Positions 1-64,000 of a DNA stretch of 64,000 nt are shown one piece after another. Every line of letters begins with the position of its first letter. Within the stretch, counting starts at the first letter, position 1. Made by a program: the position numbers and the translations under genes. The stretch is taken from the NCBI GenBank assembly GCA_951406725.2, contig OX597818.1, positions 100,812,001-100,876,000 of the forward strand. Reading direction: 5' to 3'. This DNA comes from Octopus vulgaris (Eukaryota). Under the pieces are notes generated by a model that saw only the letters and a program-made list of their open reading frames with translations, was not told the origin of the DNA and did not search any database.

Positions 1-465
1 ATGCGAATGGTAGCAGAAATTTAAATTAAGTGAATATCGATTAAAATGAATCTCATTCCAGGTACAACTTTTACAATCTCTGAAGAAGAAGACGTCAATT
101 ATGAAAAATAGCTTGAGATGAGAATTTCAGAAATACGTAAAACTTTATTAATATTTATGAAACAGGAGATTAAGTAATCTACAAGGCATGAGTGATTCTT
201 TGTACACTTGCAATAACACGGAAATATTTTCAGCAATTATGGACAGATTTTTGGCAAACTGAACTAATATTTAAATAATGAAACCAGTGCATGTGGCTAG
301 TAACATTTTATATCAACCTCAAAATAAATGACATATTTCAATATGATAAAGTAGGTGACAAAATTGGTATACACTAATCATATAATTTGCTTCCTTTAGA
401 TATTATATTAAAGAGAAATATACATGTTTTTAGTGAGGAAAATAATGCGTTAAATCATATATAAG

Positions 466-777
466 TTTTTTTTTTTTTATGTGCCCTTTTCAACCCTAGC
501 CAGGCTCATGGGCCCGATTTCCCGGTTTCTATGGCATATGTCCCCCACTTCCCCAGCTGGACGGTACGCCAGTCTATCGCAGCGTTACTTAAGAAACAGG
601 AAGAAAGAGTGAGAAAAAGTTGCTGCGAAAGAGTACAACAGGGGCTGCCACCAGCCACCCCCTGCCAGAACGTCGTGGGGCTTTAGGTGTTTTCGCTCAA
701 TATACACACACAACGCCCGGTCTGGGAATCGAAACCGCGAGTCCGCTGCCATAACCACTGAGCCATTGCGCCTCCAC
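466..777 (-). mobile_element. tRNA-derived SINE, family A
   Basis: Minus strand begins GTGGAGGCGCAATGGCTCAGTGGTTA (A box) then GGTTTCGATTCC (B box) and ends in poly(A). 11-bp TSD CATATATAAGT at 456-466 and 778-788. Related copies elsewhere in the window. Confidence 0.9.
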
Positions 778-934
778 CATATATAAGTATTGGTCAATAT
801 AGTGATACAGTTCTGGCCCCGTATTATTTCATAATTTGCGTAAGGGCTACATAATTTTATGTAATTTAGCAATCCCTACCCCAGTGTATCTCATCATATT
901 TTTGTCGTTATCAGTCTCACTCCTTCTCTCACAC

Positions 935-970
935 TCTCTCTGTCTCTCTTTCTTTCTCTCTCTCTCTGTC

Positions 971-1030
<60 letters not shown>
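935..1030. repeat. (CT)n/(CTGT)n microsatellite
   Basis: Seen directly. Confidence 0.95.
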
Positions 1031-1033
<3 letters not shown>

Positions 1034-1337
1034 TTCGCTCACTTACAGTTGTTTTGCTGATTATTAAATGGCATTTTCCTTTTCAGCGAGAATCTCTTTT
1101 AACATTCAATGGAAGTTAAATTAATATAAACTTTTTTTATGAAAATAGATACAGAAATAAATAAATGCATGTATCTGTTCATCAATCCATTAGGGGAGGT
1201 CCCAGTTGCAGTAAGTATGGTTTTAATAGAAAAGATGAAAAGAGTTGGTGGTTTTGTCGAGATTAACAAGAGAGGAACTAAAGATTATGTGGGAAATTCT
1301 GTACTGAACGAAAGGGGTGGAAAGATAGTAAGTAAAA

Positions 1338-1637
1338 ACCCCTTCGGCCATGAATGACCACGGGATTACATATAGAATGTTCCCATACAAGGTACAAGTC
1401 CCTGAAAGTTTGTTTATGGAAGACCAGCAGTCATCCAAGCATACCAGCCTCACCCTTCAACGCCACCGATGTTATCAAAGGAAAAGGCAAAGGCCTATAC
1501 GGCTTGGCACAAGTGACTTCGCAATTCATATCTACAACTGAGAGAACAGGAACAACGTGAAACAAAGTGTCTTGCTTAAGAACACAACACACAGCACGGT
1601 CCAGTTTCACATTATAACCACTGAGCCATCCGCCTTC
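1338..1637 (-). mobile_element. tRNA-derived SINE, family B (diverged)
   Basis: Aligns by eye with 28775-29109; head GAAGGCGGATGGCTCAGTGGTTA on minus. Confidence 0.85.
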
Positions 1638-3339
1638 TTAGTAGAAAATTATGAAAAGAAAGGGAGGGAGAAAGGAGAGGTATGTCATTAGAAAGGAGAT
1701 AAATGCAAGTCTTAACTATCAAAAAGTAAAGCTAAAATGGCGGGAGGGACTGGTATAAAAGTATGGGATAGGGAAGCGTCGAAAAGAGAGAAATAGAGAA
1801 ATAATTTTCTAAGGTGACGATAGTGGGGGGAGGGACAATTACGAGTGTGGGAAGGGATGATACGAATAGATGAGAAAAAAACAAGAGCATTGTAAACTAT
1901 ATTTTATTCATTGATGCACACATGATTCTTAGGGCGAAGGTAAATATTGAGTGATGTGAGTATTAATTAAAGTAGGGCGCTATGTGAGATGTAGCTGATT
2001 AATCGAAATAAGAGTAAATTTATGCAGGTTTAATAGGTGGGGGTGATAAATATGTGAAACTTGTGAAAGACGTAAAATGCACGGGCATTTTGAGAAAGCG
2101 ATGAGAGTATTTTTGGATAGTTATGGTCAACATTTTGTTTAAGGTATCATAAATAGATTTGGTAAAATTAAGAGCAACTAAAGCAAAATAATTTATGAAT
2201 AGATAGTTAGTTACAACTTGACAAGAATATTAATTGTTGCGTGTATCTGGTAGTGCTTGTGAAGAACCAGTCTAATGCATCAAGCTCGGCTTCTAAATGC
2301 AATGATATTTATCAAGAGATCGGAATGCAAATTTGAACACGATGGAACTCCGATGACTGAAATAATTATAAACTCAATGAAAATACTAGACGTATATCAA
2401 TTTCATTCACAATTTTCCAGAAGATGAGGGATTAATTAAGAAAATTTTGAACTGTACAGTGATATCCTCATTTTAGTTGCTGAAATCATTTTAGTGCAAT
2501 CTGTTACGTAGATATTTATAATGAGTCACTATTGTTGAACCCCTGTAACATATAATGATTTTAAAAGTTAACGCGTTATCATCGAGAGAAGCAATGGAGA
2601 CACCTCTCGACCCGAAATTAATATCAGTCAGAAAGAACTTAAAGCTGCAGTACGCTGTATGGCGTGATCCTTCATGCACAATTAATTACTGATGGAATTG
2701 GTGAGATTGGAAAATTTCAACTTGTAATCGGCTAGCTGAATTATGGTTTTGCTGTGAATAATGAACAACTCTCAGCCTGGATATGAAACTGGGTTTAGAA
2801 TCCCTGGACAACGCATATGATAGTTACTGCACGTACTAAACTTTACCCATATAATTATTACAGAAGCATATATGATATAGATCGAAATAGGGAAATATAT
2901 CATATTCAGAAAATATTCCACGATTTGCTAGGGGTTGCAGTTATGGCTTATCCAAGAGAATTATGCATGCTACAACAGGAAATTTTACGTTAGAAAGTCT
3001 TATATATTTATATACCACTAAAAAGGACGGAAGGTTGTCAGCAGCAGAGAGACTAATAATAGAGCCGCAAAAATAATCATTTCTTCTATTGTCAAAAGAA
3101 TGGAAATCTAGTGGGTGGGAGCTAGTGGATCACATTGTCCAAACAGCCTTACTGGTTTTAATTCCAAAGGAACCAAAAGGAAGTCGACCTTGAATTTGAA
3201 CGTAAGCAATTTTCGATGAAATCTCCTGCGTGTTAACATGGGAACCCTTGACGACAATGTAAACTTCATTCGACAAATGTACCTTCGGCCTGATGAGTAG
3301 AAAGTATTGTATCCTACGTCGAGTAATTACTACTTGCGA

Positions 3340-5020
3340 TGTTCTGCTAGCTAGGGAACATATGTAGCCTCAATTTTACTCGTTACATTCTCGAAATTTG
3401 GTTTATTATTCGCATATAGAGCAACCCTAGTTGCTAACCGTCTACTATAAAATAGCAGTTTTTCAGCTTATCGACCTTCTATATCAGAGACATTTTATCT
3501 TTGTAGTTTTCGTCCCTTTTTACAATTTTGTTTCATTTGGTTACAAATTTAGAATATGGTTTGAGATTTGTAAGCGAATTATGAGAATGAAATTCATTTT
3601 CCCTATAACTCCATAATTAAAAGTTATTAGCCTTTAAATTTGCAAAATTTCGGTATTTTAGCCAGGCAGAAGCGAGCGTTTTACACACCACCGTAGCGTA
3701 GACTTCTGTTTCTATAGTAACCTAAGCAAAGAAGCATCACGCGTTGCATTGCTGATTGCGAAGAACTCAGTTTCCATAGTATCGCTACCTGAACAGTGAG
3801 TCTTTGGAGAAGCACGTGGCGAGACGAGTTAAGTTCCGTGGTTGACTCACAACTTTATGAATTTATGTGGAGAAGGAGATATGAGAAAGCTAATTTATTT
3901 TATAAATTCCTCAGAGTATTGCAAACTTTCGTTCTTGTATTTTGTTAACTAATAAATGTCTCTTTTAAAGAAAGTTGTGACTGTTAGTTCTAACAACTCC
4001 TGTTGGTTTGTTCGTAGCTTTTAAATATATAATTTGCTCGCGAATGTTTTGATGTTTATCACTGTTTACTGCATCTAGGTTAATGTTTTGACATGCCGAA
4101 ACCCCCCAAACCCCCCACCCACCCACGATGATGGAAGAGGCAGCGAACGCGCTGTTTTCTCATTGGCTGAAAATTCTGAAAATTATCATCTTTGAACACC
4201 TGTAACATTTTCAAAAAAATTTCTTCTGGAATAAATAAATAATAAATTCGGATTCAGTGTCAATAATTACATCTATATGATACATCAAATTTATAATTAT
4301 TTCAGTCATCTTGGTGGTGGATAAGTACAGGCCAGACCAAGGTGACTTCACCATAAACGGAGAGATGATTAAGGAAGTGGATGATTTTATGTACTTAGGA
4401 TCCACAATTAGCACCAGTGGATCAAGTACACCAGAGATACGGAGAAGGCTTGCGATAGCGAAGCAAGCGGTAGAGGATATGGAGAACATCTGGAAGAGTA
4501 GTGGCGTGTCAATGCTGCTGAAGATAAGGCTACTTCGGACTGCCGCTTTCTCTATTGCGGCGTAAGGCTGCGAGTCGTGGACAATGTTGAAGGCAGAGGA
4601 GAAAAGAGCGAGCGCTTTTGAAATGTGGTGTTACCGCAGAATCCTTAGAGTGTCGTGAACGGAGAGAAGGACGAACAACTGGGTACTAGAAAAGCTCGGT
4701 TGCGAGACGACGCTTCGGCGAAACATCATGAAGCGGAAGCTACGGTTCTTTGGACGCGTTATGCGCCGGGATGGACTTGAACGAGCAATCATAGCTAGCA
4801 AGGTGAACGGCAGGCGTAAAAGAGGCAGAGCACCCACTTCTTGACTGAAAGACATCGCAGTCACAAGATTGTCTTTATTCTCAGCTGTCCATGGGGTAGA
4901 AGGCAGGAGAAGGTGGCAAGACATCGTGATGGTCACAACATCGTATAGTGCGACACTTGACATGGATGATGGTGATTATGATACATTGAAACATTTTTAG
5001 AATATAATTTTTAACAGTGA
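3340..5020. mobile_element. Possible non-autonomous DNA transposon interrupted by an RTE fragment
   Basis: TTCGGATTCAG-type subterminal motif (~4247) resembling the one at ~35650, and a right end ...TTTTAACAGTG. Left end not identified. Confidence 0.25.
4311..4982 (+). pseudogene. RTE-clade LINE, 5'-truncated 3' fragment (RT C-terminus)
   Basis: Translates INGEMIKEVDDFMYLGSTIS...EIRRRLAIAK...*GCESWT...AFEMWCYRRILRVS*TERRTN...KRKLRFFGRVMRRDGLE...GRRKRGRAP with in-frame stops; (GAT)-like tail. Confidence 0.92.
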
Positions 5021-5247
5021 CGAAAACCACACAGATCCGAGACATTTACAACCTTCTATGTCAATAAATCGGAATTGTTCCTATAGATTGTTTTTTTTTT
5101 TTGCATCTACAGACTGCTAAAAGTCTTCTAACTACCTGCACGTTGATTGTTGATTGTACCGTTACATATTTCTATGCATATACATACACACAAACACACA
5201 TACACACGCGCGCACACACACATATACATATATGCATGCACCCCCCC

Positions 5248-5295
<48 letters not shown>

Positions 5296-7569
5296 CATAG
5301 ATATAGATGTGTGTAGATCGTTGCAAATCGTCTGAATCAATGGATGGTCGGAACTTTGCATATTGACCTAATTGAAATGTATTATATAATTTGAATCTTA
5401 TCACAGTTTTCAATCACCTAACCTGTAAACGTTATTGTAATTATTGTCAAACTATTGTATGTATATATATGATGCTTATAGCTATATCTGTATATAAATG
5501 TATATAGATATATATTTAATATATGTATATCAACTACCGCTGTTATATTATTGTATGCGCCTTGTTTGTGGCTCGTTTAGAAAATTTCTATTGAAGTAGT
5601 TCATGAATATTTGCTATTTGTTAACATAATCTTTATGAAAGTAAATTCTGAAGAACCTGGGGAATGATCAAACAAAGATTGTATCAAGCTACAATAAATG
5701 CAGGAGAAAATATCTGATGCTTGTGAGTTAAGATTTAACTTTCATTGTCAGTTTAAATTGTAAGAGAATTGATTTTTAGAAGTAATTTGATAAACTTCAA
5801 ACTAAATCGATATCTCAAAAAAGTTTGTTGCATTTATTTGTTTGCTTTAAGTTCGAATATTATCCATTGACTTCACTGAGCAGACTTGATTCAATTTGAA
5901 TATGTAACATGTCGATAACTAAATGACATGCATTCACCATTTGATCAGCTTTCATTCGGTTTTACTTTGTTACTCCCAAAACTGTAGCAAAACGACGACT
6001 CTTTAATTAAGCTAGCTCTTCATCCGCAAAGATTATAAGAAAGAACATTGCAGAAATTAATTGGATGGAAACTCATGTTCTTGGTGTTCGCCATGTTGTA
6101 ATTAAATTTCACTTGTATTTTACCTTTGTGGTATGTTATGTATTTTTATATTGCTTTAATATATTTGTCCTGAGCATTTTTTTTTATCTATTTGTGTCAC
6201 GCAAACTAATTACATGTAGAATGAAATCCTACTAAATACATTTATAAAGGTCGTAAATTATATGTTTCTTTCATTTTCTGTTTAAAGCTATATATAAATC
6301 TGTAAACAAAAGTGGCAAATATTCAAAACCAAAATGAAGACGAAACGAAATCACTTTCTTTCATTCAGCCCATCTCTCTCACCAGCTCAGACTCTGTGTA
6401 GAATATATGTATATGTGTCCGTATCTGAGTATTTTTGTGTGTGCATGTATATGTGTAAATATGCATATAATATATGTGCATAAACAAATACACACATGTA
6501 TACACACACGTATATATATATATATATATATATTTGTTCATTTATTTATTTATATATTTATTTATACATTTATTTATTTAGGCACTTACATACTTTTACA
6601 ACATGGGTTTACCCTTTAGATTAATATTGTATACGGAAAATCGATGATGTTATATATATTTACTTAGCAAATGCAATACTTACAAACCACTTTATTTTAA
6701 CCTAATTTTGGTAAACTCTATCTCAGAATTAGTATCGTTGTTGTGATTATTGCTAATCAGATGAGGAAAGCGTCTTCTGTTAGAAATTGTACGATGTTTA
6801 GCAGTTAATTGTTGAACTGATTCAGTCAGTGACCTCATGAACATATCTCTGATCACTTTTTCAGACACTTATTTATGTTTTGTCTAGATCTGTAACAGAG
6901 AGAATTTTATTTTTTCATATTTGAACACCGCATCAAATTAAGTAAAACATGGTAACATCGCATTCATTAGAAAAAATACATTCAATTTTCTGCAAAATCT
7001 AATTTCATTTTAACGAATGCTGCTTTTAAATGTTTAAGAAGATACGATATTATAACGTAAACTCAAATTAATGGTTTCAGTTTTAAGAGATTGAAATCAT
7101 TAGCGATTCCTAAATGCTATGTATTTTACATGCGTCATCTACACTTTTGGCAAACGTACGTAGATCAATGGCTGCAAAATCTGCACACGACATAAACGTT
7201 GTCGAATGTCCGCCATTAAATGCATCCTCTTTTGAAGTCAATATTGAATGTCTATTCATGAAAATATAATACTAGTCACAAATGACTTAAACCTACTAAT
7301 TAATCGTCAAGAGAGTCGATAATATCATATTCTTCTACGGTCCCTTTATGCTTAGTTACAAAATAGTGAATCATAAAAATCTCCAATGTTCTGAATTTAA
7401 ACCAAGTTTTCAGCAATGGAGGGGACACATGTGCAAACCAGAGGAAATCTCGCCATCGATATATATATACATATATATCTATATATGTACACACACGCAT
7501 ACACACACACACACACACACACACACGCATATGTAATTGTATATATATATATATATAATTATATATATG

Positions 7570-7624
<55 letters not shown>

Positions 7625-8461
7625 ATCAAAGTATATATGTAAAAACACACACACATATATATGTATACATGTTTATGCATTTATAAGGATGTCTGTATAT
7701 ATGTATGTATGTAGGCATGTATTTTGTGTGTATGTGTGTGTATACACTTAGTCGTAAGAACACAATAGTATAAGTGTCATCCCATTTTGATTATCATCAC
7801 ACACTTGGTTTACATAAAGTGGTTAGTTTACTTATATACGGAGCAGTGTTGCCAGATATTGTATACAAAACATACATATTGGAAATTAACATAAACGCCA
7901 ATATCGATATATATTGGCGCTTATATCGAGATATGTCGTTCATCATTGCAATTAATTTTGGAACTACGCATTGAACATTCCAAGTGCGATTGGAGTTTTA
8001 AATGCAATGAATCATTAGTGTAATATTTTCGTGCATTCTGTTACATGTAATTCTTCCACCAAAAACATGTAATTTGAAATGAAAGTATGGGCTTGTAAGT
8101 GTGTTTAAGTAAAAAGAATTATAGAAATATATGGGAAATGGTTATCATAATGTTATAAAAGGCCTGGAAATTTTGAATGGACGTCAATTCTTTGAGAAAC
8201 TTGTAGAAAAATGTATAACTGCTGTAAAAATACTAATTGATGCAGGGTTGCATATAAGCACTACGAATATTGTACTATATGGTACATTGCAGTATTGGAA
8301 CGAGCATGACAATGGCTGCATTTTAAAGCGAAAGGGTAAGTGATAAATTCGGTTGTTATGTTTTCACTTCTGAAACGTAATATTAATCATAAACACTGTT
8401 GCATGACTCAATGATATGAAGTAATATATATATATATATATATAAATATATATATATATGA

Positions 8462-8582
8462 ACAACGGGCTTCTTTCCGTTTCCGTCTACCAAATCCACT
8501 CACAATAGTAGAAGACACTTGCTCAAGGTGCCACGCAGGGGGACTGAACCCGGAATCATGTGATTCGTAAGCGAGCTACTTA

Positions 8583-8590
<8 letters not shown>
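8462..8590 (-). mobile_element. SINE family C, 5' part
   Basis: GGGCTTCTTTCCGTTTCCGTCTACCAAATCCACTCAC...GGGACTGAACCCGG matches 32160-32318, 47130-47270 and 52026-52185. Confidence 0.85.
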
Positions 8591-8637
<47 letters not shown>

Positions 8638-8796
8638 GGAAAAAAGCAACAAGAATGGATTAAAATCTCGGTACGATCGTTTCGTACGAGGACATCTTTA
8701 ATAAGCTACAAAAAATGCAGTGAATACAGATGGCTCGTACTCGTCAGCCGAAAAAATATCAGAGAATTCCCAAACATCAAAAGGGGTAGATACAAA

Positions 8797-8797
<1 letters not shown>
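8638..8797 (-). mobile_element. Solo PLE terminal repeat (pLTR) fragment inside (TA)n
   Basis: Diverged homologue of 57191-57350 and 59985-60132; (TA)n on both sides. Confidence 0.8.
8667..8752 (-). ncRNA. Type I hammerhead ribozyme, intact core
   Basis: Minus: TTCGG-CTGACGA-GTACGAG...CTCGTAC-GAAA-CGATCG-TA-CCGAG. Confidence 0.85.
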
Positions 8798-8864
<67 letters not shown>

Positions 8865-9877
8865 GTATCTGTATGTGTGTGTATGTGTGTGTGAGCGTGT
8901 ATGTATGTATGTTTGAATATTAATAAGAGGGCGAAAACAAGAAACGCAATGAAATGCAAACTTAAAAGAGAAGTGATGAATACAAGAATGAAAAGAAATG
9001 TCAGGAAGAAACAAAAGATAACGAAGCGAAAAAGAAACAAATAAAGAAAAAGGATAAATAAAACGTGACAAAGGAGAACAGAAGTATAAGGAAATAAGAA
9101 CAAGACCATAATGAAAGATGATTACAGACTAGGCTTACTCGGTCTACACAGAGCTACACTTATGGAAATGGAAATGTTAAGTGTAAACGGAAGTGAAGAC
9201 AAGGAAATACAAAAGGCTTATTATCTGAAAAAGTTGCTGCTTTTTAATGCTATATTCTTCGGTTATTATGAAGTGTAAATTAAAGTTAAGGAAAGGTGAA
9301 GAAGAATATCTCAAGAGAGACGAATACAAACATGTGTAAGCTTGAGTCACGGTGTAATTAAAATAGGTATATAAGAACTAAACACCTGATTGAAATCACT
9401 CCTTATACTTATATTCCCGGTGGAGGTCGATTATCAGCTGCTGTCCAACCACATTAACGTGCTCAATCTCATTTTGACACAGTGGGGATCTGAGGGTTTT
9501 TTCTTGAAAGCTAACCTGTAATGATATCACTCCTACATATAAGCATTATATATATATATATCTCTCTGTATATATACATATAGATATATGTGTATATATA
9601 TATATATATATACAAACATAGATAGATAGATATACACATATCTGTTTACAGGTATGCATCTATGTATATGTATCTGCATGTACATATAAGAACTTCAATG
9701 TTTCGGTTTGTAGCTCTCATCAAGGTACATTCAAATGATTAACCTATGACAGGACAAAATATTTGGGATCCGTAGATCAAGGCCTATTTATTTTGAGAGA
9801 CGAAGAACATGCTCTGCTTTGAAGTCATATGTTTATAGACAACCTTTGAAAGGGTTCCTTACTTCCAAGTATAAAGA

Positions 9878-10060
9878 ATGGAGCAAAAAGCCCTAAAATC
9901 CTTCGTCTATGAATCGGATCTCACAGCAACGCTTCAAAATAATGTAACTGGAAGGAAAATTTACATCGGTACATGTGGAGGCAATTTTAAAAGAAGATAT
10001 TCAAACCACCTGTCTTCTTTCAGGTATATCAACAAAAGTAAAGCTACAAATCTATTATTG
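9878..10060 (+). pseudogene. PLE GIY-YIG endonuclease fragment
   Basis: FVYES...KIYIGTCGGNFKRRYSNHLSSFRY...ATNL is the VY..YIG..F..R...H pattern of PLE endonucleases. Confidence 0.85.
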
Positions 10061-10269
10061 TCGCTAGCCAACTGCACAGTGCAAACGATCGAGACGAGAA
10101 TCGTGGAGATATCCATGCTATGCAACAACTAATGCGTAGTTGAAAGATCCTACATTCATTGTAGATCCAGTAATTCCTCCACACCAACGTGGCAAATTTC
10201 TTTTCGCGAAATGCAGAACATAACTCTCTCTCTCTCATAACGTGCAGATCTGTCGCAGAATTTGAATAC

Positions 10270-10410
10270 GTCTTCAAATTCCGCCGAGGTCGACTTTGCG
10301 TTTCATCATTTCGCGGCCGATAAATTAAGCACCAGTCGCGTACTGGAGTAGATCTTATCAACTGGCTTTCTCCCACAACATTTCGGGTATTGTGTCAAGA
10401 GTAGAAAAGC
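10270..10410 (+). mobile_element. SINE fragment related to family D
   Basis: TTCAAATTCCGCCGAGGTCGACTTTGC...GATAAATTAAG shared with the family D copies. Confidence 0.75.
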
Positions 10411-10799
10411 ATTTGAATAAATCTCCGTTGGATTATTCTAAACAGCTGGTTTAATTCTGACATACTCTCAAAAACGCGGTAACTAAATATTTCAGTTATT
10501 TCCTTTTCCCTTTCTATTTATTTACACTTTCTCTTGTTTTTCCACTTTCTCTTGTTATTCTACTTTTCTCTTCTTATTCCTGTATTTCTCGCTGTTTCTC
10601 ATCTATCAACGTCCTGATTTTCAAATTATACAAACCACGTACTTAGTGCACTAAGATTGCTAAAGAGACAAAATGTACATTATAAAATCTGCTTAACCAT
10701 GCCTCTAATGGCACAAAACAATTGGTACGTCTTATTTTAATACGTTTAATATTAAATGATATATATGCGCATCTGTATGCTTTAATGTGCACCTTAGTA

Positions 10800-10930
10800 T
10801 ATGTATGTATGTACGTATGTACGTATGTACGTATGTATGTATGTATGTATGTATGTATGTATGTATGTATGTATGTATGTATGTATGTATGTATGTATGT
10901 ATGTGTGTATGCATGATTGTATGTATGTAT
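10800..10930. repeat. (TATG)n microsatellite
   Basis: Seen directly. Confidence 0.95.
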
Positions 10931-11239
10931 ATATCGAAACGTAGAGTAGATGAAACCATAGCGACTGAAGAAGGGGTTTTTCTTTGTGTTAATTGTCCTG
11001 TACTCTATTTTTTTGTTGTTTAAAAAATTGTCCAGTTCCTTGGGTTTGTGTCTATGTTTTCATTTCTCATTGTGTTCGACGTCTTTTTGGTGTCCTGTAC
11101 TCATATGTGCGTGTATATGTACATGTAGAGGTAGGTACGTACATATATGTTTATATATATGCATATGTTTTATTTATTAATATATATATATATGCGTGTG
11201 TGTGTATGTATTAATGAATATATATTCATACATACATAG

Positions 11240-11317
<78 letters not shown>

Positions 11318-11413
11318 CCTTGATGCCATAATATCTAACACACTCACCGGTTCAAGTTCCATTCATCTATTATTTATAATTTTTCTTTACAAAATTTTCG
11401 TTACTTTTGTATA

Positions 11414-11488
<75 letters not shown>

Positions 11489-12139
11489 GCGTATATTGTG
11501 CTTTATATAAAGTATACGTGTTTCAGACAACTCCCGTTATTATCGAAAGCAGTCCAAACTATAATGCAGCGCAACACTGCTGACGCAATTCCTCAGCAGT
11601 TTTTGTAAATTAAAAAAACCAATTCAAACGCATTTCTTGCCCATTTTTGTTAACGTGAAGTCGACGGAAATGCTGCTGAAAAATCTATACACATACGCTT
11701 GCGGACGATTAATATCTGCTTAAAGTGTTGAAACAGAGACAGAAGTTTGACTTCGCTATCACGTTAAGCATCCGCTACAAGTGCCAAATGAACGCCTTTC
11801 GACTAGCGTATCTTAGCGCAGGTGCCTCATGTAAGAGAATTAGGATTTGACATTTAGCATTCAATAATTGTTCTAAAGAATACTACGCTTCCCCTTCGAA
11901 AAGGATTGCTTAAGTGATTTTCTATTCTTTCACAAGCATAGACAGCCCTCAAACACGTGTACAATGGCAAGCAACTCCCCACCCATTAAGGAGTTTTACC
12001 GGAGAGAAATGTATGGCGTGTATTTATGCACATCGGGAATTTTGCGAGATATAATGCTATACCTTTATCGGGATTTCCTTAGCATAATATCGAATAATCA
12101 CACCATTATTATCAAACATTTTCTTTACTAATGTGATAG

Positions 12140-12203
12140 CAAGTGTGGCTGTGTAGTAAAAATTTGCTTTCCAAACACATGGTTCCTGGCTCAGTCCCAC
12201 TGT
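12140..12203 (+). mobile_element. SINE family C head fragment
   Basis: GTGGCTGTGTAGTAA...CATGGTTCCTGGCTCAGTCCCACTG, followed by (TATG)n/(CA)n/(TA)n. Confidence 0.7.
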
Positions 12204-12290
12204 GGAATATTTATGTATGTATGTATGTATGTATGTATGTATGTATGTATGTATGTATGTATGTATGTATCTATCTTTCTTTCTTTCTAT

Positions 12291-12398
<108 letters not shown>

Positions 12399-12618
12399 GA
12401 TGTAAAACTGTAGAAGCACGTCTACTCGTGTATCTGGGTCTCTGTGTCTTTATATATGTGGGTATGAAAGAATGTATGAATTCCTGTGAGTTTAAATTGT
12501 GTATGGCTGAATAAGGAGCCTTGATATCCTTCCTAATTCCACCGTTAACTTAACACTGTGTCACAAATTCTTAGACTTTCAATTCATGGAAACGCTATTC
12601 TTTTGTAATAAGTAGATC

Positions 12619-13000
12619 GTGGGTGCGCAATGGCCCAGTGGTTAGGACAGCGGGTTCGCAGTCGTGGAATCGTGGTTTCGATTCCTAGAGCGGGCCTTGT
12701 GAGTTTTTATCGAGCTATAATACCTAAATCTCCACGAGGCTCCTGCAGGGTTGGGATGAACGAACCCTGTTGTACTCTTTCACCACAACTTTCTCTCACT
12801 CTTCCTTTTTCTGTTGTACCTGTGTTTCGAAGGGCGAGCCTTGTCACACACTGTGTCACGCTGAATATCCCCGAGAACTACGTTAATGGTAAACGTGCCT
12901 GTGGAGTGCTCAGCCAATTACACGTTAATTTCACTAGAAGGCTGTTCCGGTGATCGGATCAAATGGAACCATCATCGTCATAATCGATGGAATGTCACTT
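12619..13000 (+). mobile_element. SINE with family A head and a different 3' half
   Basis: GTGGGTGCGCAATGGCCCAGTGGTTAGG...GGTTTCGATTCC; probable TSD TAAGTAGAT on both sides. Confidence 0.85.
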
Positions 13001-13943
13001 AGTAAGTAGATGGTGCTTCTTGGGGAAACTACACGGCCAGAGGGAGGAGACCATGTCCTGGACTGAAGATCTGGATTGGCCTCCCCAGGGTGTTCAGGGT
13101 GTTGGAACAGTGTAGGTTCGCCTTCTGGGACCCCAGCCAGGAGCTGGAGACATTGCCTACGGGAGGCATACATCTTGATTATGGAGGAAGGATAAAGAGG
13201 CTTTAGCGCCCAAATGTTTATTGTATGTTATTATTTGTAAGAAGCTCAGCGCCTCAATATGCAATGGACTATTATGTCCAGTAATTGTAAGAACTGAGAT
13301 AAGAGGTTTAATACCTCGTTTTATTTTTTGAAGAACAATGATTTAGAGAAGCAGAAGATTGGCGGTCATCTTTTGTTCCTCTTATTAATATCATACTTTC
13401 GTTTATCATTTCATATCATTAATGTATTGTCCCTCTCACTGCTACATCTATGAATAACTGTAGATGGTGTTTAATTTGTTTACTGTTGTACATGCAATTT
13501 TTTTTCATGCTGCGTTTTCTTGGAATTTCTGAGGAAGTGAGACGTCTCTATCACGTAGCTGCACTAACCGGTATAACTAATATTATCATTCGGTTTATCA
13601 ATATACGTATTCATTACAGAAGATATATTCCATAGGTTACGTTTTCTGTGTTAATTCTCTGTGAATGGTCATTTGGACTATGCAGACCGGCTCATCAGGA
13701 AACATGATTATTGTTGGCAAACTCCATCGATTAAGAGATTGGTGTGTGGGCGACGGGCACTTAGTACTTTGATAATTGTACTTTCCGGCACACCATTCAA
13801 TACTTACATACACACACACTCATATATATACATAGCTATATTTATATATATGCGTGTATATGTGTGCATGCGTGTGTGTGCCTGTCTGTGTATATTTATA
13901 TATATATGCATATACTTACATATATATCGACACATAAAGAAAC

Positions 13944-13981
<38 letters not shown>

Positions 13982-15261
13982 TTATGTATATATATACGCA
14001 TACTGATACAAGTATAACGTTACAAAATAATACAGTATCAAACATTTTAGAAAAGTTATTAGAAATTGATTTTATTTTTACTATGTTTACTATAAATATT
14101 TGGAAAGCTTTTGAAAACATATTTTTGTGTAAATAGCTGTTACTAAGTTTTATATAGCAGCAAATTAGTAAGGAAAATGGCATCACTTTGATGTTTTTGC
14201 GTGATATTTAATTTATATATAAAATTAAGTTACATTTGAAATATTGTCCAATATTCTGTGTGTATTCCACGTAATATTGATTATAAAATATGATTGTTGC
14301 AAATGAAACGTTTCTTCTTGTTAAATTTTTCGATAAAATATTTATTTATATTCCTTTATATGAATATTGAATTCTTTCTCTCTGTACATTCGTGTGAATC
14401 TGTATTCCAGTTAATCGCAGAACTCTGTGGCTTTCAGCGCTTAACTGGCATAATAACAATTTATGGGTAAAACAATAATGCACAATCGAAATATCTGCTC
14501 TTTCTACAGATTTAGCTTGGAAAACTCGATTTCTTCCAGATATTATAAATTTTCCTCTGCTTCGGAAGTATGGTTAGAACAATGTTTTCTGGGGGAAAAA
14601 ATCATGTATTCTTTATTTTAACATTTAAAATAATTATATTTATAACAGCAAACTGTTTGAAAAATATTTCAATAGCTAACATAACATCATTGGATCTCAG
14701 CTGTAATATTTATAACCTAAGATGCTCATAAACAACACTCAATCAGAATTAAAAATTAAAGAATCAGTGGCATTTTGACTACTCAGTACATTTCTTCACA
14801 GAATCAATCTTGAACAACAGCCGAATTTGATCGACCAGTTCCACAAAATTTGTAATTAGACATCTAGGATTTATACCAGACAAGCACAGAAAATTAGGTT
14901 AAATACACTACTTGGTTAATAATCAATTTCAAGCTAAGATTATGATATCTCTTTTAAGAAACACTGCTGCGATTTTGCTATATACAGATCTTCAACATCT
15001 CCCGAATTTGTTATAAGTAACATAAAAGTCGTGTTGACAATATTTGGGAGTTAGTTGGGGTTATAAATAATTTTTGTATATTTTTATAAGATCAATGCAC
15101 TGACTTTATCACGGACATTCTTGACACTGCGTATCCGGAAAATTAGTCCATTGAAAGGGAAACGTTTGACAAGGCAGTCAGTTGCCCGCTGACACTCGTT
15201 GACGCTGCAGCGAAGAGGCCAGTGAATAGAAGAAAGAAGAAGAAAGAAGACGTACCCAACA

Positions 15262-15415
15262 CCAGAGCTCAAGACACCTCCGAAAGGGGGCCCCGCTACG
15301 TGAAAACGGTAGAGGAGTAGGGGCCGAAACCGGACGTGGTTCCTCCTGATGATGTCTTGAGCTAACTGGATCCTATAAAGGAGCTGTTGTGGTAGCAGAC
15401 CACGAAACACAGTTG
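15262..15415 (+). other. GC-rich structured island with hammerhead-like core motifs
   Basis: Outer stem AGCTCAAGACA/TGTCTTGAGCT; internal CCTCC-GAAA-GGGGG hairpin; GAAA-CCGG...CCTC-CTGATGA. Confidence 0.45.
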
Positions 15416-16265
15416 AAATTCTTCTAAATGTTCATATTAATTTTCATGCATAATGTATTTTATTCGCCGATTAAAAATAACGCTGAAGTGGGTGCGTCCT
15501 GCAGTCTTTAGCAATTCAGCATGTAGCTGTTAATTCTTGTACAATATAATGTATAAGTTATTTTATTTAAATTGCAAATTTTTAACCGGAATATGTTAAA
15601 AAAAAAAGGGAATAACCAACATCAACACCGTCAAGAATTTGTGTGATACCTCCAGACGTATGGTATATATTTGTATAATAAGAGATTATGCTATAAAGAC
15701 GCTAATTGTAAATATATTGAGGGTGCACATGGTGTGATTTCTAGAGGATAGCATGAAAGAATGATAATGCAGTAATTTTTGACGTTGTGATTTGTTGTCG
15801 TATAGTGAAGATTCTAGAACCCCGTGCTAATGGAACAGATTAAGTAATTCTATACGGAATTTGAACTTGACAATCAACGAGATTATAGAGAAATGTAACA
15901 TCGAAAGAATAACATATTTTGATGGATTCTTCATAGGTTCAGTCAGTTGCAGAGAAAACTGTGTTCAAAGGAATCGTTGGGAAAAAATTTCCTGCTAGGG
16001 AGGTGCATATAGGATAAAAATACAATCTATACATACTAAGACGGGGCTCCATATATATTTACAAATCACAGCATGTAATTTTAAAAGCAGCTAACCTTTT
16101 TAACCAGGTATCTAGGGTTCAATTATAGAGTGTTAACTCTTAAATACTTTTAAGAAAAATTCATTCTTATTAATTTCGAGCTAGAAAGGCGCTTCACTCA
16201 TAAATCGATGTCCTCTGATAATGAGATATATCATCGACAAAAAACTCAAGCAAATTCACACACAC

Positions 16266-16297
<32 letters not shown>

Positions 16298-16308
16298 ATA
16301 TATAAATA

Positions 16309-16378
<70 letters not shown>

Positions 16379-17499
16379 TATATATATGCACCTTCAAGCA
16401 TATTATGAAATTTTTACTTTCTTACGATATTCAACTCATGGGAGGTTTCCTTATAAACATTTTGGAGAAAAAATTGCAGAGTTAAAGAAACCAATATACA
16501 ATATTACATCACAGATTTATAATCTATAATCAAAAATGCATTTAGTCTTTGAACATAGAAGCAACATTGATTCTTCATCTATCACTGTATTTAACGAACA
16601 TGAGTTTAATGATAGAGGAGAAGATACCCAATATAGCACTGGTTTGAAATCCCTCAAAAATCAATACACAACACCAATAATCTAATAAGCTCTGAGTTAA
16701 ATATCGCTAGTATAGATTTCCTCAGGGATTTGCAATATGGATGAGAGAATTCTATATTATGCTTAAAATATAAACCATATGATTTATGTTGCATACTCCA
16801 TTAATAAAACATCGCTTGGAACCATATTGAAAGAAGCAGTTAAATTTTATTACAGATCACATTGGTTAATAAAAACTAACAAGTACAGAAAATCTTATAG
16901 CGCATATGTGTGTGTTTCATTTCATATATGTTCGAGTATATGTGTGTTGTTGTGTGTGCATATAGGTATGAAATTGTATGTTATTTCAAATTGAAATGAT
17001 GCAATTTTAGTCGAAAGAAATATATGAGGCTCTGTCTACATATATTTGATATTATAAATATTTGTGTTTTACTTAACGCATTTTTTTACTCCTGTATACT
17101 TTTGAAAATCCTAAATTGGAATTGTGTGCGTGTATAAAGGAAATTAAAAATGAATAAATCAAAAACTAAATAATTATTATTTACAAGAAAAAAAAAATTA
17201 CGAGAACCAGTTACTTTAAGTTTATTTACAGGAAAAATCAGGTAAGCCGACAAGATAAAGATAAAAATTGCATTTTAAACTTAAATATTTGAATATAAAA
17301 CAAGGTAAGTGGTGATCCATAGCAATATTGATATGCCCAAATGAGCGATTTCCAAATATAGTAATTTCTATTAAACTCTGTATTTATAAATAGCATTATA
17401 AATCTGAATTTTATTTTGGAGGCATAAAAGAGTTTGAAAATACAGAAGTAATATTTACGTTAGTTAACACATACAAATTTCAATACATGAGCAACTGCC

Positions 17500-17535
17500 A
17501 TACATGTATACATACGTATATGCGTACAAATATAT

Positions 17536-17627
<92 letters not shown>

Positions 17628-17675
17628 GTATATATATATATGTATGTATGTATATATATATATGTATATGTATGG

Positions 17676-17713
<38 letters not shown>

Positions 17714-17759
17714 ATATATATTATATGTATGGATATTATATATATGTATATATATATTA

Positions 17760-17798
<39 letters not shown>

Positions 17799-18389
17799 AA
17801 GTGTTTGTGTGTGTGTTGACTCCATAAAATATATATAAAATATTCAGATATGTTAATAAATTGCAGTGTTTCTCCTGCCGCAATAACTTTTATGAATGTG
17901 ATTTCATATTTGGATTAATTGCACTTTATATATTTTCTATGCAAATTAATTTTTAATTTTCTTATTGATATCGTCACTCTCAATAAACGTATACGTACAC
18001 ACAATGTGTGACACATATAGTTCGTATACATAAAATACAGAAAACATACAAGTACCATATACGTACACATTTTCTAAACACACACTTACACACACATGCA
18101 AACGCACACTTACGCATACACACATATATAAATATGCGCATGCGTGTTTATCCTTGAAGATATGTATATGGACGTATGCATATTAACACACATGCGTATA
18201 ATTGTTTCTGTATATGAATACACACACGCACACATATATGTATGTATGTGTACACGTACACACACACAAACACACACACATATATATAGTTGTATATTTA
18301 TTTTTATTCACAAGTATAAACAAAAACACATAGATATATATATTTTATATATGCATACATATATACACCCACATATATACATACATGCA

Positions 18390-18457
<68 letters not shown>

Positions 18458-18602
18458 TATATATATATGTACATGTATATGTACATATATGAATACGTAT
18501 ATATATATATATGCATGTATATACATACATATACATATACACATGCATATATATGTATGTATATATATATATATATACACACATATATACACATGCACAT
18601 AC

Positions 18603-18674
<72 letters not shown>

Positions 18675-18700
18675 CACACAAACAGACACACACATATATA
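17500..18700. repeat. Compound (TA)n/(TATG)n/(CA)n microsatellite blocks
   Basis: Seen directly; source of the spurious YI-rich ORFs. Confidence 0.95.
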
Positions 18701-19129
18701 TAGTAAATGTTTTGTATCTTTATTGGAAGTGATATTCGTTCACGTGTTTTCAGAATTTTTTTTCCAAATTCTTATTGTTTCATAATAGTATTTAATGCTT
18801 TAGATTGAATAAATTCCCTGACGTTCAATAAATTTGAATATTTATGTTTACTCAGGTCGCTTCTCATTTAAATATGTCAATATTTAAACTGATATATGTT
18901 TTCTGTACCTTGCCGTTTATACATTTGCAATATTTTTCTTTCATTAAACATTGTCGAAGTCATTTGTGAATTCGCAGCATTATCATCATCGTCGCATTTA
19001 GAATTATCATCATCATCATCATCATCAGCTGCAATGAGTAAATTTTTCATAAAAGAGAATTTTTTATTATCATGAAGTAACCTAAGACATCATTATTATT
19101 GAGTTTTTATTGCTGCAATCTCCAACCTC

Positions 19130-19460
19130 TTACTTCTTCTTTTTCTCTTCTCCTTCTTCTTCAACTCCTTCTTCTCCTTCTTCTTCTTCTTCTTCTTCTT
19201 CTTCTTCTTCTTCAACTCCTTCTTCTTCTTCTTCTTCTCCTCCTCCTCCTCCTCCTTCTTCTTCTTCTTCTATCTTCTTCTTCATCGTCGTCGTCAGTAC
19301 CCTTCTCCTTCTGCTACATTTCCCTTTCTACTTCTGCTTTTTCTTGACGTTAGCAACATCATCATCATTGTCATCCTCATCACCACGACTACGACAACGA
19401 CGACGACGACCACCACCACCACTATTATCTTCCTCCTCATCATCAACATCGTCATCATTA
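19130..19460. repeat. (CTT)n/(CCT)n/(CAT)n/(CGA)n trinucleotide tract
   Basis: Seen directly. Confidence 0.95.
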
Positions 19461-19625
19461 TTGCTGAGTGTACACCAGGCACGTGTATGGCAACTATATG
19501 TCCGCAACATGATGGCCTTTCCCATATAAAGATAAACAGCGCATGAGATCGCAAGTATAGTATCAGAATTTTCATCAGGTCGAGTAGCCCACCCCGCTCC
19601 AAAAAAACCCTGAAAGCTTATGTCG
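19460..19625 (-). mobile_element. Fragment of the interspersed repeat at 49810-50370
   Basis: GATAAACAGCGCATGA...AGAATTTTC.TCAGGTCGAGTAGCCCA is shared with 49960-50030. Confidence 0.75.
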
Positions 19626-19639
19626 AACACCTGCCGTCT

Positions 19640-20170
19640 CGTGTGGGACATATCCAGCTATCAGCTTAATCTTTTGTGAAAATTGCCCCGTCGCTCTCTC
19701 TTGGCTGGGAGGGGAGGCAATTTTTATTTTCAAACGGCGATAGTGAAAGAGGTAGTATGGTGGACTCATTTGAAAGGGCTAAAGACAGAGACTTTCCTCT
19801 TTGGCCAAGACCCCATCTTTTACAAGTTTCTCTTGAAAAGGAAGTGGCGAGGGAAGTTTTGCCTTGTAGTTTGTTGAAAAGTGGATGAATTCTGGAAGAA
19901 TGGTCACAGTGAAAGAACCAATTATAAGCGTGCACCTCTAAAAAAAGAAGGGCTCTTGTCCTATTGTTCAGGCACCCATGGCTTTTGTGGGTTTTTCCAC
20001 GAGGACCCTCACGTGCCTCCTCTATTGGGAGTTTTAATTTGTTTAATTTTTTTTCTTATTATATTGTGTACACACGGTAAAACCCATTGTAGCGTCCTGT
20101 TTTTGTATTTAATTTTGTTGTATGTCTCTTAATGTTATTTTATGTGAGGTCCTGTGGCCAATAAAACAAT
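19640..20170 (+). pseudogene. L1/Tx1-like LINE 3' end
   Basis: VKEVVWWTHLKGLKTETFL...FYKFLLKRK resembles an ORF2 C-terminus; T-rich UTR ending AATAAAA. Confidence 0.55.
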
Positions 20171-20599
20171 GAATTATTATTACTATTACTATTATTATTA
20201 TTATTATTATTATTAGATTTACTAGAAATTAAAAGTAAGTTTCAAGGAGGTGGGAATAGATGTTTGTGGCGACCTGTGCGTACATATGTACACGTATGTA
20301 CATATGCACATATGTAATTTTTATGTTTATATATCGACTTCTTGAAATTTTACGGCTTATCATTTACTACATATGAAGTATATGTAGATGTTAATATCCA
20401 AAGCATTACAATGGTGGATCTGTAAAGAAATCCGACTAAAGATTGATAATAAATACAGCGTATATAATTAAGCATTCTGTATTCTCCATTAAATCTCACG
20501 TAGTATATGTAAAAATAAACTAATATATCAGCTTGATTTAACTTCTATAGATTTATCTAAATCCCACTTCAGAAAGATGTTGCTTTTGTCACATTTTGA

Positions 20600-20860
20600 A
20601 AACAGTACTCTGCTTTTCCTTTTTTTGAATTATGATATGCGTTTGGTAGAATGTTTCTTGTCACAAATATTTGGGACCTCGAAGATGGTAATATTAAATT
20701 TGATTTAAGTTGGGACTTCATTAGATACGGCTGCAGACTTTGCTGCCTGAAGCTATTTGAAATTTTATGGAGATCTAATAAGGAAATTCTGCTAAATAAT
20801 AAACTAGACCTTCGCCTTTTCTGTATATATAAGGCTACCTGGACGTTCAAGTACTTTAAG
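20600..20860 (+). pseudogene. PLE endonuclease C-terminal fragment
   Basis: IWDLEDGNIKFDLSWDFI...GCRLCCLKLFEIL...ILLNNK..C, the same CxLC...LLN motif as 58440-58570 (-). Confidence 0.7.
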
Positions 20861-20995
20861 TAAAGTAAACAACCTCTGTAATAGACCCAGTCTAAGTCCA
20901 ATCAAATGTACTCCCCATTTATCTCACAAATTAGCCTCTCGATCTTCCTAATCGTTTCTCGGCCCTCTTAGTCTCATTTTCCCGTTACCAATACC

Positions 20996-21231
20996 TATTT
21001 CTTTACTACCTACAAGGGGCTAAACACAGAGAGGAGGACAGACATGGACGTACAAATGGATTAAGTCGATTAAATCGACCCCAGTTTGTAACTGGTACTT
21101 ATTTAATCGACTACGAAAGGATGAAAGGCAAAGTTAACCTCGGCGGAATTTGAACTCAGAACGTAACGGCAGACGAAATACGGCTACGCATTTTGCCCGG
21201 CGTGCTAACGTTCCTGCCAGCTCGCCGCCTA
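20996..21231 (-). mobile_element. SINE family D
   Basis: Minus head GGCGGCGAGCTGGCAGGAACGTTAGCACG...GAGTTCAAATTCC; 16-bp TSD TCCCGTTACCAATACC. Confidence 0.9.
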
Positions 21232-22577
21232 TCCCGTTACCAATACCATTAATGCTACTAATATACTTACGTGTGTGCCATATTAAAGGAACGAAGCATT
21301 CTATATGTGATATACCCGGCATTACACAACAATGATGACAGTGATACTCAACTGCCAGCAACAGCGTGGACACCCTAGACAGTTCGTTTCAGTTTCAAAT
21401 ACATGTGTACCTCTTTCACCAACAAACAGGTTTTAAGCAGCGGTCGGTATATGGTGGACAGAACACACTATTCTAAATTCTAATCCGCGATTATTGATAT
21501 TAGTTGCTTCTCTTGATTCATAAGAAATAATTATGTCAACAAATTTTGATATTTCAAAGTTCATCAGGCCTAGTATTGATAGTAATGTTTGTTTATCTCC
21601 TCTAACTCTCTCTATGCTACTACTTACGTATTTATTGAGGAATGGCATTAAACGTGCACAGGTATTGACTGATTTATGATAAAGCCAAAACAAATCAGCC
21701 CAGAGTTGCCTCTCGCATTAACCGTAAGATGCAAGAAATGCATGAGCTGCTAAGTGTGTCCTTACATATATTTACGATAAGAGATTTTTTTCTTCCCTTG
21801 ATTTCGATAATTTTAAATCCAGGCAACTCAGTTGAGGAAAAACTGTATTCCAACAAGGTTATGTGCTACGAGTTGGGAGTCTTCATAGGGTGTATTCCGA
21901 GAGATGAATTCTGAATTTTATGCTAGTCTCCTGACAAAGGTGTTGTTATTCACAATGTGCAAATGATGTAGCACTCACAGTTGGTTGGTGAGAATACTCT
22001 TTGGATGTTTTAAGACGGTCCCAAGGGTTCCCTCAAATGTTGCAATGTAATGTTCGCTAAAGGAAAACCACAGTTAGCAATACTGTTCTTCATAGTATTG
22101 CTAGGACAGAATCTGAAAAAAGAGAAATAACGATAACTACATCTGTGCATAAAAAGGTTCTGAGGGGGCCGAAGATCGCCTTGCTGGTCATAAAGACTTT
22201 ATGCTTGATATATGAACTCTAACGGTAATTTCACAGCATTATAACGATGAACCGTATATATTGATGAACTTTTCTGTTTGGATCAATCTGATTTATTTCA
22301 AAGTTTGTAAAACACCAATTAAGATGTATTAGTGAATACGTGTCTGTAGTTAATTTTAGATAATTTTTCAGTATGATATTTTATGTCCATCTCTAGGATG
22401 GTTATTTAGTAGGGAGGAAAAGGATTACAATAAACTCATGGATTAAATCGTAAGGCAATGACGAATTAAATTAGCAAAAAATTGAAGTGAGAGGGGAGTA
22501 AAGTAATACTAATAAGACTTTGGTAGATAGCTGAAAAGCATAATTATTATTCAGTGACGTAACCTTAGGCGCATATA

Positions 22578-22579
<2 letters not shown>

Positions 22580-22653
<74 letters not shown>

Positions 22654-22673
22654 TAGATAGATAGATAGATAGG

Positions 22674-22740
<67 letters not shown>
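22580..22740. repeat. (TA)n-(GA)n-(GATA)n compound microsatellite
   Basis: Seen directly. Confidence 0.95.
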
Positions 22741-22741
<1 letters not shown>

Positions 22742-23063
22742 CATAAAAGGCCGTTGTCCGTGCAACATCGATATTCCTCCCTGTGTTTGTGAAATCTTGT
22801 ATCCCTGCGTAAGGCTTCATTTCCATACATGCCAGCTTAATTTAATTCGTCCTTAGTCGAAAGACATCTGTTGTTATGTCTTGTTAGTATTTTTGTTGTA
22901 TTTGTGTAACATTGTCCGTTTTATTCCGTCCTTGATTTTGTATATATTCGCTTCTCTCTTCCAAAGATTCTAATGCTCTTAACCTAGGTGTTCCTTGGGG
23001 ATGGCTAGATTGCAGCAATCTCAAGTATAATCAGCCGAAATTGCGAAGATAATCTCGTACTTA

Positions 23064-23420
23064 TCTCTATATATAAAACTGAAATGCGTTTTTACCGCTT
23101 GGATCGCTTTCAATGCCACTACGTCTCGTCCGATTTGCTCCAAAATTTACAGGGACATGTAGAATGAGGTGACGATGCTCGTGGGCTACCTTAGAAATCC
23201 ATATCTTAAAAGGTGTGGTTGCTAGGGTCCATCTTCCTCACTCACGCTATTTCCTCCTGCCCCTCTCTTACTCCCCTTCATTTACAATGTTGACAATGTC
23301 CACTCCCGTTATTTAATGTATTCCCCTCAACTCCCTTTCACTTTGCCTTTATAAGGTCGTCAGACGGCTTTCTTTGATGTATCTGTCGGCATTCATAGGG
23401 AGAATTATCATCGCTATACA
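23064..23420 (+). mobile_element. Possible non-autonomous Helitron 5' part
   Basis: Starts TCTCTATATATAAAACTGA, then CCGATTTGCTCCAAAATTT, similar in layout to the element ending at ~40925 (-). Confidence 0.35.
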
Positions 23421-23442
23421 AATATTATTCATTGCGTTCATT

Positions 23443-23475
<33 letters not shown>

Positions 23476-23778
23476 TTGTGTGTGTTCGATATATAATTAT
23501 GTATATATAATCTATATATACAAAGTGTATATATCTGTATTTATGTATATTAAACTTTTTAATACTTTTTGATAGTTATATATATTTTTAAACAAATTAT
23601 AAATATAATTTAATAATTTTTATTTTAAATATAAATAATTTAAATTTTTCAATTTTATATATTTTCTATATTATATTTTTCTTTTTATGTTTTTTTTTTG
23701 TTTTTTTTTGCCTATTAGTGGTTTTATCACTAATTTAATTTATACATATATATATATAATTTGTATATATAATGCGTG

Positions 23779-23860
<82 letters not shown>

Positions 23861-23863
<3 letters not shown>

Positions 23864-24490
23864 TCATCATCATCGTTTAACGTCCCTTTTCCGCGCTTAC
23901 ACGGGTTGGACGGTTTGACCGGGGTCTGGGAAGCCAGGGGCTGCACCAGGCTCCAGTCTGATCTGGCAGTGTTTCTACGGCTGGATGCCCTTCCTAACGC
24001 CAACCACTCCGCGAGTGTAGTGGGTGCTTTTTACGTGCCACCTGCACAGGTACCAGGAGGGGGGGGCTGGCATCGACCACGATCGGTTGGTGCTTTTAAC
24101 GTACCACCGGCACGGAAGCCAGCCAAGGCGGCGCTGGCATCGGTCACGTTCGGATGGTGCTTTTTATGTGCCACCGGCACAGAAGCCAGTCGAGGCGGCG
24201 CTGGCATCGGCCACGTTCGGATGGTGATTTTATGTGCCACCGGCACAGGTATCACAACTAATATTTCCATTGATATTTATTTCGATGTTCATGTTCATGT
24301 ACTTGACTGAACAGGTCTCCTCATGCACAGCGGGGTGTTCTGGAATCCAAGGTACTTTGAATGGGCAGGGGCTATGCGGAACTGGTGCAGGAAGCAGCCC
24401 GGGTCTTTGCAGTCACAGCATATCTCTAGAGATCTCGGTCCTTCGCCATTGCCTCAGTGCATTATGTGGTCGGTCGGTTCATGCACACCT
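23861..24490 (-). mobile_element. RTE-type LINE 3' end with (GAT)n tail and internal ~65-bp minisatellite
   Basis: Minus reads TEAMAKDRDL*RYAVTAKTR (RTE C-terminus). Repeated GTGCTTTT..GTGCCACCGGCAC units at 24024-24250. Second copy at 26345. Confidence 0.75.
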
Positions 24491-24495
24491 ATGAA

Positions 24496-25580
24496 CCCTT
24501 TCGTTACTATATTTCTGACCAAAAATACACCCCTTATGTGTTTCAATTAATTTCTAACATAATCATAAATTTAGTCTGGTTTCATTAAACAACTATAACT
24601 TTTTTATTTATCAATATATTAATGTGATTTTTGGAAGATAATTTAATGAAATGTTCTCAACCAATTCTATACTATAATTTTTGTCACAAAGTGACACTAA
24701 TTACAGGTAGATACAGGTAAATTCAACAAAATATAAATTTATTAAAATTTTGTTCAAACATCGCTATAGAAAATGGGTTATTAGCTAATATTCAATTGGG
24801 TATACAACAAAATTTTACGATAGATTTTCTTATTCTGGGTAACTTTCTGATACCCATAATAATATTTATGGCAAAATAGTCTTAATTTCATTTAAGGTTG
24901 TGGGAAACCACTAACTATCCTTTCTTTCGCTTTGTTTACATTTAGCGTAACGGTTCGTTTCCGCCGTAATGATTTCAAATAGGCTCATTCGAAAAAGTAA
25001 AAAGAAATAGTCAAAGGCTTTACTCTCCTGGGAAAGTCTATGGCTTGGTCCAGTTTCTTCAGAAAAATCAGCGAAAGAAAGTTTTTCAATTTTCACTCCA
25101 TTCAGGTGCCAATTCATTTTCTTTATCGCTGTCGGAACTCTCGGATTCACTGTTTTCACTTTCGGAAAATGAAACATCAGATTCATTATCAAATACCACG
25201 TGCTTTTTTTTTCAGTCATAGAGTTAGATTTATCAAGGTCTTCAGTAGAAAATCCTTCGAATTCTGACTCGCTGCTTGATATGATGAAATTCGTATCCAT
25301 TTTTTGTCAGAATTACAAATTTTGAAAACACAATAGGAACAAATTTCGGAAAAAAATCTCCCAAAATTCACGAAATTAAAATTACACTTCGATCGTTGTA
25401 CAAAAGTATATATGAACTGTTTATGAAGTATAATCACGTGTTTTCACGAATGTACTAAAGAGATTGGCTCTGATATTCTCATTTAAATATGAATAGGTAA
25501 ATACGGACGGGTTTGGGCGGTTTGGTCACATTAACCAAATTTCTTTTCGGGCGGCTTTGGCCGGTTTGGTAACGAAAGGG
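24496..25580 (-). mobile_element. Internally deleted piggyBac transposon
   Basis: TIRs CCCTTTCGTTAC / GTAACGAAAGGG; TTAA on the right and TGAA on the left. Minus ORF has an acidic N-terminus and FSEETGP...AFDYFFLLF...FEIITAETNRYA, typical of piggyBac transposase N-termini. Confidence 0.88.
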
Positions 25581-25768
25581 TTAAAAGTGCTGGCAAGTTT
25601 GCATGACAACTATTTTTTTCCTCAGATGAAAGGCGTCACCTCTAGGATAAAATTCCTCATCTTATAAAATGTGGCCCCAGTAGACCCGAATGAAATCAGG
25701 TTATATTAACCAAAAGGTGAAAAGGAGTATAAATGGGGCTGGAAGGGGATTAAAATTTAAAGGAGCGA

Positions 25769-26055
25769 GTGTTTAGGAATTCGCTGTTACATCAAGCTAA
25801 AAAATTTGCGCCAGCCTTTTAATCTTCAATGTGTTGCTGTCCATGATGAAGAGGTTTTGAATGCTTGCCATGGTGAGTCTACTGTCGTGAGAAAGTATCA
25901 CTTCAAAACTTGGTGTTTACGAATTTTCTGTTACATCAAGTTCAAAATTTTACGCCAGCCGTTAAACTGTCAATACGTTGCTGTCCGTCGTTAAGAAATG
26001 CCAGCCATGGTGACTCTACTATCCTCAGATTCTATCCCTTCAAACTTTGGTTTCC
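25769..26055. repeat. Diverged ~143-bp tandem duplication
   Basis: GTGTTTA.GAATT..CTGTTACATCAAG...GCCATGGTGA.TCTACT occurs twice. Confidence 0.8.
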
Positions 26056-26344
26056 AATATTTTATTATTTTTATTCAGCTCGCAAGTTCGTCTGTCCCTT
26101 TTAAATGTTAGCGTTTTGCTGTCTGCCTTGAAGCAGACCTTTCCGTTGCCACTGCCTGATATTTATGATTGATCTTTCTAAATATTTTATTTCTCAACTT
26201 ACTCAAGATCTTTTGTTGTTTATAAATGGGAGAAAGATAGATAAAGATAGAGAGTAAGAGAAAGCGAGGGAGAGTCCGAGAGAAAAGAAAAGTAAGAGAG
26301 TGGGAAAGTGAGAGAGAAAGGAGAGAGAAACAAAGAGGGAGAAT

Positions 26345-26590
26345 CATCATCATCATCATGATCATTAAACGTCCGTTTTCCGTGCTAGCACGGGTTGGAC
26401 AGTTTGACCAGGGTCTGGGAAGCCAGGCGGCTGCACCAGACTCCAGTCTGATCTGGCAGTGTTTCTACAGGTGGATGATCTTCCTAACGCCAACCACTCT
26501 GTAAGTGTAGTGGGTGCTTTTTTCGTGCCGCTGGCACAGGTGCCAGGGGGGCTCACAGCGGCAACGATCGGTTGGTGCTTTTTACGTGCT
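26345..26590 (-). mobile_element. RTE-type 3' tail, second copy
   Basis: Matches 23861-24100; (CAT)n on plus. Confidence 0.85.
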
Positions 26591-26656
26591 GAAAGGAAGC
26601 AACAGAAAGTAACAACCACACTCTTACCCGCGCGTAGAGCGGGTCACCTTCAGCTA

Positions 26657-26707
<51 letters not shown>

Positions 26708-27469
26708 CACCTATATTCGTCAGTAAATAATGGTGTTTGTTACGCTAAGTAAGGTTAGAGCTAACAACGATACACCGATGAACACACTCATTTTACTCGA
26801 TTTCAAGAAATAAGCGGTACATTGCTATTGTCCAGAATGTTACTCAAATTTCTCCTAATGCTAGAATGCGATATGTGTGTGCGCTCGTGTGAATCTCTAT
26901 GTGTGTGTGTGCGTTCGTGAAGGTGTGATGCGCGAATGTTTTTATGTATGTATATACATATATATATATAACGAGACGAGAGTCAAAGAAATATAATATA
27001 TAATATATTATAAATGCAGAATATATATTTTGCGATTCAGTTTAGCAATAAAATATAAAATCACTCGATTACCAAATCTATTACATATTCACTATTTATA
27101 TTATATTTATATAAGAAAAGAAAAACACAACAAATTTTGTCTCTGAAGATAGATAATGCTTTCGTGTGTCGTATAATATATTCCTTAATTTTTGTGTTTA
27201 TTTGAAAATTCATAGAAAATTGTGAAATCATAGCATTTATAATATTTTCCAGCTAAAAAAAGAGAACATAAAAATGAAAGTAAAAAAAAATGTTTGGTTT
27301 ACGTTTACGGCTGGTTCACTGATTTACGTTACAGATCCTGAGATTTCCTCCCATGTTGAGTTATTGCACATAACATATATCTCTGTTTCACTATATTCAT
27401 TTCGCAACGGAGGGAAGCAAACACATACACACACATACAGACACATATATGTATACATACATTCATAAT

Positions 27470-27760
27470 CATGAGGTAGTGAGTTCTATTCCCGGAGTGG
27501 ACTGTGTTTTGTGTTCCTGAGCAAAGCAATTTATTTCACGCTGTTTTAGTTCATTCAGCTGTTGAAATGAGTAGCGATATCACGGGTGCAAAGCTGTATC
27601 GGCTTTTGCTTTTCCTTTGGAGAACAGCAGAGTTGCGGAAAGGTGAGGCCGGCGTGCATAGGTGACTGCTGGTTTTCCATAAATAAATTTGCCCAATTTG
27701 TGCCTTGGAGGGGAGGATTCTAGTTGCAATCCATGGTCATTCATGACCGAAGGGCGTCTT
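27470..27760 (+). mobile_element. SINE family B (diverged)
   Basis: Reverse-complement match to 28775-29060, ending ...GGTCATTCATGACCGAAGGG. Confidence 0.8.
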
Positions 27761-28059
27761 ATGAGTGGGCGAATGGCCTAGAACTTAGTGTGTTACAGTC
27801 AAGATCTAGTGGCCTTGGTTTCAATTTCTAAAAACTTTATTTCACTTTACTCTGCGATCACTTCGTCACCGGAGGCTTGAGCCACTGCGTTTCATGATAT
27901 TTTGATCAATGCAGATCGTTCAGCAAAAGAAAACAGAGGATGATCAGTTAATTATGATTTTATGCAACATATCTCTCTCCCAGAATCACAGATCTATTGC
28001 ACCGGTCCTTCCGATTTTCTAAACGAAATGTTGCACCTCCAGCAAGGAATTTCGTGATA

Positions 28060-28095
<36 letters not shown>

Positions 28096-28134
28096 ATACG
28101 TACACACACACACACACACACACACAAACAAACA

Positions 28135-28219
<85 letters not shown>

Positions 28220-28771
28220 AATAAATAAGTTCAATCGGAGGTTAAATAAGTCTCATCAAAGGATAATAATATCCAATGAATTTACTGGTTTATTATCTAC
28301 TGTTTATTTTGAATACTAATTTTAATACTCATAAATTGATAATTAAAGGAGCAGAGGTCAATATTTATTTAAGAAGAGTAAGGAAATAGAGATAAATTAA
28401 TTAATAATTATATTTATTAATTGCAAATTAGACTTAATTAGACAGCTGTTTCGATTCAGATTTTAATTAAAATAATTTAATTATTATAACCTAGAATCTT
28501 GTCGGAGGTAGAAAAAGATACACCATTACATTTTTTAATGTTTTTATATGTTAATTTTACAGAACATTTCAGCTAACTGTGTATTGTTTTATAGATCAAT
28601 TGTGTGTAGACCTTATAAAGGGGGCAAATGAAGTATATTTAGAAAAAATAAATATGAAATATAATATAAAGTATACTCTGGGTATTCATTAAAAAGTTTA
28701 CATATAAATAACATATAGTAATTAACCGTGTATTTATGCATGATCTTAATGTTGGGGCAAATATGTTTATG

Positions 28772-29109
28772 CTGAGACCCACTTCGGTCATGACTGACCA
28801 TGGGATTGCACCTAGAAAGTTACCCTCCCAGGCACAAGTCCGTGCAAGGTTGTTTATGGAAGACCAGCAGTCGCCCATGCATACCGGTTTCTCTTGTCCA
28901 CGCCACTAGTGCTATCCAAGGGAAAGGCAATGGCCGATACAGCTTGGCACCTGTGACGCCGCAACTCATTTCGACAGCTGAGTGAACTGGCGCAATGTGA
29001 AATAAAGTGTCTTGCTCAAGAACACAACACGCAGCCCGGTCCGGGATTCGAATACACAACCTCACGATCGTAAGCTCGACGCACTAACCACTGAGCCATG
29101 CGCCTTCAC
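28772..29109 (-). mobile_element. SINE family B, full length
   Basis: Head GTGAAGGCGCATGGCTCAGTGGTTAGTGCGTCG...TTCGAATCCCGG; TSD TATGTTTAT; empty site visible in the opposite arm (~31493-31511). Confidence 0.92.
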
Positions 29110-29313
29110 TATGTTTATAAGAATTTAAATAATAAGGGTGTATAAATTCATAAGTATAAATAAGAAATGGATTGAATTATATAGCTAAATTTATATATAT
29201 TTGAATGCATGTATCCATATGAATACATTCAAATATTTATGCATATACAAATACATTAAAAATATAACAAAATAAGATAAAAATAAATGGGCACTTAAAT
29301 ATTTCTAAATATG

Positions 29314-29380
29314 CAGGGTGTTCAAAATGTCGCTCTGCAACGAATTTCTTGCCGCCTCTCTCTCCAATAATTAGGCTCTC
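29314..29380. mobile_element. Tc1/mariner terminal fragment
   Basis: CAGGGTGTTCAAAATGTCGCTCTGCA resembles the TIR of 60352-60566. Confidence 0.55.
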
Positions 29381-31849
29381 TAAAATGTATTTCAAAACAT
29401 GTGTAGAAGAGTAAACTTTTCTATAGAAAATGGAAGACGTCGTTTACAATACTTCTTATAAAGTTTTTTTAAAGTCTTGTAAAGTCTAATATATTATTTT
29501 GTAGTCTTATACAATCTTATGTATATTCTTTTTGCAATGAAGTAATTACTGGGGAAAGACCTTTTGAACACCATGTATTTACGCGTTCATACATAATAAA
29601 TACAGCTAAACATCTACTCTTACTCTTTTGCTTGTTTAAGTCATTTGACTGTGGCCGTGCTGGAGCACCACCTTTAAATGAGCATATTCCCCAAGCGGGG
29701 AAATATCTGTATAAAATCACATGCAAAAAATTGTATAAATATATATTTGTACAAATATTACGTTACTAGTTTGATTCATACACAAAACTTTACTCATGTT
29801 CAAATAGGGTTCAACAAAAATACAAATAAAACATTTATAAGAATTTTAAAATTTAACGGATAAAATGTTTATATGTGCGATGTAAAATATAATAAATAAA
29901 TAAACAAACAAAACCGAAAAACAGAGTTAATATTATGTGTATAAATAAGAGAGCAAGGAAAGAATCTCTTATATCAAAGAAAAATATTTTATAGGTTTTT
30001 GTTTGGAGAGAACATGAAGGTGTGTGCAAAAAATATAGTAGTCAAGGAGAAGTAAATATAGATAATTGATTAATTAGAAGAAAGTATATACAAAAATTAT
30101 TATAGATAAAAAACTTACATTTTTAAAATAAATTTTTTTTTTATATATCTGCATAAATAAATAAATAGAAAAAGTAAATAATAGTAAGGTAAAAAATATA
30201 TTGGGGTAAAGAAGGAAAATATTAAGAAGTAAATCTTGGATAGGGAGAAAACATGCAAATTAAAACTAATTATATTGATAATAAGTAATGGGGAAATATA
30301 AATTAGCAATAATAAAATTATATTAATAATTACTACTATTAAGGATTTAGGTAATAAATGTAAAGCATGTATTAAAAGAAAATAGGGAGAATACATATAG
30401 AGGAGATATAAAGAGGGATGTAATGTTCCTTGGAAGAGGGTTTAAAATTTATATAAAAGGATATATAAATCTAAGTCAAAATATCAATGTATATGATTAA
30501 TAATAGAATATTGTATGGGAACAATTAATACGTAGCTTAATTTATCATCAATAATAAAAGTAATAGACTTAATATGTGTGACTATAGTGGTGGGAAAGAT
30601 AATTAAATACTTATTGTCAAGTTCTTTATATTTAGAAAATGCATATTCTCCCTTGTGTAAATAATACTGTTTTTTTATCTCTGAGGCTAAGAAGAGGGAA
30701 TTTTGCAGAGAGAATAAAAAATATTTCAGTTAAACAAAGACAACATTATTTCATTATTAAATTCTTTTATTTTGTTCGATTGTTTATTTATTTATATTTT
30801 ACATTGCACACATTACTCATTTTATCCATTAAATATAAAAGACTTATAAAGTTTTTTCTTTGCTGCAAGATATTGTTCCTTGTTCTCTTATTTATACATA
30901 TAAGAGTGATTCCGTTTTTTTAATTTTGTTTTTTTTTCTTTACTTATTTATTTCCTATATTTTACATTACCGTTGATAATCCTCAAATGAAGTAAACGCT
31001 ATTAATTTTGAAAGTATGACCATTAGACTCTCTGTATAATATTTGATTAATACAAAATAGATATAGCGGTGTCAGTTTTTACTAAATGAATACGTATAAT
31101 AAATACATATTTATTTATTTATTTTAGTAATTTTATTTTTATGTTTATTGAACCCTATTTCAACATAAACAAATTCTTGCGTATGAATATAAGTACTAAC
31201 ATAATAGTACAAATGTATATTTATAGAATTACTTGCATGTGAATTTATACAGACATTTATAGGTATTTATTATGTATGAATGCGTAAAAATATATAGGTA
31301 TATGTACAAGATGATATAATTTAAGTGCCCATTACTTTTAAATTTATTAATATATTTTTATGTTATTTTATATGTATAAGTATTTGAATGTATTTATATC
31401 CATTAATTCATTCAAATGTATATAAATTTATCTATAAATCTATCCATTTATTATTTTTACTTACGAATTTATACGCCATTCTTATTCAAAACTTTATAAG
31501 CATATTTACCACAATATTAATATGATACTTTAATACACGGTTAATTCTATGTATTGTTTATCTCTATACTTTTAATGATTTCCCAGAGTATATTATATAT
31601 GATATTTCACATTTACTTTTCTAAATATACTACTTTACCCCTTTATAAGGTATTTTCCAAATTTATCTATAAACCAATACTCAGTTAGGTGAAATGTTCC
31701 GTTCTGTTAACACATACAAACGTAATGGTGTATCTACCCCCGAAAAGATTCTCTTTTATAATGGTTTGTTTATTTTAATTAAGGTATTTAGAATTTGAAT
31801 CGAAACAGCTATCAGGGATTATTCTGTTATTCTTTTAATTGTTTCATTC

Positions 31850-32053
31850 ATTTTAAAGCAGCCATACTTGAGCACTGCCTTTAGTCGAGCGAATAGACAC
31901 CAAAACTTATTCTCTGTAAGCCTAGTTCTTATTCTATTGCTCTCTTTTCCCGGACCGCTATGTTACGGAAACATAATCTCACGAGCATTGGTTGTCAAGC
32001 GATGTTGTGGGGAAAACACAGACACACAATCATACACACACAATTAACATATG

Positions 32054-32093
<40 letters not shown>

Positions 32094-32318
32094 ATTGTGT
32101 GTCTGTGTTTTTCCGCACAACATCGCTTGACAACCAATGCTCGTGAGATTATATATATACGACGAGATTCTTTCAGTTTCCGTTATTCAAATCCACTCAA
32201 AAGCTTTGGTAGGCCCGATGTTATAGTAAACGACACTTGCTGAAGGTGATACGCATTGGGACTGAACCTGGAAACATCTGGTTGTTAAGGAAGCTACTTA
32301 TCACACACCCACTTCTGC
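31850..32318 (-). mobile_element. SINE family C, near full length, with internal inverted duplication
   Basis: Head at 32160-32318, central microsatellite, tail at 31850-32036; 31973-32036 is inverted at 32088-32153. Confidence 0.88.
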
Positions 32319-32364
32319 GATTTGTCTATTTTTGTAACTAATGTATAACATTTATTATTTTTAT

Positions 32365-32700
32365 TGTTCTTGTACTTCTTTTTCTAATTTCCCTTCCATC
32401 TCCTCCTCCTCCTCCTCCTCCTCCTCCGCCATCTTCTTCTTATTCTCCCTCTTCTTTGTTTTTCTTGTACTTCTTTCTCTATTTCCTCTCCCCCTTCTTC
32501 TTCTCCTCCTTCTTCTATTTCTTGTTCCACTCCCTCTCTTTCTCTCCTTCTTCTTCTCCTTCTTCTTCTTCTTCTTCTTCTTCTTTTTCTTCTTCTTCTT
32601 CTTCTTCTTCTTCTTCTTCTTCTCTTCTACTTTTCGTTCTACTTCTTTCCGATTCATCTCCTCCCTGTCCACTTTCTTCCTTTCCTCCTCGTTCTACTCC
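32365..32700. repeat. (CCT)n/(CTT)n low-complexity tract
   Basis: Seen directly. Confidence 0.9.
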
Positions 32701-33196
32701 ATTTTTTTCTGCCGATCGTCATTCTCTCCGTTCCTTCCATTTCTCCCTGCTATCAACCTCTTGCGTCCTCTCCCGTCCCGCATAATATCTACCAACTTAC
32801 TCAGTCTGCATCCACACTTTTTTTCTCTTTCCTTCTCCCTCCCAATACTTTCCTAACAACTATGTCTGATGGACGCACAATGTAATAGCACACCTTTGCT
32901 GTAAGTCTGATGAAGTGCCTCTCCAATGTCTAAAACAGCAAATATGTGATATTTCGTCTAGAATTTGCGCATAAACTGGCGTTGCAAATGGAGATGTTAC
33001 GGAAACGTTTTTACCTTATAATGAAAGATGTGTTAAAATTTTTCTTTGAATTGTTTGCATTGGATTGTATGTATGTATATATATATATATATATACATAC
33101 ATATATACATATATATATACATGCATATATATATATATATATACATACACACATATATATATATATACATATATATATATATGTGTATATATATAC

Positions 33197-33253
<57 letters not shown>

Positions 33254-34059
33254 TATTTGTGTGTGTGTGTATGTGTGTGAGTGTGTTTGCGTGTATATAG
33301 GTTTGTCTGCTAGTGGTTATGGAAGACGCACATGTAATTAACATATTTTTCTATTTTTCTGTCTTTTTATGTGTCATGCTTTATATGTGTTAAGTACATC
33401 TGAATTTTGTGTACAAGGTAACTTTTAGAGTCATCTATACTGAAAATGTCAGATTGCCGGTGAATACAACATTGTCAGCTTGACATAACTTATGTCGTCA
33501 AATGTGATAAAACATTGATACGTAGTGAATAAATTATTGCATATTGTTTGCACCAAGCTTTCAACACTTGCATCAGAAGTTTCCTGTCAAATCGCTCAGA
33601 TGGCATACAATTTGATAGCGATTTGTTTATGTAAAAATCTATCGAACGTGGTCAAAGTAAAATCTTCCCTCTGCTACGCTATTTGAAATGTGCTGTAATA
33701 TAATACATATACTTCTAAAGATACATGCACCCAAGGTAAATTATATTATCATTCACTAAGATTAATCACTTTCTAACAAATGCTATGAAGTTATCAGAGT
33801 ATCTTCGAATCATCTTTGAAGTAGGACATGAAAAAGTATTCGCCTTAGAGCATCTTTGTTAAACATGTTAAAGATTAATATTTCAGAACATCTTTCACAA
33901 ATCTACACACTGAAACGAAATCCAAATTACAGTAGATTATGTCATTTGTTACATGAAAATAAATCACCCCATGGACAAAATACACTGAATAGAATCAGTG
34001 AATTATCCTCCTTACATCTGAGATATATATTTGTAAATCTATTCCCTTATATTAGATGA

Positions 34060-35460
34060 ACCACTACTTAGCCATACTTCGCAAAAACATACGCACAAGT
34101 ACGAAAGAAAATATACAAGGCTTACTTCGATTGTTACTTAGGAGACCAGGATAAGTCATGGACACCTCATGTGTGTGCCTTACATGTGTGAAGACACTGA
34201 GTGCCTGGTATGCAGGAAAAAAATGTTCACATGAAGTTTGGTGTACCAATGATTTGGCGTGAGCAGAAAGATCACTCTAATGATTTTCTATTACTGTTAC
34301 CATGACTTTACATGCTCTACTACAGCAAAGAAAAAGAAAAACATTGTTTACTGAAATTTGCAATCAGCAATGCACCCAGTAGAGCACCCAGAAAATTTAC
34401 CTGTGCCCAAACATCCAGATCAAGAAATGAAGAGATCCAGCAGTGCTAAAGAATATTCCAGTAGTGTATCTATGAAGCCCAACGATCCTGAAAGCGAGAA
34501 TAAACCATTATCATTTTCTCAGGAGGCTCTAAATGACTTCTGTGGGGATCTCTATTTAGCCAAAGGGAAAATTGAGCTTCTGGCATCAAAGCTTCAATAA
34601 CGTAATCTTGAGAAAGGAGTGAAGATAACAATGAAAAGAAAACGTACAGAGGATCTGCTTGCATTATTCACCATGAAGGATGACTTATGCTTTTGTAATG
34701 ACATCACTGGACTTTTTGAGCAACTTGAAATAAAACCAGCCGGCAACTTTTTATAGATGCATGCAAGGACAGCATCAACGCTGTTCTGCAACACAATAGT
34801 AACGCTCTTCCGTCTGTTCCCATGGCCTATAGCACAACCATCAAAGAATCATATGAAAATCTGAAAGCAATTCTAACAAGCATACACTATGATGACTATA
34901 CCTGGCATATTTATGCAGATTTTAAGGTTGTGGCCATGCTTACTGCCCTCCAGCTAAATTTTGCTACTTCCTAAGCTTATGGAATTCCAGAACCCTCCGC
35001 ATTTGTTTATCTTGCAGAAAAAGTTCCCTTCCCTGAGTCAAGCTAAACTTAAAGAAGGTTGCTTTATAGGTCCCCAAATTCGAAAACTTGAACTTCATAA
35101 AACCTTCAGTACACATCACAAGATAAAAGAGATGCTTGTCTTTGAGTTATTTAAGAAAGTTTGGGCAACCATCGTTCAGAAGACTATGTGAAAAGTGTGA
35201 ATGATCTGCTGAGTTATTACCATGATGTGGGATTTAACATGTCTCAAAAAGTTCATGTGTTTCACTCCAATTTGGATGTTTTTGCGGAAAATCTTGTTGA
35301 TGTGAGTAATGAACATGGTGAAAGATTCCATCAGAATATTTCAGTGATGGAGTGACGATTCAAAAGTAAATTGAACCCTGTCATGTTGGCAGACTACTGC
35401 TGGGGTATAAGAAAAGAAGATCACACTCCGCACAAGAGGCTTAGAAGGACAAAAGTTGTT
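34060..35460 (+). pseudogene. Degenerate DDE transposase, Chapaev3-like (CMC)
   Basis: Joined frames give GDQDKSWTPHV..C, FGVPMIWREQKDHSND, KKFPSLSQAKLKEGCFIGPQIRKL, MSQKVHVFHSNLDVF, VSNEHGERFHQ and MLADYCW. Many stops and frameshifts. Right end TTGTTGCACAGGG at 35722-35734 resembles a CAC/GTG-type TIR. Family assignment is from recalled motifs. Confidence 0.7.
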
Positions 35461-35765
35461 TAAACTGACAGGTGTATTTTTAATTCATAACCAATATATG
35501 TTTTGTTATACCGACTAAATTTTTGTTATGTTTTGTAACTTTCAGTATTTGCAATGTTGTGTTCAATACGCAATATTATGCAGTATATTATAAAACATAT
35601 GGTTCATGGTACAGGAAAACGGTGCCTAATCTGGAGGAATAAAGGTCAGAATCAGAATCAGGACCATCTTTTGACTCAGTAACAAGTCTTACTTAACTTG
35701 TACTTTTTTAAAATCTGAAATTTGTTGCACAGGGTAATCTTTACGGTATATGTGTATGATTGTTT

Positions 35766-36053
35766 GTTCCTTCTCGAGCCACGCCTGGCTCATAAGGGAC
35801 GGTTTCACACTTTCCTTGGCGTATAGGTTACCCACCTGGACGGGACACCGGTCCGTCGCAGATGCAGGAGGAAAAAGAGTGAGAGAAAGTTGTGGCGAAA
35901 GAGTCAGCAGAAGTTTGTTATTACCTTCTGCCGGAGCCGCATGAAGCTTAGGTGTTTCGCTCATAAACACACACAATGCCCGGTCTGAGATTCGAACCCG
36001 CGATCCCTCGACCGAGAGTCCGCTGCTCTAACCACTAGGCCAAGTGCCTCCAC
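35766..36053 (-). mobile_element. SINE, family A head with a variant tail
   Basis: Head GTGGAGGCACTTGGCCTAGTGGTTAGAGC...GGTTCGAATCTC; TSD GTGTATGATTGTTT. Confidence 0.9.
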
Positions 36054-36710
36054 TGAGTGTATGATTGTTTATGCCTATATCTATTCATGGCACATGCATA
36101 CCTTTATCCATATACACTCTCCATAAAAACACATGCGCACTGTATAAATATGTACGTATATGTAAACCATAAAAGCATGACAATGTAATGCTACATTGTA
36201 TTCTTTTAAATCCATAACATAAGGACAAAGTAAATATATTTCGAGAACATCCTTTACATTTTGTTTTTCTATTAAACAAAATATTCAACATTTTGTATCT
36301 GAAATTCAGAATCACATGAGACACTCTTGTCAATGTTTGAAGTAGAAACTAAACGTTCTATATTCACAATTATTGTAGTATGCCCTCAAGTGTAGGTGTT
36401 GTTCATCTTCCTATATTCTATAATATCGTTGTCAGTGGCGGCATATGTATGAGAAGATTTGCATTTATTTAACATTTACATCTAGTACATGTTTAGTTAT
36501 ATGATTGTCATTTCTTTTTTCTTCGTCAAATTTACGCATGGTTTATTTTCTTCCAAGAACTTAATTACAAGATGGTGTAAACAGCCAATGGCAGAATCGT
36601 TAAGTGATACTGTACAACTGAATTGTGCTTTCAACGTGGAAATATATATATATAATAATAATCTAATAGATAAAACATATGCATACATACATATATGTAC
36701 ATACCTACAT

Positions 36711-36756
<46 letters not shown>

Positions 36757-36954
36757 CTTATTTTTATTTTTACATGGGAGCTATCTTGTTTATTTTCTCT
36801 CTATATGTTAAAGAGCGTGTACATATTTATATAAGTCTATAAGTATATCTACGCATTTATATAAGTGTATATATAGAAATACACATACATACACACACGC
36901 ATATTTTAATGTAATATATATACATACAGTCATATATGTACATATTTACAAACA

Positions 36955-37015
<61 letters not shown>

Positions 37016-37909
37016 ATGCATGCATGTGTGTATGCATATACATACATACATCGATACACACACATGTAAATTTATAGTTATGCATATATGTTTACCCCCC
37101 ATATACATACATATATATGAATGAATAAATGTGGAATATAATGTGTATATCTTTGCGTTGTGTATGCCTTCTTTTCTTGCAATCTATATAAATTGGATTT
37201 GTTTATGTTACTTACAAATTATTTTCAGATATGTTTATAAGTTTTATATGTATATACAATATTGCAGTATTTATATACATATGCCTTTCTGAAACTTCCC
37301 GATTGTATGTGGAGAAGCAGATGAACATTTGTTGCCATGCTATCTATATATTTGTTATAATGGAATACTGTACGTCGTTTATGCAATCCTACGCTTGAAT
37401 ATTGTCAATAAACACGCTCGTACGAGCCAATATATTATCTTAGCTTGGTTGTTTAGCATGCAAAAAATAACAACAAAAATTCCTCTACATATGCTCGCCA
37501 GAAACACGTTGATAAGATGCCGTGCCGTCTTAAGTTCCTATTTCAACCTAATTTTACACAAATCATTCCTGAAGTTACATATGAAGCAACGTCAGTACCT
37601 CCTGACTCTCTCTGTAAGTATGACATGTGAAAAAAGAAATTCGAATATTTACTGTTATATATCCATTGCCAGAGGTAGTGACGAGGAAAACATCAATTAA
37701 AACCGCGCAGTGAAGTCTAGTTTCGTTCTAAAACGTAACATGAAAGACATGTATTTTAGTGAAGCACTGGAGTGGAATTAAAAACTGGTTTGGTACTGTT
37801 TATTCCTCATGGTATTTAAACATAATCGATGCGGTGCTTATATTGATGAAAATAAGCGTAAATTTCCCAAAGTCGTCTCTCTTTTTACAAGAATGTAAAA
37901 CGATAAACG

Positions 37910-38197
37910 TCGCCCTTTCTAGGTCTAATCAGGCTCATGGGCCTGGTTTCCCGGTTTCTGTGGCGTATGTGCCCCCACCCAGATGGACGGGACGGCAGTC
38001 CATCGTATCGTTACTCAAGAAACAGGAAGAGAGAGTGAGAGAAAGTTGTGGCGAAAGAGTACAACAGGGGTCGCCACCAGACCCTGCCGGATCCTCGTGG
38101 AGTTTCTAGGTGTTTTCGCTCAATAAACACACACAACACCTGTCTGGAAATCGAACAGCGTTCCTCCGACCTAACCACTGGGCCATCGTGCATCCAC
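37910..38197 (-). mobile_element. SINE family A
   Basis: Aligns with 478-777. Confidence 0.88.
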
Positions 38198-38981
38198 TTT
38201 ACAAACATGTACTTAACTTAACTGATAGAAGTACCTACATCGCTGGACACTGGAAAGAAAAGCATCTAATCTCAAATATATTGTGGCAGGTATGTATGTA
38301 TGTATGTATGTATGTATGTATGTATTATGTAAGCACACACACACTCACACAAACACGCACACACATATACATATATTGTTTGTTTCAACAAGGTCATGAC
38401 ATGTCCAACTGAAAGAAAGTATCATAGAAACGATCAAATCTTCAGTTAAAGCATATCACTGTGTATGTTCTTAAGGGGGCAAATTTGCCCTTGTAGATCA
38501 TCAAATACGTGACGTGAAGGACAAGTTAATATGCTGTATACGCTGTGAATGCTGTGAACGCTGTGAATGGTTCCTAATTTCAGGAATATGGAGAGAGTAA
38601 TCATGGATGAAGTTCAAGGCTCTCTTCTGTTTTGATTCAATACTCACACACAATTGAAAGATTTTAACGACCTTAGGATCATTGGCTGCTTTCTTCCTCG
38701 CAATGAAAATAATCCAAATATAAAAGGGAGAAGCCTTCAAGCCTCTGACGAAGTTTCTATTATCGGTAAACAATCGCTTCCTGAGAGACGATTAGGATTC
38801 CTTCAATCCATGGCTAATATTTGGAGAAAATTTAGACTTCAAATTAAGAAGCCTCCAAACCTATAGTTGAAATAATGTTGATTCGACAATATGCGACAAT
38901 AGTTGAAATAATGTTGATTCCGAACAAATCAAAATAGAATAATAAATCTCTGAACGAGATATAAACAGTAACTGCTCTATA

Positions 38982-39211
38982 ACGTAAGGGGGATCAGCCA
39001 TCTGAATGTGGCTAGGGATAGGGCGGATGGTGGGAGTGTTACTGATGCTTTTAGCCCCAGGCGATCATCGACGTCACCAGAAGGACCGACACCGAGATGG
39101 TGTCGGTCCTTCTGGTGACGTCGATGATCGCCTGGGGCTAAAAGCATCCGTAACAACCCCACCACCCCGCCCTGTCCCTAGCCACATTCAGATGGCTGAT
39201 CCCCCTTACGT
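38982..39211. repeat. 230-bp near-perfect fold-back inverted repeat (5-nt loop)
   Basis: 39044-39093 pairs perfectly with 39099-39148, and 38982-39018 with 39175-39211. Confidence 0.97.
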
Positions 39212-39289
39212 GAAAATAGAATATATTTCCGTGTATAGTGTGCAAGCATATGTATATATATATACATATATGCATGTACGTATTATGTA

Positions 39290-39335
<46 letters not shown>

Positions 39336-39358
39336 ATGTGTGTATGTAGTGTGCAAGC

Positions 39359-39410
<52 letters not shown>

Positions 39411-39529
39411 TTATATAAATAAGGATAAGATCGTTATTTAAATATCGGACATATCAAGTAGCCAGCATGGGAATAAAACCTTCAAATGTAATAATTACTA
39501 TTAAAATTATAATTTAGGGTATCTAAGAG

Positions 39530-39830
39530 ATACTACCACGGTGACGCGCAAGCAAACCAGCAGAGATTGTGGTTCGTTGATTTTTGTTGTTGTCAATTAC
39601 AGCATGCGGAACCCATGCTCCATACGTCTTAACCTTTCCCATCATGGGAAGATGCTTTTCTATAACAGTGTGGGAACATTGCATTTTCTCTGCCAGATCC
39701 CATGTCGTTTGATGAGAATTTTCGTGCCAAAGTTGGTTTAATCGCTCTTCATCGAACTCAACTGGACCACCAGGACGAAGCGCGTCTTTAAGGTCAAAAT
39801 TTCCATATTTGAACTTGGCATACCAATGTA
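39530..39830 (-). pseudogene. mariner transposase fragment
   Basis: WYAKFKYGNFDLKD..RPGGP...HL..MGKVK..GAWVPHAV...R (HTH plus WVPHEL-like motif). Confidence 0.92.
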
Positions 39831-40394
39831 CATCTATATATATATACATCTACACATAAAATACAAAATACAAAGTTATATCTTGATATCGCTAGTGATA
39901 ACAATACTCAAAATATATAACAGACTGGAATTGTAGGCCCGTCTCTTGCAATTTCGATCAATTGGATCTTGTCCTGCCTCTTGTATAGAAGTGCACGGCT
40001 GAAGCGAAATCCATTTTTGGACTTTCTTCTATCGAAGGCATTTTAAGAAAAATGCTTCCGTAAAGACGGTGAAAATATTGTCAATTTCCCCAAACAGGAA
40101 CACAATTCAATTTTTAAACAATAACCAAAGCCCCTTCTCCTAAAGGGGGAGGGTTACGGTTTACAATTATTTAACAAATGTAGTACAACAACGTTTCCCT
40201 GACGAGGAATCAACAAACGTGATTACAATAGTCAAACAGTAATAATAATAACAACAAAACTTTTTAATTTATCCCCAGTTATGTGAAACCACTTATTCAG
40301 GTTCAAGTCTTTGATGCAATTTTATACAAATTGCTAATACACACACACATAATAAGGGTGAAAAATTGAATATTAATTTGATTAATATGAATTG

Positions 40395-40925
40395 AAAACC
40401 AGTGGTGTAGCATATAAGACCATAGCGGATCTTCTTCTAGCAAAATGGATGACCATTTTTAATGGTTCTTCCCTGTTATATAATACTTTAACTTTAATAG
40501 TTTCAGTATTAAAGTGAATGTCTGCATTACAATAGAGAGATGTTTTTGTTTCACTTTTAACACGTAATACTGAAATCGTGGAGAAGATATGATATTGCTG
40601 TGGGGTGGCCTTGGGAAAAAGTTCAGATGTGTTGCCGATGACACTCCCCGGACCTAAAGTAAGGCATGTGTAAAATTTGAATGAAACTGGTTGTGTAGTT
40701 CTCAAGTTTTAGGGAATCGTAGTGGAGAAGATATGATATTGCTGTGGGCTCGCCCTGGGAAAAAGTTAAAATATTTTTGCCGATGACACTCCCCGGACCC
40801 TAAGTAAGGCATATGTAAAATTTGAATGAAATTGGTTGTGTAGTTCTCAAGTTTTAGAGAAACACACAGACAGACAAACATACAGACAGACAGACACACA
40901 TTCTCAGTTTTATGTATATAAAATA
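40395..40925 (-). mobile_element. Non-autonomous Helitron-like element with ~143-bp internal tandem duplication
   Basis: Minus: ATACATAAAACTGAG, then (GTCT)n, then CCAATTTCATTCAAATTT; 40577-40716 is duplicated at 40717-40862; possible 3' end CACTGGT. Confidence 0.55.
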
Positions 40926-41167
40926 TATATAAATATATATATATATGAAGTATATTTGCCACTTAAATGTGGCTAACCACTAAGGGTGGATGCTACTGTT
41001 GCTTGTAGCCCCAAGAGAGCATCCTCTCCAGTTGGCTATTGACACACTTATGTGCGAGATATCATTTCCGACTACCTGTCACTATATTTTATGTATATAT
41101 GTATATATATGTATTTATGTACGTATATGTATGTCCGTCTTCCCTTCCTTGGACCTTTCCTTTTTCT

Positions 41168-41202
41168 ATTTCTGACGAAGAGCTCCGCTCGAAGCGTCAA
41201 AT
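41168..41202 (+). ncRNA. Minimal type I hammerhead, core variant (GAAG)
   Basis: ATTT-CTGACGA-A-GAGC(TCC)GCTC-GAAG-CG-TC-AAAT. Confidence 0.55.
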
Positions 41203-42085
41203 CCTCCTTATCTCTTTCCTTTCCTGAGCGTTCAATAACACCATACTTGTTCCACGTCCTCGAGTTGTTGTGTTTTCTCTACATGTTTGGATTAACCATA
41301 ACCGGTTTTGTGCGGGTAGATCTTTGTTACGTGGCGGTCCAGCAAATGAAATCGACGTAATATGTTTGGCTGATTCGGTCGACTAAACTCGACTAACTCC
41401 AACATCGCCACAATCTAGCGAGTAAAGGTAGTCAAAGATAAAATATAGTGACAGGTAGAGGGAAACGATATCTCGCACATAAATCAATTAGAATTACGGT
41501 AAATATTGTTTATATTTTTACTTAGATTTATTAAACGCTCTGAGTATTTCACTTTCGTATAATTTAAAATAATTTGCCTGCATCCCATTTCAGTCGACGT
41601 AAATATTATAGATATAAGTACCGTTTTCAAATACACAGTATATTAAATGCGTATGCACCATATTTAATATTGGTGTGCAGCATGTTCGGAAATATCTACT
41701 ATTACTTATGATGAACCCAGAAATGATCCAAGTCACTGTGGTTTTGCATTAAAATCAATCGACCTTCCTTCTGTCAACACGTCTATTGAAGTATTTCATC
41801 TCCTTTACTTCCCTTGCTCATACTATCGTTCTCCACTTCGAAATTCGACAATTGCATGTATAAGTACAAATCATCTTTACGTAGTTTTTTCCACCTCCCT
41901 GAAATTACGTATAATAAATTCTTTAATATTAGAAATGGAGTGGACTAAATAGATTGGGTTCGCAACGAAACGCGAAATGAAAAGTTTCCCTTCCATGTAG
42001 AATAAGATACCAACATATCCCCTCTCAGGCAAGCTATATAATGTCTTGAAGTATGTAACCCAACGAATGAATTTTTAAAAATTAT

Positions 42086-42392
42086 TTATGTGCCATTTTC
42101 AAGCCTAGCCAGGCTCATGGCCCCGCTTTCCCGGTTTCTATGGCGTATATGCCCCCCCCCCCCCCCCAGCTGGACGGGACGCCAGTCCATTGCAGCGTTA
42201 CTTAAGAAACAGGAAGAACGTGTGAGAGAAAGTTGGGGCGAAAGAGTACAACAGGCTTCGCCACCCACATCCCCCTGTCAGAGCCTCGTGAGCTTTAGGT
42301 GTTTTTGCTCAATAAACACACACAACGCCCGGTCTGGGAATCGAAACCGTGCTCCTCTGACCGCGAGTCCGCTGCCATAACCACTGGGCCAG
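42086..42392 (-). mobile_element. SINE family A
   Basis: High similarity to 478-777. Confidence 0.9.
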
Positions 42393-43531
42393 TGAATGAT
42401 TATTAGGTATAATATGAAGATCATATATTACTCAAAGAATAAATGTAATAACATAAACTAATTGTGTTTTAGTAAATTGAGAAAGTACAGCATCATTCAT
42501 ACACTTCTATATTACTACTATCAATTCCTTAAAAGAAAGGGACAAGTGAAAGAATTTTGTCTTAACAAGTACTGTCTGACAATTACTTGCACCAACTGGA
42601 TCTTCATATTTCAGATTATAAAATATATATTAAAACAGGCATTATTTCATTAGTCGGAAATATTCATCTGTCTCCAGTATGACAGCTAGCACACTCAGGG
42701 GTTATAAAATATATATCGTTAATTCGAGACGGAGAATATTTTATTACACGTTTTCCGGGTTTATACTGCATTTTAAAGAAATTTGATTTTTTCTGAAGGA
42801 AAAATTCGCGTCTAGCTGACGACTTGTTTTTAAATGTTAACGAAATACGAACCAAGCTTTCCTTCAACCATGCACATGAAGAGAATAATATGTTTGTCAT
42901 TAAATAATGGAATGCAAAACATACTATACTGGAACACATCCTTAATGATTGCAGAAAAATTAAATGATATAAAATGGAATAGAATAAATATCCTCTATGT
43001 TTTGCATTAATTAAAACAATAGCGTCAACTATCATTTGGGTATAAGAACATGTGTTATTTCCTTTTCTAACATGTCTGGCACAACTCCAATGGGAAAAAA
43101 AAATTCGCATCCTAATTATTGTATTAAAGATGTTGAGTAATAATTAATTTTTTTTTCTTTTGGATTTGAAAGTTTTATTATTCTTTTGTACATGAAATAT
43201 TGCCGACATCCAAAATACATTATCATATAAATGATTAATAATTAGGGAAATCGACCCCAACAATTTTAAACTACACAGACTTTTACATAAACTAAATGTC
43301 GCCGGAAGTAAAATGTTGTAGAGAATGCAAATATATTCTATTTTTTTATAAAGTCAGATGCATGTTACACATAAAACAATCCACGCACACATATACAACT
43401 CTCTATCAGACACATACCCCATAATTACACACACCAGTGAACACATATCCCGTAACCACACACACACACAGACACACAAAAACAGAAACACAGACATACA
43501 GACTGACACACGAAAAATATGAGGTAATTCT

Positions 43532-43743
43532 TATTTCTTTATTGCCCAGAACGGGCTAAACATAGAGGGGGCAAACAAGGACATACAAAGGGATTAAGTC
43601 GATTACATCGACTCCAGTGCGTAACTGGTACTTAATTTATCAAAGTCAACTTCGGCGGAATTTGATCTCAGAACGTAACGGCAGACGAAATACCGCTAAG
43701 CATATCGTCCAGCGGGCTAACGTTTCTGCCAGCTCGCCGCCTT
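43532..43743 (-). mobile_element. SINE family D
   Basis: Matches 20996-21231; ~23-bp imperfect TSD CACGAAAAATAYGAGSTAATTCT. Confidence 0.9.
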
Positions 43744-44145
43744 GCACGAAAAATACGAGCTAATTCTACCACGGGAGTGAACGAATTAAAATGCATGACC
43801 TCCATACATTAGGTATAAACTGGTACTATCTTATAATATTCCAAAATGAGACTATGATATAAAACATATTTGAACGTCTACGCGAAGTAATTGCCATCTT
43901 TGAGGATTTCCACTTCATGTAATGTCACAATTTCTATGATGTTTCGATATAATAAACTGGATTAGGTTCATTATGACAAAGGCCTGGCGAGATTAATTTG
44001 ACTACTGAAACATTGAAGATGAACGCCATATACAAACACGTACACACACATACACATAAACATTCACATGCACACATACATGAACGTACGCATACACGCC
44101 CATGGGCGTACATATACGACGATTTTCTACAATGTTTATATTGAT

Positions 44146-44305
44146 AAGGCGCATGAGTGGCGGTGTGGTAAGAACATTGCTTCCCAAACATGTGGTTCAG
44201 GGTTCTGTACCATTGCCTTGCATCTTCGTCAGGCGTCTTCTACTATAGACGCAGGCCGACCGAAGCCTTGTAAGTGGATTTAGTAGACGGAAACTGAAAT
44301 GAAAC

Positions 44306-44338
<33 letters not shown>

Positions 44339-44440
44339 CGTATTTGTGTGTTTGTGTCTGTCCGTGCACCCACAATCACTTGAAAACCGATGTTAGTGTG
44401 TTTAAGTTCCCGTATCTTATAAGACAAAAGGGCTATTAGA
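44146..44440 (+). mobile_element. SINE family C
   Basis: GGCGCATGAGTGGCGGTGTGGTAAG...GACGGAAACTGAAA, then microsatellite, then GTGTTTGTGTCTG tail. Confidence 0.85.
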
Positions 44441-44629
44441 ATGAGCGTTATATAAGGGAGAAAAACCGAAGGGGTGAAAATAAAAAGTAAGAAAGTAACA
44501 ATGCTCATAGAAATCGCGTATGCGCACCTGTACATACATATATTTGCGCGCATACACACCCACGTCCAATAAGCACATGCACACTCACACTCGCGTGAAA
44601 CACATACGTCCACACCCATATATATCCAC

Positions 44630-44985
<356 letters not shown>

Positions 44986-45354
44986 CGCACACGTAGATGT
45001 CCGCGCACACACGTGCACATAACAAGTAAATTCAAATTCACGTCTAAATACGCACTTGCTATATATGCATATGCTCACTCGCACTGCTCTGTAGCCGATA
45101 CAACCTAGAGCATAAAACGGCGTTCGAATCCACCATATTGCCTGAATTAGCCTATAAACTGAATAAATTCCCATTAACCAATAAGTACCACCCATACCCA
45201 GGTGTTCCGAAGCCTCTGTAATTATCAGGCAGGTGTCTGAATGATAAGCGCTACTCCTGCCCCTCATGCGAAAATTAAGAAAGGTTTCACAGTTTTTATA
45301 AAAATTATTGCTCTAAAATATAGAGTATAATTTCGTTGTGCATAAAACCAAACT

Positions 45355-45444
<90 letters not shown>

Positions 45445-46835
45445 GTATATATATATATATATATATATGCATTATATATATACGTATATATATGTATATA
45501 TATATATGTATATATATATATACATTATATGTATATATGTATATATACACACACACACATCAACACTCACACACACGTTCTCACTCTCTCTCTATTTTAC
45601 ACACACGATATGGATGCATGTAGTCTATCGCGCGTGTGTATGTGTGTATGTGGGCGCGTGTGTTGGTATTTCTCGAAATACAGAGATAATATATTTTGGG
45701 TGCATGCACCATACAGCGTAAAGTGATATAAAGTAAGTGTATAGAAAGTAGATAAATATATATTTATATTCCATAAATATACGTCTGTTATAGGTTATAT
45801 TTCTACGAATATAACACATGCCACAAACATACACACAGGGTGAGACGCGCAAAAGAATACTTCTAATCCAAAGAAAAACTCTTAATTTTTCATTTAATCA
45901 GAGGAATTATTCACAACGTACACACCTATCAAATCACAGCAGGTCATTTTCAAAGCATATTCTAAGGTCATTCAACACAATTCACACACGCATACATACA
46001 CACACGCACACGCTCACACACACACACACAAACAGCTGGACATAAAACCCATTCAATAAATGATTTTTAGCCTCTAAATTGACAGGAACACAAATATTTG
46101 TTTTATACAATAGACACCCCTTATCTCACACCCTAAAACTTTGAACTCTGCACCAAAACATATTTAAAGAAGACTTCAACGAAAAAATCTTCAGATATGA
46201 AGACAGACAGAAGACAGACCAGAAGACCAAACAGAAGACAGACCGTTTTTACTTCAAATTTTCAAAATTTTTATAAATTATTACTGATATATGATAAGAT
46301 GAAACATATCGAAACCGGTAATATTTATTGTTTTATTTATATAATCTTTTATTAAATTCCCTCTTAAACTGAAATGTCTTAGACTTAATTCTGTGCTATC
46401 TCCACCTCAATCTATTTTATATATGAAAATTAGATTTGTATAGATCTCTAATCATTTTTTTCAACTATATATGTATATATATATATATATATATATAAAC
46501 ACTAAGCAGGAGAGAAAACAAATTCAAAGATCGATGTATATATTCATTAAATCCATATTAACGAAATTCTCCATGGTATAAAAAGTACATAAATAGATGG
46601 ATTCATCTATATGATATATAAAAGATTTCAGCGAATTTATAAATACATACATATACACCTAAGTTTATAAATGTTTAAAAATTCATAGACGTATAAAATT
46701 TATAAGCACATAAAAATCCATAAATATAAATATATGAAAATATTTATCCATAAATGAACCATGGAAGTCCAAATGAGCGGATGTAAAATTATTCATAAAG
46801 AGTCTATATACATATACATATACATACATGCACAC

Positions 46836-46938
<103 letters not shown>

Positions 46939-47129
46939 AATATATATATATATATATACTGAAGAATATATAGAAGGAAAGGAAGAAAAATAAATTGTAT
47001 GACTTTCTCGAGTGCCTTATTAAGAGATGTTCTGACAACTACTAATTAATGGTATCAACACTGTAACATCTGTAGCATCGTCATTTGATCATTAATTTAC
47101 AAATTGTAAATTTAGGAGGGTTATAATTA

Positions 47130-47283
47130 TAGTAAGTAGTTTGCTTACGAAAAACATGGTTCCGAGTTCAAACCCACTGCGTGGCACCTTGGGCGAGTGT
47201 CTTCTACTATAGCCTCGGTCCTACCAAAGCCTTGTGAATGGATTTGGTAAACGGAAACTGAAAGCCCGTCGCATATGTGCATA

Positions 47284-47324
<41 letters not shown>

Positions 47325-47470
47325 CTGTTCGGCCAAAGGGACTGATATAATAAGTACTAGCCTTACGAAAAATAAGTCCTTGGGTCGATGTGCTCGACAA
47401 AAGGCGGTGCTCCAGTACGGCTACAGTCAAATGACTGAAACAAGTAAGAGAGTAAAAGAGTAAAAAGAGA
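47130..47470 (+). mobile_element. SINE family C
   Basis: Head, central (TA)n, tail ...GGCGGTGCTCCAG...GAAACAAGTAAGAGAGTAAAAGAG. Confidence 0.9.
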
Positions 47471-47749
47471 GAGTTGCCTCATATTCGTATATGATATTCT
47501 GTATAACAATTGAAGGGGCATCAGCGGCAAGAACTACTTTAAACAGTCCCTTTGATATACTTCGTTAAGTGCAATTCTTAATATGGCTGATATATTTAGC
47601 GATTATAAAGATAAGAGATTGATCCCATTTCTATGACAACGTGCAGATAAATACATTTTAATTGCGACATAATGATCTAATTATTTACTGATTTCAATGA
47701 ACTAAATAACTACAACAACGATGACTACGATGACGACAGTTACAACAAC

Positions 47750-47981
<232 letters not shown>

Positions 47982-48049
47982 TAAACGTTTGCATGACCAA
48001 TTTTAGAAAGCCTCTAAAGATGTATGCAGGACAAAATACTTGGCTATTT

Positions 48050-48790
48050 AAAAAAGGGAGGGGGTGCAATTGAAAAAGAAACTGAGAGCCTCATTATAGA
48101 AGCCATAAGACAAGGATTTTAAGGAAATATATATTTGGAGTAATTGAAGAAAAATATATATTTGGAGAGATGTGTCAGAAAAGTATTGAGCGTATGGAAC
48201 TTGGAACGTTAGAGTTGCACACATGGACGAATGACTCTACTTGGCACAGGAATAATATAGGAAATGGAGTCACGACCCGGTTGTAAAAGTTTTACACTGG
48301 AAGCTGTACCAGAAATGGGGATTTGAAGCTGGAAAAACATGATACAATCATCTAGTTGAAATAGTATTATAGTCGGAGAAATGTAAGATTTTGTGAGACT
48401 TTCCAATTCAAACCGACAAGAAATTAGATAACAATAGACCAGATATTACAATAATAGAAAAGGAAAGCGAATTTCCTTACTTACCGATACATCATGTCCA
48501 TTTGATTCCAGGATCATAAAGAAAGCGGTACGAAAAATATAATACAATTCCACAAAATTTGAAATAGGAACAATTTGGAAGATGCGAACAGTAAAGGTCG
48601 AGCATATAATAATTGATGGGCTGGGAACAGTAAATCAAAATATAGACCAGTGGCTGAGGGAGATTGAAATAAAATGCCCAGTAGAGCTCCTACAAAAATT
48701 TGTTTCTTAAGAACATGAATGTATACTGTGAGTTTCTTTGTCCTACGTGTCTGGAAGTCACTCGGCAAGAAATGGAAACAAAACCGAGAG
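48050..48790 (+). pseudogene. Degenerate R4/Dong-like LINE C-terminus (restriction-like endonuclease)
   Basis: KIL*DFPIQTDKKLDNNRPDITII...DTSCPFDSRI (RPD motif). Confidence 0.75.
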
Positions 48791-49582
48791 AAGAAAACCT
48801 CATTACAATAAAAGTGTTAAAAATAAAACCAACAATTAAAATATTAGTAGTAATTAATTAAATTTATATCGTGATAGATGATATGTTTATATTTATTTTA
48901 TTTTCTTCTGTTTTTGCTGTGATATCCATTGCGAGTTTCGTATTAATAAGGAATAAACTACAAATACATTCCGAATCACCACCACCAGTTTCGTTGGTTA
49001 ATTAGTTTTCATATCGTAAACTTGGTAATATGATTTAGCTGGCAGCTGTCAGTTGATTTAGGGTAATTAGAAGATACATGTTTGAGCTGGTCAGATTAAG
49101 TAATGGCATCAACAGAACGCGCTCAATTTCCGTTTAATTAAATCAGAGCGGACACGACAAAATTGGTCTCACAATAGAAATAATACTAGTTACAATAACA
49201 TCATCACTAGCATCATAAACAAAAACTAGAGTAGCAAACATTTCTAATTATCAATTCGACTAAAGTAAGAAAGCCATCGACAGGAAAACTTTCAATAAAA
49301 ACAACTATACCAGTAACAATAGAATCGATAGCTTTAATAAAAACTAAAACCATGAGAGACAATGGTAATAATTACAAATCGAGCAGGCGTAGTCGTCTAG
49401 AGCGACTTTCGGAATGATGGTAGCAACAACTAGAAGAAATAAAAGTATTAGAAAATTTAGGTTGCCCCTGTTATTTTTCTTGATATTGTTACAAAAACAT
49501 TTTAAAGTATTAACAAGTGAAACTGAATTCGTAATAATAGTTGCTAACGTTATAGCTTCACAACAACTGTTGCTGCTGCTGC

Positions 49583-49689
<107 letters not shown>

Positions 49690-49768
49690 CTGTTGTTGTT
49701 GTCGTCGTCGTTGTTGTTGTTATTGTTGATATTATTAGTATTATCATTATTTTTATTATTATTATTAC

Positions 49769-49799
<31 letters not shown>

Positions 49800-49809
49800 T
49801 TATGTTTTT

Positions 49810-50370
49810 TATTGAGTGAGAGAGCAGTGCATGACATCAAAGTGACATTGGGGTAAAATACACGAAGTCCAGTATACCCATCATGACTACCCGTCTGTAA
49901 GAGTACACTAGGCAGATGCATCACAACCATATCTGCGCAACATGGTGATCTCATATCACGATAAACAGCGCATGACCTTGCAGATGGGGCCCAGTTAGAA
50001 TTTTCTTCAGGTCGAGTAGCCCATCTTGCTCAAAAGGTCCCTGAAAAAGGTTTCTTTAAGGATGTTGAACGAAACACCTATGCTTGCAAATGTGAATTAT
50101 TCAAACCCCAAAGAATCCCTCTCAATACACGGCTATGATGCTCCTCCACTACTTGTGCTCGTGATCAGAGATGCACATATCATCAGCCACCAAGGGACAT
50201 GCTCAACTGGTTAAGGTCAAACAACTGACAAGCAAATCTGTGATATTGGGCAGAATATTTGCTGTAGCCCATCTTTTATACCAAGACAAAACAATGTACA
50301 TGGTTACACTTCCAATCAGTTCAGATCAGAAGCCCCGAGTGTCACTGCCTGGTACTGCATCTGGGCCTTT
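49810..50370 (-). mobile_element. Non-coding interspersed repeat embedded in (TAA)n
   Basis: Flanked by (TTA)n on both sides; partial second copy at 19460. Confidence 0.65.
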
Positions 50371-50459
50371 AATTGTTGTTGTTGTTATTGTTATTATTAT
50401 TAATATTATTATTATTATTAATATTATTATTATTATTATTATTATTATTACTTTTTTTT

Positions 50460-50940
50460 CGCCAATGAGATGAAATCGAGTCTCCTTGGAAAATGGCGCA
50501 GTTAATATTAATATTTTTATGGTCAACACACAAGCAGAGTGGTATAATTGGAAATTCATATTCCACATTGACATTTTGCTTCAGGAAGCTTGAAATCACG
50601 GGAGAAATTTTGAAGATATCCAGCGATTTCAAGATCCATGAATGCGGTATGCTGTCGAAGGATTTTTATAATCAATCCATGCAGAACTGAGCTTTCTGTG
50701 TTTGTTATGACTGTTCTCAAGGATCATGCGATTGATTAAGAGATGGCCTTTGCATCCATATGAGCCTTGTCGGCACCTTTTTTGTTCAGTGGGGAAAATA
50801 TAGTTCTGTTTGATAAATTTGCATGTTTTCTCCACGAGGACGGATGTTAAAATTTTCTACCCGTTAGATAAACATTTTATGGGCCAATAGTTTTGGGGAA
50901 ATTTGCATTCTTTATTCTTCAGGAGTAGGTAAGTAACATG
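50460..50940 (-). pseudogene. R4/Dong-like LINE RT fragment
   Basis: PQNYWPIKCL...FPTEQKRCRQGSYGCKGHLLIN...AWIDYK...IFQGDSIS, homologous to 63840-64000. Confidence 0.88.
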
Positions 50941-51062
50941 CACTGGGGGGGGGGGGAGATGTAGTCGACTTAAGTCCGCGCAAAGCTGCCCTTGTAGCAA
51001 AAATTCGACATCATCATCATTATTATTATTGTTATTATTATCATCAGCATTACTACTACTAC

Positions 51063-51118
<56 letters not shown>

Positions 51119-51869
51119 TTGCTATTGTTGTTGTCTTTTGTTGCGACGGCGAAGTCGGACAGCCAATTAGAAGATTCTTTAGAGCCGGTTAAAATCCTTA
51201 GAGGCTTTTCGCCCGCCAACATTCACTTTCATCCAATGATTGGTATCGTTGCAAACGACGTATCGCTGCCTCCCTGAAATTGCTGGCCTCGATCCAAAAT
51301 TTGAAAACATTATTATGGTTGTAGTAATATCCGAAGTTGTTGAAATATTAGATGCAACAGCAGTATTAGCAGCAGCTGTAATAGTACCAACGCAAAAGGT
51401 CGACAAGGGTTGTACTTAATTTTATCTCATAAGTTGAATAAGAACGTTAATAATATTATATCCGCTTCTCCTCGCAAACAAAAACTGTGTCTTTATTATA
51501 ACCCGGTCAATTAAATCACATTAATTATATGTAATTATTGTATGATTAAGCGAGGTAGATATCCATTGTAAACTACTTGAAGCTCGTATAATCCAGAAAA
51601 AGTTATGCATGCAAACACTGGCTTGTCAACATAGAAGTACATACGAACGTATTTACTCACAGGAACTTACATATGTGTGCTGGTGTGTCTAAGTTACGCG
51701 AACAGAACAACACCCGATGTGCATATGTGTGTTTGTGTATATATGTACTTACAGAGAGAGAGAGGGGGAGTGTGCGTTTTCCTTTAACGGTGTTCCCTTA
51801 AAATAATTGACGCAGCACTAATATAGCTACAATGTAGATTCTATATGCACACAAAGACACAGTCCCTCG

Positions 51870-51911
<42 letters not shown>

Positions 51912-52025
51912 AAGTCAAAAAGAGACAGAGAGAGAGAGAGAAATAGATAGGCATGCAGGATTAGAAAGAGCGACAGAAAGAGAGGGAGATTGAGAGAGAG
52001 GGAGAAAGAAGGGATGTAAGAAATA

Positions 52026-52440
52026 AGAGTGGCTGTGTGGTAAGTAGTTTGCTTAACAGCTACTTGAATTGGGGTTCAGTCCCTCTGCGTGGCATCTAGG
52101 GAAAGCGTCTTCTGCTATAGCCCCAGGCCGATTAAGACCTTGTGAGTGGATTTGGTTGACGGAAACTGAAGGAAGCCCATCGTATATAATACATATATAC
52201 GTCTGTGTGTGTGCGTATGTGTGCGTGTGTGCGTGCGTGTGTGTGCGTATGTGCGTGTGCGTGTGTGTGTATGTCTGTGTGTTTGTGCTTTTGTGTTTGT
52301 GTTTGTCCCCCCACCATTGCTTCACAACCGATGGTGCTGTGTTTACATCCCTGTACCACAGCGGTTCGACCAAATAGACCGATATAATAAGTACTAGGCT
52401 TAGAAAGAAGAAGTCCCGGGTGCGATTTCTTCGACTGAAT
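52026..52440 (+). mobile_element. SINE family C
   Basis: Head GAGTGGCTGTGTGGTAAG, central (TG)n, tail interrupted by the family D copy. Confidence 0.9.
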
Positions 52441-52442
52441 AC

Positions 52443-52674
52443 CTATTTCTTTACTACCCACAAAGGGGCTAAATACAGAGAGGACAAACAAGGTCAGACA
52501 AACGGATCAAGTCGATTACATCGACCCCAGTGCGTAACTTGTACTTAATTTATCGACCTCGAAAGGATGAAAGGCAAAGTCGACCTCGGCGGAATTTGAA
52601 TTCAGAACGTAACAGCAGACGAAATACGGCTACGCATTTCGCTCGGCGTGCTAACATTTCTGCCAGCTCACCGC
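52443..52674 (-). mobile_element. SINE family D
   Basis: Matches 20996-21231 and 55374-55605. Confidence 0.9.
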
Positions 52675-52696
52675 TGTGTGATTTTGCGTTTGTGTG

Positions 52697-52753
<57 letters not shown>

Positions 52754-53087
52754 TGTGTGTGTGTGTCTGTGCGTGTGCGTGTGCGTGTGTCAGCATGTGT
52801 GTCCCCATGCCAGGATGTGTTTGTGAGTGCCAAATCTATAATACGTGCGAACCGATAATCTTTAATCATTTCCTAGTTTCAGTTATTAAACTGCAAAAAA
52901 TTTTTTTGTGAAATATGTTACTTATTCTATCTTTCTGTTTTGCCGACGCACTAAATTTCAGGGACGCAACGCACAGACACGGTGAATAAGGAACACAGAA
53001 AAAGACGCATACAAATATTAGGAGACGCAGAGAAAAATATAAAGAAACAAACGCACAATTATATGGAGACATACATAGACTGAAAGT

Positions 53088-53205
53088 CGACGAACTCCTT
53101 TCAGTTTCTGTCTACCAAACAAGGATTTGGTCAACCCGAACCTATGGTAGATGACACTTACCCGAGTTGGGATGTAAACTTCTCTACCACACCGCCACTG
53201 GTGCC
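53088..53205 (-). mobile_element. SINE family C head (degenerate)
   Basis: CTTTCAGTTTCTGTCTACCAAA...GACACTT...ACCACACCGCCAC. Confidence 0.65.
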
Positions 53206-53971
53206 CATGTTTGTACAAAAATATTGAGAAAGGGACGAACAGACGTTTATCTTATATTCGCTGCGTATGCTGCAATGTCATTATGTTGAAGAACTCACAC
53301 GGGCCCTCATATATCAGGTATTAAATTGTGTGAATGTGCGCAAATGTCACCTTTTTGAATCTAAATATATCACTGAAATCAAACACACCAGGGATGTATT
53401 TGGTGGAATTATATACGTAAATGAATATTACACTACAACAATTATATATCCAGCGGCGTTTAGTAGAATATTAACTCTCATTCAATCAAAAATATAATTA
53501 TATATAGGCATTGTCCGTATGAAATGATATGATTTCAGAATCCACGTAGGGATAACATAAACTGTGTTATGTAATTCCTTACTAATTGATTGATATATCT
53601 GAACACAAGGGATTAAATAAAATATTGTTCCTGTAAAATATGCTTTGGATAAATATTGTTTTGCTTTTGCTTATTTTAAACGAATATATTGAATTAACTT
53701 CGTAAATGAGAACATTGGAAGACGATGTGGTGTTTATATTACGCATTTCAAAGCTTGCTGGAAAATAGTGGTGAAATACGATTGAAATAATCTCGGATAT
53801 TATTATATACAAGAATATACACGGCATATATACACCTCGTTAAACAGGTAATATTTGTTCTTTATTTACTGCCATGGGCGTATAAGTTTATGTGCGCGCC
53901 TGTGTGTGTATATATACATATACATAGGGGTGTGTGCGTGTGTATATATGTGTGTGTGAGGTGTCTATATG

Positions 53972-54054
<83 letters not shown>

Positions 54055-54167
54055 CTGTGTGCATGTGTTTATAGATATATATTCACACGTAAATTTATTC
54101 ATCCATTCATTTATACATATACACACATACATACAAGCATGCATGCATGCATACATACATACATACA

Positions 54168-54199
<32 letters not shown>

Positions 54200-55371
54200 C
54201 AACTGCCCATTCAGCATAAAGGAATTTTTGACTCCTCAGTGATTTGGTCGCATACCTACCGTATATCTCCGCATGTTCATTGCTCAATATGGGATGTTAT
54301 TTGGTTTCTATTTTCCAAACCTTTACTAACATCCAACACATATAACCAGATTATTGAGTAAAGTATCCTGAATTAGCCTTCTGTTGATGAAACACAAAAG
54401 GATTTGCAGAGGAAACCATTTATTCCTGACCAAATCTGAAAGGACATGGTCGCAAAACATTACTATGAATCATCATGCAACGTCTCCTTCTGAATCGAGG
54501 TCTATGCGCAACGCTAAAACAGAGATTAGATTACTGTTACTGAATGTACACTATATATGTGTGGGTATGTGTGTAAACATACCTTCCTAAATGCATATGT
54601 TTCTGCAATACAGAATTGTCCTCCCCTGAATCCAGCAAAGTACACCAGCGCATTTGTTTTCCTCTCCTCGTCTAAAGTCAGTCTTCATTTCTCGTAATAG
54701 GCATTTTCAGCGTCTGTTGTAGAATTGCACACATTTTCTCACATATGAAAACCATTATCCTTCCCCGCCGCATCTGGCTTTCTCCAGACTTGAAACTCAC
54801 AGAGCCAACTTACATATCTTCAATTTCTTAATGCATATTTTTCACTAAGCTCAGTTTCGCCTCTCCCTCCTAACACATTCGAATATTTCCTTGAAAGACA
54901 CATATACAAACACAGACGCACAGTCTTTTACTTTTCACACATTATCACGCTTTGCATACAGTCACACACATAGACACAAACAGATACACACAAACATATG
55001 CATACAGGCTCGCAAGCACACACATTGTTTCAGGCGCACTCGCGCGCGCACACATTATCGCAAGCATATCCATAAATTTCTGAACAAAGGTTAGTATTCA
55101 CTTGGATATTAGCCATGCATATGAATAACTGAATGAATAAATAATAAGTGACTAAATGAAAACGGGTTATTAAGGTTAAGCAAAAGACTAAGCATTCAAA
55201 TATTTATATAAACATGAATCTTCAAGTAAACATGTAATTTTGTGTCAATTATGAATTAATGCAAATTCTGGGAACTTACAACCGAGAAAAACATTTTTCT
55301 GTTGTTTGCGCGATGATTTAACATAACGATTACAATTTTAGAGTAAAGTATTTTAGTGTAAAGCATTATAT

Positions 55372-55606
55372 ATATTTCTTTATTGCCCACAAGGGGCTAA
55401 ACATAGAGGGGACAAATAAGGACAGACAAAGGGATAAAGTCGATTACATCGACACCAGTGCGTAACTGGTACTTAATTTATCGACCATGAAAGGATGAAA
55501 GGCAAAGTCGACTTCGACGGAATTTGAACTCACAACGTAATGGCAGACGAAATACGACTACGCATTTCGCCCGGCGTGCTAACGTTTCTGCCAGCTCGCC
55601 GCCTTG
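55372..55606 (-). mobile_element. SINE family D, young copy
   Basis: Perfect 14-bp TSD GTAAAGCATTATAT at 55358-55371 and 55607-55620. Confidence 0.93.
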
Positions 55607-56008
55607 GTAAAGCATTATATAATGGCTTTGCATGTTCTGAATTTCAAGTCTGCCGATATTAAAATGAGATCCATTGTTATAAACAAGGATGTCTGTACTC
55701 CATGTCTCGCATCTTTACTATGTTGCTGAGATCAAATGATATAAATCATAATTGACAGTTTTTAATGGATGGTAAAACGTTTAAAATTAGGATATATATA
55801 TATATATTTAAGTAGGTGAATGAATTATCCTATGTTTATTGTCAGCATGGAAAATTCGTTTAACCGAAACCTGGGTAGCAAATTCACGTCAGAAAACACG
55901 GTTGAAGCGACCTGTCAAGGCTAGAAACTCCGGGTTCATGTGTAGAAATGTGTGTGTTGTATATGAATAAATGAAAGAATGTGGTCGAATGAAGATGTTA
56001 ACAAAATT

Positions 56009-56102
56009 CCTTTACTCTCGACACATGTTTCGAAGACAGCATATTTTCATTCCGAAGGAATAAAGGGTGCATTATGCAATCTTCTCATCAGGAAAGAAAA
56101 GG
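56009..56102 (-). ncRNA. Type I hammerhead ribozyme, intact core
   Basis: Minus: CCTTTTCTTTC-CTGATGA-GAAGA...TCTTC-GAAA-CATGTG-TC-GAGAGTAAAGG (GUC cleavage triplet). Confidence 0.85.
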
Positions 56103-56186
56103 AGCCTCTCTCAACAACAAGACAAACAAAAATTTCGATGATTGCCTACATGGTAACCAAAGCGATAATGAGTGTTTTTTTTTAAA

Positions 56187-56226
56187 AATCCGTTATAAGC
56201 ATTGACGTCAATGCTTATAACGGATT
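56187..56226. repeat. Perfect 40-bp palindrome
   Basis: AATCCGTTATAAGCATTGAC|GTCAATGCTTATAACGGATT. Confidence 0.97.
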
Positions 56227-57140
56227 GTTTTTAACAGTTAAGCTTCGTGCAATTGCCATACTCGATAACGAGGGAGCAGCCGGCATGTAAGTGTGTACGT
56301 ACGTATCTATGTATATATGGCGGTGTTGTTTTTCTCTAATTTTCGAGCATGAATGTATAATATAATGAACGTATAACTGCTGTTCATATAGTAATTATAT
56401 ATAACATTGCTATATATATTTAGACACCTAATAAATTACAGTTCGAAGGTTGTGCAATCTTTTGAAGAAGGAAAGCTTCAATTGTAATAAATTCAAAAGT
56501 ATATCAGTATATGGCTGCTGTCTGCCTATTGGTTAATGAGATTTTGCATACACACACACACAGTTACATATGCGCTGACAGAGACACGCACGCACGCATA
56601 CACAAATGTTTGTGTGTATATGTTTGTGCATATTTGTGTTTATGCTATTTATATTTTAGAAATGACCGGTGTGTCCGCTTACACAAATAGTTTAATTGCC
56701 TACTACTTTTCACATATCATAATTAACGTGTGTAAATGAATCCCACGGAGCACTCAAATCACATATCTAGGTATTCCATTATCGATTAATACAGACGTAA
56801 CGGCTACAAAATGTACTTTGAAACTCTTCTACTGTGTTATGATAACTCTGTAACATTACCGCAGCAGTAATTAAACATATCGTTTGAACATCCTTAATAC
56901 ATTTGTTGTTATTTTAATACTAGTAATCGGTATATTTTGCCTGTGATATAAGTTTTCTCTTCTTTGTTGTGTAATCGACGGTGATTTGGTGAGGTATTTT
57001 TCATAACGTGTTTCCATATATAACAGTTACAAGTGATAAAGAAATGCGTATTATTTTAGACGCTCTCCAAAACATCCGAATGAATCGAAACACTTAATAT
57101 AGAAAATGAATACACATTTCGCTCTCATATACGCCCTTAA

Positions 57141-57194
<54 letters not shown>

Positions 57195-57222
57195 AGAAAA
57201 AAACAACAAAAATAGATCAATA

Positions 57223-57312
57223 TTTCGGTACAATTGTTTCGTACAAAGACCACCTTTATTAAGGCTGCAAATATTGCAGCAAATACACGTGACCCGTACT
57301 CATCAGCCGAAA
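57223..57312 (-). ncRNA. Type I hammerhead ribozyme in the pLTR
   Basis: Minus: TTTCGG-CTGATGA-GTAC...GTAC-GAAA-CAATTG-TA-CCGAAA. Confidence 0.9.
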
Positions 57313-58429
57313 AAACATTTGAGTTCTCAAAACATCTAATGGGGTGAGGCTACACTCATGAAACATCAGGGATAGTTCTATAAAAATCAGATTTAGATAA
57401 TAATCGGACTTCCAAAATTCTTTAATGTTGCACAGTCAAATAACAGGCTTTAAAATAGTATTTTAAAAAACCTCTTAATTTCACAGAAATTGAAAATGTA
57501 AATCCATCCATAATAGGTTTGAATTCTGGAGATATGAGGAGAGATTTCATACTCACAGACGATGTATTTATCCATAATTAGTTCATAATAAAGTGGGTTT
57601 CCTGATGTATGATGGTATGCTGGTTGCATTTCTGATAATTTCTCAAAACTGCTATGTTAGAATTAACTGAAAGAAAATTTAGTGGAGCGTAGAGACAATC
57701 ACTCACATAGGGTATAATAGGGGTAACTGAGAGGAAGTGGGGTTGTAAATATCCAACTACGCAGAATAGTTTATTTCAGTGGAGACAAACTGACTGGGTC
57801 AGAATTTGTAAGAATCTCAGTGTTTTAAAAAGGAATGCTAATCTTGACCAGTATTATGTTGTTAATTGCTATATAAAGAGGACACGGGAAGGTAAAGGCA
57901 GGTCAAAGTTTGTCAATATGGGAATGAGCATTAACAGATTTCAGTGCAACACTAGAAAGGGGGTCATTCAATTTATTTCTTTATTTATTAATGTTACTAC
58001 TTATACATTGGTAGACTTTGGGACTACATTTAGGGGTCAAAAGAAAGAATTGGGAGTATTGTTTTTCATAATGAAAAATCGTTATATTATTTCTATGGGA
58101 TTAGCTTTAATTTACTTATAGTATATAAAATAATTACGAAGTTTTATTAACTTATTTGCTTTAAGTTGTTTTACCTAAATTAGAAAATATTTAGATTAAA
58201 TTAATTTAAATTATTTATATAGTCTATGAGAATGAAATTTTTTTAGCAACTAATTTATTTATTTATGTTCCAAATCTGGTTCATTTAGAGAGAAAATAAC
58301 CATAGCTTATGAGCTTGCAGCTATCTATTTAAAGTATATAATATATAAGAGTATTGCTTTATTATTATAATAAGCAAGATAGACAAATCACAAAATGGTT
58401 TTATATACGGTTATCATTTAAAATATTTT

Positions 58430-59865
58430 AGAGTCTTAATTCTAGCGTGAATACAAGATCTACCCAATTCTATACGGTTATTCAATAAGTCATCATTTCT
58501 TCTGTGCATTAGTATTTCAATTGTTTCCATGGAGCAAAGTTGGCAACCAACTCTGTTATTTTTATAAGGTATCGCTCTTCTAACTAATTTCCAGAATTAA
58601 TTTGAATCTACTCTGAATATCCGATAGAATCGCACAGTTGAAAGGAACATTAAGCCACATTATATCTTTCTTATTAAATTTCGTTGAATTAGAATTGCGG
58701 TTAGTTGAATCATTCCTACTCCCACCAGAGTCGTTGTATTTATTAATCTTTCTATTTGCATGCTTCTTAGTTTTATCTAAATTTATCCTCTCCGAGTTAT
58801 CTATGTTCTGGTCTATGTTCCTATCTTTATTTTTATTTTCATTTAGATTTGTTGTCACCGTAAATTTACTTCTATTTTTATTTCTGGCGTTATCTCTATT
58901 GTTGTTTACGTGGTTATTGTTACTTCTTTTATTAGAAATATGTAAGTTCTCTTTATCAATAAAGGTAATTTTTTGGTTGTATCCTGCCTTAGATAACACC
59001 GCATTATAATGCTCCGAATGGGAGTTAAATATATCAAAATTGGATGATAATTTAGAGATTCTTAAAGAAATATTTCTTATCAAAGTATTAATTATATTTG
59101 GGGGATGATTGGATAATTTATTTACGTAACTAGTGATTTCGCCTTCTTTTCTAAATGGGTAATGTAGCTTAGAGTTAAGGTCTAATGTAATATCAAGGAA
59201 ATTTACTATTTTAGTGCCTGGTTCGTAGGTTATGCTAAGGTTGAAATATTTAAAGAACCTATTAATTTTCTTTCTAATCCTTTCAATGCTTGATTTATTA
59301 TTGCTAGGGATAACAAACAAAGCAGCATCCCTATATAGACCACCTTGTAATTCTGGGATCTCCTTTTTTTATGCATTTTAATAGATATGCGCCTACTAAA
59401 TTAGTCACCTCAGCCGAATCACTGGAACCCATGGGTATATCGAAATTATTAGGGGTGTCTGCTCTGGTTCATAATTTTCCCCCAAACTCTATAAAAGTTT
59501 TTCTAGCTAATAGTACCACGTCGATTTCTTCTCTAGATATGAGGGAGCGATTCATAGCGAATATAAGTGATTTATTTAACAGAATAGGGGAAATGATAGA
59601 GTAATAGTTATTTATGTCGAATTGAATAAAGGCCAGATTATTAGTATTGGTTAGGGAGTTAAACCATTTTAATACCTCATCGGCATTTATCCATAGACTT
59701 AAGGGAAGAAGCGGGGTTATTTGGGGTAGAACAATGTCAAGGGTAGATTTACTAAGTCGGCCAATATCTGACTTAGTTGGACAAATAAGCCTTACCGACG
59801 GGTTTTCCATAAAATTCCTTTTGTGGTCCTTAAGGTTAATTCTAGGTTCACACGGTATAAGCGGT
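58430..59865 (-). pseudogene. PLE reverse transcriptase plus partial GIY-YIG endonuclease (possibly Naiad-like)
   Basis: LKDHK.NF..NPSVRLICPTKSDIGR, FIQFDINNYY, FDIPMGSSDSAEV, GLYRDA (YxDD mutated), VNFLDITLDL, SNHPP, then PYKNNRVGCQLCSME...LLNNRIE...CIH. One TGA, a frameshift at ~59365, and the EN core is deleted. Confidence 0.92.
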
Positions 59866-60011
59866 TCTGTTTAAAGCCTGTTATTTGACTGTGCAACTTT
59901 AAAGAACTTTGGAAGTACGTTTATTATGTAAATCTTATTTTTATAGAACTATCCCTGATGTTTCATGAGTGTAGCCTCACCCCCTTAGATGTTTTGATAA
60001 CTCAGATGTTT

Positions 60012-60101
60012 TTTCGGCTGATGAGTACGAGTCACGTGTATTTGCTGCAATATTTGCAGCCTTAATAAAAGTGGTCTTTGTACGAAACAATTGTACCGAA
60101 A
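60012..60101 (+). ncRNA. Type I hammerhead ribozyme in the inverted pLTR
   Basis: TTTCGG-CTGATGA-GTAC...GTAC-GAAA-CAATTG-TA-CCGAAA. Confidence 0.9.
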
Positions 60102-60246
60102 TATTGATCTATTTTTGTTGCTTTTTTCCTGTTTATAATCACCCCGCATTATCTTATGGTTAATACCATATAGAGTTCTGGTGCATTTAAGTTAAGTACC
60201 TCATTTATGTGAATTCAACAGAACTCACTTGAATTTTAATTGCTTT

Positions 60247-60343
<97 letters not shown>

Positions 60344-60351
60344 AACATATA

Positions 60352-60561
60352 TAGGCTGTTCAAAAAGTCTATCCACAGAACTTAATGGTTTTCGGACGAT
60401 TCTTGAAAACTGATTCTTTAATTCCTTCCCAGAAAAAGAGTCTGGCAGTGTTAAATCAGGCGATCTTGATGGCCAATATCCCTTCAAAATAATCTGTTCG
60501 AAGTAGCGCCATAGTGATGCGCAGGATGAAAGAAATTCAGTGCGGAGAGACGTTTTGAACA

Positions 60562-60566
<5 letters not shown>
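60352..60566 (-). mobile_element. Tc1/mariner deletion derivative (MITE-like) in (TA)n
   Basis: TIR-like ends AGGCTGTTCAAAAAGTCT / AGACGTTTTGAACAACCT; internal WPSRSPDLTLPD motif (cf. WPPRSPDL). Confidence 0.85.
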
Positions 60567-60615
<49 letters not shown>

Positions 60616-60683
60616 TGATAAAACGGTAAGATAACAAAAGAAAGAAAGAGACCTCAATATTATGTAAATAGAGGAAATTTATC

Positions 60684-60889
60684 TATACAATATGTTACAT
60701 TACTCGGTAGTCAAGATAAAACTCTGAGTTTCAGATGCCGAAGTGGAAATCCACAACACCATCTCTTCGGTTATCTGGCTATTTGAAAACGTTTTCAAAT
60801 AGCCAGATAACCGAAGAGATGGTGTTGTGGATTTCCACTTCGGCATCTGAAACTCAGAGTTTTATCTTGACTACCGAGTAATGTAACAT

Positions 60890-60897
<8 letters not shown>
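60684..60897. repeat. 214-bp perfect palindrome with a hammerhead-like motif in each arm
   Basis: 107-bp arms centred on AAAAC|GTTTT (60790/60791) with no mismatch seen. Plus arm: AGATAA-CCGAAGA-GATG..CATC-T-GAAA-CTCAGAG-TT-TTATCT. Confidence 0.95.
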
Positions 60898-60955
<58 letters not shown>

Positions 60956-61279
60956 TTAGAGACAAAACCACTATTTTGCAAAACAAACAAGGAAAGACTT
61001 AATCAATACATAAAATTTTAATAAAAAGTCAATATATATAAATATTTATGTTTATGTGTTTTAATGTGTGTGTATATGTAGGTATGTATATATGCACGAG
61101 TCAATAAATTAAAGGTAAGAGGCATTCAATACTTTTAGTTGGAGTTGCATTTACTATTATCTAAAACAGATTGATTCGGCTGCAACCACAGAACCGAGTA
61201 AAACAGTTTTAGACCTCTGGTAATAGGATACTGTCCAATATCCCCGAATCAATCAGAGTGAGACTGATGTTTCTGAGAA

Positions 61280-61908
61280 GAAGTAGAAAACAATAACAAT
61301 GATAAACATGAGAGTATTGACCATATTGATGACGGTTTCTCCGTGCTTACCCCCTACTGAATATAAACATTAAGCATGACTGAGCTGGCCAAAACATGCA
61401 CTGGAGCTTATGTTGTCGTTTTTATATCATGCACCCTAAGAACTGTTATGATCACCATCCAGAATCAATCATTGAGAGGGAGAATGTTATCCGATGATAT
61501 TGCGGAATATATACAGACAGGTAAATGAATACTAACAGACCAGATGTCATGTATGACAAAAGACTTTCCTGTTCGTTATTATGGGAGTGTCTGCTGATAG
61601 AAAGATCGCAACAAAGGAATTTGAAAAACTGTCGAAATATAAGGAACTTCAGATTGAGATAACTAAGAGGTTAAAAAGAAAAAAAAACCTTCCCTGTGGT
61701 TGTTGCTGCCCTGGGATTGACCAAGAATGGCACTGACAAATATTGTGACAAGATCCATATGAAACAAACAATCTAGGAGAATCAAAATATTGTGTTTACA
61801 TCAACCATCTACATTCTCAGAAAGACTCTCCCCATCTAATATATAAGTGACCTACGTGTCTGGTTGACACCCGGTGGGAGGATGAAAGAAGATTAAAATC
61901 AATCGGAA

Positions 61909-61910
<2 letters not shown>
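61280..61910 (+). pseudogene. Old R4/Dong-like LINE 3' end followed by (TAA)n
   Basis: KEFEKLSKYKELQIEIT...PVVVAALGL...HILRKTL, homologous to 62233-62470. Confidence 0.8.
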
Positions 61911-61983
<73 letters not shown>

Positions 61984-62041
61984 GTGATAATAATAATAGT
62001 AAAAAAATAATACTAATGATGATGATGATAATAATAATAAT

Positions 62042-62124
<83 letters not shown>

Positions 62125-62137
62125 TAATAATAATAAT

Positions 62138-62580
62138 AGAGAAATTAAGGCCAACAGACCAGATATAGTTGTCAGAGACCATGAAGAAAAAAATGCTTTC
62201 TAATTGATGTATCAATACCGGCAGATGACAACGTGTCTCTAAAAGAAATGGAGAAACTCTCAAAATACAAAGACCTGGAAATAGAGGTAACTAGAATGTG
62301 GAATCTGAAAACAGAAACAATTCCTATCATAGTAGGTGCATTAGGCATGATAAAAAAATATTCAGACAAATACATAACAAAAACACCAGGACTTACAAAC
62401 ACATATAACATACAGAAAATTGCACTACTAGGCACTGCACACATCCTACGCAGAACACTTTCCATACAATAACCATCAGAGCATCACAACAAATCACAGC
62501 ACATACCCAAGGCACACAGAGCTGCGCTCGGTAGTGAAGTGAAAGCACGCTATAAAAATAAAAATAAAACTACTGAATAA
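62138..62580 (+). mobile_element. Young 5'-truncated R4/Dong-like LINE (REL domain plus 3' UTR) inside (TAA)n
   Basis: Uninterrupted REIKANRPDIVVRD...CFLIDVSIPADDN...KLSKYKDLEIEV...IVGALG...HILRRTLSIQ*. Confidence 0.92.
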
Positions 62581-62629
62581 TAATACTAATAATAATAATA
62601 ATAGTAATAATAATAATAATAATAATAAA

Positions 62630-64000
62630 TGAAAATACAACAACACATACATATAAAATATGGAAGGAAAATAATAGAGATATAGACTTGGATACAGCAA
62701 TGAACCCTAATAAATTAGCTAACGTACGAAGATACATTCTCAACACAAAAAAAATATCAGAAATAGAAATAGAACACCTAAAAGAAAACATACACCAGGA
62801 AAATGTAGATAGAAGCCACACAACAATGCCCAATAATATAAACACTGAAACTGTAAAACACGAAGACAAACGCAACATTCCCAACAAACACGATGTAAAC
62901 AACGAAGGGGAGCCTAATGATTATGATAATATAAAAAATGAAATAATCAAAGAACTGAAAACCACAGAGCTCAAAATGGACCACCGACCATACCTCGCAA
63001 GAATCAACATAAACAAAATAACAACACCTATTATAAACAGCATAAACCTAGCCGTCACTGAACTGATAGACACTGAATAAAAAAAAAGTGATATCACTGA
63101 ACTAAATAACCTAATATACGCAGCAGCCACTGCAGCCACAAAAGAAGCTGGATACTCACCCAAACCCGCCCAAACAGGAGTACCACCACCCAAACAAACC
63201 CTGTGGATAAATAACATCTAAAGCAAAATAAAAAAAATTAGAAAAGACCTGTCGATTCTTAATGAAATCAGCAAACAATCAACGCTACTGAGCAACAAAA
63301 AGAGAACAAAAATACTCCACAAATATAACATCACAGAGAAAGATTTGCCTGAAATAAAAGAAAAGCTGAAGCAAGATATCCTTGCCAAAGCACAAAGGAT
63401 CCGCCGGTACAAGAAACGCCAACGCTTCTTTGAAGAAAACAAAAAGTTCAACTCCAACCCCAAAAGTTCTCCCAAGAACTGGGAAAAAATAAAATAGAAA
63501 TCACTGCAGCACCAACGGCAGAAGAATTGGAAGAATTCTGGGGAGAAATATGGTCGGCGAACGAACCACCAAAAAAAGGAGTATCAGAATAATAAACTCG
63601 GCATCTGAACAACTTTGGACCCCCATAACAACTGAAGAGGTCACCCAGGCACTGCAAAGGCTAAGCAACTGGAAGGCACCTGGGCATGACAAGATCCCCA
63701 ACTTCTGGTTGAAATATCTAACAGGAATGCACAAAAAGCTGGCTGAAAACTTTAACAACGTACTAGCAGAGCCAGAGACAATGCCTGAATGGCTCACGAA
63801 GGGGAAAACCATCTTAATTCCCAAATCAAATGAAACAGAAAAACCAGAAAACTACAGACCAATAACCTGCCTCCCTACTATGTTCAAGGCATTTACTGCA
63901 GTGATATCGCAAAGGCTGAACAAGCACTTTGACGAAAACAAACTGTTCCCAGAAGAGCAGAAAGGATGCCGCAAAGGCTCATATGGCTGTAAAGATCAAC
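62630..64000 (+). pseudogene. R4/Dong-like LINE N-terminal region and start of RT (runs past the window)
   Basis: ITTEEVTQALQRLSNWKAPGHDKIPNFWLK...GKTILIPK...NYRPITCLPTMFK...FPEEQKGCRKGSYGCKDQ; several stops and frameshifts upstream. Confidence 0.92.

What the first reader, a model, noticed from the sequence alone, without database searches (positions are those of the whole stretch)
57188..60137. PLE flanked by two outward-facing intact hammerhead ribozymes with an expanded, branched stem II
Seen: each inverted pLTR has CUGAUGA, GAAA and a GUA cleavage site, a 6-bp stem I and a loopless palindromic stem III (CAAUUG). Stem II encloses about 50 nt, including a further helix (GGGUCAC/GUGGUCU in the left copy) and a GCUGCAA/UUGCAGC hairpin. 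Established: PLE pLTRs carry minimal type I HHRs with palindromic stem III, proposed to cleave as dimers. Inference: the large stem II may be a family-specific accessory domain (tertiary contact or RT-binding site). The RT is dead (YRDA, stop, frameshift) while both ribozyme cores remain intact.
Basis: partly seen in the sequence, partly recalled or inferred. Interest (0 to 1): 0.75.

Follow-up and report, generated by a model that had tools for sequence, protein, structure and literature searches.

The report
Long-stem hammerhead enclosing poly(A) signal
This is a broken copy of a known kind of jumping gene; its predicted self-cutting RNA has one arm over twice the length seen in relatives from other animals, recurs about 14,000 times in this genome, and encloses a likely mRNA tail-adding signal, so that tail-adding and self-cutting would compete.

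Summary
Both inverted arms carry an intact type I hammerhead, inside a dead Hydra-clade Penelope-like element. Stem II (59 nt) folds as one long unbranched hairpin, not a branched domain. The outward-facing pair and the intact cores are ordinary: 58 of 100 listed motifs of a sister family sit in such pairs, and core decay is not distinguishable from neutral. The long stem is real. It covaries across subfamilies, and 14,499 genomic motifs have 45-74-nt spacers (control 130), whereas 50 of 51 stem-II regions of Hydra relatives from metagenomes are 10-25 nt. New here: AAUAAA/AUUAAA follows the cut site in 15 of 35 outgroup families (background 2 of 220 windows), but lies inside stem II in 18 of 19 subfamilies of this lineage. 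I read it as a relocated poly(A) signal that makes polyadenylation and cleavage alternatives. This is inferred: no poly(A) end and no cleavage was observed. The scan noted long-stem-II hammerheads before on other DNA (e1-9545524, e1-8673761, e1-8667016); a look-up for the poly(A)-signal link found no note.

The parts
57144..57190 (.). (TA)n microsatellite target, left; overlaps the element end by 4 nt
   Evidence: sequence
57187..57454 (-). Left arm of the inverted repeat = 3' end / pseudo-LTR of the main copy
57223..57312 (-). Type I hammerhead, left: stem I 57312-57307/57228-57223, CUGAUGA 57306-57300, stem II 57299-57241, GAAA 57240-57237, palindromic CAAUUG 57236-57231, predicted cut 57229/57228
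57255..57260 (-). AAUAAA inside the 3' strand of stem II (likely poly(A) signal), ends 26 nt before the predicted cut
57455..58416 (-). 3' untranslated region of the main copy
58417..58596 (-). [quoted passage not shown]
   Evidence: tblastn with intact relative L041
58588..59870 (-). 5'-truncated, broken reverse transcriptase: stop 59471-59469, frameshift near 59365, YRDA 59335-59324
59870..60137 (+). Right arm = inverted 5'-truncated second copy (pseudo-LTR)
60012..60101 (+). Type I hammerhead, right: CUGAUGA 60018-60024, stem II 60025-60083, GAAA 60084-60087, CAAUUG 60088-60093, predicted cut 60095/60096
60064..60069 (+). AAUAAA inside the 3' strand of stem II (likely poly(A) signal)
60110..60135 (+). 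U/GU-rich box (UUGUUGCU), conserved across subfamilies; candidate downstream element of the poly(A) site or protein-binding site
60138..60249 (+). Element-derived 'tail' (start of the next unit's 5' region), followed by (TA)n
   Evidence: same tail in other copies and just upstream of intact ORFs

Best explanation
The stretch is a dead, internally deleted Hydra-clade Penelope-like retrotransposon with the usual inverted second copy, and each pseudo-LTR carries a predicted dimer-type hammerhead ribozyme whose stem II is a 59-nt unbranched hairpin that encloses a likely poly(A) signal. Shown: the anatomy, the clade motifs in intact relatives, covariation in the long stem, its restriction to this genome's lineages among the Hydra relatives sampled, and the position of the AAUAAA/AUUAAA hexamer (just after the cut in outgroups, inside stem II here). 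Inferred: the structure was selected in active source elements, not in this copy. A monomer cleaves poorly and two copies would pair through the palindromic stem III. The hexamer is read by the host 3'-end machinery, so a transcript is either polyadenylated within the ribozyme core (mRNA with no ribozyme left) or reads through, where the hairpin partly hides the signal and the ribozyme can fold. Insertions derive from uncut, unpolyadenylated read-through RNA. At this locus a transcript across both arms would form a 268-bp duplex that buries the ribozyme.
For: Clade: intact relatives of 842-1091 aa carry DKT, RWK/RWR (RWA in family D), CxCx5C, C-terminal GIY-YIG, CxxC and CxH (definition). Structure: insert z -2.0 to -5.1 in 9 of 11 inserts, -1.2 and -1.7 in two. 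On 11 subfamily copies 88.6% of cells pair and 9 of 24 pairs change on both sides. Tree-aware simulation on 19 clusters: P(paired)=0.012 terminal hairpin, 0.016 basal helix, 0.0005 both. Stem III changes stay self-complementary (CAAUUG, CGAUCG, CGAUUG, CAUAUG, CACGUG, CCAUGG); intermolecular duplex -6.4 versus monomer hairpin +2.4 kcal/mol. Genome counts by spacer: 5-13 nt 200, 14-44 nt 3,230, 45-74 nt 14,499, 75-104 nt 285; controls 41, 136, 130, 162. Outgroups: motif in 58 of 78 metagenome loci, 50 of 51 distinct inserts 10-25 nt. Published Hydra motifs have 10-25 nt (Craig File S2, read by eye). Hexamer: 15 of 35 outgroup families within -3..+17 of the cut, antisense 1 of 35, background 2 of 220, shuffles mean 2.4 and max 9. 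AATAAA (8) and ATTAAA (6) are the two commonest hexamers there in 34 families, TATAAA 0. In this lineage 13 AATAAA, 5 ATTAAA, 1 GATAAA of 19 clusters, 8-14 nt before GAAA; 15,301 genomic sites, control 921. No long-stem family has it at both places (9 in stem II, 6 downstream, 20 neither, of 35).
Against: No cleavage and no poly(A) site was observed. No polyadenylated retrocopy of the family was found (2 unrelated hits, control 2). 20 of 35 long-stem families have no hexamer at either place, and families H and I have a long stem with the hexamer still downstream, so the signal does not explain the expansion itself. An alignment-column test of hexamer conservation was not significant (P=0.998; the hexamer was out of register by two columns between groups). 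The hexamer is partly base-paired, so pairing may explain some of its conservation. The outgroup test window was chosen after seeing the data, the DNA is AT-rich, and the outgroup families are of unknown hosts and not fully independent. The both-places exclusion is too small a sample to be significant. Insertion 5' junctions are not enriched at the cut (4, versus 8, 10 and 10 at neighbouring positions; 1,799 intact).
Confidence: 0.55

Rival explanations
1. The long stem II is a selected docking or protein-binding platform (tertiary contact with stem I, or a site for the element's RT-endonuclease, making it a protein-assisted ribozyme), and the A-rich hexamer is part of that contact, not a poly(A) signal.
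For: Helix - internal loop - hairpin layout and 51-65 nt length are kept across subfamilies. The Anolis PLE hammerhead cleaves only with its protein (Frangieh 2024, PMC11167929, passages). Short loop-II motifs in this genome are also A-rich (AAAUA, CAAUA). In family D the AAUAAA is predicted as a bulge next to the 4-bp basal stem.
Against: The hexamer moves between the 3' side of the cut and stem II, and its distance from the core varies (5 to 14 nt), which a fixed contact would not allow. The two enriched words are exactly AATAAA and ATTAAA. No conserved pseudoknot partner was seen by eye in alignments A1 and A2.
Confidence: 0.25
2. The expansion is tolerated rather than useful: hairpin duplications made during reverse transcription lengthened stem II in this animal lineage, and selection only keeps it paired so that the core still folds.
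For: Spacer lengths from 14 to 70 nt coexist in the genome. Family D (51 nt) looks like a 10-nt-shorter form of the 60-61-nt type in L181/L183 and is abundant. Inserts of lineages H, I, J differ in sequence from A-G.
Against: Outgroups stay at 25 nt or less in 50 of 51 inserts. Length clusters at 51-65 nt over RTs as little as 48-65% identical. It does not explain the hexamer pattern.
Confidence: 0.15
3. The hexamer is a TATA-like element of the internal promoter in the pseudo-LTR and acts as DNA.
For: PLE pseudo-LTRs hold the promoter (Craig 2021). TATAAA stands at the homologous place in family D and in L172/L204.
Against: TATAAA is absent from the outgroup window where AATAAA and ATTAAA lead. 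A separate TATA-like run lies 35-50 nt after the cut in outgroups (by eye).
Confidence: 0.05

Closest known systems
Hammerheads of Hydra-clade Penelope-like elements (Craig et al. 2021, PMC8557442; read: abstract, sections 6 and 11, passages, Files S1 and S2, excerpts of S4, S5, S7)
   Same: C-terminal EN+ ORF with DKT, RWK and CxCx5C, (TA)n target, type I hammerhead near the 3' end, short self-complementary stem III, variable first pair of stem II, inverted 5'-truncated second copy and tail.
   Different: Stem II region 51-65 nt against 10-25 nt in File S2. ORFs 842-1091 aa with Asn-rich inserts against about 700 aa. The hexamer lies before the cut. The RTs form a separate clade with Argonauta proteins (support 1.0).
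Minimal and palindromic-stem-III PLE hammerheads that act as dimers (Cervera and de la Pena 2014, PMC4209133, parts 1-2 of 4 read; Lunse et al. 2017 not held, known from the review PMC6765202, passages)
   Same: Type I topology, unstable palindromic stem III, opposite-strand pairs of motifs already reported.
   Different: Helix II there is at most 7-8 bp. No polyadenylation link appears in the parts read.
Clec2 3'-UTR hammerhead (review PMC6765202, passage) and HIV-1 polyA hairpin (PMC2645353, abstract)
   Same: Clec2: a cut between stop codon and poly(A) signal lowers expression, which matches the outgroup layout. HIV-1: AAUAAA held in a hairpin present at both ends of a repeated unit, which matches the layout here.
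   Different: Functional analogies only, no homology. Here ribozyme and signal overlap in one fold.

Membership tests
Hydra clade of PLEs | C-terminal GIY-YIG endonuclease after the RT | tested here: met
   Intact relatives L041, L042, L044, L050; the window keeps the C-terminal 60 aa. Pfam gave no significant hit.
Hydra clade of PLEs | DKG changed to DKT; RWK motif | tested here: met
   PADKTG in all four intact relatives; RWR or RWK in families B and C, RWA in D. This part is truncated in the window copy.
Hydra clade of PLEs | CxCx5C linker; CxxC and CxH near the C terminus | tested here: met
   CNCRIKSKC / CNCRCASEC, CQLC, CIH; window copy keeps CQLC and CIH.
Hydra clade of PLEs | Insertion into (TA)n | tested here: met
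   Both flanks in the window and many loci.
Hydra clade of PLEs | Monophyly with the published Hydra families | not tested
   The tree holds no published Hydra protein and no other PLE clade. Elements here are longer than the '<3 kb' described as typical.
Type I hammerhead ribozyme | Core CUGANGA, GAAA, UH with stems I-III, open at stem I | tested here: met
Type I hammerhead ribozyme | Match to an Rfam hammerhead model | tested here: inconclusive
   No hit at E<=10 in the window, but Rfam also missed a 14-nt-spacer motif in L141 at E<=0.1, so the miss is not specific to the long stem.
Type I hammerhead ribozyme | Self-cleavage 3' of the GUA triplet | not testable with these tools
   Only assembled contigs of putative RNA runs were available.
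Dimer-cleaving PLE hammerheads | Self-complementary stem III too weak for a monomer | tested here: met
   Palindrome kept through sequence change; +2.4 versus -6.4 kcal/mol.
Canonical metazoan poly(A) site | AAUAAA/AUUAAA with a U/GU-rich element 30-60 nt downstream (spacing recalled from general knowledge) | tested here: met
   60064-60069 and 60110-60135; conserved in 18 of 19 clusters.
Canonical metazoan poly(A) site | Polyadenylated RNA ends 10-30 nt after the hexamer | tested here: inconclusive
   No retrocopy with an A tail. Contigs cannot show ends.
Naiad clade / non-circularly permuted hammerheads | N-terminal endonuclease; stem strands lying inside loop II | tested here: not met
   Endonuclease is C-terminal and the strand order is ordinary type I.

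The most novel reading that the evidence does not exclude
Hydra-clade PLEs couple their hammerhead to a poly(A) signal, and this octopod lineage has moved the signal into an enlarged stem II, making one RNA fold an either/or switch between polyadenylation inside the ribozyme core (stable mRNA) and read-through RNA that can dimerise, cleave or serve as the insertion template. About 14,000 such units are scattered through the genome and could also end host transcripts.
Probability: 0.35. Interest if true: 0.75.

Novelty: new variant of a known kind. Interest (0 to 1): 0.55.

Why it matters
What PLE hammerheads do is an open question: they cleave weakly and were dispensable for insertion in vitro (PMC11167929). 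A poly(A) signal fixed next to the cut in many Hydra families, and inside the ribozyme in this lineage, points to control of mRNA 3' ends rather than shaping of the insertion template, and it can be tested with one 3'-end library and one reporter. The long stem also means that descriptor searches with short spacers (7-17 nt for the core search in Craig 2021) miss about 80% of the motifs that this pattern finds in the genome. The single locus itself is an ordinary dead copy.

Tried and rejected
Rfam: no hammerhead hit. Pfam: no significant hit for the fragments or intact ORFs. Runs: no RNA holder listed. Two lays of putative RNA contigs showed the family present; loose ends at the pLTR end and the tail end were (TA)n, and no poly(A) end was among the rows shown (29 and 6 rows not shown). 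Contigs cannot show ends, so this is no evidence either way. First metagenome scan with one protein found nothing; the alignment query worked. A pattern for A-tailed retrocopies found none. 5' junctions at the cut: no excess. Column-based test of hexamer conservation: not significant, misregistered alignment. A pseudoknot between the hexamer and the strand after stem I fits family B by eye but not A, B2 or C: rejected. Non-circular permutation of the window's motif: rejected. Selection on this copy's cores: rejected (the 30 loci are the best-scoring hits of 2,412 candidates, so they are the least decayed). No genome-wide covariance-model search was made; counts rest on an exact pattern that needs C after the cut, so it omits families H and I and decayed copies. 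One 64-nt outgroup insert (L330) was judged doubtful but kept in the count of 51. Literature searches listed no paper describing a long stem II in PLE hammerheads or a poly(A) signal at them. Lunse 2017 was not held, the supplements of Cervera 2014 and Frangieh 2024 were not opened, and those of the Li 2026 preprint (part 1 of 5 read) could not be seen; any of these may bear on novelty. The octopus repeat paper PMC13282606 has no occurrence of 'hammerhead' or 'ribozyme' in its main text (passages).

Full report
Observation. The window holds an inverted repeat of 268 nt, 57187-57454 and 59870-60137, 95% complementary, with 14 differences, none in the ribozyme core. Each arm reads, outward: 6-bp stem I, CUGAUGA, a 59-nt spacer, GAAA, CAAUUG, UA, stem I. 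The spacer folds as one long hairpin with bulges and internal loops (z -3.7 and -3.1). The listed suboptimal folds are also unbranched, so 'branched' is not supported. Rfam finds no hammerhead here, but it also misses a short-stem motif elsewhere in the genome.

The element. Between the arms, on the minus strand, lies a 5'-truncated RT with a stop, a frameshift and YRDA, fused by an internal deletion of about 0.9-1 kb to the last 60 residues of an endonuclease. The right arm runs on for 112 nt into sequence that in full-length relatives precedes the ORF, then into (TA)n. The genome (2.8 Gb) gives 2,412 candidates for the arm, 40 scored, and holds relatives with open frames of 842-1091 aa. These carry the Hydra-clade marks of Craig et al. 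2021: DKT, RWK-type motif, CxCx5C, C-terminal GIY-YIG, CxxC and CxH. The only species-named homologues among the 120 listed are from Argonauta hians. In an RT tree, the 14 sequences from this genome group with those and four unnamed proteins at support 1.0, apart from 34 metagenome relatives (4 of 18 own loci lacked a usable segment). The host is therefore probably an octopod (inference).

The pair is ordinary. Of the first 100 listed motifs of sister family C (1,799 in all), 58 lie in 29 outward-facing pairs within 7 kb, and no other close orientation occurs. Craig et al. describe this inverted truncated copy, and Cervera and de la Pena saw opposite-strand motif pairs. In 30 top-scoring copies of the window's family, 28 keep the core; private substitutions per site are 0.008 in the core and 0.016 upstream (p=0.28), and two untouched cores are expected with probability 0.3-0.6 at 2-5% decay. 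The two ribozymes are on opposite strands, and a transcript across both arms would form a duplex of about -400 kcal/mol. The dead RT beside intact cores needs no selection.

The long stem is real and widespread here. Subfamilies A-G keep 57-60 nt, D 51, H 53-54, I 55, J 43. On 11 subfamily copies 88.6% of cells pair; 9 of 24 pairs change on both sides, two in the basal helix and two in the terminal hairpin; the 3-pair middle helix shows no such change. A simulation that places the observed number of changes on the tree gives P=0.012 (terminal hairpin), 0.016 (basal helix) and 0.0005 (both) for the paired fraction (pairs were defined from the window's fold). Exact-pattern counts by spacer length are 200 (5-13 nt), 3,230 (14-44), 14,499 (45-74) and 285 (75-104), against reversed-pattern controls of 41, 136, 130 and 162. 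By contrast, 58 of 78 Hydra-type metagenome loci have a motif and 50 of 51 distinct inserts are 10-25 nt, as in the published table. Stem III changes sequence but stays self-complementary, which fits the dimer model; the monomer hairpin is unstable.

The hexamer. In 19 clusters of the window's lineage, chosen by insert length and the downstream box and not by the hexamer, stem II holds AATAAA in 13, ATTAAA in 5 and GATAAA in 1. ATTAAA occurs in two separate branches. Genome-wide there are 15,301 such sites against 921 in the control. In outgroup families the same two words are the commonest hexamers just after the cut (8 and 6 of 34); 15 of 35 families have one within -3..+17, against 1 on the antisense strand, 2 of 220 background windows and a shuffle maximum of 9 (window chosen after inspection). 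Families H and I of this genome have a long stem and keep AATAAA or AGTAAA after the cut; families A-G and D have it inside stem II and not after the cut; 20 of 35 long-stem families have neither. So the expansion does not depend on the hexamer, and the move of the hexamer is confined to one lineage. Against this reading: the column-wise conservation test failed on a misregistered alignment, the hexamer is partly paired, and no A-tailed retrocopy exists.

How it most likely works. Insertions include sequence beyond the cut and often the tail, and 5' junctions are not enriched at the cut (4 against 8, 10, 10). The template is therefore uncut read-through RNA, in line with the in vitro result for the Anolis element. 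The ribozyme more likely acts on the element's RNA level. In the outgroup layout a cut would remove the poly(A) signal and tail, as described for Clec2. In the layout here, 3' processing would fall within the ribozyme core and the hairpin would partly hide the signal, as in the HIV-1 polyA hairpin (abstract), letting some transcripts read through. These steps are inference.

Novelty. The element and its hammerhead are known kinds. The nine paper searches listed nothing on a long stem II or a poly(A) signal at PLE hammerheads; Lunse 2017 and several supplements were not seen. Earlier notes of this scan report long-stem-II hammerheads on other DNA; a look-up for the poly(A) link returned nothing. 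Verdict: new variant of a known kind, interest 0.55.

Noticed in passing
window 56015-56096 (-): A third long-stem hammerhead (family H, 53-nt stem II, AGUAAA after the cut) in a short truncated copy; 3,212 candidates in the genome, relatives sit behind a Hydra-type endonuclease.
   Followed up: partly
window 8619-8797 (-): Solo pseudo-LTR fragment of young family B (98.9% to L042) with an intact hammerhead and AUUAAA in stem II.
   Followed up: partly
window 20624-20860 (+): Decayed Hydra-type endonuclease C terminus.
   Followed up: no
window 60677-60904: Near-perfect 228-bp palindrome; it passes the Rfam gathering score for mir-9 on both strands, most likely only because it is a perfect hairpin.
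   Followed up: no
window 60939-61032: Fragment 97% identical to the arm of a small palindromic element in L112 that carries two outward 16-nt-spacer hammerheads.
   Followed up: no
L123:1380-1850 (G000:C6:134017265-134017659): About 395-bp palindromic mini-element with two outward long-stem hammerheads (family I); most of the 40 scored loci give the same paired hits, so it is copied as a fixed unit.
   Followed up: partly
L186-L188, L182, L150-L152: Tandem arrays (about 534, 594 and 545 bp) with 50-, 70- and 25-nt stem-II hammerheads, retrozyme-like, with no hexamer in stem II.
   Followed up: no
L289-L366, 40-75 nt after the cut: A conserved GCTC...GAGCAC hairpin preceded by a TATA-like run in most outgroup Hydra families (by eye); also noted in e1-9560118.
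   Followed up: no
Craig 2021 File S5: Read by eye, the 'HHR_half_core' ends of Naiad_Hpol and Naiad_Smim look like non-circularly permuted hammerheads with the cut site inside loop II. Other notes of this scan report permuted hammerheads in Naiads.
   Followed up: no
L041, L042, L044 ORFs: Long Asn-rich insertions lengthen the ORF to 980-1091 aa against about 700 aa in metagenome relatives; many copies have open frames, so the lineage was recently active.
   Followed up: no
window 52463-52674 and 55391-55602: 212-nt direct repeat, 90% identical, 2.9 kb apart.
   Followed up: no
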